This document shows, piece by piece, positions 1 to 64,000 of a stretch of 64,000 bases of DNA (the first letter of the stretch is position 1; the number at the start of each line of letters is the position of its first letter). The stretch is from an archaeon (GTDB taxonomy: Archaea > Nanobdellota > Nanobdellia > Pacearchaeales > GW2011-AR1), in the NCBI GenBank assembly GCA_018657525.1, contig JABHWZ010000004.1, forward strand, positions 114,382 to 178,381. Reading direction: 5' to 3'. The notes under the pieces were generated by a model that was not told the DNA's origin, made no database searches, and worked only from the letters and a program-made list of their open reading frames with translations. The translations under genes were made by a program, and so were the position numbers.

Positions 1-161
1 TTCACATCAACTTCCAAACAACCCGCACGAGTTTCAACTCCTTCAGCTCCTTGTTGAACAATATCACTAATAACCGCCCAAACAATCCCAATCGCAATTA
101 AAGCTAAAGATACAAATATAACTGTTGTAATCACCGCAGACAAACCTTTTTTATTTTTCAT
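1..161 (-). CDS. Type IV pilin/archaellin-like protein, 5' part (runs off the window)
   Basis: Hand translation MKNKKGLSAVITTVIFVSLALIAIGIVWAVI...: class III signal peptide (KKG/LS plus hydrophobic helix). GGAGG SD lies just upstream. Not in the ORF track. Confidence 0.8.
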   Translation of the reverse strand, partial: MKNKKGLSAVITTVIFVSLALIAIGIVWAVISDIVQQGAEGVETRAGCLEVDV

Positions 162-227
162 AATAACCTCCTTTCACTACGATATATTATCGTAATAGAA
201 TCAACTAAAGATTATATTTAAATCTTT

Positions 228-1457
228 TTATTCTCGATTAAATCTATCAAGAACCTCAAAAAAATCTTCCTTATCCATTTTTTTATCTGTGGCGGATAAC
301 CCGACATGTTCTGCAAATTTCCAAAATGCTTCCGGTTTATAACCTTGTTTTTTCAAAGAGGCAACAGTGGGCAAAGCAGGATCATCCCATCCAGAATATT
401 TACCTTCTTCAATATCTGCTCTCATCTTCCTAGTTGAAAATTCAAAACCAGTAAAATTCAAAAATCCTAAAAAGAAAACCCACGGATATTTTTTACCAAA
501 AATTTCAAAAATCATTTCTTGTCTTTTTGCATTATCTCTATGATCTTTCCCTCGAATAATATGCGTCATCCCCAATTCAATATCATCCACTGTAACAGCT
601 AAGTTCATCAACGGCCAAACACGATATTTCTTTCCTTGTCGAGGGTGTTTGGTTTCATTTATTCTAGCTAATGAAAAATCCCTCATTGCAGGATTTGGAT
701 TTTTCATTCCTTCATATTTCTCTGGAGTTTTAAATCTTAAGACAACTTCTCCAGATTTATAATTTGTCTTAGAATCCTCTGACAACATTTTTCCCCAACG
801 CATTAAATTTTCCTTTTTATCATTATTCCGACATGGACAATTCTCTTTTAATTCTGCATACTTTGTTTTAAAATCTTCGGGAGCGCAAGAACAAATATAT
901 GCAGCATTTTTTTCAATGAGTTTTTTTGCATAATCATAATATAAATCAATCCGATCTGACTGCACCACAATTTCAATCTCGCTGTTTGTTAACCAATTCG
1001 CTTCAGATTCAATCATCTTATATGCCTTCGGATAAACTGTTTCAGGATTTGTATCCTCAATTCTAACATAAAGTTTTCCACCATACTCTTTCACAAAATC
1101 ATAATTCAAAGAAAGATTAATCGCGTGCGGAAGATGCAAAGGCCCACTTGGCGACGGCGCAATTCGCATAACAACTCCAGACTTTGGAACATCAGGCAAT
1201 TCAGGCAACCCCTCTCGAACTTCACGATGACTAATCTCCGTAGAATGCTCTGCTAAAAGTTCTTCCTGTTTATCCTCACTCATAGAATTAACCTCTTCGA
1301 GAACTTCATTAATCACTGGCATAACATTTTTAATTTCACTCTTTTCTAATCCTTCTGCAAAAAGCGAATTCAAAACCGCGCCAGCCACCGCACTCCCACC
1401 ATGTTCAACTGCATTTTTCAAAGCATAAATTTTCGCCTTATCTTTTAAATTTTCCAT
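228..1457 (-). CDS. gltX: Glutamyl-tRNA synthetase, archaeal type, C-terminally short
   Basis: RIAPSPSGPLHLPH (HIGH-like), RIEDTNP, VDDIELGMTHIIRGKDH, FSTRK (KMSKS-like), GWDDPALPT; archaeal N-terminal ALKNAVEHGG. Confidence 0.92.
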   Translation of the reverse strand: MENLKDKAKIYALKNAVEHGGSAVAGAVLNSLFAEGLEKSEIKNVMPVINEVLEEVNSMSEDKQEELLAEHSTEISHREVREGLPELPDVPKSGVVMRIAPSPSGPLHLPHAINLSLNYDFVKEYGGKLYVRIEDTNPETVYPKAYKMIESEANWLTNSEIEIVVQSDRIDLYYDYAKKLIEKNAAYICSCAPEDFKTKYAELKENCPCRNNDKKENLMRWGKMLSEDSKTNYKSGEVVLRFKTPEKYEGMKNPNPAMRDFSLARINETKHPRQGKKYRVWPLMNLAVTVDDIELGMTHIIRGKDHRDNAKRQEMIFEIFGKKYPWVFFLGFLNFTGFEFSTRKMRADIEEGKYSGWDDPALPTVASLKKQGYKPEAFWKFAEHVGLSATDKKMDKEDFFEVLDRFNRE

Positions 1458-1529
1458 AAATAGAAATAATAAATCATCTTTTTATAATTTGGGGTAAGAA
1501 TGAATTAATCTAAATACAAGCGGATAAAC

Positions 1530-1910
1530 TTACACTTTTCTTTCAAGAACTTCAACTCTCTGTTGTAATCTGTAAATCTGATTTGATAAATCTTCAATTC
1601 TATCTGTCAAATCTTTCAATCGCTTTGCTAATTTTCGCCTTCTCTCATCTGAAGTTAACTCTCGCCCACTTCCAGTTGTATTAAATGAATTTGAAGAACT
1701 CTCTGATGAATTCGTTGAACTTCCAGAATTTGTATCATTCCCTCCAAAAAAGAACGGCACAACTTCTCCAGAACCAGAATCTGAAGCACTTTCACCAGAA
1801 CTCATTCCAGAATCATTCCGCATCTCACTAGCTTTCTCCTCTTGTCGCCTAAATCGTTCTCCCAAATCAACAATATCTCCCTTTTTTTTAAACATATCAA
1901 AAATTCCCAT
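1530..1910 (-). CDS. Hypothetical protein with Ser-rich linker and C-terminal coiled coil
   Basis: ORF track; start moved to the ATG at 1910, about 21 nt below a TTTAAAAA box. Confidence 0.65.
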   Translation of the reverse strand: MGIFDMFKKKGDIVDLGERFRRQEEKASEMRNDSGMSSGESASDSGSGEVVPFFFGGNDTNSGSSTNSSESSSNSFNTTGSGRELTSDERRRKLAKRLKDLTDRIEDLSNQIYRLQQRVEVLERKV

Positions 1911-1960
1911 AACTCTAGATATTTCCAAGTTTTTTAAACTTAGTTGTTCTGAAAGAGTTA

Positions 1961-2006
1961 AAGGGAATCGTTTGTAAGGGAGATTATTTTTTTAAAAAAA
2001 GAACCC
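1961..2006. repeat. Dispersed intergenic element (short copy)
   Basis: Shares AAGGGAATCGTT and TTTTTTAAAAAAAGAACCC with 61577-61692. Confidence 0.5.
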
Positions 2007-2052
2007 TACACAAACAATTAAAAATACTTCAAACTTCAAATTATAAAGCAAG

Positions 2053-3576
2053 ATGGTCGCGACAATAGCTCAATTAATCGGAAAAGTAAACCCCAAACTC
2101 TATTCTACAAATGGAGAGGAACTTCTAAAAAAATACAAAACTTTAAATAAAATTCCAGCAGAAAAAATCAAGCCCAAGTCAGCAGCTTACTTGTATTCAT
2201 TTCCAGAAGGAGTTCAAAAATCTCCCACCGGAGACCCAAGCGCTGAATTCAAAATCGGCTACGATTCATCGTCGGAAACATTAGAACCACTTTATTTCTG
2301 GCTCTTGGATTTAATGAACAGTTTTGGACTTGCCCCTGAAAAATTAGTAGATAATTTTTCTTCTTCTCCTGGTTCAGGTCATTTTGGAGAAATGGGAATC
2401 AAATCATCACAAATGCAACAACAAGCCCAAAACATAATGGGACAAGTTAACACTGTCTTGCGAAGTGTAATAAATATAATTTACGATTTAAAAGAATTCA
2501 AAACAAGATTACAAAGTTATAAAGATTTAAAATCAAAAAACGCAGCAAAATCCGAAGCCGCCACACTTTCATTAAAACAGCTATGGCTAGACAAAGTTGA
2601 CATCCAAAAAGGCAACTCATCAGTAAAAGCAATGGCGCTCGGACAAGCCGGATTCCAAACACTTCTCGACGCTTTCTTAGTAGTTAAAGACGAAGAGTCT
2701 GTAGAAAAATTAGACTTAAACGAGAGAGTAAAAAGAATCGTAAAAATGCGAATCAACGAATTCTTAAGTTGGATTGGAAACTCAGAAGAAGAATTAAAAA
2801 AACGATACGAACTCGAAAGAACTTATTTGAAAAGTCAAGTAAATAGTTTAAAACTTTATTCACGCTGGGCAAAACCATATCTAAAAGCAGCAGCTGACTT
2901 AGAACAAAAAGAACAAGGACGAGCAGCTGACTTTGTAAAAACATTTAACACAATAATTTTAGAGTTAAGTCTTTTAGGGAAAGCTGAAATAAAACCAGCA
3001 GAACTGGCACAAGATTCAACCTTGCCATTACATTTCAAAAAATACAAAGGCAGAAAATATTATGCATGCGCATTATTAGATTTTAAATTCCGAGGGATAC
3101 CACAAAAAATACAATCAGGTCAATCAGGACACTATGTATTCGGAGGCAAGATAGAAATAAATTTCAAAGGATACGCCCTTAATCAAGACGAAATAGACAT
3201 GCTCTACCAAGAACTTGATAAATCAGACTTGGGAGATGTTCTAAAATTAATTGAAGGAACGACAACCGAAAGCTTAGAACAATTAGAAGGAGAAATAAAA
3301 GAATTCCTCGACGAAAAAACTCCTGAAGAAGAGGAAGAAGAAATTGAAAAACCTAAAGAAACAAATCCGTTTATGGCCCTACTTGGAAAAACTAGCAAGA
3401 AAAAAAAGAAAAAAGAAGATGAGGATGAGGAAGAAAAAAAGATAATTACTTCAATTAAAAAAGACAGTTATGATGAAAAAGTTTTAAGAGAAATTGCAGG
3501 CAAAAAAGCAACAGAAACTGTATTCACTTTATTTGACGTTTACAAAAAAGGTCACAGAATGCCAAGTTATGCTTAA
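2053..3576 (+). CDS. Hypothetical protein, helical, with an acidic/basic low-complexity C-terminal segment
   Basis: 507-aa ORF with an upstream TATA-like box; no recognisable catalytic motif. Confidence 0.8.
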   Translation: MVATIAQLIGKVNPKLYSTNGEELLKKYKTLNKIPAEKIKPKSAAYLYSFPEGVQKSPTGDPSAEFKIGYDSSSETLEPLYFWLLDLMNSFGLAPEKLVDNFSSSPGSGHFGEMGIKSSQMQQQAQNIMGQVNTVLRSVINIIYDLKEFKTRLQSYKDLKSKNAAKSEAATLSLKQLWLDKVDIQKGNSSVKAMALGQAGFQTLLDAFLVVKDEESVEKLDLNERVKRIVKMRINEFLSWIGNSEEELKKRYELERTYLKSQVNSLKLYSRWAKPYLKAAADLEQKEQGRAADFVKTFNTIILELSLLGKAEIKPAELAQDSTLPLHFKKYKGRKYYACALLDFKFRGIPQKIQSGQSGHYVFGGKIEINFKGYALNQDEIDMLYQELDKSDLGDVLKLIEGTTTESLEQLEGEIKEFLDEKTPEEEEEEIEKPKETNPFMALLGKTSKKKKKKEDEDEEEKKIITSIKKDSYDEKVLREIAGKKATETVFTLFDVYKKGHRMPSYA

Positions 3577-3614
3577 TTGGAAAGTTTTATAATCCAAGAT
3601 AAAATAATTTTTTT

Positions 3615-4103
3615 ATGAACCAACAAGAATTTTTATCGAGATCTAACACAGGAATTGTGGTGGTGGATATGCAATTAGAATGGGTAAGAAATTTAGATAA
3701 CAAAAAAGATTTGATTAACAATCAGATTAAAATAATTAAACAAAATCCCAGTTTGCCAGCAATACTTTTAGAAATGAATCCCCCAAAATATGGAAAAACA
3801 TTATATTTAATAAGGGAATCTGTAAGAGATAGATTAGAAGCAAGAATAGATAAAGATAACACCGACGGTTTTACTAATCCTAATTTAGAAGAAACATTAT
3901 ATCGTTTTGGAATAAAAAATATACTCTTCATGGGAACATATGCTTCCGCTTGCGTTTTTTCAACTTCAAGATCCGCAATAGATAAAGGATTTAAAATTGG
4001 AACCAACCAACGATTAATAGCAGATATGTCTTGTGATAGTCATACTACAATAAGTAAGGGAGCATTCAAATGGTATCAGCAAAACTGTGATTACTTTGAA
4101 TAA
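3615..4103 (+). CDS. Isochorismatase-like cysteine hydrolase
   Basis: VVVDMQ, K..TDGF, GTYASACV: D-K-C triad pattern. Confidence 0.8.
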   Translation: MNQQEFLSRSNTGIVVVDMQLEWVRNLDNKKDLINNQIKIIKQNPSLPAILLEMNPPKYGKTLYLIRESVRDRLEARIDKDNTDGFTNPNLEETLYRFGIKNILFMGTYASACVFSTSRSAIDKGFKIGTNQRLIADMSCDSHTTISKGAFKWYQQNCDYFE

Positions 4104-4286
4104 TTATTCCTTACCTGCCACCAAAAGTCCCAAACCTAAAACCACAAAAACTAATCCTAAAAAATTTGTATCAAAAGAAACATTTTCAGAAATCACCAAC
4201 CCGTGCATTCCACGATAAAAAACAAACAAAAAAACTCCGCCCTTTACTAAAGATAAAAGACCCAAGATTTTCAACCATTTTTTCAT
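4104..4286 (-). CDS. Small two-TM membrane protein
   Basis: Two hydrophobic helices; fills an intergenic gap. Confidence 0.5.
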   Translation of the reverse strand: MKKWLKILGLLSLVKGGVFLFVFYRGMHGLVISENVSFDTNFLGLVFVVLGLGLLVAGKE

Positions 4287-4356
4287 ACTTTATTAAGGGA
4301 TATGGACTTTTTAAATTTATAATTAAATTTTTATACTTCAAAATCCTAGATAAAAC

Positions 4357-4971
4357 ATGGCTAAGAAAAATAAATCTAAAGCTAAAAACAAAAAAGAGGA
4401 AAAAGCTAAAGAAAAAGATTCTGATTTGGAAAAAGCCATTACGCATAGGCATCGCGAAGCACTGAAAAAAGAACTTGAAGAATCTGAAGAAGATTTAACA
4501 AAAAAAAATTCTAAAAATAAAGCTCCTAAGAAAATTCCTCAAGAAAGAGAAGATGTTTCTATGCAACAAATTCAAGCAAATTCTTCAACATCCCCTTCAC
4601 TCGAAAGAATAAATAATTCTGGAGAAAATTTACCAATAAGATTAGAAAGACAAGCTGAAGAATTATCTGAACAAAAACCCAAAGCTCAAAGAGGAGTTTA
4701 TACTGCAAGAGCAAAATCAGATTATGAATCAGAAACTAATTCCGACGAAGAACATGAATACTCTGCTGAAACTCAATCTACTACAACACGAAATCTCTCA
4801 CAGTCAAATATGTCAACAAATGAAGTCCAATTTCAAAATCAAGAATTAGCTCAAGCAAGAGGGAACTCTTCAGCAAAACGAGAAGAAGATTATGCAGTAG
4901 AAACCAAAATTTTAGAAAGAGAAAAATCTAATCTCCCTTTTGAAAAGAAAAAAGACGATTATGTGATTTAA
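4357..4971 (+). CDS. Hypothetical low-complexity protein
   Basis: 204-aa charged ORF; contains one copy of a 31-bp dispersed repeat. Confidence 0.65.
   Translation: MAKKNKSKAKNKKEEKAKEKDSDLEKAITHRHREALKKELEESEEDLTKKNSKNKAPKKIPQEREDVSMQQIQANSSTSPSLERINNSGENLPIRLERQAEELSEQKPKAQRGVYTARAKSDYESETNSDEEHEYSAETQSTTTRNLSQSNMSTNEVQFQNQELAQARGNSSAKREEDYAVETKILEREKSNLPFEKKKDDYVI
4436..4466 (+). repeat. 31-bp dispersed repeat, copy 1 (inside CDS)
   Basis: CCATTACGCATAGGCATCGCGAAGCACTGAA, 29/31 identical to 6829-6859. Confidence 0.85.
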
Positions 4972-5018
4972 CATAACATTAATAAATAAACTTCAACTTT
5001 AATTATCGAGGTGACAAG

Positions 5019-6791
5019 ATTACAGACTATTCAATTTCAAACATTTACCAAGGTGCAGACTCTAGTCTCGATCCCAACAAGTCTTATGGGAGTATAATGG
5101 GCGGATACAGCGTCGACGCTAAAACAATTGGTATGGCAACTGACCCGCGAACAGCAAACGCAATTAAAGAAGTAAACAAACAAGTTTCTTCTGGTACAAC
5201 TGCGATTGAAGTGAGCACAGTAAGCCCAGAAATTTTCGATTCTATGCCTCAAGAACAATTAAAAGAAATCAAACGAATGTCTGACCTCACAGGAGTAGAC
5301 ATAACTTTCCATGCCCCATTAGTTGATGCGTCAGGATTAACAAAAGAAGGATTCACCGAAGCTGGAAGAGAGCAAGCAGAAAGACAAATGGTCGCAACAA
5401 TCGACAGAGCACAAGTGCTCAATAAAAATGGAAACATGCCCATCACTTTCCACTCTGCAGTACAACTCCCGGGAGCATTAGTTGAGCCCGGAAAAGAAGA
5501 AGAAGAAACATTAGTAATAAATTCTGAAACCGGTTCATTAAATAGAGTCCCGCTAAAAAAACGGCATTTCCCTGGAGAAAAAGAAGTCAGAGATCCTGAA
5601 ACAGAAATAAAACATATGAACAAAGATAGCTGGACAGAAAGATTGAGAAACTTATCTTATTATGCTCAGATGGGAAATGAATCTATCAATAGAAGTAAAT
5701 ACTCTGAATTAATGAGGCAACAAGCTCCCGAAGAATTTGAAAAAGATGAAAACTTAAAAGAAGCAAAAACAACATTCGAGAGAGGAATGACTTTTTTAGA
5801 TAGTTCTTATCGGGATGTGCAAAATATGTTTGACACCGCATATAGAAGTGTATTAGATAATAACAATGAAGACGAGAAAAAAATATTAGACCAATTAAAA
5901 AATGATATCCAAAAAAATGCAGAACAAATTGCTAAAGATCCTAACTCTCAGGAAAACTTAATGTTAAGGAAAAAAGTAATTGATGATAGTATAAACACTT
6001 TACAAAAAATAACCCCTGAAACTATTAAACCGCTTAGAGGGTACGCCCTCAATAAATCCACAGAAACTTTTTCAAATGTCGCTTTAGAAACTTGGAAAAA
6101 GTACAAAGACAAATCTCCAATCATCAGCATTGAAAATCCCCCTGCAGGAACTGCTGCATTTTCAACTGGAAAAGAATTAAAAGAATTAGTTACTCAATCA
6201 AAACAGGAATTTGTAGAAAAAGCTGTACAACAAAACTTAATGTCTGAATCAGATGCAAAAAAACAAGCAGACAAAATGTTGGGAGTAACTTTAGATGTTG
6301 GACATATGAATATGCTCCGAAAACACGGATATAGTGAGGCACAACTTTTAGAAGAAACTGAAGCAGTTGCCCCTTTAACAAAACACGTTCATCTTTCAGA
6401 TAATTTTGGTTTCGAACACACTGAATTGCCAATGGGAATGGGAAATGTTCCAATCAAAGAAATTTTACAAAAATTAGGAGAAAAAGGATACGAAGGGAAA
6501 AAAATCGTAGAGGCCGGAAACTGGTGGCAACATTTTTCAGATCAAGGAAAAGTTTCACCACTCCAACCAACTCTCGGTGCATTAGGAACCCCAATGTATA
6601 CTGGAGGCGGTGGACCATCTTGGGGAGATGCCTCAAATTTATATCAAGGATATTCATCTGGATTCGGTATGATGTTACCACAAATAAACTACAATACATT
6701 TGGTGCAGGATTTTCAAAACTCCCCGCAGAACTCGGAGGGCAAGTTCAGGGAGGACAAGGAAGCCGTTTAGGCGGAACTCCCATGGAATAA
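5019..6791 (+). CDS. Xylose isomerase/AP-endonuclease-2-like TIM-barrel protein with a large helical insertion; probable ATT start
   Basis: TFHAP, IEN, LDVGH, HVHLSDN metal-binding pattern. The frame is open upstream of ATG 5097 to ATT 5019, which follows a GAGGTGA SD. Confidence 0.8.
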   Translation: MTDYSISNIYQGADSSLDPNKSYGSIMGGYSVDAKTIGMATDPRTANAIKEVNKQVSSGTTAIEVSTVSPEIFDSMPQEQLKEIKRMSDLTGVDITFHAPLVDASGLTKEGFTEAGREQAERQMVATIDRAQVLNKNGNMPITFHSAVQLPGALVEPGKEEEETLVINSETGSLNRVPLKKRHFPGEKEVRDPETEIKHMNKDSWTERLRNLSYYAQMGNESINRSKYSELMRQQAPEEFEKDENLKEAKTTFERGMTFLDSSYRDVQNMFDTAYRSVLDNNNEDEKKILDQLKNDIQKNAEQIAKDPNSQENLMLRKKVIDDSINTLQKITPETIKPLRGYALNKSTETFSNVALETWKKYKDKSPIISIENPPAGTAAFSTGKELKELVTQSKQEFVEKAVQQNLMSESDAKKQADKMLGVTLDVGHMNMLRKHGYSEAQLLEETEAVAPLTKHVHLSDNFGFEHTELPMGMGNVPIKEILQKLGEKGYEGKKIVEAGNWWQHFSDQGKVSPLQPTLGALGTPMYTGGGGPSWGDASNLYQGYSSGFGMMLPQINYNTFGAGFSKLPAELGGQVQGGQGSRLGGTPME

Positions 6792-6828
6792 TTTAAATAC
6801 TCCAAAGTATATATTCAAGAATACAAAA

Positions 6829-6859
6829 CCATTACGCATAGGTATCGCGAAGCATTGAA
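6829..6859 (+). repeat. 31-bp dispersed repeat, copy 2 (5' leader)
   Basis: CCATTACGCATAGGTATCGCGAAGCATTGAA. Confidence 0.85.
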
Positions 6860-6860
6860 C

Positions 6861-7751
6861 ATGAAAAAAAAAGTGAAAAATAAAAAAGTTGTTAGAAAAA
6901 AAGATTTGGCAAAAGAAAAATCTATTGAAGAACTTAAAACTAAATCTAAAAAACTTTCAAAAGAAATAACAACTTTACAAATAATTAATGAATCTGACAT
7001 TGCAATGGATTTCGCAACAAAAGCCTATAAAAAATTTAACAAAACAATCAAATCGATTATTCTTTTCGGTTCAACAATGAAAGGCACACAAACAACTGAT
7101 TCAGATATTGACTTAATAATTATCATTGATGACGTTTCAATAAAATGGGATCAAGAAATAATCGCATGGTATCGAGAAGAACTCGACAAAATATTAAAAA
7201 ATAATCCCTACAAAAAAAGTCTGCATATTAACACAATAAAGTTAAGCACATGGTGGGAAGATTTAATGCGAGGCGATCCAGTTGTGATAAATGTTTTAAG
7301 ATATGGAGAAGCCATAATTGATTTAGCAGGTTTTTTTGAACCATTAAAATTCTTATTAATTCACGGAAAAATACGCTCAACCCCTGAAGCAGTTTACACT
7401 TCTTTGCAAAGAGCCCCACTACATTTAGCAAATAGTAAAGCCGCAGAACTAAACGCAATAGAAGGATTATATTGGGCAATGGTCGACTCTGCACATTCAG
7501 CTTTAATCGCTGCAAATGTCTTACCTCCATCTCCAGAACACATTCCTGCTGACTTAAACGAAAACTTTGTTAAAACCGGAAAACTCAATCAAAAGTATGT
7601 TGCTTGGTATCGGGACTTATTAATATTACATAAAAAAATATCTCATCGCAGAATAACCGAACTTAAAGGAGTTGAAATAGATGAATGGCAAGACAAAGCA
7701 GAAGAATTCGTCAAAGTAATGGCAGACTTAGTTAATGAAATAATTAAGTGA
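6861..7751 (+). CDS. Pol-beta-family nucleotidyltransferase fused to a HEPN-like helical domain
   Basis: LFGS...SDIDLIIIIDD motif; C-terminal LYWAMVDSAHSALI helical bundle. Confidence 0.8.
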   Translation: MKKKVKNKKVVRKKDLAKEKSIEELKTKSKKLSKEITTLQIINESDIAMDFATKAYKKFNKTIKSIILFGSTMKGTQTTDSDIDLIIIIDDVSIKWDQEIIAWYREELDKILKNNPYKKSLHINTIKLSTWWEDLMRGDPVVINVLRYGEAIIDLAGFFEPLKFLLIHGKIRSTPEAVYTSLQRAPLHLANSKAAELNAIEGLYWAMVDSAHSALIAANVLPPSPEHIPADLNENFVKTGKLNQKYVAWYRDLLILHKKISHRRITELKGVEIDEWQDKAEEFVKVMADLVNEIIK

Positions 7752-7755
7752 AATT

Positions 7756-8139
7756 TTATTTGTTTGATAAAACGCAAGAATCAGAATTTTCGCAATATCT
7801 TTCTAAATCATTTAATCCCCGCTCACAAGCATCTTTTTCAGAAAAACATGCATCAAAGTAATATGCTTGAAATAAATCATAAGCATGTTCAACAGATTCA
7901 ACAGGAATTTCAGGATTAATAAGAGGATTTGTTGGAGATACAGGTTTTGTTAAATCAATTATTGGCAAATTCTGTTTCCATGTTGCATTACCTTCCATAA
8001 AATTTAAAGAAGCATCTAAAAAAGGGTGCATTTCATTTACTCCCTTATCAAGCAATCTCTGAGTTTTAGAGACAAAACTAGGCTTGTAAGCTCGGTCTAT
8101 TTCATCAGACATTGTTTGTAACTTTTCTCCCATTGACAT
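7756..8139 (-). CDS. Hypothetical protein
   Basis: ORF track, non-overlapping. Confidence 0.55.
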   Translation of the reverse strand: MSMGEKLQTMSDEIDRAYKPSFVSKTQRLLDKGVNEMHPFLDASLNFMEGNATWKQNLPIIDLTKPVSPTNPLINPEIPVESVEHAYDLFQAYYFDACFSEKDACERGLNDLERYCENSDSCVLSNK

Positions 8140-8188
8140 TTTATTCTCATTAAATATTCTATTTTAATTATTATTTTTTAAAAAAATT

Positions 8189-8791
8189 CTAAGCAATCAC
8201 AGGAAGTTCTTTTTCTTCAGGTTTAGCTAACATTGCCACTCCCTCATCAGTAAGCTTTGTTTCAATTTTTTCTCTTAAAGGAGCATAACTTTCTTCATCA
8301 AATATCTGAATAAAATTAGCCACCGCTTTATATTCCTCGGCAGTAGATTCAGCAGCTTTAACTTCGCCCTCGCCATACAATTGTTTATTTTTCAAGACTA
8401 TTGCTGCCTTAGAATGTTTCTTTACAATAGATTCTAAGCTTTCTCCTCCAAACTTACCAAATTCTTGCCTGATTTGTTCGGCCTCCTTGTGTTTTGAAAT
8501 TTGAGGAGAATAAAATCCAATCAAATCAATAGCAGATAATTTATTTTTGCCTCCAACATAATGTTTTAAACCCTCTCCAAGTGTTCTTTGAATATCTCTA
8601 GGATCGTCTCCCTCATTAAAAGTTTCCAAAAGGTTTTTCCCATCCTCACCCAAAGACAACGCTTCCAAAAGTCCTCTTACAGCCATTTGAGCCGCAGGCA
8701 TATTTTCCTCTTTCAAATATCTAGCCCCGACAATAGCATACTGCCACTTTCTAATACTATCATAATCGGGTGTTTCAGTTTTTTCTGTCAT
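8189..8791 (-). CDS. Hypothetical protein
   Basis: 200-aa ORF with an upstream TTTATAAA box. Confidence 0.7.
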   Translation of the reverse strand: MTEKTETPDYDSIRKWQYAIVGARYLKEENMPAAQMAVRGLLEALSLGEDGKNLLETFNEGDDPRDIQRTLGEGLKHYVGGKNKLSAIDLIGFYSPQISKHKEAEQIRQEFGKFGGESLESIVKKHSKAAIVLKNKQLYGEGEVKAAESTAEEYKAVANFIQIFDEESYAPLREKIETKLTDEGVAMLAKPEEKELPVIA

Positions 8792-8856
8792 ATTAATTCT
8801 ACAACCTTATTCTTTATAAATCTTTCTATTTTGTTGTTATCTGTAAATAGTAACAA

Positions 8857-9396
8857 TTAATTTAATTTCTCGTAAACAATATTACTTTTACAAGGCAACT
8901 TAGAATTAACTTGCTTCAAAGTTTTTCTAGCCATTTGAATGGCTTTTTCATTAGGCAAATGAATCTCAAAAATTGGAGCTCCAACTTTCATTATTGCAGC
9001 TTTCCCCATTGATTTCCCAAAACTTAACTGCATCCCGGTCTGCATACGATCTGCCCCTGCACCAGTAATCATTTTATTTTCTCTCTGAATATGATGTGGA
9101 AACGGAACAACTTTGAAAGCATACATTCCTGAAAGATTTTTATCTAATTTTTTATTAATAAATTGACGGCAAGCCTCAAGAGCATTATGTCGAATCTGAC
9201 ATTTTTCAGTAGAAGCCATAATTAATTTATGCGGCAATTTTCCTTTTTCAATTAAGGCGAATTTTCCCATAACAAATTTAACAATTTTTTGAGGAGGAAT
9301 AACTTTAATATAAGCCCGATTTTTCCTCTTACTTGTCCGAGTAAACGGAGTCACTTTTCTTTTTGAATACGCGTTTGCTTTTCTTAATGACGCCAT
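8857..9396 (-). CDS. rpl10e: 50S ribosomal protein uL16 (L10e)
   Basis: QIRHNALEACR, PHHIQRENKMITGAGADRMQTGMQLSFGK. Confidence 0.97.
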   Translation of the reverse strand: MASLRKANAYSKRKVTPFTRTSKRKNRAYIKVIPPQKIVKFVMGKFALIEKGKLPHKLIMASTEKCQIRHNALEACRQFINKKLDKNLSGMYAFKVVPFPHHIQRENKMITGAGADRMQTGMQLSFGKSMGKAAIMKVGAPIFEIHLPNEKAIQMARKTLKQVNSKLPCKSNIVYEKLN

Positions 9397-9668
9397 TATT
9401 CAACTTTCGCCTCAACGACTTCTTTTAATTTAAATCCTACTTGATAACATCCATCTGAGCATCCAGTATTTCTAACTTCAACATAAACATCTGAATGATG
9501 GCTTCTAATTGAATCTGCTAAATCATAAGCATTATCTCCATCAAATACATTAACTGCTTCTCCAAATGATTTTCCAGAATCAACATCTCTGGGGGTTAAT
9601 TTTCCTCTTTCTGGAGCAAAACCATCAACTTTCCCAATTCTAAAATTATTCCAAAATTCATAAACCAT
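9396..9668 (-). CDS. Small hypothetical protein (paralog of 9670-9861)
   Basis: Starts MVYEF, contains DSGK, ends KLKEVVEAKVE. Confidence 0.6.
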   Translation of the reverse strand: MVYEFWNNFRIGKVDGFAPERGKLTPRDVDSGKSFGEAVNVFDGDNAYDLADSIRSHHSDVYVEVRNTGCSDGCYQVGFKLKEVVEAKVE

Positions 9669-9669
9669 T

Positions 9670-9861
9670 TTATTTAACCTCAACAATTTCTTTTAATTTA
9701 ATATCCCACAAGGTATATCCATGAAGAACCCTACTTAACAGTTTTCCCTCAATTTCTCTAGTTCCCTTAGAAAGACCAACCACTTCAAAAGAATATATTT
9801 TACCTGAATCTAATTCTTTTCTATCAACCTTCTCAGCTTTTCCTTGATATTCATAAACCAT
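9670..9861 (-). CDS. Small hypothetical protein (paralog of 9396-9668)
   Basis: Starts MVYEY, contains DSGK, ends KLKEIVEVK. Confidence 0.6.
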   Translation of the reverse strand: MVYEYQGKAEKVDRKELDSGKIYSFEVVGLSKGTREIEGKLLSRVLHGYTLWDIKLKEIVEVK

Positions 9862-9862
9862 T

Positions 9863-10123
9863 TTATTTAATCTCCACATTTGTTGTAATTGCTTGACCAG
9901 GTAATCCCTTTTCAAAAATAGCTCTTACAACTCCTTTATTTCCATGAGCGCCGGCAATCTTTCCAGCAATTTCCTTACCTGCTGGAGACTTCCAAACTAC
10001 TTCTTTTCCAACCAATTTTGTAGCCTCTTCTCGCGACTTAGAACTCTCTACTTCAATCAAAAAATGTCGCTCTTTCACAACATGCCTTCCCCTTCTAAAC
10101 TGCAAAACTTTTCCAGTTGTCAT
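9863..10123 (-). CDS. rpl35ae: 50S ribosomal protein eL33 (L35Ae)
   Basis: FRRGRH...GKI..AHGNKGVVRAIFEKGLPGQA. Confidence 0.93.
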   Translation of the reverse strand: MTTGKVLQFRRGRHVVKERHFLIEVESSKSREEATKLVGKEVVWKSPAGKEIAGKIAGAHGNKGVVRAIFEKGLPGQAITTNVEIK

Positions 10124-10232
10124 GTTATTTAACAAGAAATTTAGTTTAAAAGGCTTTCGCAGGGGAAAAATACAATTAATTTTATATATTCTTAATTTGC
10201 ACTATTTCTTTAAAACAAAACTTAATTTTTAA

Positions 10233-11354
10233 TTATTTCTCTAAAACAAAAATTCGACGACCAACAATCTGTTTTCCTCTAAACTCATCAATTGGAAATC
10301 CTTTAACTAATTTCAATCCAGTTCTTTCCAAAATAAAATCAATGTTACAACCCTTCCTATCTTTAATTGTCCGAATTAACGGAGAAGTAAAAACAATTTT
10401 TCCAGAAATTTTGCCAGACAAATTATTCAAAACATCCACCATCAAATCTTCAAATTCTCTCAACTGCTCTTTTGCTTTTTTCACAGTTGGAATTTTTCTA
10501 TAAACTTCACCCAAATCTGGCTCACTCACCATAACATCAACATCAGAAATCGCAACTTTACTTGAATCATTATTAATCAAATCATAATCATCTTTAGAAA
10601 ATTTAAACCACTTTAAATTTTCTCTTGCTCCCGCAATAGCTTTTTTATCATTATCCACTCCAACAATTTTTAATTCTTGCAAAAGTGCTTCATCTAAAAT
10701 AACCCCAATTCCACAAAACGCATCTAACAGTCTACCCCCCTCTTTAACACCAGAAAGATTAATCATAATTTTTGCTAACCGAGGAGAAATCGCCAAAGAC
10801 TCTCGACGCACCGGCTTTTCCATATCTCTTTTTTCTAAAGTTTTATAATCGCATTTTTGCACAATTTTACCAAAATAATTTCTATTTAAATTATCTTCAA
10901 AAATAAAATACTGTTCATTAACATTACTCGAACTCACAATCCCTGACTTTCCCCCATTTTGCATTTCCATTTCTGGTCTCAACTTTTTTTCAGTCGCTTT
11001 TAATTTTTCATTCTTAAATCTTTTTTTCAGATATAATGTAATTTCTTCAATTCCCTCTTCAGAAAAATCCCAAATTACATAATTTAATTTATTACTTTCT
11101 CCTAGATAAACTTCCTGTTTATCTAATTTATTTTCAATTTCTTGTTCATTCCCCGACGCCAAAACAATCCCAATTCCAATAACTCCCCCCAAAGAATCCA
11201 CTGCCCCCGCTTCAATTGTTTCACCAACTTCCACCAACAAAGCATTTTTATTCACAAAATAATTTTCCATAGAATTTCCAGTTCTTTCCAAATAAGCAAA
11301 AACTTCTGCAACCGACAACTTTGGATTCCGTCCTAAAATAAATAAATATTTCAT
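10233..11354 (-). CDS. Trm11/TrmG10-like RNA methyltransferase
   Basis: ISPRLAKIMINL, LDAFCGIGVI, SEPDLG (DPPY-like position). Confidence 0.75.
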   Translation of the reverse strand: MKYLFILGRNPKLSVAEVFAYLERTGNSMENYFVNKNALLVEVGETIEAGAVDSLGGVIGIGIVLASGNEQEIENKLDKQEVYLGESNKLNYVIWDFSEEGIEEITLYLKKRFKNEKLKATEKKLRPEMEMQNGGKSGIVSSSNVNEQYFIFEDNLNRNYFGKIVQKCDYKTLEKRDMEKPVRRESLAISPRLAKIMINLSGVKEGGRLLDAFCGIGVILDEALLQELKIVGVDNDKKAIAGARENLKWFKFSKDDYDLINNDSSKVAISDVDVMVSEPDLGEVYRKIPTVKKAKEQLREFEDLMVDVLNNLSGKISGKIVFTSPLIRTIKDRKGCNIDFILERTGLKLVKGFPIDEFRGKQIVGRRIFVLEK

Positions 11355-11414
11355 AAAACAATAAGAAAAAGATAGTTTTTAAGGGTTATCTGAAAACAAA
11401 ATGATATTTTAAAT

Positions 11415-11834
11415 TTATTCTCTAACTCCATTAAGAAGGGTCCATTCATTATAATGTTCCCATGCCTGACTAAAAAATTCCGCGATCTCTTTATCTTGCA
11501 TCCTACAAGAATATCGACTTAAAATTCTATCAGCTACCCTTTCCATAAAATCTCTCCCAGAACCTTCAAAAGACATTTGAAAATCAGGTAAACTAAATTC
11601 CTCCAGTCTAATCTTTATATTCTCCTTGCAAAAACTCCAAAATTTATTAGGTTGAGGATTCCAAACTCTCTTTTTTCCATCATAAACTCTATCCACAAAT
11701 AAATCTCCATAAATGTTATCTCTTTGGATATTCCCTCCCAAACGACAATTTCTTATCCCAGCAATATAGTTCTTTCCATCCCTTTTAACAGGATATTCAA
11801 ATTTTCTTTCAAGCGGAATTAATAAGTCACTCAT
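11415..11834 (-). CDS. Hypothetical protein
   Basis: ORF track; ATG start about 23 nt below TTTATAA. Confidence 0.55.
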   Translation of the reverse strand: MSDLLIPLERKFEYPVKRDGKNYIAGIRNCRLGGNIQRDNIYGDLFVDRVYDGKKRVWNPQPNKFWSFCKENIKIRLEEFSLPDFQMSFEGSGRDFMERVADRILSRYSCRMQDKEIAEFFSQAWEHYNEWTLLNGVRE

Positions 11835-11856
11835 AAAAAAACATAACATTTTCTAC

Positions 11857-12372
11857 TTATAAAGATTTATCTTCTCCAAACCCACTAATTATCCAATAAT
11901 TCGTATCAGGTTCCATATATTTTGAATGATATTTTAAATTAACTCTTCCATCAAAAGTAATCTCAATCAAGTCATTATCTATCACTGACCTCAATATAGA
12001 ACTTTTTGGCTCAGGAAAACCAACACGATAAGGATCAATTCCTCGTTGCTCCATCATCATTATTTCATTCCCTCCTGAATCAACTACAAACCTTTCATAA
12101 GCCAAAATAAAACCTATTGGATAATACTCCAAAGGAAAATGAAAAACCTCCTCGGTATCAATTAACAAATACAAACCAGAATCATCTTTTCTAAAATCCA
12201 ATTTTCTTTCAACTAAACTTTCACTAACTTTTTTCCTTCCTTGACTTTCATACTTTCCATTTTCTCTAACCCCTCCACAATCCCGAATAAATAAATCAAT
12301 TGCAGAATAATTATCTAAACAAGTTCTTAAATTCTCAAAGTCTAATTCTTGCGGCAAATAATACTGTTCCAT
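11857..12372 (-). CDS. Hypothetical protein
   Basis: 171-aa ORF directly downstream of 12381-13943. Confidence 0.6.
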   Translation of the reverse strand: MEQYYLPQELDFENLRTCLDNYSAIDLFIRDCGGVRENGKYESQGRKKVSESLVERKLDFRKDDSGLYLLIDTEEVFHFPLEYYPIGFILAYERFVVDSGGNEIMMMEQRGIDPYRVGFPEPKSSILRSVIDNDLIEITFDGRVNLKYHSKYMEPDTNYWIISGFGEDKSL

Positions 12373-12380
12373 TTTAAGAG

Positions 12381-13943
12381 TTATTTCTTCTTTTCAGTCA
12401 ACTCTTTTCTCTGATTAAACTCGATCAAATCATTAATCAAAATACTCGCATCTCTCCGCGCTTCATCAACTTTCTTTGAATTCAATTTTCCTTTCTTAAA
12501 CTCTTTACGCGCTGAAACAATATTATTCAAAATTCTCAAAGACAGCGACGGAAAAATACCCTTCTTAACAAAATTCTTCTCAAAATCTTCTAAAATCTTT
12601 TCTTGCGATTTTGCATTAGTTATTCCTTTTAACAAATCAAACACATCAGAATAAATTTTCTCAATTGTCTTTTCATCTGACCGCTTCTCAATATCTTTTC
12701 TTAATTCTTTAAGTTTCTTAAGATAAGCTTCAGTTTCTTTCATCATATTATCTATATCTTTTCCAGAAATTTTATATTTCAAATCATGTTCATATTCTTT
12801 AAACTGCTTAACTGCTTTTTCCAAAATAGCTATATCTTTTTTAGTCAGCAACTTTTCCTTTTTTACAAAAATCTCTTCCATTTTAGTTACTGTCTCTTTA
12901 TGTGTCGGAGGAGCATTACCTGCAAGCATAATCAAAGCTTGTGATGGATTCAAAACCGCATAATAAATGTCAACCATCGCGTCGATTAATCTTCGGTTCA
13001 CCATTTGCGCTGCCTTATCTGCTGTCTTCATAAACATATCAATTGACTCTGGCGACGGTTTCAATTTACCCATCCTCAAAAGAGCTTTCCAAGGCATAAA
13101 CGTCCCCTTATCATAAAGTGGGACACCATCTCGAATAAAAGTAAAAATAACTGGCGAAGCATCCTTTACCGATTCCCAAAAATCAGTCAACAAATAAGTC
13201 TGAATATGTAAAGTATTTTTAACCCCTGCTAAATTAGCTGCCTCTGCCACAAACTGCTGGACTATCCCTCTCAATCTTTCTTTTAATTCCAACCGAGACA
13301 TTCTTTTAACATCAGTATCATTAATAATTATAGCAACATCAACATCAGAAGTTTTCGTTGCCTCTCCACGAATAAAACTCCCAACAACAACATAAGATAC
13401 AACATATTTCTCAAATTTTTGCAATACCAAAGATCTGTGAATCTGGGCAAACCTTAAAGCCCCTAAAAATCCTTTATCATAAATCGGCATTGACATCGCC
13501 ACAGCATAAGCCAAATCAAATTTAGAATCCAAACACGATTCCCAAATATCAACAGGAGTTTTAATCTGCATCCACATTTTTTGTTTAAGTTTCAAAGAAT
13601 CAATATGCTTAATAACTTCTTTTTGGATATCAGGGATTTTCTTAAACTGATCTTCAGGCACTACCATATAGAGATGCATATGTTTCTCAGTCTGTTTCGG
13701 AACCTCTTCCTCGTCGATAAAAAGCTTAATTGACTGCGGAGGTAAAACTCCTAACGCAATTGTAAATTTATATTTTTTAAGAATCCAATCCTTTAATTTA
13801 TCTAAATCTTTTTTAGTTTCATCAAATTCTTTTTTTACTTCTTGATTACTTTGAGGAATCTGTGCCTTGTTCACAGAATACTTCCCCCCTAAATTCATTC
13901 CAGGAATATCCTGATCTATCTTAGAGATGTCATCTTTGGCCAT
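12381..13943 (-). CDS. Nucleotidyltransferase (degenerate plus intact NTase domains) with a HEPN-like domain
   Basis: VVGSFIRGEATKTSDVDVAIIIND; repeated P.YDKG motif; IYYAVLNPSQAL helix; paralog of 6861-7751. Confidence 0.8.
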   Translation of the reverse strand: MAKDDISKIDQDIPGMNLGGKYSVNKAQIPQSNQEVKKEFDETKKDLDKLKDWILKKYKFTIALGVLPPQSIKLFIDEEEVPKQTEKHMHLYMVVPEDQFKKIPDIQKEVIKHIDSLKLKQKMWMQIKTPVDIWESCLDSKFDLAYAVAMSMPIYDKGFLGALRFAQIHRSLVLQKFEKYVVSYVVVGSFIRGEATKTSDVDVAIIINDTDVKRMSRLELKERLRGIVQQFVAEAANLAGVKNTLHIQTYLLTDFWESVKDASPVIFTFIRDGVPLYDKGTFMPWKALLRMGKLKPSPESIDMFMKTADKAAQMVNRRLIDAMVDIYYAVLNPSQALIMLAGNAPPTHKETVTKMEEIFVKKEKLLTKKDIAILEKAVKQFKEYEHDLKYKISGKDIDNMMKETEAYLKKLKELRKDIEKRSDEKTIEKIYSDVFDLLKGITNAKSQEKILEDFEKNFVKKGIFPSLSLRILNNIVSARKEFKKGKLNSKKVDEARRDASILINDLIEFNQRKELTEKKK

Positions 13944-14078
13944 AGTGAAAAAAGTAAAATCTTACTTATAAATGTTTTGAATTATCTTTTAAAATAATCA
14001 GGAAGAGGTATCGAATGCCTCTATGCGAAGTGTTCCAATTCAAATGAGAAAGAACGACGAGCATATCGAGGTTTGATT

Positions 14079-14095
14079 AATGGTCCCACGAGGAA
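14079..14095 (-). repeat. 17-bp direct repeat of the tRNA-Val 3' end (att-like)
   Basis: AATGGTCCCACGAGGAA identical to 14204-14220. Confidence 0.85.
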
Positions 14096-14205
14096 CCTGT
14101 TCCACAGGTTCTTGTGCCCCGAAGGGGTATCGGCGTCGGATGTAAATCCTCGCTCGTCCGCTATTGAAATTCTGAAGCGAACGAAACCCAAGGCTTCGAT
14201 TCAAA

Positions 14206-14277
14206 TGGTCCCACGAGGAATCGAACCTCGGTTTATTCGGTGTAAACGAATCGTCTTAGCCGTTGGACTATGAGACC
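14206..14277 (-). tRNA. tRNA-Val(TAC)
   Basis: GGTCTCA/TGGGACC acceptor, ATTCG-TTTACAC-CGAAT anticodon arm, GGTTCGATTCC T arm; CCA not encoded. Confidence 0.95.
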
Positions 14278-14341
14278 TTATATCTAATTTGATATAAGTT
14301 AAGCTTTTTAAAATTATTCTTTTGAGAAATTTAATAAAAAA

Positions 14342-14551
14342 CTATCTATAAACCTCATAGGAATATTCAAATTTATCTTGAAACATTCCCCCATAGGATT
14401 TTTCATTCACTAACAAAATAATTTTTCCATCAACTTCTTCTGCTACTTTTCTTAAACCTTCTTGAATTGAAGAAATTGAACTAAACAAAGGAGTTTGACC
14501 TAAAGCAACTCTTTCCAAATTTGACAATTCAATCCCTTTTTCTTCCACCAT
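14342..14551 (-). CDS. Small hypothetical protein
   Basis: Non-overlapping part of the 14342-14623 ORF from ATG 14551. Confidence 0.45.
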   Translation of the reverse strand: MVEEKGIELSNLERVALGQTPLFSSISSIQEGLRKVAEEVDGKIILLVNEKSYGGMFQDKFEYSYEVYR

Positions 14552-14582
14552 TTCTCTATTTAAAATAACAGGAAAATTATCA

Positions 14583-14813
14583 TCAAAAATTAAGGGATTC
14601 ACTTTCTTCCTCCATTGGATCAATTATACTAAACCCTCCTCTAAGTTCCCATCCTGCACAAGCTCGAGTTCCATCTGCCTGTACTATTTGTAAATCCTCT
14701 GAATCAGGTTCACGATAAACCCCGTTATCAAAATCATATCCTTCATCAAAACTTCTTTCGCCATTCAAAAGCTCTTCCAAGTCATAGTTCTCCATAAAAA
14801 CCCAACTTACCAA
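14583..14813 (-). CDS. Small acidic hypothetical protein
   Basis: ORF track; the true start is probably MENYDL. Confidence 0.5.
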   Translation of the reverse strand: MVSWVFMENYDLEELLNGERSFDEGYDFDNGVYREPDSEDLQIVQADGTRACAGWELRGGFSIIDPMEEESESLNF

Positions 14814-14847
14814 ATACTTTTAAATCTTACTTTTTTACTAAAATTAA

Positions 14848-14918
14848 GCGTGGATAGTTTATTGGTAGAATATATCGTTGCCAACGATGTGAGCTGGGTT
14901 CGATTCCCAGTCCGCGCA
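14848..14918 (+). tRNA. tRNA-Gly(GCC)
   Basis: GCGTGGA/TCCGCGC acceptor, TATCG-TTGCCAA-CGATG, CTGGGTTCGATTCCCAG. Confidence 0.95.
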
Positions 14919-15223
14919 TATAGTATCTATTGAATAATCTACTCCATGAAAAACAACACATTCTACGAGGGTAATAATCTACAAATAACAAAATAAACAA
15001 ACAGAGGGTTGTTCACTTTACTACCCAATTTCCAAGAAAATAACTTAATATTCCAATTACTGTCCCAATAACAAACCCTTTTAACATATCTCCAGTCCAA
15101 GTAAAGATATACAAAAGTTTCCAACAACAACTATAATTGCAAAGATAAGGCTTGCTTTATACAAATATTTCATAAGAAAAATAAGAAAAGTGTATCCTTA
15201 AATATTAATAGATAATAACTTGT

Positions 15224-15748
15224 TTATTGACTTGCTTCTAATCTTGTAATGTGTCTGGGTCTTCTTGTAACATACTGGTCCCCTTTTTGATAAAAACCAG
15301 TCTCCTGGGGATCTCCTTCAACTTTTACTGCATGGTTTTTACCGCAACCCGAGCACCAAGCATTATCATAGAACCATAAATTACCTTTGCTAAATCCCAC
15401 CCTCTCTCCTTGAACGAACATTTGGTTTACAGATTCTTTTGGAACAACTCCGTCCAGAATATTTACAACAACCAAGCTCCCTTCATCAATTTTTATCTTT
15501 AAATTATAGATTGATTTTCCAAGAGTTAAAGTTTCATTAGAATATGCTTGAGAAACGAACCCTTGGATGTTTTTTGCACCCACTTTTTCTATTCTTGGAG
15601 CAACATAATTTTCTTCAAGAATAGTTCCTCGAATAAGGTCATTAGAAGCTTCTAATCTTTTTTCTAGCTCTTTCTTATTTGCTACTTTGGGACAGCAACC
15701 AGTAATGGCCAATGTAGCTGCAACAACTAAGGCTAATGTTTTTTTCAT
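15224..15748 (-). CDS. Putative lipoprotein
   Basis: MKK plus hydrophobic stretch plus AITGC lipobox; CxxC near the C-terminus. Confidence 0.7.
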   Translation of the reverse strand: MKKTLALVVAATLAITGCCPKVANKKELEKRLEASNDLIRGTILEENYVAPRIEKVGAKNIQGFVSQAYSNETLTLGKSIYNLKIKIDEGSLVVVNILDGVVPKESVNQMFVQGERVGFSKGNLWFYDNAWCSGCGKNHAVKVEGDPQETGFYQKGDQYVTRRPRHITRLEASQ

Positions 15749-15881
15749 AACATCATTATTGAAAAACTATTTATAAACCTTTCTGCATGCTATCACTTTA
15801 AAAATACAACAATTAATTTTCTTAAGCTAAATAATCACTTGTTTATTTACTCAAATTATAATTTAGATAACTATCCCTCTT

Positions 15882-15972
15882 TTGGCAGATTATGTCATTG
15901 CCAACGGTGTGAGCTGGGTTCGATTTGCTTTTCGTAGAAAAGTATGCAGCTTGCTGCAGAGGTCTGCGCATA
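15882..15972 (+). pseudogene. Degenerate partial copy of tRNA-Gly with a 36-nt double-hairpin insert
   Basis: 39/44 identity to 14862-14905, then the insert (15926-15961), then GTCTGCGCATA matching the tRNA end GTCCGCGCATA. Confidence 0.8.
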
Positions 15973-16056
15973 TCTTTAAATTCTATTTACAGAACAATAA
16001 CCCAACTTTTTTAAATAACTTTTCTTTATTTCTAGTATGAAAAAGGGGCAAAGCAA

Positions 16057-16908
16057 ATGTTAATTCCAATTATTGCGGCGATTGCCTTGGCATCAATAAC
16101 TGTTCTAGAAAAAATAGTTTTAAGAAAAAAGAAAATAAAAATAGAAGCATTCCAACTTTTAACTTTTTTATCGGCTGTAATTGTAATGCTCCCCTTATTA
16201 TATTTTTTCTGGAAATTTGAACCCGAAGCTCTACAAATGAAAAACATCCTCATTTTATCCCTAGTAATTATCACTGCTGTTCTAGCTAACATATCCACTT
16301 TCTATGCCCTAAAATGGGAAAAAGTTTCTAACATCGAGCCCGCCCTAATCATGGAACCATTATTCATTGTCATGCTCGCACTAATTTTTAGCTTTTTCAC
16401 AACTGGATTATATGAACGAAATTTCACAGTTATCATTCCTGCCCTAATAGCAGGATTCGCCCTCATCCTATCCCATGTAAAAAAACACCACCTAAGTTTC
16501 AATAAATATTTCCTCGCAGCAATCCTCGGCGCATTACTTTATGCAATAGAACTTGTAATTTCAGTTTTAATATTGGATTTCTACTCTCCAATATCATTTT
16601 ACTTTTTTAGAAGTGCAGGAATTTTAGTTCTAACATTTTTAATTTTTAGACCAAAAATTAAAAACTCTACCCAACTAAAAACTTACAAAACAATTTTCTT
16701 AATCGGTGCACTATGGGTTTTATATAGAGTATCTGTTTATTACGGATTCTTACAACTCGGAGTAATTTTCACAACATTAATTATAATGCTCGGACCAGTT
16801 TTTGTTTACCTCTTCGCTAAAATTTTCTTACACGAAAAGTTAAGTTGGAGAAATATATTAGCCGCAATTATAATTGTTATATGTGTTTTATATGTAACAC
16901 TTTTCTAG
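16057..16908 (+). CDS. DMT/EamA family transporter
   Basis: About 10 TM helices in two repeats; PVFVYLFAKIFLHEKL. Confidence 0.85.
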   Translation: MLIPIIAAIALASITVLEKIVLRKKKIKIEAFQLLTFLSAVIVMLPLLYFFWKFEPEALQMKNILILSLVIITAVLANISTFYALKWEKVSNIEPALIMEPLFIVMLALIFSFFTTGLYERNFTVIIPALIAGFALILSHVKKHHLSFNKYFLAAILGALLYAIELVISVLILDFYSPISFYFFRSAGILVLTFLIFRPKIKNSTQLKTYKTIFLIGALWVLYRVSVYYGFLQLGVIFTTLIIMLGPVFVYLFAKIFLHEKLSWRNILAAIIIVICVLYVTLF

Positions 16909-16927
16909 AATTCTATTCTAAAATTTA

Positions 16928-18592
16928 CTAATCCATTCCTTGATAACCCTTTGAACCCGCATAATTCATTTTACCACTTTTGGAATCTGCAGAAGCAATC
17001 ACATCATCGATTCTTAAAATCATAATTGCCACCTCAGTTGCAGAAGCAATTGCCTGACTTTTTATTTTATACGGCTCGATTATTTTAGCATTTAAAACAT
17101 TATCAACTTTATTTTCGAATAAATTCAAACCTGCATTCATATCTCCAGCATTATGTTTGGATTTTAATTCGGTTAAAACATCAATTGGATCCATGCCAGC
17201 ATTTTCAGCTAAAGTTAAAGGAATAAATTCTAACGCAGAAGCAAATTCTTCAACTGCTAATTGTTCTCTTCCACCAAGAGATTGTCCAAAATGTTTTAAT
17301 CTTTTTGATAATTCAATTTCAATTGCTCCTCCCCCCGGAACCACTAACCCTGTTTTCAGCGACGACGCCACATCCCCTAAACCATCTTTAATAGCCCGCT
17401 CAATTTCATCAATAACATGTTCAGAGCCACCACGAATTAAAATAGTCACAGCTTTTGGATTAGAACATCCTCTAATATAAGTCATATTATCTTCCCCCTG
17501 TTTAATTTCCTCTACAACTTCAGATTTACCTAAATCCACATCTTTAAGTTCCCCAAGATTGCTCACAATCTTAGCTCCAGTTGCTTTAGAAATTTTTTCT
17601 AAATCTGATTTTGCAACTCTTCGACAAGCATAAATTTTTTTTCTAGACAATAAATACTGCGCAAAATCATCAATCCCTTTCTGACAAAAAATAACATTTG
17701 CTCCAGATTCAGCAACTTTCTCAACCATATCCTTAATAACTTTTTCTTCTTGAGAAAGAAAATTCTGTAATTGTTCTGGAGAAGAAATTGAAATCTTCGT
17801 TTCAATTTCAGGATTTTTTATTTCCAATGGAAAATCAATTAATGCAATCTTTGCCCCCTCAATCTTTTCTGGCATTTCATTTGAAACTTTTTCTTTATCT
17901 AAAACAATCCCAGAAATTAATTCTGTTTTTTCAACTGAATCTCCTTTTGCTTTTTCAATTTTAATATCATCCAAATCAACCTTCCAATTTTTCTGAACTT
18001 GCTTTCGTTCAAATGATTGCGTCGATTCAGACGAATGAAAATCTCCGATTTGCTTAACAGCTCGAATAATTATATCTGCAAATTTCTCTCTTGAATCTTC
18101 AGCACCCTTGCCGGTCATAGCAGTCATAGCCACCTGTTTCAAAACATCATCGTCATCTGGACTAATCTTAAGAGAAATTTCATTTAAAATTTGTTGCGCT
18201 TTTTCAGCAGCCATTCGATAACCTTTAGTAATCAGCGTCGGATGAATTTTAGAATCTAATAATTTTTCAGCATTCTCTAATAATTTCCCTGCAATCATAA
18301 CTGAACTGGTAGTCCCATCACCAACTTCACTTTCCTGAGTTCGCGCAATTTCAACCATCATCTTTGCCGCAGGATGTTCAATTTGAATTTCTTCAAGAAT
18401 TGTAACTCCATCATTTGTAACAATAATATCTCCTGTAGGAGAAACCAACATTTTATCCATTCCCTTCGGCCCCAAAGTAGTTTTAACAACTTCTGAAACC
18501 ATCCGCGCAGCAAGAATATTATTTCTCTGCGCATCTTTACCCATAACTCTCTGAATATCTTCAGGCATTAGAACAACGGGTTTTTCACTCAT
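16928..18592 (-). CDS. ths: Thermosome (group II chaperonin) subunit
   Basis: [33 protein letters not shown]. Confidence 0.97.
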
Positions 18593-19013
18593 CAGAAATT
18601 TCTCCTCTTTGTTTAGTTAAATACCTTCTACCCTCATCTGTTAAACTGCATATATCTTTTTTTAAATCAAGATAGCCAACCTCTTTTAAAAATAATATAC
18701 TTGGCTTAAAATCTAATACTTCAACTCCATCTAATCTTGAAATCAAAGTTGAATAAGATGCCTCCCCTACCCCTTTATCCAAAGTCTCCATTATTGCTGA
18801 TGCAGAAGAATTATTTTTAACCCTATGCTCTTTCACCGCTGGCATAAATTCAACAGCTGCTTTCTCTAATCTTGCCCACCTCAATTCATCTTGCAAACTT
18901 TCTTCTCTTTCACATGCTGCAGCATAAATTTGTAATTGTTCACTAGGACTTTTTAAATCATATTCTGAAATCATTCGCACAAACTTCTTAACCCTTCTCG
19001 AATTTTCACTCAT
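18585..19013 (-). CDS. Hypothetical protein, C-terminal winged-helix-like
   Basis: LKEVGYL...LTDEGRRYL resembles a wHTH wing; coupled to the thermosome gene. Confidence 0.55.
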   Translation of the reverse strand: MSENSRRVKKFVRMISEYDLKSPSEQLQIYAAACEREESLQDELRWARLEKAAVEFMPAVKEHRVKNNSSASAIMETLDKGVGEASYSTLISRLDGVEVLDFKPSILFLKEVGYLDLKKDICSLTDEGRRYLTKQRGEISDE

Positions 19014-19118
19014 TTTTATCAACAATAAACCCCAATTCCATCTTTTAAAGATTATTGTGATTTAAACCACTATCAAGTTTAAGATAATATTTAAAAGCAA
19101 AAGCGCCCTTAATAAAGT

Positions 19119-19685
19119 ATGAATGAAGTTATCGTTGCAGATATTATGACTAGGAATCTGATCACAATCAAACCAGAAATGGACCTACTAAACTGCGCTA
19201 AAATAATGATAAAAAAAAGAGCGGGCAGTATTTTAATTGTAGATCAAAAAAAACTCCGCGGATTTATTTCTGAACATGATATTCTCTGGGCCTTTACCAA
19301 AACCAAAACAAAGGCAGAACTTTCTAAAATAAGAGTAATAGATATTTCTCCAAAAAAAATAGCGACAATACGACCGACAGCAGGATTGCAAGAAGTAATG
19401 AAAAAAATGAAACATTTAAAATTCGAAAAATTGCCTGTCATCGACAAAGGAGAATTAGTCGGAATGGTAACTGTAAACGACATCCTAAACTTTAAACCCG
19501 AACTCTACCCCGAACTAAACGAATTCTCAGAGATAAGGGAAGCCTCAAATAAATTAACTCGGATAAAAAAAGCAAAAGAAAGAAAATCCATGAATGAGGG
19601 AATCTGTGAAGAATGTGGAAACGTCGAATTGCTCTACAGATTCAACGGAATGTTAGTATGCGAATCCTGTCAAGATAGAACTTAA
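19119..19685 (+). CDS. CBS-domain protein with C-terminal Zn ribbon
   Basis: Two CBS repeats; CEECG...CESC. Confidence 0.88.
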   Translation: MNEVIVADIMTRNLITIKPEMDLLNCAKIMIKKRAGSILIVDQKKLRGFISEHDILWAFTKTKTKAELSKIRVIDISPKKIATIRPTAGLQEVMKKMKHLKFEKLPVIDKGELVGMVTVNDILNFKPELYPELNEFSEIREASNKLTRIKKAKERKSMNEGICEECGNVELLYRFNGMLVCESCQDRT

Positions 19686-19730
19686 GAAAACTATTTAAAC
19701 CAATTTTATTTATTATAATGGAGAGGAAAA

Positions 19731-20240
19731 ATGGCAGAAAAAGATATACTATTTTCAAGTAAACTAAAACACAAGGGTATTTTCAATTTTGCAGCTTTCT
19801 ACAAATTTTGCTATGACTGGCTTGAAGCAGAAACAGGTTTACTTTTACAAGAATCAAAATACGCTGAAAAACTATCCGGCGACATGAAGGAGATTGACAT
19901 TGAATGGAACGGATTCACTAAATTAACAGATTATTTCAGATTTGACATGAAAGTAACTTTCAAGATTCTTGCAATGAAACAAGTTGAAATTGTCCAGGAC
20001 GGGAAAAAAATCAAGACAAATGAAGGCCAGGTTGAAATGGGAGTCAAAGGAATTTTAACAAGAGATTGGCAAGGAGCTTATGAAAAAAGTGCATTCCAAA
20101 AAACATTAAGAACAATATACGACAAATGGCTTATCCCTTCTAGAATCGACCAATTCGAAGGCAAAGTAATTGGAGATTCAGACGAATTCTTAGGACAAGC
20201 CAAAGCATGGTTATCTCTTGAAGGAAAAGAACGACATTAA
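19731..20240 (+). CDS. Hypothetical protein
   Basis: 169-aa ORF with GGAGAGG SD. Confidence 0.75.
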   Translation: MAEKDILFSSKLKHKGIFNFAAFYKFCYDWLEAETGLLLQESKYAEKLSGDMKEIDIEWNGFTKLTDYFRFDMKVTFKILAMKQVEIVQDGKKIKTNEGQVEMGVKGILTRDWQGAYEKSAFQKTLRTIYDKWLIPSRIDQFEGKVIGDSDEFLGQAKAWLSLEGKERH

Positions 20241-20284
20241 TTCTTAACCGGCAAATTTAAATAAGCAATTTTTATAAATCAGGT

Positions 20285-20575
20285 ATGGATTTAAATACAT
20301 TAAGAACTGAAACATTAAAATTGATAGAAGAGTATAATCAGGATACAACTCATAGAAAAGTAGAACCAATTAATGGCTATGGGCAAGAAGACCCTCAAAT
20401 GATGATGTACTGGGCATTTTGGTCTGATGATATCCGCTCTGCACGAGGGGTTGGTTTTACATATATTAATAAAGAGTTAAAAGTTTTTTGTGGGAAAAAA
20501 GAAGTAATTGCTCTAGAAGATACTATTGATAATTTTAGAGAACAATTAAGAGCAATTCCAGCAAAAGCCCATTAA
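20285..20575 (+). CDS. Hypothetical protein
   Basis: ORF track. Confidence 0.55.
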   Translation: MDLNTLRTETLKLIEEYNQDTTHRKVEPINGYGQEDPQMMMYWAFWSDDIRSARGVGFTYINKELKVFCGKKEVIALEDTIDNFREQLRAIPAKAH

Positions 20576-20626
20576 TTCATCCCACACCATAGAAATCTTT
20601 AAATAGAAATTTAATAAGTATTTTAT

Positions 20627-22000
20627 ATGAAAAAATTAACACTTTCAATATTACTACTATTGCTTCTTCCCACAATCTTTGCAATCAATCTAGAAGTAAC
20701 ACAAAAAACCCCGAATCAAGTGATCATAGGAGGTTTAAATCAGCCAGCAATAGTAGAATTAGAAATCACCAACTTAGGATCAATAGACAATTTTGAAATC
20801 CTTAACTTATTTGGGTTCACATTAAATCCAACAGAAACAGGTTTCATAAAAAACAGCGAAACAAAAAAAATATATTTAGAAGTTTACCCGCGCTCAGATT
20901 TTTCAATAAAAGGATATTACACTTTATCTTATTTATTAAAATCAAAACAAACCTCAAAGTTACACAACCAAGAATTGACTCTAAAAATTGTAGATTTAGG
21001 AAACGCATTTGAAGTGGGAATTGAAGGATTTGACCTTGATGCAAACGAAATAGAAATTTATTTCAAAAATAAAGAAAATTTTAATTTTCAAGATTTATCT
21101 GTTAAATTTACTTCTAACTTTTTCAAATCTCAAGAAGAATTTGATTTAAATCCAAACGAAAAAAAAGTTTTTAATATTGAATTAGACAAAGATGACTTCA
21201 AAAGATTAAACGCTGGATTTTATACTTTAACTGCAGAAATTTCAGTAGAAAATCAAAAAGCAGAAGTTGAAGGAATTATTAATTTTAAACAGAATCCAGA
21301 TTTAAAAACACACGCAGAGAAATCTGGATTTTTCATCTATACTTCAAAAGTACAAAAAGAAAACACTGGAAATATAATAACAAAAACTCAAATAGAATTA
21401 AACAAAAATATTTTCTCACGATTATTCACCACCTTCAATGTTGAACCAGATTTAGTGAAAAGAAATGGAATAAAAATAAATTATACATGGGAAAAATCAG
21501 TAAAACCCGGAGAAACTTTTGAAGTGGTTGCCAAAACAAATTTTTTATTCCCGGTCATAATTATTTCATTAATCGTAATTTTAATTATTACTATTCAGCA
21601 TTATTTAAAATGCGACATAGTAATCAAAAAAAGAATTAATTTTGTCCATACGAAAAATAAACAATTCGCACTAAAAGTAAATATAATGGTTCGAGCTCAA
21701 AATTATGTGGAACAAGTTAATATTTTGGATAGACTCCCATTGATGGTAAAACTTTATTCAAAATTTGGCGGGCAAGAACCAACACGAGCCAACGAAGAAA
21801 AAAGAAGAATTGAATGGAACTTTGAGAAACTGGAAAAAGGAGAAGTGCGAACAATGTCTTATGTTATTTATTCAAAAGTCGGAGTGTTTGGAAAATTCGC
21901 CTTGCCAAAAACAACAGCAATTTATGAGAAAGAAGGCGAATTAAAAGAAACAGCGTCGAATCAAGTTTACTTTATGTCCGAGGAAGCTCGCGAGCAATAA
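20627..22000 (+). CDS. Membrane-anchored surface protein with Ig-like beta domains
   Basis: Signal peptide, beta-rich ectodomain, single TM near aa 305-325, cytoplasmic beta domain. Confidence 0.75.
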   Translation: MKKLTLSILLLLLLPTIFAINLEVTQKTPNQVIIGGLNQPAIVELEITNLGSIDNFEILNLFGFTLNPTETGFIKNSETKKIYLEVYPRSDFSIKGYYTLSYLLKSKQTSKLHNQELTLKIVDLGNAFEVGIEGFDLDANEIEIYFKNKENFNFQDLSVKFTSNFFKSQEEFDLNPNEKKVFNIELDKDDFKRLNAGFYTLTAEISVENQKAEVEGIINFKQNPDLKTHAEKSGFFIYTSKVQKENTGNIITKTQIELNKNIFSRLFTTFNVEPDLVKRNGIKINYTWEKSVKPGETFEVVAKTNFLFPVIIISLIVILIITIQHYLKCDIVIKKRINFVHTKNKQFALKVNIMVRAQNYVEQVNILDRLPLMVKLYSKFGGQEPTRANEEKRRIEWNFEKLEKGEVRTMSYVIYSKVGVFGKFALPKTTAIYEKEGELKETASNQVYFMSEEAREQ

Positions 22001-22095
22001 TTAGTGAGTAAAACGAACGTATGTAAGCCGAGCGAGGTTTCGAGTTGAGGCAAGAAAAGAAGCATAAAATAAAAGATAAACTTTATAAATCCTCT

Positions 22096-22482
22096 TTAAA
22101 ACATTTCACTATCTAAAAAATCAACCAAATCTTCTTTATGTTCAAATAAATTTCTAGGCAAACAGACACTTATTTTACAATTCCCTGGATAAGATTGATA
22201 ATCTACTTCACTTGCTGATTTACAATTACTTTCAGAAATATAATCCATTCGTAAATAAAATCCCGCTGGAAAAAGATACTCATCAGTAAACCCCGGATTA
22301 TGTAATTTATGAAAAAAGTCAGAATGACGAGAAATTTCAACACACCCTTTACGCATAAATCTTTCATAAGCCCTATTTCTAAACTCTTCCAAATTTTCAA
22401 AAGGCCAATTAACAACCGCCCGAAATCCATTCTCTACTTCATTAATTACCCACTCTTCTAAAATATCAACAGAGTCATTCAT
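22096..22482 (-). CDS. Hypothetical protein
   Basis: ORF track. Confidence 0.55.
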   Translation of the reverse strand: MNDSVDILEEWVINEVENGFRAVVNWPFENLEEFRNRAYERFMRKGCVEISRHSDFFHKLHNPGFTDEYLFPAGFYLRMDYISESNCKSASEVDYQSYPGNCKISVCLPRNLFEHKEDLVDFLDSEMF

Positions 22483-22546
22483 TTTATATCACTCATTATT
22501 AAAAAAGAACTTATGGATTTTTAAATTTTATTGTGATGATGAATTA

Positions 22547-23161
22547 TTAGAAAGTTTTCTGAGCAATCAAATTAGACATCTCATGAGTATGAAATCTTCC
22601 TTTGCCATGTTTTTCTTCCTTTGAATATTCTTTGTAAGAAATTATGTCCCAGACAGGATACATCCCAGATAACTCCCCATTAGAAAATTGATACTTATTC
22701 CTATTTTCTTTTCCTTTTCTAAAAACCCCAATAAAATTATATCCATTCTTTCTAGTTCTCTCCTGCATATTTTTTACTAATCTATAAACTTTTCTTTTTG
22801 TCAAAAAGTGTATTGAGAATAATGCACAAATTGCATCATAATCTTCAAGAATTTTATAAGTTTCTAAATCTCCAACAAAACTTTTGACTTTCAATTTAGC
22901 TTTTTTTGCATAAGCATCTAATTTAGCTATTCCAGTTTCTGCAATATCCATAGCTGTTACACGATGACCTTTGCTAGCTAGATAAAGTGCTACTCTCCCA
23001 GTTCCACACCCCAAATCCAAAACTTTTGAATTTCTTTTTAATAAAGCTTCAAATTCAATTAATCTTTTTCCAGGTTTTAAACCCCAATAAGCGCCCCTTG
23101 TTTTTGCATACTCTTTTTCAAAACGATACTTTCCCCCAATCTTATTTTTCAAAGAACCCAT
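22547..23161 (-). CDS. Class I SAM methyltransferase (TehB-like)
   Basis: VLDLGCGTGR, AMDI; GYN...Y.F..GEL...Y..W pattern. Confidence 0.85.
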   Translation of the reverse strand: MGSLKNKIGGKYRFEKEYAKTRGAYWGLKPGKRLIEFEALLKRNSKVLDLGCGTGRVALYLASKGHRVTAMDIAETGIAKLDAYAKKAKLKVKSFVGDLETYKILEDYDAICALFSIHFLTKRKVYRLVKNMQERTRKNGYNFIGVFRKGKENRNKYQFSNGELSGMYPVWDIISYKEYSKEEKHGKGRFHTHEMSNLIAQKTF

Positions 23162-23301
23162 ATTCTCTAAAATTAAACAGAATTTATAAACGTTTTCTTA
23201 ATCTCCTTCAACACCCACATTCCCCAAAATTTCTTTGATTCTTAAAAATAAAAAACATCAATAAATAATCACTTGATTATTTAATAAATAAAGAATAGAA
23301 T

Positions 23302-24102
23302 TTATTCTTCTCCAAACAATCCTTTAAAGAAATCTCCCACTGTCCTAAAGAAATCTCCAACAACTCCTGGACTTTCATGACCTTCTTCATAATTTGCATC
23401 CCCTGTTCCAGCATCATCACCAAATTCAGAACTTGCATCTGCACATTCAATGTCAACAATACAATCCCAACCTTGTCCAGATGGACCTTCTATTGGCCCT
23501 CCATAACAATGTTCACATTTATTAATACATTCATTTTCTTTTTCTGTTACCTGTTCATCATTTAAACATGGACCCTCATATAAATTAACACATTCTTCTG
23601 CACACTTTTTACATAGTGCACCTCCAGTCTCACCCTCCTTACTATTCCCACAAATCATTGAAGGATCTTCCACTGCAACACAATTAGAAATACAAATCTG
23701 CTCTGCATCCATCTCAGATTCATCAGGAGCATCTCCTTTCATATTACATTCATCCTCACATTTATCAATATTTAAATTTTGACAAACCATATCAAATTCT
23801 TCGCAGCCAACTTTAATACAATCTTGCATACATGATTCTCCTTCATCTGCAGGTTCAGGTGGACCAGAAACATCAACACCACATTGCGCCCCACATTCCA
23901 CAGATTTTGCTTCTCTGCATTCCATATCATTTGCATCGCATCCTTGAGTTGTACATTCTTCCATACAATTCATATCTGCAACACTAGGTCCCCCATAACC
24001 CTCGTCATTAGAAGAAGGTCCCCTTGCAACATTCCCAGTTAATTGAAAATAGGAAAATAAAGTTATAATAAATACAATAAAAATAATCAATTCTTTTTTC
24101 AT
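23302..24102 (-). CDS. Secreted or anchored cysteine-rich repeat protein
   Basis: N-terminal TM; repeated C-x3-C-x4-C-x6-C units; acidic. Confidence 0.75.
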   Translation of the reverse strand: MKKELIIFIVFIITLFSYFQLTGNVARGPSSNDEGYGGPSVADMNCMEECTTQGCDANDMECREAKSVECGAQCGVDVSGPPEPADEGESCMQDCIKVGCEEFDMVCQNLNIDKCEDECNMKGDAPDESEMDAEQICISNCVAVEDPSMICGNSKEGETGGALCKKCAEECVNLYEGPCLNDEQVTEKENECINKCEHCYGGPIEGPSGQGWDCIVDIECADASSEFGDDAGTGDANYEEGHESPGVVGDFFRTVGDFFKGLFGEE

Positions 24103-24168
24103 TAAACTACTAAAGAAAAAGGATTTATAAAATTATGGAATGCACCCGCACAAATATGACAGGGGGGT

Positions 24169-25068
24169 TTAAAAAATAATTTTTTCATCTCTTAGTAAAT
24201 CAAACAAAAATTTGATTAAAGGTCTTAAATTTCCATTGACCTGTGACTCTTCTAGCCCTTCATAATATCTGTACTTATTTTTGCTTGGAATGTTAATCAT
24301 TGGATATTTGTTTTTTCTTAATACAAAATTCATTAATAATCTTCCCACTCTTCCGTTCCCATCAACAAAAGGATGGATTGTTTCAAAAGCAGAATGAAAA
24401 TATGTCGCGAGTATTAAAGGGTGAAGCTTATTCTTGTTTTTCGTATACCAAGACAGTAAGTAGGACATTTCTTTGGCAACTTCTGTTGGCTTAGGAGGCA
24501 TCCACTCAGTCCCCCTAATGTATACTTGCAAAGTTCGATATTTTCCTATTTGATTTTCTAGCTCTTCTTTCAATGTTTCTTTTACAACTAATTTATGCAA
24601 ATTTAGAATCATTTTTTTGTTCAGGTCACCCTCACAATTTAATAAATAGTCAAAAGCCTTTTTGTGATTCATAATTTCATTTATTTCTCTTAATGATTTT
24701 CTCGGAGTTACTCTTTCAAATAATAATTGAGATGTTTCTTGCAGTGTTAATGTATTCCCTTCAATACTTGTAGAATCGTATGTAAAAAGGGAAACAAATG
24801 CCTCATAACGATTTTCCTCTGTAGCTTTTAATTGCTTAAGATAAATTTCTTTTATTTTTTTTAGTTCTGTTTCTTCACTTTTGGTAAGAAGAGTGGATAG
24901 TAAGGATAATTCTTTATCTGCATCTGCTTCTTTTTTAGATAACTTTCTTTTATCTAAATCTACGCCCAAATATATCCTTTTTTTATTTACATCCTTTCCT
25001 CTTCTAATTGACTTAACTCTGTAAAAGTATTTTCTTCCACCTTTTTCTTTTATTTCAGTATAAACCAT
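24169..25068 (-). CDS. Fic family protein
   Basis: HPFVDGNGRVGR; STSIEGNT inhibitory-type motif; basic N-terminal domain. Confidence 0.93.
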   Translation of the reverse strand: MVYTEIKEKGGRKYFYRVKSIRRGKDVNKKRIYLGVDLDKRKLSKKEADADKELSLLSTLLTKSEETELKKIKEIYLKQLKATEENRYEAFVSLFTYDSTSIEGNTLTLQETSQLLFERVTPRKSLREINEIMNHKKAFDYLLNCEGDLNKKMILNLHKLVVKETLKEELENQIGKYRTLQVYIRGTEWMPPKPTEVAKEMSYLLSWYTKNKNKLHPLILATYFHSAFETIHPFVDGNGRVGRLLMNFVLRKNKYPMINIPSKNKYRYYEGLEESQVNGNLRPLIKFLFDLLRDEKIIF

Positions 25069-25076
25069 AATAATTT

Positions 25077-25118
25077 TACGTCTACACCATTTAAATAGTT
25101 TTCTACGCAGTGGACGTA
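25077..25118. promoter_or_regulatory. Inverted repeat flanking the Fic TATA box (putative operator)
   Basis: TACGTCTAC...GTGGACGTA around ATTTAAAT. Confidence 0.45.
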
Positions 25119-25158
25119 CTGATTATAAGGTTACTCTGGAGGTCTATCTTATCATTAA

Positions 25159-25210
25159 TAAAAAAATCCCTCACCAAAATTTTGCAATTGGTTTAATTTT
25201 TAGGGATTTG
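25159..25210. repeat. Degenerate tRNA-Tyr 3'-end-derived boundary repeat C
   Basis: TAAAAAAATCCCTCACCAAAATTTTGCAATTGGTTTAATTTTTAGGGATTTG resembles 25663-25713. Confidence 0.7.
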
Positions 25211-25247
25211 AGGAAATCTTTATAAATAATAAACTCCTATATTTAAA

Positions 25248-25607
25248 ATGAAAAAGATAACTTATATAATTAATTGGGCATTATTTTTTATAATCTATAT
25301 TATTTCATATATATTATTTATTAGTAGCGAAGATACTGAATTTGTAGTACATTTTTTCATAATATTAATTTTCGCATTATATTCAATTCTCTTTTTATAT
25401 TCAAGACATAAAGCCCCTAATTCATTTCCCAAAAAAATTGTAGTTCTAAATTGGATTGTATCCTTAATATTAATTTATTGTACTGAATTAACTCTTTCCG
25501 ATCCATGGGGAGCTTTAATATGGTATTTCTCAATCTTTCCACTGGGGATAGTAATAATTATCACATATGTTCTGTTAATCACATTAAAGGAAGAAATAAT
25601 CACTTGA
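25248..25607 (+). CDS. Four-TM membrane protein
   Basis: Hydrophobic ORF with its own TTTATAAA box. Confidence 0.65.
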   Translation: MKKITYIINWALFFIIYIISYILFISSEDTEFVVHFFIILIFALYSILFLYSRHKAPNSFPKKIVVLNWIVSLILIYCTELTLSDPWGALIWYFSIFPLGIVIIITYVLLITLKEEIIT

Positions 25608-25629
25608 TTTTTTAATTTCCAAAACTCTT

Positions 25630-25687
25630 TTTTATCGATGACAAATATTAAAACAGCGTCGATAAAAAAAATCCCCACCAAGATTCG
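25630..25687. repeat. Boundary repeat B (hairpin plus tRNA-Tyr 3'-end copy)
   Basis: 25630-25681 is 51/52 identical to 26553-26604; CCCCACCAAGATTCG (25673-25687) equals tRNA-Tyr 26778-26792. Confidence 0.85.
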
Positions 25688-25696
25688 CCAATTGGT

Positions 25697-26329
25697 TTAT
25701 TTTTTAGGGGTTTGATTGATAATATCCACACCGAGATGACTGGGAGAGTTAGATAATTTACAATCTTCAAAATCTGATTTTTTTAATTTTAAATATTTAT
25801 TTACAGATTTTATCAATTCGTTGGAACGAGAAAAATTAGAATTTCTAACCCTATCAAAATAAGTATATAAAATAACTTGAATTCCCCTTTTTCTTAATCT
25901 TTGAATTACCGGGACAAAATCTGAATCAGAAGCGATTAAAATAACTTGTTTTATTTTAGGAAATTCTATGGGAATCTCAATTAAATCCATTGTTAATAAA
26001 GTATCTACTCCTTTTTGTTTGTAGATATATTTCCCATTATTTTTAACTCTTTGACATCTCCCCTCTCTAATTGTCACACAATCATTACGCCCCAATTTAG
26101 AAGTAAAGGAATCATAATCTTCTTTTCTCTTTTTTTGGCTTGGATTAGGATTTGTACTTTGGTAAGGAGGAGCATTATAAAAAAATAAATGATAAAAAAT
26201 CGAACCAAATTTACCACAAAGATCTTTAGAGAATTTTAGAAGATCATATTTAAAATAATGGCCGTCCCCTAGTTCACGACTAACTTTGGATAAAAATCCT
26301 GCATCAACCATAACTAATACTTTTTCCAT
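25697..26329 (-). CDS. NYN (LabA/DUF88, PIN-fold) ribonuclease
   Basis: VDAGF, QKGVDTLLTMD, LIASDSDFVP, G..V, SNELI acidic active-site pattern. Confidence 0.9.
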   Translation of the reverse strand: MEKVLVMVDAGFLSKVSRELGDGHYFKYDLLKFSKDLCGKFGSIFYHLFFYNAPPYQSTNPNPSQKKRKEDYDSFTSKLGRNDCVTIREGRCQRVKNNGKYIYKQKGVDTLLTMDLIEIPIEFPKIKQVILIASDSDFVPVIQRLRKRGIQVILYTYFDRVRNSNFSRSNELIKSVNKYLKLKKSDFEDCKLSNSPSHLGVDIINQTPKK

Positions 26330-26364
26330 TAAGGAGACTAAGAAATTCTATTTTATAAATCTTA

Positions 26365-26412
26365 ATAAAAAAATAAATCATCCATTGACCCGGAGATCAA
26401 TGGGGAGCATGT
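26365..26412 (-). ncRNA. Candidate ~45-nt hairpin RNA upstream of the NYN gene
   Basis: Own ATTTAAAAA box (26435-26443), hairpin CCATTGA-N8-TCAATGG (26382-26403), T-run; the NYN gene has a separate TATA at 26351-26360. Ends estimated. Confidence 0.5.
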
Positions 26413-26552
26413 TAATATAATCATGATTTAATGATTTTTAAATGTTACTAAATACCACATAGAGATGGCTAGGAGAGTTGAAATTCACTTTATTTTCTTC
26501 CTAACCAAGCAACCATAAATCCAATAATCATTATAACAACATTACTTTTTGA

Positions 26553-26604
26553 TTTTATCGACGACAAATATTAAAACAGCGTCGATAAAAAAAATCCCCA
26601 CCAA
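26553..26604. repeat. Boundary repeat A
   Basis: TTTTATCGACG...CGTCGATAAAA inverted repeat followed by ATCCCCACCAA. Confidence 0.85.
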
Positions 26605-26774
26605 TGCTCCTAACCCTGATTTTAAATTTTAAAGTTTACCTTCGGGAGTTTATTAAAATCAAAGTTACTCGTCAAACACAGGATAAAATCAAAGATTTTG
26701 AAAGTTTTCTGTACTTAACCGAGTTAGAACTTTGAAAAGAAAAAAGTGGTTCCAAAAAAGGAACCACTTAACTA

Positions 26775-26928
26775 TCCCCCCACCAAGATTCGAACTTGGG
26801 ATCTTCCGGGTGCTGCACTAATGCAGTCCATAGGAACTGACTTCTCAGGCTTCATTTAATTTCGATGAATCTAATCGAATATCCACCCTATTCTACAGCC
26901 AGACGCTCTACCGCTGAGCTATGGAGGG
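26775..26928 (-). tRNA. tRNA-Tyr(GTA) with an 82-nt intron at 37/38 (26811-26892)
   Basis: C1:G72 acceptor CCCTCCA/TGGGGGG; TCTGG-CTGTAG|intron|C-CCGGA; BHB central helix CTGT/GCAG with 3-nt bulges. Confidence 0.92.
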
Positions 26929-27064
26929 ATTTAAACTTCCCCAACCTAACTTAATAGATTGAGTGTTATCCTATAACATAAAAACAGATAAGAATTAACA
27001 TATCTGTACCTATGTTAAAATATTGTAGATTTTGATATTTATAAAGATTGTTGTTAATCCCCAA

Positions 27065-27154
27065 CCGCCCACGACCCTAGTCAAGCATCCTAAGGCGATG
27101 TCGTGTTTGTTTGCTTTATTGTAATTGGTGGCTTTTGTTTTTAAGTCTTGTCGA
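27065..27154. repeat. 90-bp direct repeat, copy 1
   Basis: 86/90 identical to 29842-29931. Confidence 0.9.
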
Positions 27155-27234
27155 GATTGAGTGGGGGGATTAGTTAAATAATCAAGTGATTGTTTATTCA
27201 AAGGATTTTTAAAGTTAAATTTGTTGATCAGAGT

Positions 27235-27738
27235 ATGAAAGAAGGTTTTGATTCAACTGCTTTTAATGAGCAGGCTATAACTCCAAAAAAATCTAAAATT
27301 TGGGTTTGGGTTTTCATGTTTGGAGTAGTTTTAGCGATATTAATCATTGGAGGTTATTTTGTTTATTTTAATTCTCCTGGGGAGCCCCAACTAGTAAAAA
27401 TTAATTCATTAGAGATAGTTAATGTCTATAGAAATTGTGAAAAAAATGGAGCTGATTATAAAGATACTACGCTTCAAACTACAATTGATGTTGAAATTAC
27501 AAAAAATGAAAAATATTCAGAAAAAATCCTTGCTAGGGATTGCGTTTTAAAACTTGATTCTAATAACGTTGAAAGTTTTTCCTTAGTTGTACTTCCAGTC
27601 CCGAATCCTTATATTGAGGGAATCCAGGATTCTGGTTTACACAGGGTAACTGGAGCAGAATTAATTGGAGATAAATCAGGAGAATTAACTTTTTGTTGTC
27701 AAGAAAAATGTGACACTGCATTTGTTAATGCTTGTTAA
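27235..27738 (+). CDS. Single-TM membrane-anchored protein with Cys-containing ectodomain
   Basis: ATG 27235 lies about 21 nt below TTTTTAAAG; one TM helix. Confidence 0.7.
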   Translation: MKEGFDSTAFNEQAITPKKSKIWVWVFMFGVVLAILIIGGYFVYFNSPGEPQLVKINSLEIVNVYRNCEKNGADYKDTTLQTTIDVEITKNEKYSEKILARDCVLKLDSNNVESFSLVVLPVPNPYIEGIQDSGLHRVTGAELIGDKSGELTFCCQEKCDTAFVNAC

Positions 27739-27748
27739 ATAATATACA

Positions 27749-29443
27749 ATGATATTTAATTCAAATAAGAAGAAAATAATATTAATGTTTTTACTCGGGA
27801 TATTAATCTATACAAATATTATCTCTGCTCAATTAGCAGATTTTGATGGAGTTACGGAAGTTCAAAAAGTTACTTCTTCTCATCCCGACTATGAAGCTAT
27901 TTCTCAACAGTATGCTTTAGAGGCTTACCAAGCTTATGAGATAACATATAGGATTAGAAGGGGTTGGAATTTCTTACCCTTTTCATTACTTGATGGAAGA
28001 GATTCCGTAACTGGAAAAGCTTCTTGTTGGAAACAAAATGATCAGAGCGGAGATTTTGGAGCAACGGTGTTAGAATATATTTATCTCTATGAACCCAACG
28101 CTTCAATACTTCCAAACAATAAATTGGGTTATTATGTAGGTGGATATGTAGAAGAATGGAAAGAGGAACCTCTAAAGAGTTATCAAAAAGATTTAAGAGG
28201 AATACCTGAGCCAAATTCAAAGATGACTTTACCTATTAATTGGGTTTATTCTCCAATAGACTGCGAATTTAAATTTTATACTGGGTGGCTAGACGAAGTT
28301 AATTACGAGGAGACTAGCAATTTTATAAAAGAAGGAAACTTAAATTTAACTCTCGAAAAAGGTTGGCAAGTTATTTTGCAATTATTTCCGGGGTTTTCTT
28401 GGAATGAAATAAAAGGAGATTGTATTATAGAAGAGATTAATTTTTGGCAACCAGATGTTCAAGTATATTCTCTTCTTCCTGAAGATTCGGCAACATTTAC
28501 AAGTTCTTTTTTAGATCGTGTTGTGGGCATTGAAGATTATTTTAAACCAATTATGATGAAAATTAAAGACTCTTGTACGTTGGGAAAAACAATTAACTAT
28601 TCCTGCGAAAAAGTTATAGATAATGGAGATTCTTCACAAAAAATAGATTTACTATATATACCCGATGCATATAATAATTTATCTTTATGGGCAGAAGATG
28701 TTGATAGTATTAATGAAGAATTTTTTTCAATTGAACCTATGAAATCAAATAAAAATAAATTTAATGTTTGGAGGGTAGATCTGCTTGGCGATAACCTGGA
28801 GAGGGATTTTGAAATTGGGGGATTTTCCTATAGATCTCAAGCTAAGATTAAAGAAATCCAGAGAAATTGTGTGGAATTAAATGAAGATTTTGATATTTCT
28901 TTAGTTGTTGATTCTGGAACGGTTAATCTTGGATCTGAGGGGGGGAGAACAATTTATTCTTCAAGAACAAGATTGATCGACGGAGAAGAATTGATTGCTT
29001 GGAGAACTTTAGTTCATGAATTTGGCCATTTTATAGCAAATTTAGGAGATGAATATGAAAATTCTATAAGCGTTAGGGATTTCTCTGATAGACCAAATAT
29101 TGATAAAGAAGGATGTCCAAAATGGTGTTCTGGTGAATTAAATACTAATGCTTCTTGTTATAATGACTATATTTCCTTTAAAACTTGTTTATATAACGTT
29201 ACTGATAATTTAACATCACAATATAAGGGTGAATGTAATTATCATTATTCATTACCTCTTTGCAATTTGGGAGTTGGTTGTAGAGATGAAACAGGTTGTT
29301 ATTGGAATGCTAAAAGTATAATCTCTTTTAGATCAACTAAGAAGAGTTTTATGAGTAATCCGGACATGGTTACAGAGTTTAATAGTATAAGCCAGGAGGC
29401 CATATTAGAAAAATTAAATCTCTTGGATAATCAAAATGAATAA
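27749..29443 (+). CDS. Secreted zinc metallopeptidase, M64-like
   Basis: Signal peptide; KIDLLYIPDAY, HEFGHFIANLGDEY, PNID, SFM Met-turn; LEKGW-type surface repeats. Confidence 0.8.
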   Translation: MIFNSNKKKIILMFLLGILIYTNIISAQLADFDGVTEVQKVTSSHPDYEAISQQYALEAYQAYEITYRIRRGWNFLPFSLLDGRDSVTGKASCWKQNDQSGDFGATVLEYIYLYEPNASILPNNKLGYYVGGYVEEWKEEPLKSYQKDLRGIPEPNSKMTLPINWVYSPIDCEFKFYTGWLDEVNYEETSNFIKEGNLNLTLEKGWQVILQLFPGFSWNEIKGDCIIEEINFWQPDVQVYSLLPEDSATFTSSFLDRVVGIEDYFKPIMMKIKDSCTLGKTINYSCEKVIDNGDSSQKIDLLYIPDAYNNLSLWAEDVDSINEEFFSIEPMKSNKNKFNVWRVDLLGDNLERDFEIGGFSYRSQAKIKEIQRNCVELNEDFDISLVVDSGTVNLGSEGGRTIYSSRTRLIDGEELIAWRTLVHEFGHFIANLGDEYENSISVRDFSDRPNIDKEGCPKWCSGELNTNASCYNDYISFKTCLYNVTDNLTSQYKGECNYHYSLPLCNLGVGCRDETGCYWNAKSIISFRSTKKSFMSNPDMVTEFNSISQEAILEKLNLLDNQNE

Positions 29444-29588
29444 TAAAAAAGGAATGGGCAGATGGATTTGGGTTATTATAGCTTTAATTTTTATAACTGG
29501 TATTGGAATTTATTTTTGGTTAACTGGCCATCCTCCTGTGCAAGAAATAGAGAATTCTATATCTACTCCTCCCTTGTTACCTTCCTAA
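29436..29588 (+). CDS. 50-aa membrane peptide with a class III-like N-terminus
   Basis: Hand translation MNNKKGMGRWIWVIIALIFITGIGIYFWLTG...PPLLPS; overlaps the peptidase stop. Confidence 0.55.
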   Translation: MNNKKGMGRWIWVIIALIFITGIGIYFWLTGHPPVQEIENSISTPPLLPS

Positions 29589-29841
29589 AAAATAAGTCGA
29601 TTGTTTAATTTTGAAAATACCTATGTAAAAACACCCAATTTCCGAAGGGTAGATTGTCTCACGGGGCAGAGTTTAATATTTATTACTTTAATATTTATTT
29701 CTTTGTTTTTGAATTTGGTTTTTTATCCTTTATTAAATAGAAAATCTAACCCCAGTTTTGTCCAGTCAAATGATTTGAAATTTTTTGTTCATGAGTAAAT
29801 GGTTTAGGATAGCTTCGATAAACACCTTAGAGATGTTCCCT

Positions 29842-29931
29842 CCGCCCACGACCCTAGTCGAGCATCCTAAGGTGATGTCGTGTTTGTTTGCTTTATGTTA
29901 ATTGGTGGCTTTTGTTTTTAAGTCTTGTCGA
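29842..29931. repeat. 90-bp direct repeat, copy 2
   Basis: See 27065-27154. Confidence 0.9.
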
Positions 29932-29965
29932 CTACGGGAGGGTGACGGAGAAAAATAAGATGCAT

Positions 29966-30487
29966 TTATTCTTCCAGTATATTTTCTATTAATGTTAAAA
30001 ATTCCTTAGCCCTTTCTAAGGAAGTTTGAGCCTTCGATTTTTTAATATTTTCAGTAGTCTCATATTGAAATGTAGATCTTTTAACTTTTTCAAAACCATA
30101 TTTTGTCAAATAATTATCACTAACAGATAAAGCTTCATCTTTTCCTATCTCATAAGCTTTCAAAAGATGATTTTTTATTTTATGTCTTCCTTGCACTATT
30201 AATGCTTCGTTTATTACTTGATGTACAATTTCGTGTCTCGTTTTATATCCTAACTTGTATAAATATGCGCAAGCAATATAAAACATAGAATAATAACTGC
30301 TTACAACTACCCATAACGAAGAAGAAACATTTTTGAATAATAGGTTAGCTACACTCAAACTTTCTCTTGCATTTTTCAAATAAGTTTCATAAATCAGGGG
30401 ATTTTGCTTATCTACATTTATTATCTTCCCATCTTTTAAATAATTTTTGAAATTATCTTCCGCTTGTTTTATTCTTTTTTCATCCAT
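29966..30487 (-). CDS. HEPN-domain protein (UPF0332-like), partner of the MNT
   Basis: SYYSMFY, H, RSTFQY (R-x4-Y). Confidence 0.8.
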   Translation of the reverse strand: MDEKRIKQAEDNFKNYLKDGKIINVDKQNPLIYETYLKNARESLSVANLLFKNVSSSLWVVVSSYYSMFYIACAYLYKLGYKTRHEIVHQVINEALIVQGRHKIKNHLLKAYEIGKDEALSVSDNYLTKYGFEKVKRSTFQYETTENIKKSKAQTSLERAKEFLTLIENILEE

Positions 30488-31065
30488 TCTGAAATTAAAT
30501 TATAGTAATTCTCTTTCCCATAAAGTATAATATTGTTTTTAATTATTTCGTTACCAAGATTATTTCCTTTCTTTTCTATCATTGAGGTGAATTCTTTTGA
30601 GGTGAATTCTTGTATTTCTAAGTTCAAAGATAATAGGCTCAATTTCTCATTTAATATTTCGGATTTGGATTTATTATCTAAAATTATACAGATATCAATG
30701 TCTGAATTCTTTGTGTTGGTTTTCTTGATGTATGAACCAAATGCCAATACAGTTAGAAATGGGTAGCTTAATTCTTTGATATATTTTCTTATAACTTTTA
30801 AATTTAAATTTTTCGAAAAAAATTCTTCAGTTCTTTTCTCTTCTATCGAAAGAGTTTCTATATTGTTATTTTGATTAAATTCGATAAGATAGGAGTTTCC
30901 CTGCTTGCTTTTTAAATATGTTTTAGGATTTATTTTAGAGAGTGCTTGAGAAGTGTTTTTATAATCTGTTTTTAATTTTTTAGAAATCTCCATTATAGAG
31001 TGGGGGGATTCTTTGTTTTCAATTAAAAATTTCAATATTTTTTCTTTTAGGGTGTATTTTACCAT
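30469..31065 (-). CDS. HTH plus minimal nucleotidyltransferase (MNT antitoxin-like)
   Basis: N-terminal HTH; AFGSY...SDIDIC; overlaps the HEPN gene. Confidence 0.85.
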   Translation of the reverse strand: MVKYTLKEKILKFLIENKESPHSIMEISKKLKTDYKNTSQALSKINPKTYLKSKQGNSYLIEFNQNNNIETLSIEEKRTEEFFSKNLNLKVIRKYIKELSYPFLTVLAFGSYIKKTNTKNSDIDICIILDNKSKSEILNEKLSLLSLNLEIQEFTSKEFTSMIEKKGNNLGNEIIKNNIILYGKENYYNLISEWMKKE

Positions 31066-31077
31066 AGTGTTATGGTA
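31060..31077. promoter_or_regulatory. Palindrome over the MNT start codon (putative autorepression operator)
   Basis: TACCATA-GTGT-TATGGTA. Confidence 0.5.
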
Positions 31078-31277
31078 TGCAATACCTTATTTAAATCTTG
31101 TGTTTGTATGGATCTCTCTTCATGTTCTAAAGAGCAAACATTATTTATTAACACCGAGGTTTTACATGGGTAACTTATGGGTGCCTTGCAGGTGTCGTTT
31201 AGAAGTCGGAGTGTTTTTCTTCTTCTCAGAAGCCCATCAAATATGCGTTGAATGGGTTACGCCCCCACCGCGCTTCT

Positions 31278-31577
31278 TTAATCTTTAAATATTTCCACAA
31301 CAACCTCAGGATTTTTTTCATTTCCAAATTTAACTTGATATTTTGTTTTGTTCTTTCTATAATGTTCAAAAGATATCCATCCCATAGGTTTATCTTGCCC
31401 TCTAAGAACAGGGATGTGGTCTTTAGAAGGAGCTGCAAATATTCCTTCGCCTTTTAGACTAACAATCATAGATTCAAATCCTGGAGGTTCTCCATCAATC
31501 TCTTTTCTATCAATCTTTTTTTTTCCATCATAAATATCCCAGTGACTGTTTTCTCTATCTTTTTTTATAGTATGCAT
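31278..31577 (-). CDS. Hypothetical protein
   Basis: ORF track. Confidence 0.5.
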   Translation of the reverse strand: MHTIKKDRENSHWDIYDGKKKIDRKEIDGEPPGFESMIVSLKGEGIFAAPSKDHIPVLRGQDKPMGWISFEHYRKNKTKYQVKFGNEKNPEVVVEIFKD

Positions 31578-31740
31578 TCCAGAACCAATAGTCCCTGAAG
31601 GGATTTGAGGGACATTCTTCCACCATGTATCATTACTATTAGTATGTCTAATTTGTTTATAAGGGATATCATCAATGATAATATTAATTTTTCCTGTTTT
31701 TTGCCCATTTCTCTCTGTCCACCTGATGATCTTCCCATAA

Positions 31741-31941
31741 CTATTTTACCCAAATACTTTGAATCAAAAGCTTCGCACCATAAAAAAAAGTAAATATTAC
31801 TGCAATAACTAATCCAAACCACATTACGTCAGGAGTAATAAAACCAAGATATTTTTGATCTACAATTTGCTTAGTAAGATTAGTAAAAATTAATGCAAAG
31901 CCAATCAAAGTAAGTCCATCAATAAAATCTTTTCTATTCAT
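31741..31941 (-). CDS. Small two-TM protein
   Basis: Hydrophobic ORF. Confidence 0.55.
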   Translation of the reverse strand: MNRKDFIDGLTLIGFALIFTNLTKQIVDQKYLGFITPDVMWFGLVIAVIFTFFYGAKLLIQSIWVK

Positions 31942-31975
31942 AATCTCCCTAAGATTCTTTTGCTTAAATACATTT

Positions 31976-32257
31976 CTATTCCAAAAGAGACTTCCAAGAG
32001 TCTTTATTTGGAGATTTTAACATAAATCCCAAATAGATTAAACCAAAACCCCCCAAAGCAAAAAGAAAAAAACCAAACTGACTAAGCGCTGAAAGGGTAT
32101 GATTAACAAAATCAAGACGAAAAGGAACTGATTCTAAATCTTCAAAAGTCATCTTAATAAACAAAAAAATCTTTTCTACAAATCTAGTCAAAAAAACAGC
32201 CCCCATAATGATTAATACTTCTCCTAAAAGTTTATCTGATTGATCTTCTTTACTCAT
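31976..32257 (-). CDS. Small two-TM protein
   Basis: Hydrophobic ORF. Confidence 0.55.
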   Translation of the reverse strand: MSKEDQSDKLLGEVLIIMGAVFLTRFVEKIFLFIKMTFEDLESVPFRLDFVNHTLSALSQFGFFLFALGGFGLIYLGFMLKSPNKDSWKSLLE

Positions 32258-32631
32258 TTTAAAATCCTAATACTCCGATTATTAAAACTATAATTAAAAC
32301 CAATTCTCCAAATCTCATCCAAAATCAACTCCTCGAAAATGCTTAAGCATAATTTCCCTAAAACTCCTTACTTTTAAAGCTTTATTGTTTTATCTTTTCC
32401 TACAAAAATTATAAAAAGAATAAAGAATTATAATTAATAGTCTTTATTGGTAAAGTTGTTTTTCGCTATTTTTTACCTCCAAGGAGAAGAAATGAAGACG
32501 AAAAACAGGGGATGGAATAAGATCTTAACGATTCTATCTATTCTCGAGAAAGTTGTGAGCTTAATTGCTCACTTCTTCTTTTATTTTTTTATCATACAAA
32601 TCTATTTAAATATCCCAATAATAAAAAATAA

Positions 32632-32835
32632 ATGGAAAAAACAATAAAAAAGAAACTAGAAATGGAATTTGCTAACACCCTTTTAATTATAACCGCTTCT
32701 TCTTTTGGGGCAGTATTTGGAGTAGTATTAAGTAGAAATAATCCCATTAATCTTCCTTGGTACGCCTCAGCTTTGGGTCTAACCTTTGCAGGAGCTATAA
32801 TTTTCAAAATAGTAACTATTATAGAACAAAACTAA
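32632..32835 (+). CDS. Small two-TM protein
   Basis: Hydrophobic ORF. Confidence 0.5.
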   Translation: MEKTIKKKLEMEFANTLLIITASSFGAVFGVVLSRNNPINLPWYASALGLTFAGAIIFKIVTIIEQN

Positions 32836-32882
32836 AAAAAATACCCCAATAATTATTCTTATTAAATCTCTTAAAATTATTT

Positions 32883-33788
32883 TCAAGCCTTAACAGAATC
32901 TTCTGATACCTGATGCACTGTTTCTGCTTCTTTAGCCGGAGCAGTTTGTTGACTAGCTTTTTGTTTAGCTATCTCATTTTTACTATTAGAAATATTCCCA
33001 TTCAATTCTTTAAGCTCCTTTTGCTTTTGGTCTATCTCTGCTTGCAAATCAGCAATTTTATCTTTATTCTTGATAGCATCAATCTTCGCCTGAGCCTGCT
33101 TTAGCTCTTCTTCCGCACCTTTTAACTCTTCATCTTTTGCTGACGCTTGTGCTTGCTGGGCTTTTAAATCGCTCAACTTTGTAACCTTAATTTCTTTAGG
33201 ACTTTTATTCTTTTTTCTTTTAAATAACCAAATTACTAAAACCAAGATTATTAATCCTAAAACTCCCCCTCCCACATAATACATAATCTTATTACTAGGC
33301 ACTAAATCAGAAATAGCAAACCCACTAATGCCTGATGATTCATCTTCATTATCAACTTCTGTTTCATTCGTCGTAACGTTTGCATCAACTTCTAATTCCT
33401 CGTCGCCAATTTCACTCTCATTTATTTCAGGAGTTGGAATTAATTCAAAACTATCTGGAGCAACCTCCAAAGAAATATCTTCTCCAGGCTCAAATTCTTT
33501 AGTAAATTTTTTAGACATCACTTTTTCATGTTCAAGTGTTTTAATAAACACAATTATATTAAATTCTTCGTCAACTGAATAATTAAAATAAACATCCCCG
33601 AATTGATTTGAAATTCCAATGAATTGTTCGTATGAATGAAAATTTGACGACTTGGGATCAAACGCAGTCGCCTGCACCTCATGCAATGGCAGCGTCTTAA
33701 TTTTGACTCGAGTATCAACTGCACTAATAAAACCAACTAAAAATATCAACAATACGAATATTGCAAACCCTCTTTTTTTTATCATCAT
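32883..33788 (-). CDS. Type I membrane protein with cytoplasmic coiled coil
   Basis: Signal peptide, beta ectodomain, acidic linker, TM, heptad-rich tail. Confidence 0.75.
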   Translation of the reverse strand: MMIKKRGFAIFVLLIFLVGFISAVDTRVKIKTLPLHEVQATAFDPKSSNFHSYEQFIGISNQFGDVYFNYSVDEEFNIIVFIKTLEHEKVMSKKFTKEFEPGEDISLEVAPDSFELIPTPEINESEIGDEELEVDANVTTNETEVDNEDESSGISGFAISDLVPSNKIMYYVGGGVLGLIILVLVIWLFKRKKNKSPKEIKVTKLSDLKAQQAQASAKDEELKGAEEELKQAQAKIDAIKNKDKIADLQAEIDQKQKELKELNGNISNSKNEIAKQKASQQTAPAKEAETVHQVSEDSVKA

Positions 33789-33937
33789 ATTTTTTCCGTG
33801 CCTCATAATTCCAAGATGCAAAGATATATTAATTAAATTTTTCGCATTTATAAATATTGCTCTACTCTGGCGAAATGTTTAAAAACTAAGATTTCTGTAT
33901 GAAATTAGAACCAAAGGTTCTAAAACGAGGTTACAAA

Positions 33938-34018
33938 ATGACAGACGAGATGGAATTTCTTGAAAACGAGGACTCTTTCGAAGAGGATCTAGACTCTTTA
34001 GATTTAGATAGCGATTAG
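33938..34018 (+). CDS. 26-aa hyperacidic micropeptide
   Basis: MTDEMEFLENEDSFEEDLDSLDLDSD, preceded by GAGGT SD, a leader hairpin and a TTTAAAAA box. Confidence 0.5.
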   Translation: MTDEMEFLENEDSFEEDLDSLDLDSD

Positions 34019-34962
34019 TCATCGCCAATTTTTATTTCTATTTTATTATTTTTTTTATCCAACTCAGAAAACTCTGTCCTAATTTCATATTCTATTTCAT
34101 CAATTCTTAACTGAGAAATCCAAATATTTGAAAACATTAAAACTCGACCATAACCCATTTGCATTGATTCAATCTCCACCTCTTCAATTTGTTTTCCATC
34201 TACAAAAATAATTAGTTTAGAATCTGACGCATCTTTCAATCCAATATTTCGAATACTAATATTTGTACTTAAGTATTTCCCCTCGAGATTTGCACTTACT
34301 TTTTCAATTAACAAATCTGGCAAACTTTCAGCCACATAAACATTATCTATCAACTCGAAAATATCTGGCCCAATTATTTGATCACAATTTGTAATGTTAT
34401 ACATAATATTATTTCTGTTCAAAGAATGTTCAAATCCCAAAACATGAAGCAACTCATGAATTGCAATGTTTGGATTCTTGCAATTTGATTCTTTTATCAA
34501 ACGAATTTGCCCGTGTTGAATTATATTAAATTCCCCTCCTTGAGTTATGTTTGTTGGGCCCCCTTCCCCCGCAATAAAAAGCCCCCCATTCATTTCTCGC
34601 GTTTCATCACAAATAATCAAAATATCTTCGTCATCTAAAACTTCATAAAATTCTAAAACAGTATCACCCTCGATAAATTCAAAAGCCTGTTTCATATTGT
34701 AAGTTTTCTGCAAAGAACAATCATCAATTTTATAAGAAATTTTTTTCTCAGGAAAACGCATATTTTCATAAAACTGCATACTTGCAGAAACCCCTAAACT
34801 AAAATTTGAATGTGCAGGAACATTTTCAAAATAAACTCCGCCCCGAGGCACAAACCAATAAAAAGTCAAAAGCCCAAACACTAAAATCAAAAATAAAAGT
34901 CCCAACACAATCTTCAACCCGCTTTTTTTCTCCTCTTCCTCGTAATCATATTTAATAAACAT
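34015..34962 (-). CDS. Matrixin-family metalloprotease with C-terminal CARDB-like domain
   Basis: HELLHVLGFEH, IMY Met-turn; LPDL...NIG...ELDKKNN; N-terminal TM. Confidence 0.88.
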   Translation of the reverse strand: MFIKYDYEEEEKKSGLKIVLGLLFLILVFGLLTFYWFVPRGGVYFENVPAHSNFSLGVSASMQFYENMRFPEKKISYKIDDCSLQKTYNMKQAFEFIEGDTVLEFYEVLDDEDILIICDETREMNGGLFIAGEGGPTNITQGGEFNIIQHGQIRLIKESNCKNPNIAIHELLHVLGFEHSLNRNNIMYNITNCDQIIGPDIFELIDNVYVAESLPDLLIEKVSANLEGKYLSTNISIRNIGLKDASDSKLIIFVDGKQIEEVEIESMQMGYGRVLMFSNIWISQLRIDEIEYEIRTEFSELDKKNNKIEIKIGDD

Positions 34963-35009
34963 AGTTAACAAAATGAAGTTGAGTTTTTATATTTGATGTT
35001 TACAAAAAA

Positions 35010-35768
35010 TTATTTCCCATAATTAACTCGGATAGTTTTAGATTGAGTCATATTTCCACCTTTATCAGTTGCTCTAGCAAAATAGGTATGCTTTCCTTTT
35101 CTTCCAAGTTTTCTTAAATCTAATTCCCCTCTCCAACGTCCCTTATCCCCAAAATAAGAATCTGTTTTAAAAAATTCACTATCTAAAACCTTTCCATCCT
35201 CATATAAAATTAAATCTTCAATTCCAGCATTATCTCCAGAATCATCTGCATTCAACATTAATTTTTTAGAATCAATAAGATAAATTCCAAGACCCCCTAG
35301 AAATTCCGGGGGCAAATCTAATTCTTTTCCAGTAAATTCTAATTTCAAATCCTTAGATCTTCCCTTTTCCCCATCTTTATCAATTGCCACAACATGGTGA
35401 ATATGTTTTCCAGGTGTTGTTTTCTTTAAATAAAACACAGCATGAGGACTAGTACACCCTCCGGTTTTTTTTGAATCAATAAGTTCGCCATCTTCATAAA
35501 GTTCCATCTCAACAATTCCCAAGTTACTCCCCTCATCAAATGCATTTGATCTAATTTCTGCACTTATTCCTGTCTTCCCCCTAGGATTTGAATAAATCCC
35601 AGTTATACCCCTGAATTTCGGAGCAGTCAAAGAAGGTTTAGTCAAATCATACTCAACAATTTCTTCTTTTTGCACTGATTCTTTTTTATCTACTTCTGCA
35701 AGCTTTTCTCCTCCAAAAACTCCCCAAACTAATCCTCCTGCCAAAAGTAATGATTTTAATGTTTTCAT
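35010..35768 (-). CDS. Exported Ig-like repeat protein (tandem paralog 1)
   Basis: Two LYEDG...GKHTY.A.A.D..GN repeats; shares N- and C-termini with 35808-36488. Confidence 0.75.
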   Translation of the reverse strand: MKTLKSLLLAGGLVWGVFGGEKLAEVDKKESVQKEEIVEYDLTKPSLTAPKFRGITGIYSNPRGKTGISAEIRSNAFDEGSNLGIVEMELYEDGELIDSKKTGGCTSPHAVFYLKKTTPGKHIHHVVAIDKDGEKGRSKDLKLEFTGKELDLPPEFLGGLGIYLIDSKKLMLNADDSGDNAGIEDLILYEDGKVLDSEFFKTDSYFGDKGRWRGELDLRKLGRKGKHTYFARATDKGGNMTQSKTIRVNYGK

Positions 35769-35807
35769 AAACACTTTTACTATTTCTAATTTATAAAGAT
35801 TTAGATA

Positions 35808-36488
35808 TTATTTCCCGTAATTAACTCGGATAATTTTTGAACGAGCAACATTTCCGCCTTTATCAACTGCTTCCGCAAAATAAGTATGCTTTCCTTTTCG
35901 TTTTAAATTTCTTAAATTTTCTACAAAAGAAGAACTTGGAAAATCTTTAAATTTTTTTCCATCTTCATACAAAACTGTTTTTTCTATTCCCTTATTATCT
36001 CCATAATCATTACCATTAAAAATTAACTCATCATCATGCATTGAAAACCAACTGATTATTGGGGGCAAGTCTAGGTCTCTCCCAGTAAATTCTAATTCTA
36101 ACTTTTTAGATCTCCCTTGATTCCCATCTTTATCGATTGCGACAACATGATAAGTATGCACTCCAAGTTTTATCTTTTTGAGAGAAAATTTTACTGAGGG
36201 ATTCTTTCCTTCTACTTTTTTTGAAGCAATAGGCATAGGTTTCTCGTCCTCATACAAATCAATTTCAACAATTCCCGCATTATAGCCCTCATCCTTCGGA
36301 GAAACATAAATTTCTGCAGTTTTCCCTATTTTTTTTTGAGGCCTTGAAAAAAAACTTCCAGTATTATCAAATTTCGGAGAAATTAGGGAAAGTTTTGAGA
36401 TATCGAATTCTTCAACTTTATCCCCACAACCACTTAAAAGTACACTAGCTAATCCTCCCGCCAAAAGTAATGATTTTAATGTTTTCAT
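35808..36488 (-). CDS. Lipoprotein with Ig-like repeats (tandem paralog 2)
   Basis: LLSGC lipobox; same repeats. Confidence 0.75.
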   Translation of the reverse strand: MKTLKSLLLAGGLASVLLSGCGDKVEEFDISKLSLISPKFDNTGSFFSRPQKKIGKTAEIYVSPKDEGYNAGIVEIDLYEDEKPMPIASKKVEGKNPSVKFSLKKIKLGVHTYHVVAIDKDGNQGRSKKLELEFTGRDLDLPPIISWFSMHDDELIFNGNDYGDNKGIEKTVLYEDGKKFKDFPSSSFVENLRNLKRKGKHTYFAEAVDKGGNVARSKIIRVNYGK

Positions 36489-36548
36489 AAATTTATTTAC
36501 CTATATTTACTTATAAAGATTTAGATATTATTTCCCGTAAATAACTAT

Positions 36549-36875
36549 TCAAAACAAAGGACCCTTCAAAATATTTCCAGATTCTTTTAATACTAATTTA
36601 TTTAATTCTTGAACAAGCCCTCTTGACAATTCACTAAATTCCTCTGCCTGTCTTAGCAAATTTTGTTTTCTTTCTGTATCCCTTGTTTGATTTGCAGAAT
36701 CTCTAGCTAATTTTATTACTTTTCCAAGAACTTGATTTAACTCAAATCCAGATTCATAAATTCTATCTTTAAACTCACTCGCATCTTTTAAACGTCCATC
36801 CCTCATTGCTTCCCTATAAAGTGCACAATATCCCTTGAAGTCTAACTCAACTTGCCCATATTCATCAGATAACAT
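36549..36875 (-). CDS. Hypothetical helical protein
   Basis: ORF track. Confidence 0.55.
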   Translation of the reverse strand: MLSDEYGQVELDFKGYCALYREAMRDGRLKDASEFKDRIYESGFELNQVLGKVIKLARDSANQTRDTERKQNLLRQAEEFSELSRGLVQELNKLVLKESGNILKGPLF

Positions 36876-36905
36876 AAAATAGTAAGTCCCTTCAAAATTA
36901 TAAAC

Positions 36906-37211
36906 TTATCTATTTTCTAACGCGCCATCACGCAGAAGTAAATTTAAACCCTTTTCATTAAGCCTAATTCCAACTTCAATTGCATCTAAATTTTTAAGAA
37001 TTGATAACAATCTACATTTCTTTTCAGTAGATCTCAGTTCTTTGATTCTCATTTTCCATAATTCCAAACCCATATTATTGAACTCAAAAAGAGAATCGTA
37101 TGTATCTTGCACAATTCCTTTTACCATTTTTCCTTCACTAATCATCTGTTCATATAAATCCCTCTGACGTTGAAAGTTATCGAAAGCTTTTTGATATTCT
37201 TCCCTATCCAT
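36906..37211 (-). CDS. Hypothetical helical protein
   Basis: ORF track. Confidence 0.55.
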   Translation of the reverse strand: MDREEYQKAFDNFQRQRDLYEQMISEGKMVKGIVQDTYDSLFEFNNMGLELWKMRIKELRSTEKKCRLLSILKNLDAIEVGIRLNEKGLNLLLRDGALENR

Positions 37212-37359
37212 AAAAAAACTAAAAATAAACTAATTATAAAACTATCTATTTTAACATTCCATAAAAAGAAACACATTTAACAATAATCCCATTCCAAACA
37301 TTCATTAAAAAAATAAAAAATAAAAAACCCCAATTAAATTGGGGGTGTAATTAGAAAAT

Positions 37360-37623
37360 TTATTCAGCTGCTTCTTCAGCAGGTGCTTCTTCAGCTGATT
37401 CTTCTGAAGCCTCTGATTCATCTTCTGATTCAGTATTTTCTGAAACTTCTTCAGATTCCGCTTCAGCTGCTTCTTCAGCAGGTGCTTCTTCAGCTGCTTC
37501 TGCTTCAACGGCTTCTTCTTTTGCTTCTTCAGTTGCTTCTTCAGCGTCGCCAGTAGCTTCTTCAGATTCCGCTTCAACTACTTCTTCAGTTGCTTCAGTT
37601 TGTGTTTCTTCGTTTTCTTCCAT
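37360..37623 (-). CDS. Glu/Ala-rich acidic low-complexity protein
   Basis: GAGGT SD upstream; AEEAPAEEAAE repeated; downstream CCCCAAT/ATTGGGG hairpin. Confidence 0.7.
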   Translation of the reverse strand: MEENEETQTEATEEVVEAESEEATGDAEEATEEAKEEAVEAEAAEEAPAEEAAEAESEEVSENTESEDESEASEESAEEAPAEEAAE

Positions 37624-37742
37624 GGTATATTACCTCATTTAATTACTATTCTAAATAAAACTCCTTTTAAAAAATTTTGGGTTTACTTAATAGTGAATTC
37701 TGAAAAGACAAGCTTTTTAAAGAAAATGAGGATTAAGGATAT

Positions 37743-39083
37743 ATGACTAATGACAAAGAATCTGAAGAAATAGATAAGTCAAAGATTCAAAAACTATTCG
37801 AAGAAGAAATAACAAAACCATATTATAAAATTGATTATTTAAACGATTTCAAACTTCCCTACAAAAAACTAGATGTCTCGATAATTATTCCGACAAAGAA
37901 CAGATCCCCTTACAAACCCAACTCATTAAAAAGCGAACTAAATCCCCTAGCTTGGGCAATTGATTCTTGTTTAATACAGAAACCTAAAATCAATGAAATC
38001 ATAATCATAGACGATAAAAGCAATGATTATACAAAACAAGTCGTCGAATCATTTAGAGACCAAGCTAAAAAAGCAGACGTAAAATTAATCTACATAAAAA
38101 ACAAAGTTCAATTAGGCAATGGTGCATCAAGAAACGTAGGATCAAGATTAGCAAATTCAAAATACCTTTTCTTTACAGACGACGATTTAATAATGGCTCC
38201 CTATGCAGTCTTCGGCGCATATTATACTTTTGAATTATTAGAAAAGAAAGGAGAAAAAATCGGATTAGTCGGCCTCCCAGTTTATTTCAGAAAATCATTC
38301 CCCTCAAAAATCCTTTCAAAAAAAGAAATTGGAATCTTAGATTACACAAAAGGAATAATTAAACCAAACAAAGATGCATTCATCCAAGAACTATTAACAA
38401 AAGAAAAATCTAATAAATTTTTAGATAATGAACTAAACATATTAAATCCAATAGAAATTCAAAATACAAACGCCTACGGCATTTGTTTAAGACAAGCTTT
38501 TGAAGACGTCGGAGGATTTCCAAATAAAATAGTGCGAGGAGAAGACAGAGAATTCGGAAGCAAATTAATTGAAAATGGTTATGATTTATATTTCAGCTGT
38601 GACATAAAATTCCAAGGAGTTCACGGAATGTTTGGATTCAATAACGGAGTTCTATTTGAGGGACAAGACTGGTTTAGACAATCAGGAGGGAAGATTTCAT
38701 TAAAAAAAATGATGAAAGAATGTGACAAGCCAAAAGAATCAACAGGCGCCAGAGTCGGAGTAAATCAATATATCTACCAGCAAATCATGTCTTTCTTTAT
38801 TTCAACTTACAAGAGAAACAAAAAAGGAGCGATTAACTGGACAAAAAGAGTTTACAAAAATTTTGTTTTAAAAGGAGATAGTGCATCAATTGGTTCTCAA
38901 AAAATTCCTCCATTAAACGAAGAAGAAAGAAAATCCATGTGGCTATCAGCAATTAATCAAGGATTAAAATTCGTCAGAGATGAAGAAAAAAAAGCACTAC
39001 AAAAACTTAACAAAACAATTCGAGAACTTCAAAAAGAAAGTAAAGCAGACAAAAATATTATCTCAATATTAGAAAGATTATAA
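37743..39083 (+). CDS. Glycosyltransferase family 2
   Basis: SIIIPTKNR, IDDKSND, RNVG, FTDDD, VGGF, GEDREF. Confidence 0.88.
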   Translation: MTNDKESEEIDKSKIQKLFEEEITKPYYKIDYLNDFKLPYKKLDVSIIIPTKNRSPYKPNSLKSELNPLAWAIDSCLIQKPKINEIIIIDDKSNDYTKQVVESFRDQAKKADVKLIYIKNKVQLGNGASRNVGSRLANSKYLFFTDDDLIMAPYAVFGAYYTFELLEKKGEKIGLVGLPVYFRKSFPSKILSKKEIGILDYTKGIIKPNKDAFIQELLTKEKSNKFLDNELNILNPIEIQNTNAYGICLRQAFEDVGGFPNKIVRGEDREFGSKLIENGYDLYFSCDIKFQGVHGMFGFNNGVLFEGQDWFRQSGGKISLKKMMKECDKPKESTGARVGVNQYIYQQIMSFFISTYKRNKKGAINWTKRVYKNFVLKGDSASIGSQKIPPLNEEERKSMWLSAINQGLKFVRDEEKKALQKLNKTIRELQKESKADKNIISILERL

Positions 39084-39703
39084 TGATAAAGGAAAAAGAA
39101 GGGTGGCAATCTAAAGTAAAATTTTATAATAATTATGTTATCAAAAAATTAAAATCTCCACGGGAAATTGAAGAAGGTATTAAACAATATCTAAAGAAAA
39201 AAAATAAATCACATGAATTAAAAGAACTTGTTAAAAAAACAATCAAACTAACCAACACTTCACTAAAAATAATTAAAAAAACAAAAGCACCGAAAGATTA
39301 TTTTGGAAACCCAGAATTTATCGGCCCTCGTGAAATAAAACAAGACCGCGCAATTTTAATGAGTGACGCTCTAGAAAACTTAATTTCTAAAAATAAAATA
39401 AGTGAAGCACAAAAATTAATAGACCAATACATAAAATTAATTTTAAACTTATGGCAATATAAAATTCATGAATTAAATTACAAATTTTATTCGAATTATG
39501 GCGTAATAAATAACCAAGTTATTTTACTTGACTTCTTAGAAATCACCGAAGATAAAAAAGAAGTTATTGATTATATCAAAAATAAAAAATGGGACAGCAA
39601 AAAAGATTTAAAGAAAAGAATCCCCCCAAAATTAATCGAATATTATATTAAAAAAATGAATGAAAATATAAATTTAAAAAACCTAGAAAAATTCTGGAAA
39701 TAG
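39083..39703 (+). CDS. Degenerate kinase-fold-like protein
   Basis: EGWQSKV..VIKK, IHE...NYG, ILLDF; lacks the canonical HxD and DFG. Confidence 0.5.
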   Translation: MIKEKEGWQSKVKFYNNYVIKKLKSPREIEEGIKQYLKKKNKSHELKELVKKTIKLTNTSLKIIKKTKAPKDYFGNPEFIGPREIKQDRAILMSDALENLISKNKISEAQKLIDQYIKLILNLWQYKIHELNYKFYSNYGVINNQVILLDFLEITEDKKEVIDYIKNKKWDSKKDLKKRIPPKLIEYYIKKMNENINLKNLEKFWK

Positions 39704-39737
39704 AGGGCTTTAAAAAGATAATTTTCGAAGATATACT

Positions 39738-40565
39738 ATGATAATAAAACAAAACAAAAAAGAGCTTTATTGGAATATTGTTTCTGAAGATGAAATGAAA
39801 AAGATGTTAAAAACAGCCAAAGTTGATTATAAAAAAGCTATCAAAAATATGAAAATAACAGATTATCAAAAAGATTATATCTTGAATGAAAAAGTTAGAG
39901 GAAAAGTAACAGAACTAATTGTTAAAAAAAATAAAATAAAAAACCCCCGAGTTTTAGATATTGGTGCGGGATTTGGGGCATTAGGCATTTCACTTGCAAG
40001 AAATTTTAACACGACTTCTATCGACGTTAATCCTTCAACACTAAAATTTATCGAATATAGAGCACAACAAGAAAAAGTAAATCTAAAAGTTAAAAAAATA
40101 AATCATTTATTCTATGGATTGCCTTTCGAAGACAAAAGTTTTGACATTGTTGTTATGAATGGTGTTTTAGAATGGGTGGCCTCAAGTATAGAAGGAGATG
40201 TTAAAACAATTCAAGAAACAATATTAAAAGATATTTCTAGAATCTTAAAAAAGAACGGAACATTAGTCTGGGGAATTGAAAATCGATTAGCATGGGATTG
40301 GATGAAAGGAAAAACAAGCCACGTTTCAATAAAATATATTGACCTAATGCCGAGGTGGCTTGCTAACATAATTTCAATGAAAAAGAAAGGACAGAAATAC
40401 AGAACTTATATTTATTCAAAACCCACTTACAAAAAAATGTTAAAAAAAGTTGGATTAAACGAAATAGAATTTTATACAGCTTACCCCACATATCAAAAAC
40501 CAAAGACAATTTTAAAAAACAAAAATCCTTTTGTGAATAGTTTTATAATCTTTTCAAAAAAATGA
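39738..40565 (+). CDS. Class I SAM methyltransferase
   Basis: VLDIGAGFG, LPFEDKSFDIVVMNGVLEW. Confidence 0.88.
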   Translation: MIIKQNKKELYWNIVSEDEMKKMLKTAKVDYKKAIKNMKITDYQKDYILNEKVRGKVTELIVKKNKIKNPRVLDIGAGFGALGISLARNFNTTSIDVNPSTLKFIEYRAQQEKVNLKVKKINHLFYGLPFEDKSFDIVVMNGVLEWVASSIEGDVKTIQETILKDISRILKKNGTLVWGIENRLAWDWMKGKTSHVSIKYIDLMPRWLANIISMKKKGQKYRTYIYSKPTYKKMLKKVGLNEIEFYTAYPTYQKPKTILKNKNPFVNSFIIFSKK

Positions 40566-41755
40566 AAATTCTTTTTCAATGCCCAAAATATCTTCCCGAC
40601 CTAGGAGGGATAGAGATTAGCACATCTAAAATAGCAAAAGAATTAATCCAAAGAGGACATGAAGTTTCAGTTTTATGTGAAAAGACTTCTGATTCTCAAA
40701 AAGATTTTGAGATTATGGAAAAAGTCAAAGTGTTTAGATTCTTAAATAATCCTCTTGGGAAATTTTTTAATTTTTTAAATTTTCAAAGTCTCCAAATAAG
40801 TTTAAAAAAATATGGCAAAAAATTTTATAAAGAAAACAAATTTGATATAATTATCTCGAGGGCATTCTTTTTCATTAAACCCACTAAACAGATAATTCCA
40901 AAAACTCCACTTATGTATATTCAACCCTCTGTTGGATATATCGCAATGCAAAAATCCGCTGAGAACTCACCTTGGATAAGAAAAAAAATTAGTAGATATT
41001 TAAAATCATTAATTTCATATTCAATGGAAAAAAGGGCACTAAAAAATGCAGACAGAACTCTTTCAAGAAGCAAAAGTATGGATCAAATAATACAAAAAGT
41101 TTTTCATTCCCCAAAAGAAAAAATTGGAAAATTTACACAAATAGCAAATTTAAAAGATTTTCAACCCCGAGAAAAAGATGCAAAGCTATTAGAAAAATTA
41201 CAAATAAAAAATAAAAAAATAGTCTTAACAATTTCAAGATTAAGCCCAGATAAAAACAATCTAGAACTGATAGATATTTTTAAAAATACAAACCCAAAAA
41301 ATTCTGTCTTATTAATTGTCGGGGGTGGAAGCCAAGAAAATGAAATTAAAGAAAAAATTAAAAAATTAAAAATGAAGAATAAAATTATAATGGTTGGGGA
41401 ACAAAAAAATACAAAAATATATTATAATCTTGCAGATATTTTTGTTACAACATCTAAACAAGAAGGATTCCCAAATGTTTTTTTAGAAGCAATGGCGTCA
41501 GGAATTCCCATAATTGGATTTAAAGAAAATCCTCCAGAAATTACAATCCCAACCAATGAAATAATTCAAAGTAAAAAAATAGGATTTGCAGTAAAGGATA
41601 AAAAAGAATTTTCAAAAAAAATTAATATATTATTAAAAAATGGTAAATTAAGAAATCAGATGAAACAAAAAGCAATAGAAGAAGTAAAGAAATATTCTTC
41701 AAAAAAAATATGTGACAATTTACTTTTAGAAATAAATAAAATAATGCCCAAATGA
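40562..41755 (+). CDS. Glycosyltransferase family 4
   Basis: GGIE, RL...K, EGFPNVFLEAMASGIP. Confidence 0.92.
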   Translation: MKILFQCPKYLPDLGGIEISTSKIAKELIQRGHEVSVLCEKTSDSQKDFEIMEKVKVFRFLNNPLGKFFNFLNFQSLQISLKKYGKKFYKENKFDIIISRAFFFIKPTKQIIPKTPLMYIQPSVGYIAMQKSAENSPWIRKKISRYLKSLISYSMEKRALKNADRTLSRSKSMDQIIQKVFHSPKEKIGKFTQIANLKDFQPREKDAKLLEKLQIKNKKIVLTISRLSPDKNNLELIDIFKNTNPKNSVLLIVGGGSQENEIKEKIKKLKMKNKIIMVGEQKNTKIYYNLADIFVTTSKQEGFPNVFLEAMASGIPIIGFKENPPEITIPTNEIIQSKKIGFAVKDKKEFSKKINILLKNGKLRNQMKQKAIEEVKKYSSKKICDNLLLEINKIMPK

Positions 41756-42786
41756 AAATCTTAATATGTTCAGATATATATCCTGGTTTAGCAGGAATCG
41801 CACAGTACTGCCAAGAATTATCTAATGTTTTAAAAAGAGAACATCAAGTTACAATTCTAACCTCTAAACAACCTTTACAAAAAAAAGAAGAAATTCTAAA
41901 TGAAATAAAAATCATCCGTTTACCTCACGCAGAAGTCGAACAATTTATGCAAAAAAATAAAAAAAATTTTAATTTGGTAATAATCAGGTGGTATAGATAT
42001 TTATTACCCGCAACACAATTTTTCGAAAATACAATTTATATTTTACCCTCAATACGAAAAGCAAGTTATAAATCAATTTATACAAATTTAAAAAAAAGAG
42101 AAATAGAAAAATCAAATGTAGAAGAAAAAGGTATGCAAAAATGTAAATTTATAATTTATCCAAGTAAAAATGTAAAAAAACAAGCAAAAGAAGAGTATGG
42201 AATTAATCGAGGAGAAATAATTTCCCACGCAGTAAATTTAGAAAAATTCAAACCCTCAAAAGAAAAAAAGATTTATGATATCTTAACTGTCGCAAATTTA
42301 AGCGATAAAAGAAAAGGAATCGACAAATTAATTAAAGTTGCCAAAAATTCCCAAGCGAATTTTTTTGTTTTAGGAAAAGGAAAACTAAGAGAAGAATATG
42401 AAAAAGAAATAAAAAAAGAAAACATTAAAAATTTTAAATTTTTAGGCCAAAAAGAAAGTCAAAAATACTATCCAAAATCTAAAATTTATGTTTTACCCTC
42501 GAGATATGAAGCGTTCGGCTTAGTCCTTTTAGAAGCCATGGCTTGTGGAATTCCTTGCATAGCCTTTCAACCAGATGGCAAAAAAATAAAAACCGCTTCA
42601 GATGAAATAATAATAAATAAAAAAACAGGATTCTTAGTTAAAAATGAAAAAGAAATGGCTAAAAAAATCAACCTTCTTTTATCTAACGATAAATTAAGGA
42701 AAAAAATGGGAAAAGCCGCAAGAAAAAAAGCTGAAAAAAATTCTTGGGAAAAAAAGGTAAAACAAATTTTAAATTTATTTCAATAG
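41752..42786 (+). CDS. Glycosyltransferase family 4
   Basis: RKGID, EAFGLVLLEAMACGIP. Confidence 0.92.
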   Translation: MKILICSDIYPGLAGIAQYCQELSNVLKREHQVTILTSKQPLQKKEEILNEIKIIRLPHAEVEQFMQKNKKNFNLVIIRWYRYLLPATQFFENTIYILPSIRKASYKSIYTNLKKREIEKSNVEEKGMQKCKFIIYPSKNVKKQAKEEYGINRGEIISHAVNLEKFKPSKEKKIYDILTVANLSDKRKGIDKLIKVAKNSQANFFVLGKGKLREEYEKEIKKENIKNFKFLGQKESQKYYPKSKIYVLPSRYEAFGLVLLEAMACGIPCIAFQPDGKKIKTASDEIIINKKTGFLVKNEKEMAKKINLLLSNDKLRKKMGKAARKKAEKNSWEKKVKQILNLFQ

Positions 42787-42855
42787 ATTTATTAAATAAT
42801 TTCAATATCAAAAAAAATTCAAAACCCTTAAAAACAATCACTCCCTCTCTAAAAT

Positions 42856-43317
42856 ATGAAATGTATCTTCTGTGAATTTAATAAAAACAAAAAGTTTCAT
42901 TCATTAAAAAAAGAATATCCTTTGATAATAGTTTACCAATCAAAAAATATCTTAGCATTTTTGAGCAATCCAAATAATGTAGGCCACTCTGATTTATTGA
43001 TTATCCCAAAAAAACATTTTGAATTTATAGAAGAAATACCCCCCAAAATTCAAAATGAATTAATCAGACTAAGTTCTAAAGCAGCAGGAATCTTAAGAAA
43101 AAAATATGGTGGATCAAATATTTTACTAAACAATGGACGCTCAGCTGAACAATGGATACAACATGTGCACTTTCATATAATCCCGAAAATTTCAAAAAAA
43201 GCCACAATTTTAAATAAATATGTTGGAAAAAATCCTTGGAAAAATTTATCAGTAAAAGAATTTACAAAAATATCAAACAAACTAAAACAAGATTTCAAAA
43301 CCCTTAAAAAGGATTGA
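42856..43317 (+). CDS. HIT family hydrolase
   Basis: CIFC, IPKKH, HVHFHIIP. Confidence 0.92.
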   Translation: MKCIFCEFNKNKKFHSLKKEYPLIIVYQSKNILAFLSNPNNVGHSDLLIIPKKHFEFIEEIPPKIQNELIRLSSKAAGILRKKYGGSNILLNNGRSAEQWIQHVHFHIIPKISKKATILNKYVGKNPWKNLSVKEFTKISNKLKQDFKTLKKD

Positions 43318-43334
43318 ATCTTTAAAATCTCAAG

Positions 43335-43937
43335 ATGGTTAATTTAATCGAAGTCCTTTCGGGATTCAATCCGCTTCCAGAAGCAAGTTTCGATGAAATA
43401 ATAATCAAAAGTATTTTCACATTAGCAATAATCATTATTGGAGTATTTTTTGGAAAATTAATTAGCTACGGTTTAAAAAATCTATCAAAAAAACTTGAGC
43501 TACACAAACACATTCAAAATAGTTTCATAGGATTAATTTTAGTATTTATCCGCTGGTCAATATATTTACTTTTTTTGAATCTAGCATTAAAATATTTAGA
43601 CATTAAACCATTGACAAATTTATTTAGTACAATTTTGATAACTGTCCCAGCATTTGTTACCGCCCTCCTTATCTTAACTGTCGGCTTCGCACTCGCAATT
43701 TATTTGCGCGGAGTTATCGAAGACGCAGAAGTCACAGGATGGGATTTAATCTCAAGAACAATGTTTTATTTTGTATTATATGTCTTCGGAATATATGCTT
43801 TAAGAGTTGCATTAGTGCCGTTCAGTGAATCAACAATTAATTCGATTATCTTAATACTTACTGCAGTTATTTCGGCAAGTGTCGCATACGCAATGGTCAA
43901 AAAAGGCAAAATCGAACACATCAAAGAACTAAAATAA
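43335..43937 (+). CDS. Multi-TM membrane protein (MscS-type TM-helix-like)
   Basis: About 5 TM helices. Confidence 0.6.
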   Translation: MVNLIEVLSGFNPLPEASFDEIIIKSIFTLAIIIIGVFFGKLISYGLKNLSKKLELHKHIQNSFIGLILVFIRWSIYLLFLNLALKYLDIKPLTNLFSTILITVPAFVTALLILTVGFALAIYLRGVIEDAEVTGWDLISRTMFYFVLYVFGIYALRVALVPFSESTINSIILILTAVISASVAYAMVKKGKIEHIKELK

Positions 43938-44093
43938 TTATCTATCCCGACTCATTTTTCTTTTATTATCATGGTACCTTTGAAAATTCTTTTCGCACAA
44001 AGCCCCGATTCTTTTACAATTTGAGCCTTCTTCAGAATAAAGTTTAACTTCTTTTCTTCTCCCTACGCTATTCAAATAATAAATTTGAGCCAT
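43938..44093 (-). CDS. 51-aa hypothetical peptide
   Basis: Hand translation MAQIYYLNSVGRRKEVKL..., ATG about 22 nt below TTTTAAA. Confidence 0.35.
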   Translation of the reverse strand: MAQIYYLNSVGRRKEVKLYSEEGSNCKRIGALCEKNFQRYHDNKRKMSRDR

Positions 44094-44267
44094 AATAAAA
44101 AACAGAAAATAACCTTTAAAAAATTAACGAAAATTCAAAAATAACCAAAACCAATAGCTTTAAAAGGCCCTTTCAACACAAAATTCTATATTAAGATGTT
44201 AAAGTCTTGGACAAAGGTCTAAAGGCTTGTTCAAGAAGAATTCTTGGAATATTATTAATAACGCAAA

Positions 44268-45947
44268 ATGAATAAATTTGAAAAACTCGGACTTAGTCCA
44301 GAAGTTGTTTCTGTTTTATCGAACATAAATATCACAGAGCCGACCGAAATACAAGAGAAGGCAATCCCTCTAGCCTTGCAAGGACACGATATAATTGGAG
44401 GCTCAGCAACTGGCTCCGGAAAAACCTTAGCATTTGCATCTGCCCTTCTTGAAAAAATAACTTCCAACGAATTCGTACAAGCAATGGTACTTACACCGAC
44501 GCGAGAACTAGCAGACCAAGTCGCAACATCAATAAGAAATTTTGCCAAAAATAAAAAACTAAAAACTATTGCAGTTTACGGCGGAGTAGATATTCAACAA
44601 CAAATCAGAAAAATTCGAAACGCAGACATTTTAATCGGTACCCCTGGAAGAGTATTAGATCACTTAAATAGACAAACTCTAAAAACAGACAAAGTTAGTT
44701 TCCTAGTTTTAGACGAAGTTGATAGAATGTTTGATATGGGTTTCCAAAGAGATGTAGAAAAAATAATCCAACAATGCCCAACTAAAAGACAAACAATGCT
44801 TTTCTCTGCAACAATTTCTCCAGACATAGACTACCTAACAAAAAAACATACAAAAAACGCAAAAACAGTTTCAGTCCAACCAAACGTAGATCCCAAAAAA
44901 CTAAAACAAATATTTTACGACGTCGACACAAATAAAAAATTCTCATTACTAGTCCATTTATTAAAAGAAGACAAAGACCACCACACAATGGTTTTCTGTT
45001 CGACAAGAAGAAACTCAGACTTTGTAGCAGACAATTTATTCAAATTAGGAATCAAAGCAAAAGCAATTCATGGCGGATTAGTACAAAATAAAAGAACCAG
45101 AATAATTAATGAATTCCAAAAAAAAGAAGTAAATGTTTTAATCTGCACCGACGTTGCAGCAAGAGGACTTGACATAAAGGGCGTGAGCCATGTTTATAAT
45201 TATGATTTGCCCAGAGAAACTAAAGATTACATTCATAGAATCGGAAGAACAGCCAGAGCAGGAAAAGAAGGAATTGCAATAAACATTTTATCGAGCCGAG
45301 ACTATGAAAGCTTTAGTGACATAGTAAACAGGGAAGCAGTCACAATCACAAAAGTCGAACTTCCAATTTTCCCAAAAATAATGATTAAAAGAATGAATAC
45401 TCCAAGAGGAAACAGCTTCAATAGAGGATCAAGTTTTAGAAGTCAAGGTAACAGGGGAAATAGTGGCCCAAGATCATTCGGAAGAAATAATTCACAAGGA
45501 AAAGGCTCAAGTTCTTCAAGACGAACTAACAATTCAAGATCATTTAGTAGAAATAATTCAGGACCACGAAGAGACTCTTCAAGCTCAGGAAGGAGATTCT
45601 CCTCAAGAAGCAGAGACAACAAACCCAGATCCTTCGGAAATAATAGAGATAGTAATTCAAGATCATTTGGAAATAAACCAAGATCATTTGGCAAAGATAG
45701 CAGAAAACCATTTAACAGAGATAATTCAGGACCACGAAGAGACTCTTCAAGCTCAGGAAGGAGATTCTCCTCAAGAAGCAGAGACGACAAACCAAGATCG
45801 TTTAACAAACCAAGAAATAACTCGGGAGAAAACGAAAGACCAAGAAGAAATTTTAAAAGTTCAGACCGAAGAACAAATTCAAAAAGACCATTTAATAAAT
45901 CAAGAAATGATTCTGGAAAAAAACGAACTTTCAAACGAAGAGATTAA
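44268..45947 (+). CDS. DEAD-box RNA helicase (CshA/DeaD-like) with an R/S/N-rich tail
   Basis: PTEIQ, ATGSGKT, PTRELA, DEVD, SAT, ARGLD, HRIGRTAR. Confidence 0.96.
   Translation: MNKFEKLGLSPEVVSVLSNINITEPTEIQEKAIPLALQGHDIIGGSATGSGKTLAFASALLEKITSNEFVQAMVLTPTRELADQVATSIRNFAKNKKLKTIAVYGGVDIQQQIRKIRNADILIGTPGRVLDHLNRQTLKTDKVSFLVLDEVDRMFDMGFQRDVEKIIQQCPTKRQTMLFSATISPDIDYLTKKHTKNAKTVSVQPNVDPKKLKQIFYDVDTNKKFSLLVHLLKEDKDHHTMVFCSTRRNSDFVADNLFKLGIKAKAIHGGLVQNKRTRIINEFQKKEVNVLICTDVAARGLDIKGVSHVYNYDLPRETKDYIHRIGRTARAGKEGIAINILSSRDYESFSDIVNREAVTITKVELPIFPKIMIKRMNTPRGNSFNRGSSFRSQGNRGNSGPRSFGRNNSQGKGSSSSRRTNNSRSFSRNNSGPRRDSSSSGRRFSSRSRDNKPRSFGNNRDSNSRSFGNKPRSFGKDSRKPFNRDNSGPRRDSSSSGRRFSSRSRDDKPRSFNKPRNNSGENERPRRNFKSSDRRTNSKRPFNKSRNDSGKKRTFKRRD
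45553..45785 (+). repeat. Exact 65-bp in-frame duplication in the helicase tail
   Basis: 45553-45617 equals 45721-45785 (NSGPRRDSSSSGRRFSSRSRD). Confidence 0.9.
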
Positions 45948-45983
45948 AATCAAGTCTCATCAAACCAATCTAACTTTCTAAAA

Positions 45984-46460
45984 TCAATTTTTAATTTTTT
46001 TAAAAAACTCATTTAATTTTTTTCCAAAAACAAACCACTCCTCTCCCTTACTAGACCAGTCCTCTTTTTTATTTAATTCCATACTTTCTTCAGGGGTACA
46101 AATCAAATCGTAATTAATTGAAATAGAAGTGTCTGTCTCTCCATCCCATTTATTAAAATTACTAAAACCTTTATCCAGCGTTGCATCAACCCTTATCCAT
46201 TCACCTTTTATTTTTATTTCAACAAAAGGATGAACATCATGATTAGCTGGAGCCTGTAAAACCAAATCTTTTGGTAATGATTGTTTATCCCAAGAAAACT
46301 TAGTCACAATTAATCTTGCTTCATATCCCAATTTCTTAAATTCATTTAAAAGTAATCTATTTTTATCCCAACATCTAAATCCCTGATCTTCAACCGATTC
46401 TGAAATATGATAAGGAATATCTCTTATCTTTTCAAAAACTTTTATGCGTATTTCTTTCAT
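45984..46460 (-). CDS. Transglutaminase-like protein
   Basis: C(WDK)...H(PFVE)...W..VDAT triad. Confidence 0.75.
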   Translation of the reverse strand: MKEIRIKVFEKIRDIPYHISESVEDQGFRCWDKNRLLLNEFKKLGYEARLIVTKFSWDKQSLPKDLVLQAPANHDVHPFVEIKIKGEWIRVDATLDKGFSNFNKWDGETDTSISINYDLICTPEESMELNKKEDWSSKGEEWFVFGKKLNEFFKKIKN

Positions 46461-46490
46461 CCTACTTAATAGGATTTATCCCTTATAAAA

Positions 46491-46778
46491 TTAATTCTCA
46501 TCAAACCAATCTAATTTTCTCCACTTCGGCAACTTCTTAATTGCACACTCGCACTTACAAGCATCAGAATGGCTTTCACAATATTTCACTCTTAACAATT
46601 CCTTAAATCCCTTCTTACAAACATATTTACTTCCTTTCCCCGACGCATGAACTTTCATCCTAGCCTCAACATCATTAGAAACCCCCGTATAAAATGAACC
46701 GTCCTGACACTCAAGAATATAAACACACCATTGCTTTTTCACAACCTTCTCGTGCCCTTTAAGGTATAGATTATCCAT
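46491..46778 (-). CDS. Small GIY-YIG nuclease (UPF0213-like)
   Basis: VYILECQDGSFYTG...R...H..GKGSKY...E..IK. Confidence 0.9.
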   Translation of the reverse strand: MDNLYLKGHEKVVKKQWCVYILECQDGSFYTGVSNDVEARMKVHASGKGSKYVCKKGFKELLRVKYCESHSDACKCECAIKKLPKWRKLDWFDEN

Positions 46779-46826
46779 AAATGACTAATCAAAAAAGTAT
46801 TTAAATAAACTCCCACAAGATTAATT

Positions 46827-47204
46827 ATGCCACAAAAATATTATCAAGGAATCAAACATGATCCTTTAACTGAAGAAGAAGTCAAACAGAAATATAAAGA
46901 CATTCAAGAAGAAATACTAGAAGTAATGGCATGGAAAAAAGAGACAGAAGCCAATTTAAATAATGAAAAAATTTCACCGCAAAAAAGAGGCGCTGCAAAA
47001 AGAGCAATGAAAAAAATCAAAAGAAGAATTGATACAGTTCAAGGACAAATAATTTACTGGAAATTAAGAGTTGCCGGAGAGAGCCATTTCAAAGCGAGCA
47101 TTGAAAAAAACGAATACTGGGCAAAATGCAATGAAGAAGCTGAAGCAGAGAAACATAAGATAGAAGAAGCAGAACTTCCAAAGTTATTAAAAAATAAGAA
47201 ATGA
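46827..47204 (+). CDS. Hypothetical helical protein
   Basis: ORF track with TTTAAATA box. Confidence 0.65.
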   Translation: MPQKYYQGIKHDPLTEEEVKQKYKDIQEEILEVMAWKKETEANLNNEKISPQKRGAAKRAMKKIKRRIDTVQGQIIYWKLRVAGESHFKASIEKNEYWAKCNEEAEAEKHKIEEAELPKLLKNKK

Positions 47205-47232
47205 AAAAGAAACTTTAAATCATACCTTTATT

Positions 47233-48717
47233 TTATTTCTCAAAAAAAGCTTTTTGAATAATCGGGCGCACATTATAGCCTAAACCAAATCCAATAAACA
47301 ACATTCCAACAAATTTATTATTATTTAAAAAAGCAATACCTACTACAACCAAACCCGCCCCCAATGTATCTTGAATTTTCATTTCTTCCCCCCTGTTCCA
47401 ACTATTCCAAAGATTGCTCCAACAAAGCCACCAAAACAAGTAATTAATAAATCCCTAGTTGTCCAATACCAATGTTCTCTTTTTAGCATTTTATAGCCCC
47501 CTCATTCCAAGAACAAATACAATTCTTAAAATCCATTCCCCAATGGTCACTTTGAATCACCTACCTCAATTGATTTCATAAGTTTAATATTATATATTAA
47601 TTAATAAATGTTATTAATCACAAATATTTTAATTTTTTATGATAGATTTCGGCATTAAAAAAACCAATAGAGCAAGGACTAAAGCAACTACTGCAATTAT
47701 TGCGTCTAGGTTACCTTGCGATTTTAAAACTAATCTAGAGAAAAGAAATGCAATTAATCCCATGGTTAAGATAAGATTGATTATTTCCAGTTTTTTCATA
47801 ATTATTAGATAGCCTGATTATTAATAAAGGTTGCGATTTTCATTCCTATATACTTCTAGGGAAAGAGAAATTACTTTTATTTGGTTAAGGAGGTCTTCTT
47901 GCCATTTTTTATTCTATCGACTAGGACATCTATTACAAAACCCACAAAAAACCAAATAGGAAAACTTAATATTATGGCTATAACAAAATTAGGAGATTGA
48001 AAAAAGTTGATCCATGCAGGAGGACTTGCAAACCAGACAAGAAATTGATAGGAAGAAAGGTCCAACATTACCTCTAGATCAATAATAAGAATGAATAAAT
48101 AAATGGCTGGTAGCCAAAACTTAAATTTTTTAAAAAAAGTTTTCATATAAATTATAAGAAAAACCCATTAATAAAACTAACTAAAACTTTTACAATTGGT
48201 TTAATTTTTTAGGCATGAAACTATATACTATTCTCCCTAATATTAAAAGAATAAATATCCTAAATGCAAGAAGGAATTTTGGATTTACTTCGGGAAAAAG
48301 TTCACTTCCTAAAGATAAGTTTGGAATATCTACAAATAATAGAATTTTTAATTGTTGCAAAAAGAAATAGATTGCAACTATAAAGAAGATGAAGAATATT
48401 ATTTGTTTAACTTTTTCTTTTTTCATTTTAATTTTAGATATATTGTGTAACTTACTATTGCAAATGCTACCAATCCGACGATAATTCCAGCAATATATAA
48501 ATATTTAATTATTTTCTTCCTCATGTTTTAAAATTAAAATTGTAGCCCCTATTCCTATAACTGCTCCAATAAAAATTATACCAATATATATTTTAAATAA
48601 AAAATCCATTTTTGGATAGAGGACATAACCGCCAAGACTTGCAATTAAAAATATTCCAAAAATATAACTAATAATATAAATTAGCGTTATGTCTTTTTTT
48701 GTTTTTGAATTTTTCAT
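47233..48717 (-). other. Array of tiny hydrophobic ORFs downstream of the integrase
   Basis: 47233-47382, 47379-47489, 47629-47799, 47877-48146, 48190-48426 and 48505-48717; each has 1-2 TM helices and all are on the minus strand. Confidence 0.6.
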
Positions 48718-48728
48718 TTTTTAAATTT

Positions 48729-49976
48729 TTATTCTATTTTAACTACTACTTCTTTATTTAATAAATTATTCTTTCCAGCAACCTGAAGTAATTTCTTTAT
48801 ACTATCTTTTAACAAATTTAATTCTCTTTTTTGTTTTTCAATATTTTCTTTTGTTCTTTCCATTCTCTGCCCTACAAGTTTTTCACGTTGCTTACTTTCT
48901 TCTAATTCATTCTTAACATCTTCTAAATTATTATTATAATGAATTTTCTTTGCTCTTTTACGATTAATAGCTAAATAATTAATATAAGCTTCTAACCATT
49001 TACTCTGGGGGGAATGTCCAAGTCTAAGGTTTATATCTTCTACGTGCCATCCCTGAGCAAATAGATAACATGCCATTCCTGATCTCAAATCTTTCCAAGA
49101 AGGTTTCTCATCATTTGGTTCACATTTAACTCCTGCTCTTTTAACGACACTATCAAATATTTGAAGAGCTTGTCTATATTTAAAACTAAAAATGAAATCA
49201 TCATTTTTAAATGGAATTATTTTTCTTCTAAACTTACCCTTCTCGTCTCTATATTCTACTTCCTTTCCGTATTTGAAAAGGGCATCCAAGTATCTTAATG
49301 TTTCAGAATAAATTGTAGGCTCACTTCTTGTTTGCCTACTTCTCTTTAAATTTTCTTGAGGAAGATAAATTAAATATTCTTCTTGTTTTGTATCTCTATT
49401 TAATTGTCTCTTAAAATGTTTTACTTTTAACTCTAAAAGAGCTGTTATATTCTCCCCAATATCCCAAGCTAACCAGAATAAAACAAAATGTTGAGGCTTA
49501 TGTAAAAAGTTTAACATTCTTTTAAAATTCTCTTCACTTATGAACCGAACTTGTTTTTTTCTTTTGTCTGTAAAAAATTCCAAAGCATTTTCTACCACCT
49601 CTCCTAATCCTGCAAGTTTAAATGGTTTAGATTTGAAAACTTTATTATAATAACCTCTTCTATCTATAAATCTTTTTCCAGAACGATTTTTAATTTTTCC
49701 ATCCTCTAAATCATTATAGACTTGTTTAATTTCCTCTTCTGTTAATTTGTTCCAAGCCTTATTCTTAAACCACTTGTTTACATTTTTAAATTTGTTTATA
49801 TATCCATAAAGGGTTTTGTAAGAAGATTCATCTATTTTAGGTAAATCATTTTGTCGTTTTAATTTCTCTTCTTCCCATTCAAAAAATTTCTTGAATAAAT
49901 CTTTGTTATATTTTATAATAGAATTATCATTTAAGAGTTCTGTTTTTGCTTTTTTGTACCTCTTTTCAAAGCTCAT
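48729..49976 (-). CDS. Tyrosine recombinase/integrase, atypical active site
   Basis: WDIGENITALLEL (box I), LKR, KDLRSG, LGHS...AY; C-terminal coiled coil; adjacent to tRNA-Asp. Confidence 0.85.
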   Translation of the reverse strand: MSFEKRYKKAKTELLNDNSIIKYNKDLFKKFFEWEEEKLKRQNDLPKIDESSYKTLYGYINKFKNVNKWFKNKAWNKLTEEEIKQVYNDLEDGKIKNRSGKRFIDRRGYYNKVFKSKPFKLAGLGEVVENALEFFTDKRKKQVRFISEENFKRMLNFLHKPQHFVLFWLAWDIGENITALLELKVKHFKRQLNRDTKQEEYLIYLPQENLKRSRQTRSEPTIYSETLRYLDALFKYGKEVEYRDEKGKFRRKIIPFKNDDFIFSFKYRQALQIFDSVVKRAGVKCEPNDEKPSWKDLRSGMACYLFAQGWHVEDINLRLGHSPQSKWLEAYINYLAINRKRAKKIHYNNNLEDVKNELEESKQREKLVGQRMERTKENIEKQKRELNLLKDSIKKLLQVAGKNNLLNKEVVVKIE

Positions 49977-50033
49977 AATTCAGTTACACAAGAGAGCTTT
50001 TTAAACTCTCCTAATGTGCAACATCTTACGCCA

Positions 50034-50105
50034 CGCCCACGCCGGGAATCGAACCCGGATTTCTTGCGCGACAGGCAAGTGTCTTAGCCATTGGACAACG
50101 TAGGC
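50034..50105 (-). tRNA. tRNA-Asp(GTC)
   Basis: GCCTACG/CGTGGGC-G73; CTTGC-CTGTCGC-GCAAG; CCGGGTTCGATTCCCGG. Confidence 0.95.
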
Positions 50106-50137
50106 AAACTAATAATTATCAATAATGATTTTCATTT

Positions 50138-50740
50138 TTAAATCTTCTCTTTTAACAAATAATCTCTCAACTCTCCAACACTTTCAGCAACATCAAATTC
50201 ATTCTCCCCTTTTCTAAATTGTTCCCACCCCGCCGAATAACCAACCCCCAAAAACCGAGTCTTAGTCACAACTGAATCCTCATAATCCCAATGAGTATCG
50301 CCCATCATCCCTCTTGACTTCCCAGAATATTCCCGTGCAATAAACTCCAAACTTTCTCTTTTCCTCCCAAAATCATCCCTAGTCAAAACTAAATCAAAAT
50401 AAGACAAAATATCTTTTCCAAAATGATGTAAATTTCTTTTATTATTATGTGTAGCCAAACACAGAACTTTCCCAGCAGATTTCAATTCCTCCAAAACTTG
50501 CGGAATCCCCTCAATAATTGGGCAATCATAATTCAAAAAATCCTCAGAATGAAAAACCTTTGCCATTTCCCTAGGAAACCCAACCATTCCCCAAAAATCT
50601 TCTCTATGACTTTGAATAGCTTTTCTAAAACGAGCCCCAATTACATCTACAGCAACCCCAATTACATCTGACAACGCTTGCATATGCGCCGGAAAAGAGT
50701 CAACTAAAACCCCATCAAAATCAAATATATTAACTTCCAT
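50138..50740 (-). CDS. HAD-superfamily hydrolase
   Basis: FDFDGVLVDS, LAT, K, MGDTHWD. Confidence 0.88.
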   Translation of the reverse strand: MEVNIFDFDGVLVDSFPAHMQALSDVIGVAVDVIGARFRKAIQSHREDFWGMVGFPREMAKVFHSEDFLNYDCPIIEGIPQVLEELKSAGKVLCLATHNNKRNLHHFGKDILSYFDLVLTRDDFGRKRESLEFIAREYSGKSRGMMGDTHWDYEDSVVTKTRFLGVGYSAGWEQFRKGENEFDVAESVGELRDYLLKEKI

Positions 50741-50787
50741 AAAATAACTCAGAATATTACTCTTTTAAAGATTGTGTCCTAAAAATA

Positions 50788-52068
50788 TTATTTCTTCCCA
50801 ATCTTTTTTTTATCAGGCAAACCAATAACTTTCTTCCCGCCCATATAAGATTGTAAAACTTTCGGAATTTTAATCACACCGTCTTTTTGCTGATTGTTAT
50901 TAATAATTGCTATGAAAATCCTATTTGCAACTCCTCCAGTAGCATAAATTGTATGTGCAAATTCTTCCTTTCCTTCACCAATAAATTTGATATTTCCCCG
51001 TATAGCTTGAAAACTTGCAGTCATTCCAATACTTCCCAGCTCTCCCCATCTTTCTTCTGCTCCAAGCCATCCCTCAACATCCTTTTCCAATATTGCTTTA
51101 TTTGGCATATCGTTTGCTCTATGTGTAATTATTCTATGTGGAATTTCTAAAGTGTTATAAAGTTCTTTCAAATCTTCAAAAATTTGATTATATTCAGTCT
51201 CTTCATTTTCTGGAATTGTTATATGAGTAAGTTCAACTTTATCAAATTGATGCGTCCTATAAAGTCCCTTATCATCTGCATGATTTCCTGCTTCCCGACG
51301 GTAACAAGGAGTATAGCACATAAACTTTTTTGGCAACTCCTTTTTATTAAATACGTCATCTTTAGAAATTGCCAAAACTGAAATTTCTCCAGTTCCAACA
51401 AAGACTTTCCCGTCCTCAGTTTTGTATACTTCTTTTTCTCCTCCAGGATAATGTCCTGTAATGTAAAGATTTTCTTCATTTACATAATATGGAGGGATCA
51501 ATTCAAAATAACCTTTCTCTCTCCAAAAATCAAGAAGAAAATTTGTAATTGCTCTATTAAATCTAGCGGCATCTCCCCTTAACATCCAAGCTCGATCTCC
51601 TGCAGCCTTAATAGCCCGTTTAAAATCTGCCAAATCTAAATCTATTAAAATTTCCCAATTTCGCTTTGGTTTAAAATCAAATTCAGGCTTTTTTATCTTA
51701 CTTTCCCAATCAACCCTATCAACATCACTTATAGGCACATCATCGTGCAATGTGTTCGGAATTTTATAAACTAAAACATTATACTCCTCATCCAATTCCT
51801 TAAATTTTAATTCCATTTCTTTTATCTTTTCATTATTATTTTTACTTTCTTCTATAAATTTCTTAAAATCTTTTTTCTGCTTTCTTGCTTTATTAATATT
51901 TTCAGTTAAAACATTCCTTTCTCTTCTTAAATCATCTAAATCTTTTTTTGTTTTTTTCCATTCTTCATATTTTTCTAAAAGCAAATCCACATCAACATCT
52001 AACTCTCTCGCTTTTACCGAATGTTTAACAATTTCTAAATTTTCTTGTATATATTTGATATTTAACAT
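50788..52068 (-). CDS. serS: Seryl-tRNA synthetase
   Basis: N-terminal coiled coil, IPN, TGE, CYRREAG, GLYRTHQFDKVE, IPKVLQSYMG. Confidence 0.95.
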   Translation of the reverse strand: MLNIKYIQENLEIVKHSVKARELDVDVDLLLEKYEEWKKTKKDLDDLRRERNVLTENINKARKQKKDFKKFIEESKNNNEKIKEMELKFKELDEEYNVLVYKIPNTLHDDVPISDVDRVDWESKIKKPEFDFKPKRNWEILIDLDLADFKRAIKAAGDRAWMLRGDAARFNRAITNFLLDFWREKGYFELIPPYYVNEENLYITGHYPGGEKEVYKTEDGKVFVGTGEISVLAISKDDVFNKKELPKKFMCYTPCYRREAGNHADDKGLYRTHQFDKVELTHITIPENEETEYNQIFEDLKELYNTLEIPHRIITHRANDMPNKAILEKDVEGWLGAEERWGELGSIGMTASFQAIRGNIKFIGEGKEEFAHTIYATGGVANRIFIAIINNNQQKDGVIKIPKVLQSYMGGKKVIGLPDKKKIGKK

Positions 52069-52158
52069 CTTATTAATCCTATAAGTTTTGAATCGATAAT
52101 ATTTATAAGTATTTCTATTATCCCGAACCTTTAAAAATAACTAACCACTAAACAAAAT

Positions 52159-52818
52159 ATGGCAGAGGTGACAGAACAGATTCTAAATGCATATAATATC
52201 TTACTTAGCAAAATCCCTCCAATCGCCCAAACATTTATTCAACTTTTCCTATTAGTCCTTTTAGTATTCGGTTACGCATGGTTCATCTGGAAACTCTACA
52301 GATTCATCGCCCACAAAAATATCCTCGGACTTAATTTAAATAAATACAACAAATCAGAACATCCCTTCTTCGCAAAACTCTTCGCCGGCCTTCTCTACTT
52401 TGTAGAATACATTTTAATTTTACCATTCTTAATATTTTTCTGGTTTGTAATATTTGCAATATTCCTAATTCTTATAACCGAGGGTATAGAAGTTTCAGCA
52501 ATACTAATAATCGCCACAATAATCGTTGCTGCAATCCGAATGACATCATATTATTCTGAGGACCTCTCAAAAGATTTAGCCAAAATGCTCCCGTTTACTT
52601 TACTGGCCGTCGCTATAACAAAACCAGGATTCTTTAACTTCACACAAATAATCACTCACCTCCAAAAAGTACCCTCGGTATTCGGTCAAATAATTACTTA
52701 CTTAAGTTTCATAATTTTCCTAGAAATAATTTTAAGAGCATTAGATTTTACAATCTCATTATTTGGCTTAGAAGAAACAATAATTCCAGAAGAAACAGAA
52801 ACAGCAAATCAAAATTAA
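52159..52818 (+). CDS. Multi-TM membrane protein
   Basis: About 5 TM helices. Confidence 0.7.
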   Translation: MAEVTEQILNAYNILLSKIPPIAQTFIQLFLLVLLVFGYAWFIWKLYRFIAHKNILGLNLNKYNKSEHPFFAKLFAGLLYFVEYILILPFLIFFWFVIFAIFLILITEGIEVSAILIIATIIVAAIRMTSYYSEDLSKDLAKMLPFTLLAVAITKPGFFNFTQIITHLQKVPSVFGQIITYLSFIIFLEIILRALDFTISLFGLEETIIPEETETANQN

Positions 52819-52835
52819 TCTTCACAACAAAAAAT

Positions 52836-53234
52836 TTATTCTTCTAAAATATTAGGAAAAATTTCTTCATATTCAAATTTTTCCTTTTTTAACCACCCTT
52901 TAACTCCGCTTAATTGCTTCTTAATCGCCCCATAAGTTTTTGGCGCATTACCAATTACTGGATAAATATAATAATAAAAATGAATCCCAGAAGAAGTCTC
53001 CTCTCTTTGAGATTCAGTGCACTCCCCCACATGACCTGGACAAAAAATAGAAACAAATCCCCGATGATTGATTAATTTATCCAATTTTTTTAAATAGTCA
53101 AGTCCCTCATTAATAACTCCACAATCAATTTTAATCGCCGCTGGCAAAAGAGTTTTCTCTCCAGAATCTAACCCTGCATTAGAATATCTTAAAGTTTCAT
53201 CTCGCATCGCCAACTCTAATAAACTCAACCCCAT
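52836..53234 (-). CDS. Hypothetical protein
   Basis: ORF track. Confidence 0.5.
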   Translation of the reverse strand: MGLSLLELAMRDETLRYSNAGLDSGEKTLLPAAIKIDCGVINEGLDYLKKLDKLINHRGFVSIFCPGHVGECTESQREETSSGIHFYYYIYPVIGNAPKTYGAIKKQLSGVKGWLKKEKFEYEEIFPNILEE

Positions 53235-53282
53235 AAAAAACAAAAGAATTCAAACTTTAAATAATTTTAGCAAATTAATAAT

Positions 53283-53879
53283 TTATCTATTACTTTCAAA
53301 TTCATAAAATCCAACAGAAGTTTCTGACACTACAGAAGATTCATTAAGAACAGAAAAATCATACGCAGCATCATGAGAATCGATATAACTTCCCCACTTT
53401 CGATTAGCAACCTGTTTCATATGTTTTAGCCCATCTTTCATCTCTGCCTTTGAAACTAATGTTTTACTCATTTATAATCCCTAAAGTTAGCGCTGAAACG
53501 AGCACACTCTTCTTCTGGACTTGTAACTCGATGTCTTGCTGGCACTCCTGAAGAAACAGGCGGTAACGGACAAGGCATATCTTTAGTGCTATTAACAGCA
53601 CCAGGCTTATCTCGAAGTATACATCTAACTCCAGGAAAAGATTCAATTTTTATTACTACATATTCTCCTTTAACCATTTTAATTTCTATATTCTCCTTCG
53701 ATTTTTTCCGGTGCATAAAATTCTTGAGTAGAAATAACTCCCAAATTGATTTCAAAACTATCTGGTTTTTGACCAAACCGTCTCCCATAAAGTTTACTCC
53801 CAGCAACAATCAAGTCTGCGCCTTCTTTCCTCATTGCTCCCCGAGTTATTCTAGATTCTACCATATCCAACTTAACCAA
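53283..53879 (-). other. Three closely coupled small ORFs (53679-53879, about 53468-53677, 53283-53471)
   Basis: Adjacent or overlapping stop/start codons, one upstream TATA. Confidence 0.45.
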
Positions 53880-53906
53880 AACTTCTTTTTAAATATTTGT
53901 GTAATT

Positions 53907-54638
53907 TTAACCCAACTTATCTCTCGCAAATTCCAAATCCTTCTCAACCTCTTTCTCGTCGATACTAACCTCTAAAGTCACATTCGCATCGCAAGGCAAA
54001 ATCCTTTTAACTAATTCAATATCTAATTCACTATCTCGCAAATTAATATGCTCTATCGTTCTATTATCTTTTTCCCCACACAAATGAAAATGAACCGGTT
54101 TCAAATCTAAAAACTTTTTACAAAATACTTCAAATCCTAAACTATTCTCTCCATAAGACCTCGAAGCATGATTTATATCAAAACAAAAACCACAACCCAA
54201 ATTATCCAAAATATATTTAATATAATCTGGACTTGCTGCTGGACTAAAGAAACTCCGATCTATAGACTGAGGCAAATTCTCAATCACAATTCTCGGATCA
54301 TTAATTTTCTGAAAAGTTTTGATAAAATAAGCTAAAGAACAATCCTTGTCATAAATCCTCCCAGGATGAACAATAATAAATTCTGCATTAACTTTATCCG
54401 CCAACCCTCGAGAAAATGCAATTGATTCTAAATTTACCCTTTCTTTTTTTGGATCACAATGATTCACCCCAAATCCCTGATGCTCTGCATGAACTATAAT
54501 TGGAATTCCTTTTTCAACATACTTCTGCAAATAAGAATAATCATTTCCCCGAATCGCCTGCACTTCAAAAAAATCTGCTTTACCTACAAAATAATCAAAG
54601 AACTTTTCATCATCAAAATTCTTAACTCCAAATTTCAT
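53907..54638 (-). CDS. AP-endonuclease-2/xylose-isomerase-like TIM barrel
   Basis: VHAEH, VHPG, IENLP, FDINH, HFHL, H, TLE. Confidence 0.8.
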   Translation of the reverse strand: MKFGVKNFDDEKFFDYFVGKADFFEVQAIRGNDYSYLQKYVEKGIPIIVHAEHQGFGVNHCDPKKERVNLESIAFSRGLADKVNAEFIIVHPGRIYDKDCSLAYFIKTFQKINDPRIVIENLPQSIDRSFFSPAASPDYIKYILDNLGCGFCFDINHASRSYGENSLGFEVFCKKFLDLKPVHFHLCGEKDNRTIEHINLRDSELDIELVKRILPCDANVTLEVSIDEKEVEKDLEFARDKLG

Positions 54639-54743
54639 AAAAAAAAATCGCAATTTAACTTTTTAAATTTAATTAAGGATTAATTGCCCAACAAAATTAT
54701 CTCAATAACAACTTTTAAAAAGAATCATTAATTTAAATTTAAA

Positions 54744-55352
54744 ATGGAGTTGATAAAAACATTAATACTTTTAAGCATTGGATTCGTAGCTTTTTTTGCA
54801 ACAGGCATCGATGACACTGTTGCTTATGCTGGTTCCTACCTAAATAACAAAAGCAAAGACCATAAAAAATTAATTTCATTTGGAATAATCCTCGGAACTT
54901 TGATTGCATTAGGAATCTCAATTTTCGCAGGTTCACTAATGGCAGTAATCCCATCTCGACATCTTATTGGAGGGGCAGTATTAATCACATTAGGATTACT
55001 CTCTTTTGTTCACGGAAAAGGACAAAAATACCAAAAAAAAGAACATCTTTCCAAACTTCAAAAGCATATAAACAAATCAAGATATAGAACCCATAGTAAT
55101 CTTAAATTCGTAGGTCTGGGAATGCTACTTTTTTTCGGAACAGGAGTTGATGATATTATTGCTTACTCAAATTTAATAATGGCAAAAGGAGCATGGCTAG
55201 CAATTTGTACTGGAGTTTTAATGGCAACTTTTGTATCATTAATTATCGCGCATTTTTTATCCGATAAATTAAAAAGATTCAGTCACCCAGAAAGAATTGG
55301 CGGAGGAATTATTATCCTTATTGGTGTGCTTCTTGCATTAAAAATTTTATAA
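54744..55352 (+). CDS. CadD/LysE-superfamily transporter
   Basis: Duplicated TG(I/V)DD motif in TM repeats. Confidence 0.7.
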   Translation: MELIKTLILLSIGFVAFFATGIDDTVAYAGSYLNNKSKDHKKLISFGIILGTLIALGISIFAGSLMAVIPSRHLIGGAVLITLGLLSFVHGKGQKYQKKEHLSKLQKHINKSRYRTHSNLKFVGLGMLLFFGTGVDDIIAYSNLIMAKGAWLAICTGVLMATFVSLIIAHFLSDKLKRFSHPERIGGGIIILIGVLLALKIL

Positions 55353-55421
55353 TTCTCAAGCAGTAACCTTTTTAAACCAAATACAACATAATTTAATATC
55401 CTAAAAGGAACAAATAAGAAA

Positions 55422-55730
55422 ATGCCAAAAGTAAGAATCAAACTAAACAGTAGCGATATAGACGCACTTAATAATATTTGTAATTCTATTAAAACTATTG
55501 CGAAAAAATCCGGCACACCAATGGGAGGACCAGTTCCACTTCCAACAAAAAAACTCAAAGTTACAACACGAAAATCTCCATGCGGCGACGGAACAGCAAC
55601 ATTCGACAACTTTGAAATGCGAATCCACAAACGATTAATAGACCTTCCAGCAAAAGAAGCAGTGCTACATCACATCATGAAAATGCAAATTCCTAAGAAC
55701 GTTAATATTAAGATAGAAATGAAAGATTAA
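55422..55730 (+). CDS. rps10: 30S ribosomal protein uS10
   Basis: GPVPLPTK...RKSPCGDGTATFDNFEMRIHKRLID. Confidence 0.97.
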   Translation: MPKVRIKLNSSDIDALNNICNSIKTIAKKSGTPMGGPVPLPTKKLKVTTRKSPCGDGTATFDNFEMRIHKRLIDLPAKEAVLHHIMKMQIPKNVNIKIEMKD

Positions 55731-55801
55731 TCTTTCTCAAATGACTGAAGAAGAAATCCAACAATTATTAACAAAATCTAAATAATCTATCTCCTTCCCT
55801 A

Positions 55802-56092
55802 CTAATCCTCTGCAGGCAAAGAAGTTTGTTTTGCATATAATTCTAAAAACTTGATTTGAACTCTAGCTCCCCCTTGCCTTAACTTATCTGCTAAAGATTC
55901 AGCAATAGTGCAAAAACCTGTCCCAGAATGTAACCTCAAAATACGTTCCCTGTATTGAAAATAATTTTTATCATTTAAACTCCCTTGCCAATCATCAGCC
56001 GCCTCCTCAAATTTTCCTTTTGAAACAGATTCTTCTTTAATTTCTTTCCAATCTGCCATTAATCTTTCAACACATTCTTCTGGACTTACCAT
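55802..56092 (-). CDS. Hypothetical protein
   Basis: ORF track. Confidence 0.5.
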   Translation of the reverse strand: MVSPEECVERLMADWKEIKEESVSKGKFEEAADDWQGSLNDKNYFQYRERILRLHSGTGFCTIAESLADKLRQGGARVQIKFLELYAKQTSLPAED

Positions 56093-56178
56093 ATTAAAAC
56101 AATCCCCATCCCCTTTTTAAAATTATTCATATTCCACACAATAGATTTATTTAAAAAGATAAAAAAACTTTTTCTTAA

Positions 56179-57348
56179 ATGAGAGGAAAAATAGAGGCGA
56201 CACCTAACGGTATAGATAATTTAAAAGATGCATTAAGATTCTGTCAAAACTTTGCACGATTTTGTTATAGTGAAAAAACAATTGAAGAAGTTGGAGAAGA
56301 AGAGTACAATAAAATTTTAATGGAAAAAGTATTAATTAATAGGGGCCATCATTCTCCATTAGAGCAATTCACTATCAACTATGTTTTCGAAGACCTACCC
56401 AAAGCTCTAGCAATGGTCCTTAACAATCAAAAATTCGGAGGCACTACAGAAAAATCAGCCAGATACACTTTTATTCCAGAGGACCTAGAACCAAAACAAA
56501 GAGAAAAATATATGAAATGGCACTCATGGTTCCAAGGAGGAATTGAAGCAAAATATCCTGAATCAGAATTTCCAAAACTATACAAAAAAGGAAGTGACGG
56601 AAAAACTCCTGTAAAAAAACTATCTCAAGAAAACGCTCGTTACATGGGAAGCGTTTTTATTCCGACAAGAATGGGACATAAAATGGACTTAGCTTACCTA
56701 AACAAAGTAGTCTATGGATTTAAACAATTCATCAAAGAAGAAAGAGACACACCAAATTATTTCAAAGGCGAATTAATAAAAAGCATGCAAAAATTTATAG
56801 AACTTCCTGAAGTCCAAAGATTCACTTATCAAGAAGGCTTTCCTCAAAAAGGTGGATTAAAATTAAATCTATTTGGACCAGCAAATGAAATAAATTACGG
56901 AGAGTCAGTTTATTCAGCCAATGACATTGCAAGCTTTGCGTCCCTAGCTCAAAGACATCGACATAGAACAATAGATCATCATATTATAGCTGGCTACAGC
57001 CTAGGAGCCCCATTAGGATTTTTTGTCCCACCTTTAGTTGAAGAAAATAACAAAATAGCAGAATGGAGAAGGGACTTATACGAAATCGCAAAAGGGGACA
57101 TTCCTCAAGGTCAACTAGTACGTTTTGGATTTTCAGGAAACACTCGAGAACTTCCAATGATGACTTCAGAAAGAGAATGCAACAACGCACAATTAGAAAC
57201 AAATATTGGAATTACAAAATTCTTAAAAAGATATGCAAAAGAAGTCCCAGAAATAAGATTATTAATTAAGCCAGATTGCCAAAAAGAAGGATGCCCTCGA
57301 GGGGGATGTTACTTGGGTCCCGCAGAATATGGGAAGAGGATGATTTGA
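56179..57348 (+). CDS. thyX: Flavin-dependent thymidylate synthase-like (extended ThyX)
   Basis: GHHSPLE, EKSARY, QENARY, QRHRHR, R.CNNAQLE; coupled to tmk. Confidence 0.75.
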   Translation: MRGKIEATPNGIDNLKDALRFCQNFARFCYSEKTIEEVGEEEYNKILMEKVLINRGHHSPLEQFTINYVFEDLPKALAMVLNNQKFGGTTEKSARYTFIPEDLEPKQREKYMKWHSWFQGGIEAKYPESEFPKLYKKGSDGKTPVKKLSQENARYMGSVFIPTRMGHKMDLAYLNKVVYGFKQFIKEERDTPNYFKGELIKSMQKFIELPEVQRFTYQEGFPQKGGLKLNLFGPANEINYGESVYSANDIASFASLAQRHRHRTIDHHIIAGYSLGAPLGFFVPPLVEENNKIAEWRRDLYEIAKGDIPQGQLVRFGFSGNTRELPMMTSERECNNAQLETNIGITKFLKRYAKEVPEIRLLIKPDCQKEGCPRGGCYLGPAEYGKRMI

Positions 57349-57962
57349 TGGAACGCGGATTATATATTATGTTAGAAAGTGGAGAAGGATTAGGTAAAGA
57401 TTATCAAGCCGATTTATTAGAACCCTGGCTAAAACAATTTGGAAAAGTAATAAATACAAAGGAACCAGGAGGAACACCCGAGGCAGAAAAAATAAGAAAG
57501 ATACTTTTAGATCCATCAAATGAATTGGATGATTTAACTGAACTATACTTATACCAAGCTGCAAGAAGAGATTTAAACCAAAAAGTAGTTCTGCCAGCAA
57601 TAGATTCTGGAGAAATTGTTCTATGCAAAAGAGGATTTCCGTCAACACATGCATATCAAGGATTTGGAGGAGGAATGGATTTGAATTTAATTGATAATCT
57701 AAATCAAAGATCAATGCAAGGAATAATGCCTGATAAAATCTTCATAATAGATGGAGATCCAGAAATTGGACTAGCAAGAGAAACAGATAAAGACAGATTT
57801 AATGCTAAAGGGTTACCCTATCATCAAAAAGTTAGAGAAGGATACTTGGATATAGAAAAAAGATATCCCGAAATAACTACAATTATCCCCTACCTAGATG
57901 GACATCCAGAAAAAATGCAACAACAAATACAAAACGAATTAACTTCCCGTTTCAATCTTTAA
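57348..57962 (+). CDS. tmk: Thymidylate kinase
   Basis: ESGEGLGK P-loop, KEPGGT, AAR, STHAYQG; TGATG overlap with thyX. Confidence 0.9.
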   Translation: MERGLYIMLESGEGLGKDYQADLLEPWLKQFGKVINTKEPGGTPEAEKIRKILLDPSNELDDLTELYLYQAARRDLNQKVVLPAIDSGEIVLCKRGFPSTHAYQGFGGGMDLNLIDNLNQRSMQGIMPDKIFIIDGDPEIGLARETDKDRFNAKGLPYHQKVREGYLDIEKRYPEITTIIPYLDGHPEKMQQQIQNELTSRFNL

Positions 57963-59331
57963 AAATATCTTTCAAAGTTTTTTCCCCAACTTCTTTACTC
58001 AAACATTTAAAACAAACATCTTTTCCAGAAGCAGAATCAATCTTCAATGAATCCAAATCAAACAATCCTCCACAATAAGAACATCGCTTCAAACAACTTT
58101 CGCAAACCGCGTCCCCGCTGAATTCCATAATCTTAACATGAGATTTACATTTAAACTTCCCACATTTTGAACAACGAACCGCACACTTTTCACAAATCTT
58201 TTTTCCGCACTGTGCGCAAACTTTTTTTAAACAAATATTGCAAAAAATCTCATTACAAGATTCACATCTTTCCCCACAATTTCTGCAAGTTAAATGCCCA
58301 GAAGAACATAAAATAATTTCATCCAATTTCAAATTACAAGAATCACAGAAAAAATCTGAAGATTTTTTTTCCAAAGGATCAAACTCAAAATGCACGATCC
58401 TTGCATTTTCCTCATTCTTAAAAAACACATCACAAGAATAAACTGGATAATAAATTATCGTTGTATTCATTAATCTTGTTTTAATATCTAAACTATGTTT
58501 TTGAATTTCATCTTTTATACAAAACTCTTCTTCTTTTTTCAGCTTCTCTAACTCTGGATTATTTTTTAAATTAATAATATCTTTTTTAATCTTCAAAATT
58601 TTATCCTCTTCACCCTCTTTCATCTCCAAACCTTTTAATTTATTTTTTAATTTTTCTAAAGAACCACTAAATTCCTGAATATGAGTTTCATAATGCTGTT
58701 TCACTCTTTTAATCTCTTTATCTAAAATCTTACTAAGATTTTGAGAAACTTCCTGAACTTTTTCTTCAAGCAAAAAGTTCAATTTATTTTTAGCAAGCTT
58801 ATAAAATTCTTGAACATTTTCAAAAGCAACATCTCTTTTTTTACCCTCCAATATTTCATACTTTTCTAAATCAAAATCTATAATTTTACCATCCTTAACA
58901 AAAACATTTGTTAAAACTTGTTTTTTATCATTCAAATATTGGAAAGTTGTAATAAAGGAAAAACGAAGAAAAAAATTATTTTGATGTTTTTTTGTTATAT
59001 TTGTAATCTTACAATTCCTCAAAAGAATTTTTTTTTCTAATTCTTCTTTAATTTCCGGATTAAAATTAATTTTTAATAAAGTTGTTTGTCCTCGCCCATC
59101 TAAATAATCATTAATTGACTTTAATAAAAAGCTCCCAGAAGACAAAACTTCAATTTCAGAAGAAGCTACTCCTTTTTCAAATGCAAATTTATACGACCCT
59201 TTTCTTCCACAAAACTTTTCGAAACTCTCTGGAACATTTTTAACAAATAAAACTCCCCCTTTAAAATTAACCTCACATTGCAAACTCTCAAAAAATTTTG
59301 AAACAAAATTCTTCACTCTTTCACTTTCCAT
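57952..59331 (-). CDS. YqhG-like SNF2 partner with C-terminal multi-Cys Zn fingers
   Basis: Coiled coil plus many CxxC pairs; overlaps the SNF2 gene. Confidence 0.7.
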   Translation of the reverse strand: MESERVKNFVSKFFESLQCEVNFKGGVLFVKNVPESFEKFCGRKGSYKFAFEKGVASSEIEVLSSGSFLLKSINDYLDGRGQTTLLKINFNPEIKEELEKKILLRNCKITNITKKHQNNFFLRFSFITTFQYLNDKKQVLTNVFVKDGKIIDFDLEKYEILEGKKRDVAFENVQEFYKLAKNKLNFLLEEKVQEVSQNLSKILDKEIKRVKQHYETHIQEFSGSLEKLKNKLKGLEMKEGEEDKILKIKKDIINLKNNPELEKLKKEEEFCIKDEIQKHSLDIKTRLMNTTIIYYPVYSCDVFFKNEENARIVHFEFDPLEKKSSDFFCDSCNLKLDEIILCSSGHLTCRNCGERCESCNEIFCNICLKKVCAQCGKKICEKCAVRCSKCGKFKCKSHVKIMEFSGDAVCESCLKRCSYCGGLFDLDSLKIDSASGKDVCFKCLSKEVGEKTLKDIFKD

Positions 59332-61106
59332 TCTCCCAATGCCTCCTTGGTATAATCTTTTTCTTTCTCATACTCTTCAATTCCACCCTCAATTATTTCG
59401 GCTATTTTATCAACTTCTGAAGAAAAAATATTCAAATTATTTTTAGAATCAATAAAAGAATTCATCAATCTCTCTTCAATTTTACTCTTTCCAGTTTTCC
59501 CCTCGTCGTCCAAACCCAAATTAAATAAAATAATCGGCAATTCCCCAATAACCAATCCAACACAACACATTTTATTTATAATTAAATCCACTACATACTC
59601 TTCCATTGTATGTTTCGTCGCCAAACTATAAATATTCATGTCATTTTTTTGACCTATTCTATCTAACCTACCAATTCTTTGCTCTACTGACATAGGATTC
59701 CACGGCAAATCATAATTAATCAAATTCTTACAGAACTGAAAATTCAACCCCTCACATCCAGTCTCAGTACTAATCATTATATTCGCTGATTCCTTAAATT
59801 CCTTAATTCTCTGAGTCTTCTCTTCTCTATCCAATCCCCCCATAAATTCCACAACTTTCAAATTATAAGGTTCTAATTTCTCAGCAATATATTTCAAAGT
59901 TGTAGGATGTTTTGTATAAATTAAAGTCTTAGAATTAGAATCTTCTTTTAAAACTTTTTCCACAATTTCAATTAACTTATCCATTTTTGAATCAATTTTC
60001 AAATTTTTATATTCATTCAAAATCTGTCTTGCAATTTCTTTAGTTTTTTCATGATACTTATCATCATTAATAATCCTTGTCAAAGATTCCATAGCAGAAC
60101 GCGACGAACTAGTTATCTTTGGTAAAATAGCAAAAACAATTAACCGACTATTGATCGGAGTTCCATTAGCCGCAAAATACTGAGTTTTTAATAAATCGCA
60201 AATTGCATTATAAATATCAAGTTCTTTTTGAGTCGGTTCCACTGCTACAATCTTCGGAATTCTTTTTTTATAATCAATTCCAATCTTACTTCTAATTCTT
60301 CTAACCATAACTTCCTGTAACCTCTCCCTAAGTTCCTTTGGATTCAAAGGATACCTTTTGTTACCCTTATTCAAAAACTTTTTTCGAAACTCTTTAATCG
60401 TCCCGAGATGTCCTCGTTTCAATAAATGCAAAAGATTATACAATTCTAATAAATCATTTTGAAATGGAGTCGCAGTCAATAATAAAAATCTTTTTTTCTG
60501 AATCTTATCCACAAATTTCCAACGCACAGTATTTTTAGCTTTAAGTTTATGAGCCTCGTCGACAATTAAGATATCCCAAGAGATTTCATGAGCCTTAGAA
60601 TGTTTATATTTTTTATTCTCTTTATTATAATTCTTAACCCTATCAATAGATGCGATTAAAAAATTGGACTGTTCCCAACTTGATTCGTTTTCAATAATTG
60701 TAAAATCAAGTTCAAATTTTTCTTTTAATTCCGCAACCCATTGATCAACTAGCGACGGAGGGGTAAGAATTAAGGCTTTTTTGACAAAGCCCCTCATAAT
60801 ACATTCTTTCAAAACAATCCCTGTTGTAATTGTTTTACCCAACCCTACCTCATCCGCCAACAAAGCCGAACCATTTAAATCTCGAAGAATTTGCAAAGCC
60901 CCCTCTGTTTGATGTGGCAGATTATATTCCAAATTTCTTTTTATAACATCGTAAGACAAAAGTTCATTTATCTCAGTCTCTTTAGAAATCTCTTCTGCTT
61001 CAACTTTCAAATTCAAAACTTCCTCAGATTCAAATTCCTGTTTATCTAATTTCTCAAATAAAAGATCATCCTCTGAAAAAGATTGATTAATAACAATATC
61101 GACCAT
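59313..61106 (-). CDS. SNF2-family helicase (YqhH/RapA-like)
   Basis: LADEVGLGKT, DEAH, TATPFQN, EGLNFQ, YDLPWNP, QRIGRLDR. Confidence 0.93.
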   Translation of the reverse strand: MVDIVINQSFSEDDLLFEKLDKQEFESEEVLNLKVEAEEISKETEINELLSYDVIKRNLEYNLPHQTEGALQILRDLNGSALLADEVGLGKTITTGIVLKECIMRGFVKKALILTPPSLVDQWVAELKEKFELDFTIIENESSWEQSNFLIASIDRVKNYNKENKKYKHSKAHEISWDILIVDEAHKLKAKNTVRWKFVDKIQKKRFLLLTATPFQNDLLELYNLLHLLKRGHLGTIKEFRKKFLNKGNKRYPLNPKELRERLQEVMVRRIRSKIGIDYKKRIPKIVAVEPTQKELDIYNAICDLLKTQYFAANGTPINSRLIVFAILPKITSSSRSAMESLTRIINDDKYHEKTKEIARQILNEYKNLKIDSKMDKLIEIVEKVLKEDSNSKTLIYTKHPTTLKYIAEKLEPYNLKVVEFMGGLDREEKTQRIKEFKESANIMISTETGCEGLNFQFCKNLINYDLPWNPMSVEQRIGRLDRIGQKNDMNIYSLATKHTMEEYVVDLIINKMCCVGLVIGELPIILFNLGLDDEGKTGKSKIEERLMNSFIDSKNNLNIFSSEVDKIAEIIEGGIEEYEKEKDYTKEALGEWKVKE

Positions 61107-61168
61107 CTTGGAAGAAAGAAATTTTACGCTTTTTTAAATATACTACTTCAAAAATTCTAATCTCTAAA

Positions 61169-61525
61169 TTACTTCCCTCTCTTATCTTTTTTCTTTCTCC
61201 CTTTCCTTCCCTTTCTTTTCTTTGGAAACGGCACAACATTCTCTTGCTCTCCTTCAGTAGAAAAATATCTCTCTTTTCCAGTTCCGTGCTCCAAATATCT
61301 TCGAAGATGATAACACCCCTTCCTTTCACAACTACGCAATAATCTTTTTCCAGTAATTATCCCATCATGTTCCCTATAATCGCAAAACGCCACGTATCTT
61401 CCCACTCCTTTTTTATCTCGTACAGAATTACAAAGCCCTCTTCTCTCTAACTCTTCCTGGTAAATATAAGAATTTCCTTCTATACGTGATGGAGTCCATT
61501 CAAAAACATCTGCTTTTTGTCCCAT
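61169..61525 (-). CDS. Basic hypothetical protein
   Basis: ORF track; C...C-x4-C-x-H. Confidence 0.55.
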   Translation of the reverse strand: MGQKADVFEWTPSRIEGNSYIYQEELERRGLCNSVRDKKGVGRYVAFCDYREHDGIITGKRLLRSCERKGCYHLRRYLEHGTGKERYFSTEGEQENVVPFPKKRKGRKGRKKKDKRGK

Positions 61526-61576
61526 AAAAAAACAACCAAATAACTCTTTTTAAAATTAATTGTTTGAAAAATCCTT

Positions 61577-61692
61577 AAGGGAATCGTTCGCAGGAGGCAA
61601 AGAGAAAACGATTCTCACTCACAAATCTCTGACGAGATTTGTCAACCTATTTTTTTCTACCACTGTAGGTTCTTTTTTTAAAAAAAGAACCC
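61577..61692. repeat. Multi-hairpin intergenic element (long copy)
   Basis: GAATCGTT...AACGATTC; ACAAATCTC-TGAC-GAGATTTGT; GGTTCTTTTTTT/AAAAAAAGAACC. Confidence 0.55.
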
Positions 61693-61726
61693 CAAGTTTT
61701 AAAAACCAAATTTCCCAATTTAAATA

Positions 61727-62287
61727 ATGAACAAAACAACAATCTTTATAATTGTTGCAGCAATACTAATCATAGGTTTCTTATTCAAGGGACCGCTAAC
61801 AGGAAACACAGCAAAAATGGAAAATTCAAAAGTTTTAATGAAAACATCAATGGGGGAAATTGAAATAGAATTATACGAAGACGAAATGCCCATCACAGCA
61901 GGCAATTTCAAAAAGCTCGTTCAAGAAGGATTCTACGACGGAGTTATTTTCCATAGAATCATTGATAATTTTATGCTCCAAGGTGGAGACCCGACTGGAA
62001 CAGGAATGGGCGGACCAGGTTATGAAATCAAGGACGAATTCACTAAAACAAAATTAGATGAAAACAACAGAGGAACACTTTCAATGGCAAACGCCGGACC
62101 AAACACAGGCGGATCACAATTCTTCATAAATTTAGTAAACAATAATTTTCTCGACGGAAAACATCCTGTTTTCGGAAAGGTCACAAAAGGAATGGACGTC
62201 ATAGACAAAATAGCAAAAGTTCAAACAAACGCGCAAGACAGACCAATGGAAAAAGTAGTAATGGAATCAGTTAGTTTAGTAGAATAA
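61727..62287 (+). CDS. Cyclophilin-type peptidyl-prolyl isomerase with N-terminal anchor
   Basis: FHRII..FMLQGGDPTGTG, SMANAGPNTGGSQFF, HPVFG. Confidence 0.95.
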   Translation: MNKTTIFIIVAAILIIGFLFKGPLTGNTAKMENSKVLMKTSMGEIEIELYEDEMPITAGNFKKLVQEGFYDGVIFHRIIDNFMLQGGDPTGTGMGGPGYEIKDEFTKTKLDENNRGTLSMANAGPNTGGSQFFINLVNNNFLDGKHPVFGKVTKGMDVIDKIAKVQTNAQDRPMEKVVMESVSLVE

Positions 62288-62363
62288 TTTTAGGTTTTTA
62301 ATAAATTAATATTTATCTCGTTTTTAATTATTGAGTTTAAGCAAATCAAAAGATTTATAAGGG

Positions 62364-62379
62364 TATATCATCTGATATA
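62364..62379. promoter_or_regulatory. Perfect palindrome below the TATA of the TA operon (putative operator)
   Basis: TATATCA-TC-TGATATA. Confidence 0.5.
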
Positions 62380-62432
62380 ACTATGAAAAAGGTAATGAAA
62401 GTGGGTGCTCTAGGAGAACGCGGGGATAAAGA

Positions 62433-62732
62433 ATGAATTTACTAAGAATGGAAAAGAAAACTCTTGCAAGATCACCAAGACTAGACACTGTACTAATGGT
62501 AGAAAAGTTTATACAAGAAAAAGATGGAGAATACAAGAAAAAACAGCTTTGGGAGAGCTTACCTAAAAAAATGATGTATCAAACATACAGCACAATAATA
62601 GATTACTTACTAATTTCTGGAAAAATTTCCGTAGACAGTGAAGGAAAAATTGGGTGGATATTTTATCCTGAAGAAGCGAAAGAACGACTTAAGATGGCAC
62701 ACCTAACTTGGAAAGGAGGAAAGAAAAAGTGA
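62433..62732 (+). CDS. wHTH-like putative antitoxin
   Basis: Upstream of and overlapping (GTGA) the RelE-like gene. Confidence 0.6.
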   Translation: MNLLRMEKKTLARSPRLDTVLMVEKFIQEKDGEYKKKQLWESLPKKMMYQTYSTIIDYLLISGKISVDSEGKIGWIFYPEEAKERLKMAHLTWKGGKKK

Positions 62733-63049
62733 GAAAACCTTGCGAAATACAATTCGTAAACAAAAAAGTCCATGAGACATACAAAAAATTAAAAGAAAAA
62801 CCATTAAAAGATCAACTAGAAAAGGCATTATGCGACATAGAAGAAAATCCTTTCTGTGGAATTCAAATTCCAAAAAAACTAATTCCAAAAGACTACATAA
62901 AAAAACACAACATCGGTAACGTGTGGAAATATAATCTCCCTGGAGCATGGAGACTTATTTATTCAATACGAGGCGGGGAAGTAACAATCATCACAATTAT
63001 TCTAGATTGGATGGATCACAAAACATACGAAAAGAAGTTCAAATACTAA
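62729..63049 (+). CDS. RelE/ParE-family toxin
   Basis: NPFCG...VWKYNLPGAWRLIYSI...H..Y; GTG start after GGAGG. Confidence 0.8.
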   Translation: MRKPCEIQFVNKKVHETYKKLKEKPLKDQLEKALCDIEENPFCGIQIPKKLIPKDYIKKHNIGNVWKYNLPGAWRLIYSIRGGEVTIITIILDWMDHKTYEKKFKY

Positions 63050-63095
63050 TCTGCCTATCTGTCCCTCCAATCATCGCTTTTTATCTAACCTAAAA

Positions 63096-63341
63096 TTATT
63101 TCTTTCTCATAATTATATCAAGAATAGCTAAAATAATTCCGACGCCAAATAAACTATAAGTAAGCCACCGATTACTATCATTAAAAATAATTCCCATAAA
63201 AATAAAAATAAATGCAACACTCGTCAACGGCGTAAGCGGCTTCACTTTCTTATTCATCCTCATAACGAAAGCAACCAAGGCTAACACTATCAAAACTGCG
63301 ATAAGAATCATAATGTATATTTGTGACGCGACCATGACCAA
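63096..63341 (-). CDS. Small three-TM protein
   Basis: Hydrophobic ORF. Confidence 0.6.
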   Translation of the reverse strand: MVMVASQIYIMILIAVLIVLALVAFVMRMNKKVKPLTPLTSVAFIFIFMGIIFNDSNRWLTYSLFGVGIILAILDIIMRKK

Positions 63342-63435
63342 TCAATCCAAAACAATTATTTAAACCCATCGCTACTATTATCACTAAAGGTGTAACAAGT
63401 AATCAAATCGCTACGCTCGTATAACAAAAACAAAC

Positions 63436-63906
63436 CTATCTATTCAAACTCCAAATGGCCCAATTCAAAAAACTAGCAAAACCTACCCAAAGAAAATAAG
63501 GTATTAATAAATATCCAGCAAATCTATTTACAAAATAAAAATAAAATCCAGTAGTAATAATAAATATCAATAAAATAAAAATTTCTACTAAAGACCATAA
63601 AGGACTATTAATTCCAAAAAACAAATAGCTCCAAAGAACATTGAGTATAAACTGTGATCCAAAAAAAACTAAAGCGACAGTTCTAACATTTGAAGAGGGT
63701 GCTACCCAAACAAGATAAAGTGCTATCCCCATTAAACTAAACAATAAAGTCCAAACCGGACCGAACACCCAACTAGGTGGATTAAAACTAGGCTTGTTGA
63801 TATTTTTATACCACCCCCCGTCAGAAGCAGTCCAAATCGCGCCAAAAGAACCAATTAGATTACACGCAATAATAAGACCTATTAATAAAAACCAATTCAC
63901 TCTCAT
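63436..63906 (-). CDS. tspO: TspO/MBR tryptophan-rich sensory protein
   Basis: WY..INKPSFNPPSWVFGPVWT, LN..WSYLFF, PYFLWVGFASFLN. Confidence 0.95.
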   Translation of the reverse strand: MRVNWFLLIGLIIACNLIGSFGAIWTASDGGWYKNINKPSFNPPSWVFGPVWTLLFSLMGIALYLVWVAPSSNVRTVALVFFGSQFILNVLWSYLFFGINSPLWSLVEIFILLIFIITTGFYFYFVNRFAGYLLIPYFLWVGFASFLNWAIWSLNR

Positions 63907-64000
63907 ATAATCTTGAACAAAAGTATATTTATAAAATATCCCTCACCAAAAGAACTATATAATTCCTTTATATAATAGTAAAATGGTAAGAATAAACTTA

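What the first reader, a model, noticed from the sequence alone, without database searches (positions are those of the whole stretch)
25697..26479. NYN ribonuclease with its own upstream small hairpin RNA: candidate RNA-antitoxin system
Seen on the minus strand, in order: TATA-like ATTTAAAAA (26443-26435); about 23 nt later ATGCTCCCCATTGATCTCCGGGTCAATGGATGA with a 7-bp stem; a T-run TTTATTTTTTT; a second TATA ATTTATAAAA (26360-26351); and the leaderless NYN ATG 22 nt on. The unit is bracketed by a 25-bp direct repeat (25726-25750 and 26455-26479, 21/25), and the ORF reads through the first copy. No protein antitoxin lies inside the bracket. Known: NYN is a PIN-fold RNase, and ToxIN and AbiF toxins are held by upstream cis-encoded RNAs. 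Inference: a type III-like TA or RNA-regulated nuclease that moves as one module.
Basis: partly seen in the sequence, partly recalled or inferred. Interest (0 to 1): 0.78.

Follow-up and report, generated by a model that had tools for sequence, protein, structure and literature searches.

The report
Hairpin RNA gene paired with NYN nuclease
A small archaeon carries a compact, apparently mobile cassette in which a roughly 45-base hairpin RNA with its own promoter sits directly in front of a NYN-type nuclease gene, and this pairing recurs with compensating base changes in many related genomes, so the RNA is probably the nuclease's dedicated partner, perhaps its inhibitor.

Summary
The host looks like a Pacearchaeota-type DPANN archaeon. 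On the minus strand lie a TATA box, a start 21 nt on (26413), a 9-bp hairpin (26403-26382), a U-run, a second TATA box, and a 210-aa NYN/LabA-like gene (26329-25697).

- **Recurrence:** the same promoter, spacing, hairpin and U-run precede 78 of the 80 best metagenomic homologs.
- **Covariation:** 7 of 10 stem pairs show double compensatory changes. Wobble pairs fit only the sense strand.
- **Not a tiny ORF:** loop lengths break the frame, and ATG is ATA in 18 of 78 copies.
- **Specificity:** Rfam has no match. The element occurs once in this genome and in 42 of 151 genomes of the order. NYN followed in 22 of the 25 new loci checked. More distant NYN genes carry their own, different hairpins.
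- **Mobility:** homology to other loci ends flush with the 25-bp direct repeat. Seven other loci have 19-20/20 flanking repeats. Ten loci place the cassette directly before hsdM; six of them also have hsdS upstream.

My best reading is a type III-like nuclease and RNA pair (0.4). The main rival is an autoregulatory 5' leader (0.3). Toxicity, binding and the transcript are untested.

The parts
26455..26479 (-). Upstream copy of the 25-bp direct repeat, flush with the left end of the conserved module
   Evidence: Read: 21/25 identical to 25726-25750. Chance test. Homology to other loci starts at 26441-26452.
26435..26443 (-). First TATA-like box (8-mer at 26442-26435), the promoter of the small RNA
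   Evidence: A TATA-like 8-mer lies exactly 21 nt before the AAC start in 68 of 78 distinct homologous copies by a strict pattern; most of the rest are near variants.
26367..26413 (-). Predicted ~47-nt small RNA. It has a 10-nt single-stranded 5' tail, a 9-bp stem (26403-26395 with 26390-26382), a 4-nt loop, a conserved AUGAUU 3' flank, and a U-run at 26377-26367.
   Evidence: Covariation. Model R1 hit at 62.7 bits, E 1.8e-10, and the only strong hit in the genome. No Rfam match at E<=1. The start and end of the transcript are inferred.
26351..26360 (-). Second TATA box, 21-22 nt before the NYN ATG. It would give a leaderless NYN mRNA.
   Evidence: The same TATA-to-ATG spacing is seen in L034, L035, L036 and L005. 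Eleven of 78 copies have a second TATA and no SD.
25697..26329 (-). NYN / LabA-like nuclease gene, 210 aa. The native end is at about 25753 (CKL). The last 17 residues are a tail read from flanking DNA.
   Evidence: Pfam PF01936. 844 homologs found. Alignment with invariant Asp residues; most homologs end near CKL. AF2 model pLDDT 84, with residues 195-210 below 50. Foldseek top hits are 2qip and the MARF1 NYN domain.
25726..25750 (-). Downstream copy of the 25-bp direct repeat, translated as part of the NYN tail
   Evidence: Homology to other loci ends at 25753-25755.
26553..26604 (-). Outer 52-nt direct repeat, upstream copy. Its start resembles the tRNA 3' end; then come T8 and a 7-bp inverted repeat.
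   Evidence: family D1 (98% identical).
25630..25715 (-). 86-nt element that holds the downstream 52-nt repeat copy (25681-25630) and a 15-nt exact copy of the tRNA 3' end (25687-25673). A third, partial copy lies at 25211-25158.
   Evidence: families D1, D2 and D16.
26775..26928 (-). Intron-containing tRNA gene (anticodon read by eye as GUA, Tyr). The repeats downstream copy its 3' end.
   Evidence: Rfam tRNA, 49.4 bits, E 2.7e-8, with an 85-nt insertion in the anticodon loop. ARAGORN missed it.

Best explanation
This is a two-gene cassette of about 700 bp (about 26454-25751), made of a small structured RNA and a NYN (PIN-like) nuclease that belong together.

1. A strong TATA promoter starts transcription at about 26413. 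It makes a roughly 45-nt RNA: a short conserved 5' tail, a 9-10 bp hairpin with two conserved G-U wobbles, and a conserved AUGAUU flank. Most transcripts stop at the U-run.
2. The nuclease mRNA comes from a second promoter as a leaderless message, as in this window and its nearest relatives. In most other relatives it comes from read-through past the U-run to a Shine-Dalgarno site. Either way the RNA should be made in excess over the nuclease.
3. I propose that the RNA binds its cognate NYN protein and keeps it inactive, and may be cut out of the leader by it. When RNA supply fails, for example through virus-induced shut-off or loss of the cassette, the freed nuclease cleaves RNA and arrests the cell. 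That is a type III-like toxin-antitoxin or abortive-infection module.

Shown here: the anatomy, the conservation, the covariation, the linkage and the discrete-cassette behaviour. Inferred: the transcript ends, the binding, the toxicity and the trigger.
For: 1. Linkage from the protein side. 78 of the 80 best metagenomic NYN loci (out of 491 relatives found) carry TATA, 21 nt, AACAUG..UCC, a stem, AUGAUU and a T-run upstream. So do the window and 7 genome loci. The two misses (L049 and L050, identical) have a different hairpin, a U-run and a second TATA in the same place.

2. RNA-level selection. In 77 distinct sequences, 97.9% of cells are paired and 7 of 10 pairs have double changes (91 cells; 0 of 500 shuffles reach the paired fraction, the double-change cells or the covariation score, and 1 of 500 reaches the count of 7 pairs). 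Slid controls pair at 20-47%. Pair 14-34 is AU:39 / GC:38 and pair 13-35 is CG:59 / UA:18. Two U-G wobbles are kept (60 and 75 of 77); these would be mismatches on the other strand or in a DNA palindrome.

3. Not a peptide. The loop is 4, 6 or 7 nt long, and the ATG is ATA in 18 of 78 copies.

4. The RNA is kept where it is not a leader. Eleven of 78 copies, including the window, L034, L035 and L036, have a second TATA and no SD. Within that close group L036 carries a compensatory C-G to U-A change. L056 and L067 have two tandem RNA genes, each with its own TATA.

5. Cognate pairs. NYN genes only 25-31% identical carry their own version of the element: TATA, about 21 nt, a ..CUCC/UCCCC tail, a different stem and a U-run. 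By my reading of the printed upstream regions, 8 of the 9 distant homologs I looked at have it, including this genome's own paralog.

6. Asymmetry. Searching with model R1, NYN followed directly in 22 of the 25 new loci examined. In the smaller search (17 hits), 11 sit directly upstream of an NYN ortholog match. That gives 33 of 42 with an ortholog directly downstream. The RNA occurs without an intact NYN ortholog in 8 of the 42 hits examined, whereas an NYN ortholog without any hairpin was not seen.

7. Defence-like and accessory context. The RNA is found in 42 of 151 genomes of the order, patchily within genera, at 1-4 copies. In 10 loci hsdM starts within 15 nt of the end of NYN, and 7 loci have hsdS upstream. 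In the window, a SoFic-like Fic gene and a HEPN+MNT pair lie nearby.

8. Nuclease competence. The protein has the NYN fold, and Asp 9, 73, 109, 135 and 137 are invariant.

9. Precedent. AbiF toxins are neutralised by a single structured ncRNA encoded just upstream, acting in cis and in trans (abstract of 10.1101/2025.04.15.648962; passages of PMC12737573).
Against: - No expression, binding or toxicity data exist. No RNA run holding the stretch was listed, which is not evidence either way.
- In 41 of 78 copies the hairpin is simply the 5' end of the NYN mRNA, followed by an SD. In 9 more no start codon separates it from the NYN core. That fits a cis-acting leader at least as well.
- Classical type III antitoxins are tandem repeats processed by ToxN-fold toxins. 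Here there is one hairpin and a PIN-like fold.
- The function of LabA-like NYN proteins is unknown, and none is known to be a toxin (PMC5499597, passages).
- The same RNA sits in front of a ParE-type pair, a histidine phosphatase, a LOG/SLOG protein and two unknown proteins. So the promoter plus hairpin may be a portable expression module rather than NYN-specific.
- Every gene needs a promoter, so part of the asymmetry argument is trivial.
Confidence: 0.4

Rival explanations
1. Autoregulatory 5' leader. The hairpin is the operator of the NYN mRNA. The nuclease binds or cuts its own leader, or promotes stopping at the U-run, to limit its own synthesis, as some RNases do. NYN is a housekeeping or stress RNase, not a toxin.
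For: - The hairpin is the first structure of the NYN transcript in most loci: 41 of 78 have SD only, and 9 of 78 have no start codon between the hairpin and the NYN core.
- The U-run is at least 4 long in 69 of 78 copies, so it could act as an attenuator.
- Paralogs have their own hairpin at the same place, some only 15-20 nt before the start.
- The conserved single-stranded flanks suggest recognition by a protein.
Against: - The hairpin is kept, with a compensatory change, in the clade where NYN has its own TATA and a leaderless start.
- Some loci have tandem RNA genes with separate promoters.
- The RNA persists without NYN.
- The patchy, multi-copy, cassette-like distribution and the placement inside type I R-M operons do not look like a housekeeping RNase.
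Confidence: 0.3
2. A portable promoter-plus-leader module with no specific tie to the NYN protein. The 5' hairpin stabilises or insulates the transcript, for example against 5' exonucleases or as a terminator-insulator, and travels with whatever gene is behind it.
For: - The same RNA stands before a ParE/RelE-type pair (L129), a His_Phos_1 gene (L153), a LOG/SLOG gene (L155) and unknown genes (L117, L150).
- Promoter geometry is strictly kept.
Against: - A pure stabiliser needs structure, not sequence. Yet the flanks and the two wobble pairs are nearly invariant.
- NYN is directly downstream in 33 of 42 hits examined.
- Model R1 finds one strong hit in the whole 828-kb genome.
- Hairpins this stable are uncommon upstream of genes here: this one ranks 4th of 74 upstream regions in the window.
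- Different NYN clades keep different hairpins.
Confidence: 0.15
3. Mobility function. The cassette is a selfish element, and the nuclease and/or the hairpin (as RNA or as single-stranded DNA) serve its own insertion. That would explain the flanking duplications.
For: - Direct repeats of 20-57 nt, different in each locus, flank the module in 7 other loci at 19/20 or better. The best of 58 mismatched control pairs reached 16/20.
- The window has a nested pair: 25 nt at 84% identity and 52 nt at 98%.
- The module's right end lies at the last sense codons, so the tail and the stop codon come from the target.
- No recombinase gene is shared between loci, and none was found by Pfam among the ORFs of at least 90 aa at 8-43 kb of the window.
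Against: - No PIN/NYN protein is known to act as a transposase or homing enzyme (my recollection; not searched).
- Repeat lengths vary and most loci (50 of 58) show none, unlike transposase footprints.
- The strict promoter spacing and the sense-strand wobble pairs point to an RNA made in the cell.
Confidence: 0.07
4. The stretch encodes a leaderless micro-peptide (ATG at 26410 to TGA at 26380, 10 codons) rather than a functional RNA.
For: An ATG lies 3 nt after the predicted start, and in the window the frame ends at the TGA of the conserved GGATGA. Some gene callers extended NYN through it (P0052, P0062).
Against: The loop length of 4, 6 or 7 nt shifts the frame. ATG is ATA in 18 of 78 copies. 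Changes are compensatory for pairing and non-synonymous for the peptide.
Confidence: 0.03

Closest known systems
Type III toxin-antitoxin systems of the ToxIN / AbiQ / CptIN / TenpIN kind
   Same: The order is promoter, small RNA, terminator-like signal, endonuclease gene. No protein antitoxin is present. The loci are accessory and linked to defence genes.
   Different: Those antitoxins are tandem repeats that the toxin cuts into units, and the toxins have the ToxN fold (recalled, and PMC12737573 passages). Here there is one hairpin (two tandem copies in 2 loci) and a NYN/PIN-like protein in an archaeon.
AbiF with its upstream ncRNA (AbiFr; RCd22 in C. difficile)
   Same: A single structured ncRNA is encoded immediately upstream of the nuclease. 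It acts in cis and in trans and neutralises the nuclease by direct binding (abstract; passages). This is the closest functional analogue of what I propose.
   Different: AbiF is a HEPN RNase of bacteria and phages, and its RNA is larger with two motifs. No sequence or fold relation to NYN or to this hairpin was found. Rfam gave no match for the region.
VapBC (PIN-domain toxins with protein antitoxins)
   Same: A PIN-like nuclease in a small, mobile, multi-copy module. Such modules are common in archaea.
   Different: VapC is held by the VapB protein encoded upstream. Here no conserved ORF accompanies NYN. NYN is a separate branch of the PIN-like superfamily (PMC5499597).
LabA-like NYN proteins (COG1432; structure 2qip; MARF1 NYN domain)
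   Same: A Pfam NYN hit above the cut-off, the best structural matches, and conserved acidic residues.
   Different: Identity to the solved structures is only 14-19%. The function of the family in prokaryotes is unknown, and no RNA partner is mentioned in the passages I read of the 2017 classification.
PrrC anticodon nuclease inside a type I R-M locus (recalled, not checked here)
   Same: A latent RNase gene inserted between type I restriction-modification genes. Here NYN sits between hsdS and hsdM in several loci.
   Different: PrrC is held in check by the R-M proteins and has a different fold. Here a dedicated RNA is the candidate inhibitor.
Self-regulating RNase leaders (rnc, rne; recalled)
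   Same: A stem-loop at the 5' end of the nuclease's own mRNA.
   Different: Those are chromosomal housekeeping genes. Here the hairpin also exists as a separate transcription unit and without the nuclease.

Membership tests
NYN domain (Pfam PF01936, LabA-like / COG1432) | Profile match above the curated cut-off | tested here: met
   40.8 bits against a cut-off of 24.2, E 4e-10, residues 96-181. The homologs carry PF01936 and names such as 'LabA/DUF88'.
NYN domain (Pfam PF01936, LabA-like / COG1432) | PIN-like alpha/beta fold resembling solved NYN domains | tested here: met
   AF2 model pLDDT 84, pTM 0.82. Foldseek rank 1 is 2qip (E 1.9e-9); ranks 2-3 are MARF1 NYN domains 5yaa and 6fdl. A sequence profile against the PDB found nothing.
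NYN domain (Pfam PF01936, LabA-like / COG1432) | Conserved acidic active-site residues | tested here: met
   Asp 9, 73, 109, 135 and 137 are invariant in 32 sequences. Their catalytic role is inferred, not tested.
Type III toxin-antitoxin system | Small RNA gene immediately upstream of the nuclease gene, with a terminator-like signal between them | tested here: met
   TATA, 21 nt, hairpin, then a T-run (at least 4 T in 69 of 78 copies, at least 5 in 53 of 78), then NYN. Termination itself was not tested.
Type III toxin-antitoxin system | Antitoxin made of tandem direct repeats processed by the toxin (classical ToxI type) | tested here: not met
   A single hairpin, with two tandem copies only in L056 and L067. 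AbiF-type systems also lack repeat arrays.
Type III toxin-antitoxin system | Toxin of the ToxN/AbiQ fold, or HEPN for AbiF | tested here: not met
   The fold is NYN / PIN-like.
Type III toxin-antitoxin system | The nuclease is toxic and is neutralised by direct binding of the RNA | not testable with these tools
   This needs expression and rescue tests and binding assays. Complex prediction takes no RNA.
Any described RNA family (Rfam 15) | Covariance-model match | tested here: not met
   cmscan of 20000-32000 at E<=1 gave only the tRNA and a sub-threshold L20_leader hit over the tRNA terminator. Nothing matched at 26367-26413.
VapBC-type (type II) PIN toxin module | Conserved small protein antitoxin gene next to the nuclease | tested here: not met
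   Clustering of all ORFs of at least 60 aa in 88 loci found no shared neighbour, except hsdM, hsdS and an antisense frame inside NYN.
Self-regulated RNase leader | Stem-loop in the nuclease's own 5' UTR | tested here: met
   True for the SD-type loci (41 of 78). Not true for the 11 of 78 with a second TATA and no SD, which include the window. Cleavage or binding by NYN could not be tested.

The most novel reading that the evidence does not exclude
A new class of archaeal selfish defence cassette. It would be the first RNA-antitoxin (type III-like) system built on a PIN/NYN nuclease. It would be widespread in DPANN archaea, with each NYN clade holding its own cognate hairpin RNA. It would be able to insert as a promoter-carrying unit between genes, for example inside type I R-M operons, leaving long target duplications. 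The RNA or the nuclease might also take part in that insertion.
Probability: 0.2. Interest if true: 0.85.

Novelty: new variant of a known kind. Interest (0 to 1): 0.72.

Why it matters
- **A lead on an orphan family.** LabA-like NYN proteins form a large family (thousands of members) with no known biochemical role in prokaryotes, according to the passages I read of PMC5499597. A dedicated, covarying RNA partner gives the first concrete handle on what one branch does.
- **A wider RNA-antitoxin principle.** If the RNA inhibits the nuclease, the RNA-antitoxin principle would extend to the PIN-like superfamily. It would also reach DPANN archaea, whose defence and addiction systems are poorly known.
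- **A new RNA family.** The motif is absent from Rfam 15 and is easy to model: 51 positions and 10 pairs.
- **An unexplained mode of gene insertion.** The cassette's clean boundaries and flanking duplications point to it.

Tried and rejected
- **Decayed second NYN cassette at 25100-25700.** A 14-nt echo of the hairpin's 5' half at 25500-25513 (family D19) suggested one. hmmsearch of the six frames with all filters off gave nothing better than E 0.37. Rejected.
- **Micro-ORF.** Rejected: loop lengths of 4, 6 and 7 nt, and ATA in 18 of 78 copies.
- **Pairing between the 5' tail and the 3' flank; K-turn; C/D box.** I looked at alignment A2 by eye against recalled consensus patterns. I saw no covariation and no match. 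This was not computed.
- **DNA palindrome or operator.** The conserved U-G wobbles and the changes that pass through wobble pairs fit RNA on the sense strand only.
- **Integrase or transposase near the locus.** None by Pfam among the ORFs of at least 90 aa at 8-43 kb of the window, and no recombinase shared between loci.
- **Expression.** No RNA holder was listed for window:25600-26650.
- **Viral contigs.** 55 pattern matches, none a relative by tblastn.
- **Database and tool failures.** The search for related loci gave no answer twice. The metagenome scan was repeated and worked; the genome-contig scan was not repeated.
- **Literature.** No paper held 'NYN domain' together with 'type III toxin-antitoxin'. 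Searches for 'NYN' with 'DPANN', for 'NYN' with 'anti-phage defense', for 'COG1432' with 'toxin', and for 'NYN domain' with 'structured RNA' returned nothing on this pairing, judged from the search listings.
- **16S rRNA mimicry.** I considered that the hairpin mimics the 3' end of 16S rRNA. I dropped the idea without a test because the shared letters lie in the covarying stem.
Full report
**What is in the window**

The genome is small (828 kb, 14 contigs, 84% complete) and AT-rich. Its best protein relatives are named Candidatus Pacearchaeota, Nanoarchaeota or 'archaeon'.

- a TATA-like box at 26443-26435;
- the hairpin stretch from the ATG at 26410;
- a T-run at 26377-26367;
- a second TATA box at 26360-26351;
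- an ORF at 26329-25697 (210 aa).

The ORF matches Pfam NYN above the curated cut-off. The stem is 9 bp with a 4-nt loop, not 7 bp, and folds at -13.6 kcal/mol with z -2.54. The 25-bp direct repeat (26479-26455 and 25750-25726) is 21/25 identical, as stated. A match that good arose in 0 of 300 shuffles and in 2 of 300 genomic control pairs.

**The protein**
- The search found 844 homologs at E<=1e-3. Most of the 120 listed are about 187-197 aa long.
- In an alignment of 32 sequences the MEK start is conserved, and Asp 9, 73, 109, 135 and 137 are invariant.
- Most homologs end within a residue or two of '..CKL'. The window's protein runs 17 residues further, into the repeat.
- The AlphaFold model is confident (pLDDT 84) except for that tail, where residues 195-210 are below 50.
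- Its best structural matches are the LabA-like protein 2qip and the MARF1 NYN domains.
- A sequence profile found no solved relative.
- The 2017 classification of PIN-like domains lists this group (NYN.COG1432) as of unknown function (passages read).

**The hairpin is conserved, and as RNA**
- In the first 9 homolog loci with upstream sequence, all 9 showed a related hairpin.
- A metagenome scan found 491 relatives and kept the best 80. A pattern-plus-pairing test found the element upstream of NYN in 78 of these 80. It also found it in the window and in 7 genome loci, and twice in tandem in L056 and L067.
- The two misses, L049 and L050, are identical to each other. They carry a different hairpin with a U-run and a second TATA in the same position.
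- In 77 distinct sequences, RNAalifold predicted the same 10-pair helix that I had drawn.
- 97.9% of cells pair. Seven of 10 pairs have double compensatory changes (91 cells). No shuffle out of 500 reached the observed paired fraction, double-change cells or covariation score, and 1 of 500 reached the count of 7 pairs. Slid controls pair at only 20-47%.
- Pair 14-34 is split AU:39 / GC:38, and pair 13-35 is CG:59 / UA:18, with no broken cell in either.
- Two U-G wobbles are kept in 60 and 75 of 77 sequences. Changes pass through wobble intermediates. This fits RNA on the NYN-sense strand, not a DNA palindrome.
- My selection pattern required six pairs. Because 78 of 80 loci passed, the bias is small.
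- The single-stranded flanks are more conserved than the stem: AACAU(G/A) and UCC on the 5' side, AUGAUU on the 3' side.
- The stretch is not a conserved micro-ORF. The loop is 4, 6 or 7 nt long, and the ATG is ATA in 18 of 78 copies.
- Rfam 15 has no match here.

**Promoter geometry and the three layouts**

A TATA-like 8-mer lies exactly 21 nt before the AAC in 68 of 78 distinct copies by a strict pattern, and most of the rest are near variants. From general knowledge of archaeal promoters, which I did not test, this places the start at the first A (26413 in the window). A T-run of at least 4 follows within 22 nt in 69 of 78 copies, and of at least 5 in 53 of 78.

After the T-run, the layouts are:

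| Layout after the T-run | Copies (of 78) |
|---|---|
| Shine-Dalgarno sequence only | 41 |
| Second TATA about 21 nt before the NYN ATG, no SD (window, L034, L035, L036, L005 and others) | 11 |
| Both | 4 |
| Neither | 9 |
| No start codon between hairpin and NYN core, frame open through the hairpin | 9 |
| NYN start not located | 4 |

So in most relatives the hairpin is the 5' end of the NYN mRNA. In the window's clade it is a separate unit. Within that clade L036 carries a compensatory C-G to U-A change, so pairing is still under selection there.

**Specificity of the link**

Covariance model R1 finds one strong hit in the whole genome, which is the finding itself (E 1.1e-9). The next hit is at E 0.89.

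*First search: 61 relatives.* Twelve genomes hold 17 hits.
- Eleven hits sit directly upstream of an NYN ortholog match. One of those NYN genes is broken by stop codons.
- One hit is at a contig end.
- I looked at the other five. One has a truncated NYN remnant. One stands before a second, different hairpin and a NYN paralog. One stands before a 54-aa ORF and a ParE-family gene. One stands before an unknown 311-aa ORF. One stands before nothing recognisable.

*Second search: 151 genomes of the order.* Forty-two genomes hold 62 hits, at 1-4 per genome and patchily within genera.
- Twenty-five new loci were returned.
- In 22 of them NYN follows directly.
- The other 3 precede a histidine phosphatase, a LOG/SLOG protein and an unknown 152-aa ORF.
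- The remaining hits came without loci, so I did not examine them.

*Totals.*
- Of the 42 hits examined, 33 have an NYN ortholog directly downstream.
- Eight have no intact ortholog there, and 6 of those stand before unrelated genes or nothing.
- One cannot be judged.
- No NYN ortholog without some hairpin was seen.

*More distant NYN genes and background.*
- NYN genes only 25-31% identical have their own version of the element. It has a TATA box, about 21 nt, a tail ending in CUCC or UCCCC, a different stem (one type with tandem G-A mismatches) and a U-run.
- By my reading of the printed upstream regions, 8 of the 9 distant homologs I looked at have it, including this genome's own paralog outside the window.
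- Hairpins this stable are not the rule upstream of genes here. This one ranks 4th of 74 upstream regions in the window.

**A discrete, probably mobile cassette**
- DNA homology between the window and other loci begins at 26441-26452, just before the first TATA. It ends at 25753-25755, the last native codons. It is therefore flush with the 25-bp repeat on both sides.
- The right end of the shared block lies before the stop codon. This explains why C-terminal tails after '..CKL' vary from 0 to 18 residues among homologs, and why the window's ORF reads on into the repeat.
- Flanks are otherwise unrelated between loci.
- No protein gene is shared between loci, except that hsdM starts within 15 nt of the NYN end in 10 loci (8 distinct) and hsdS lies upstream in 7.
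- In 58 distinct loci with both flanks, 7 have a flanking direct repeat of 19/20 or 20/20 and one more has 17/20. The best of 58 mismatched control pairs reached 16/20.
- When extended, the repeats are 20-57 nt long, 88-100% identical and different in each locus. By my reading, some include the start of the downstream gene.
- The window has two nested pairs: the inner 25 nt (84% identical) and an outer 52 nt (98%) at 26604-26553 and 25681-25630. This would fit two successive moves, but that is inference.
- The outer repeat belongs to an 86-nt element (25715-25630) that contains a 15-nt exact copy of the 3' end of the intron-containing tRNA gene at 26928-26775. A third, partial copy lies at 25211-25158.
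- No integrase or transposase was found by Pfam among the ORFs of at least 90 aa at 8-43 kb.
- No homolog was found in viral contigs.

**Context in the window**

Downstream lie a small membrane ORF and a Fic gene that matches the SoFic and PDC-S04 defence models. Further upstream is a HEPN plus nucleotidyltransferase pair. The NYN protein itself gives a weak hit to PADLOC's NYN model (E 1.8e-6).

**Interpretation**

What is shown:
- a new, covarying RNA element;
- its tight linkage to one branch of NYN nucleases;
- clade-specific versions of it in paralogs;
- cassette-like behaviour.

What it does is inferred. I favour a type III-like arrangement (0.4). The RNA would be made in excess from a strong promoter and stopped at the U-run, and it would hold its cognate nuclease inactive. 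The reasons are:
- The RNA is kept where it is no longer the leader.
- It is duplicated with its own promoters in some loci.
- It survives without the nuclease, whereas the reverse was not seen.
- The module is accessory and sits among defence genes.

The AbiF-ncRNA systems are a precedent for a single upstream structured RNA acting in cis and in trans.

The rivals:
- **Autoregulatory leader (0.3).** This is the strongest rival. It fits the majority SD layout.
- **Portable promoter-leader unrelated to NYN (0.15).** The RNA's presence before other genes favours it. The conserved flanks and wobbles disfavour it.
- **Role in the cassette's own insertion (0.07).** Speculative.
- **Peptide (0.03).** Largely excluded.

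**Limits**
- There are no expression data. No RNA holder was listed for the stretch.
- The layout classes rest on simple motif patterns.
- Anticodon identity, transcription start and termination are read from sequence, not measured.
- Literature absence rests on the searches in an open-access library. I saw listings, one abstract and passages. I read no supplements.

Noticed in passing
window 26775-26928 (-): A tRNA gene with an 85-nt insertion in the anticodon loop (anticodon read by eye as GUA, Tyr). Rfam found it (49.4 bits), but ARAGORN did not.
   Followed up: partly
window 25630-25715, 26553-26604, 25158-25211: An 86-nt element and two partial copies of it. Each contains a look-alike of the tRNA 3' end followed by T7-8. 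The full copy has a 15-nt exact match to the tRNA end. It looks like the remains of repeated integrations next to the tRNA gene, yet no integrase is nearby.
   Followed up: partly
L044, L087, L066, L098, L108, L052, L057 (flanks of the NYN module): Direct repeats of 20-57 nt, different in each locus and 88-100% identical, flank the RNA+NYN module. Some include the first codons of the downstream gene. Their variable length does not fit a usual transposase footprint.
   Followed up: partly
L041, L042, L045, L060, L063, L065, L069, L078, L109, L111: The RNA+NYN module sits inside type I restriction-modification operons. In six of these loci hsdS lies upstream, and in all of them hsdM starts at or within a few bases of the NYN stop (an ATGA overlap in L041).
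   Followed up: partly
L016-L019, L130, L150, L060 (relatives); L004:1395-1441 (own genome, outside the window): A second hairpin type, with a CCCCGG..CCGGG stem containing tandem G-A mismatches, precedes more distant NYN genes, again with its own TATA. In L130, L150 and L060 it follows the first type in tandem. The genome's own NYN paralog has yet another hairpin.
   Followed up: partly
L129:1076-1503 (-): The same promoter plus hairpin stands directly before a 54-aa ORF and a ParE-family toxin gene in a relative. The RNA module can therefore head a different toxin-antitoxin pair.
   Followed up: partly
window 24169-25068 (-): A Fic-domain gene that matches the SoFic and PDC-S04 candidate defence models (E about 1e-36 to 1e-41). 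It starts about 90 nt after the third copy of the tRNA-end look-alike.
   Followed up: no
window 29966-31062 (-): An adjacent HEPN-domain gene and nucleotidyltransferase gene: a HEPN/MNT-type pair.
   Followed up: no
window 23302-24102 (-): A 266-aa secreted-looking protein, very rich in Cys, Glu and Asp, with no Pfam match.
   Followed up: no
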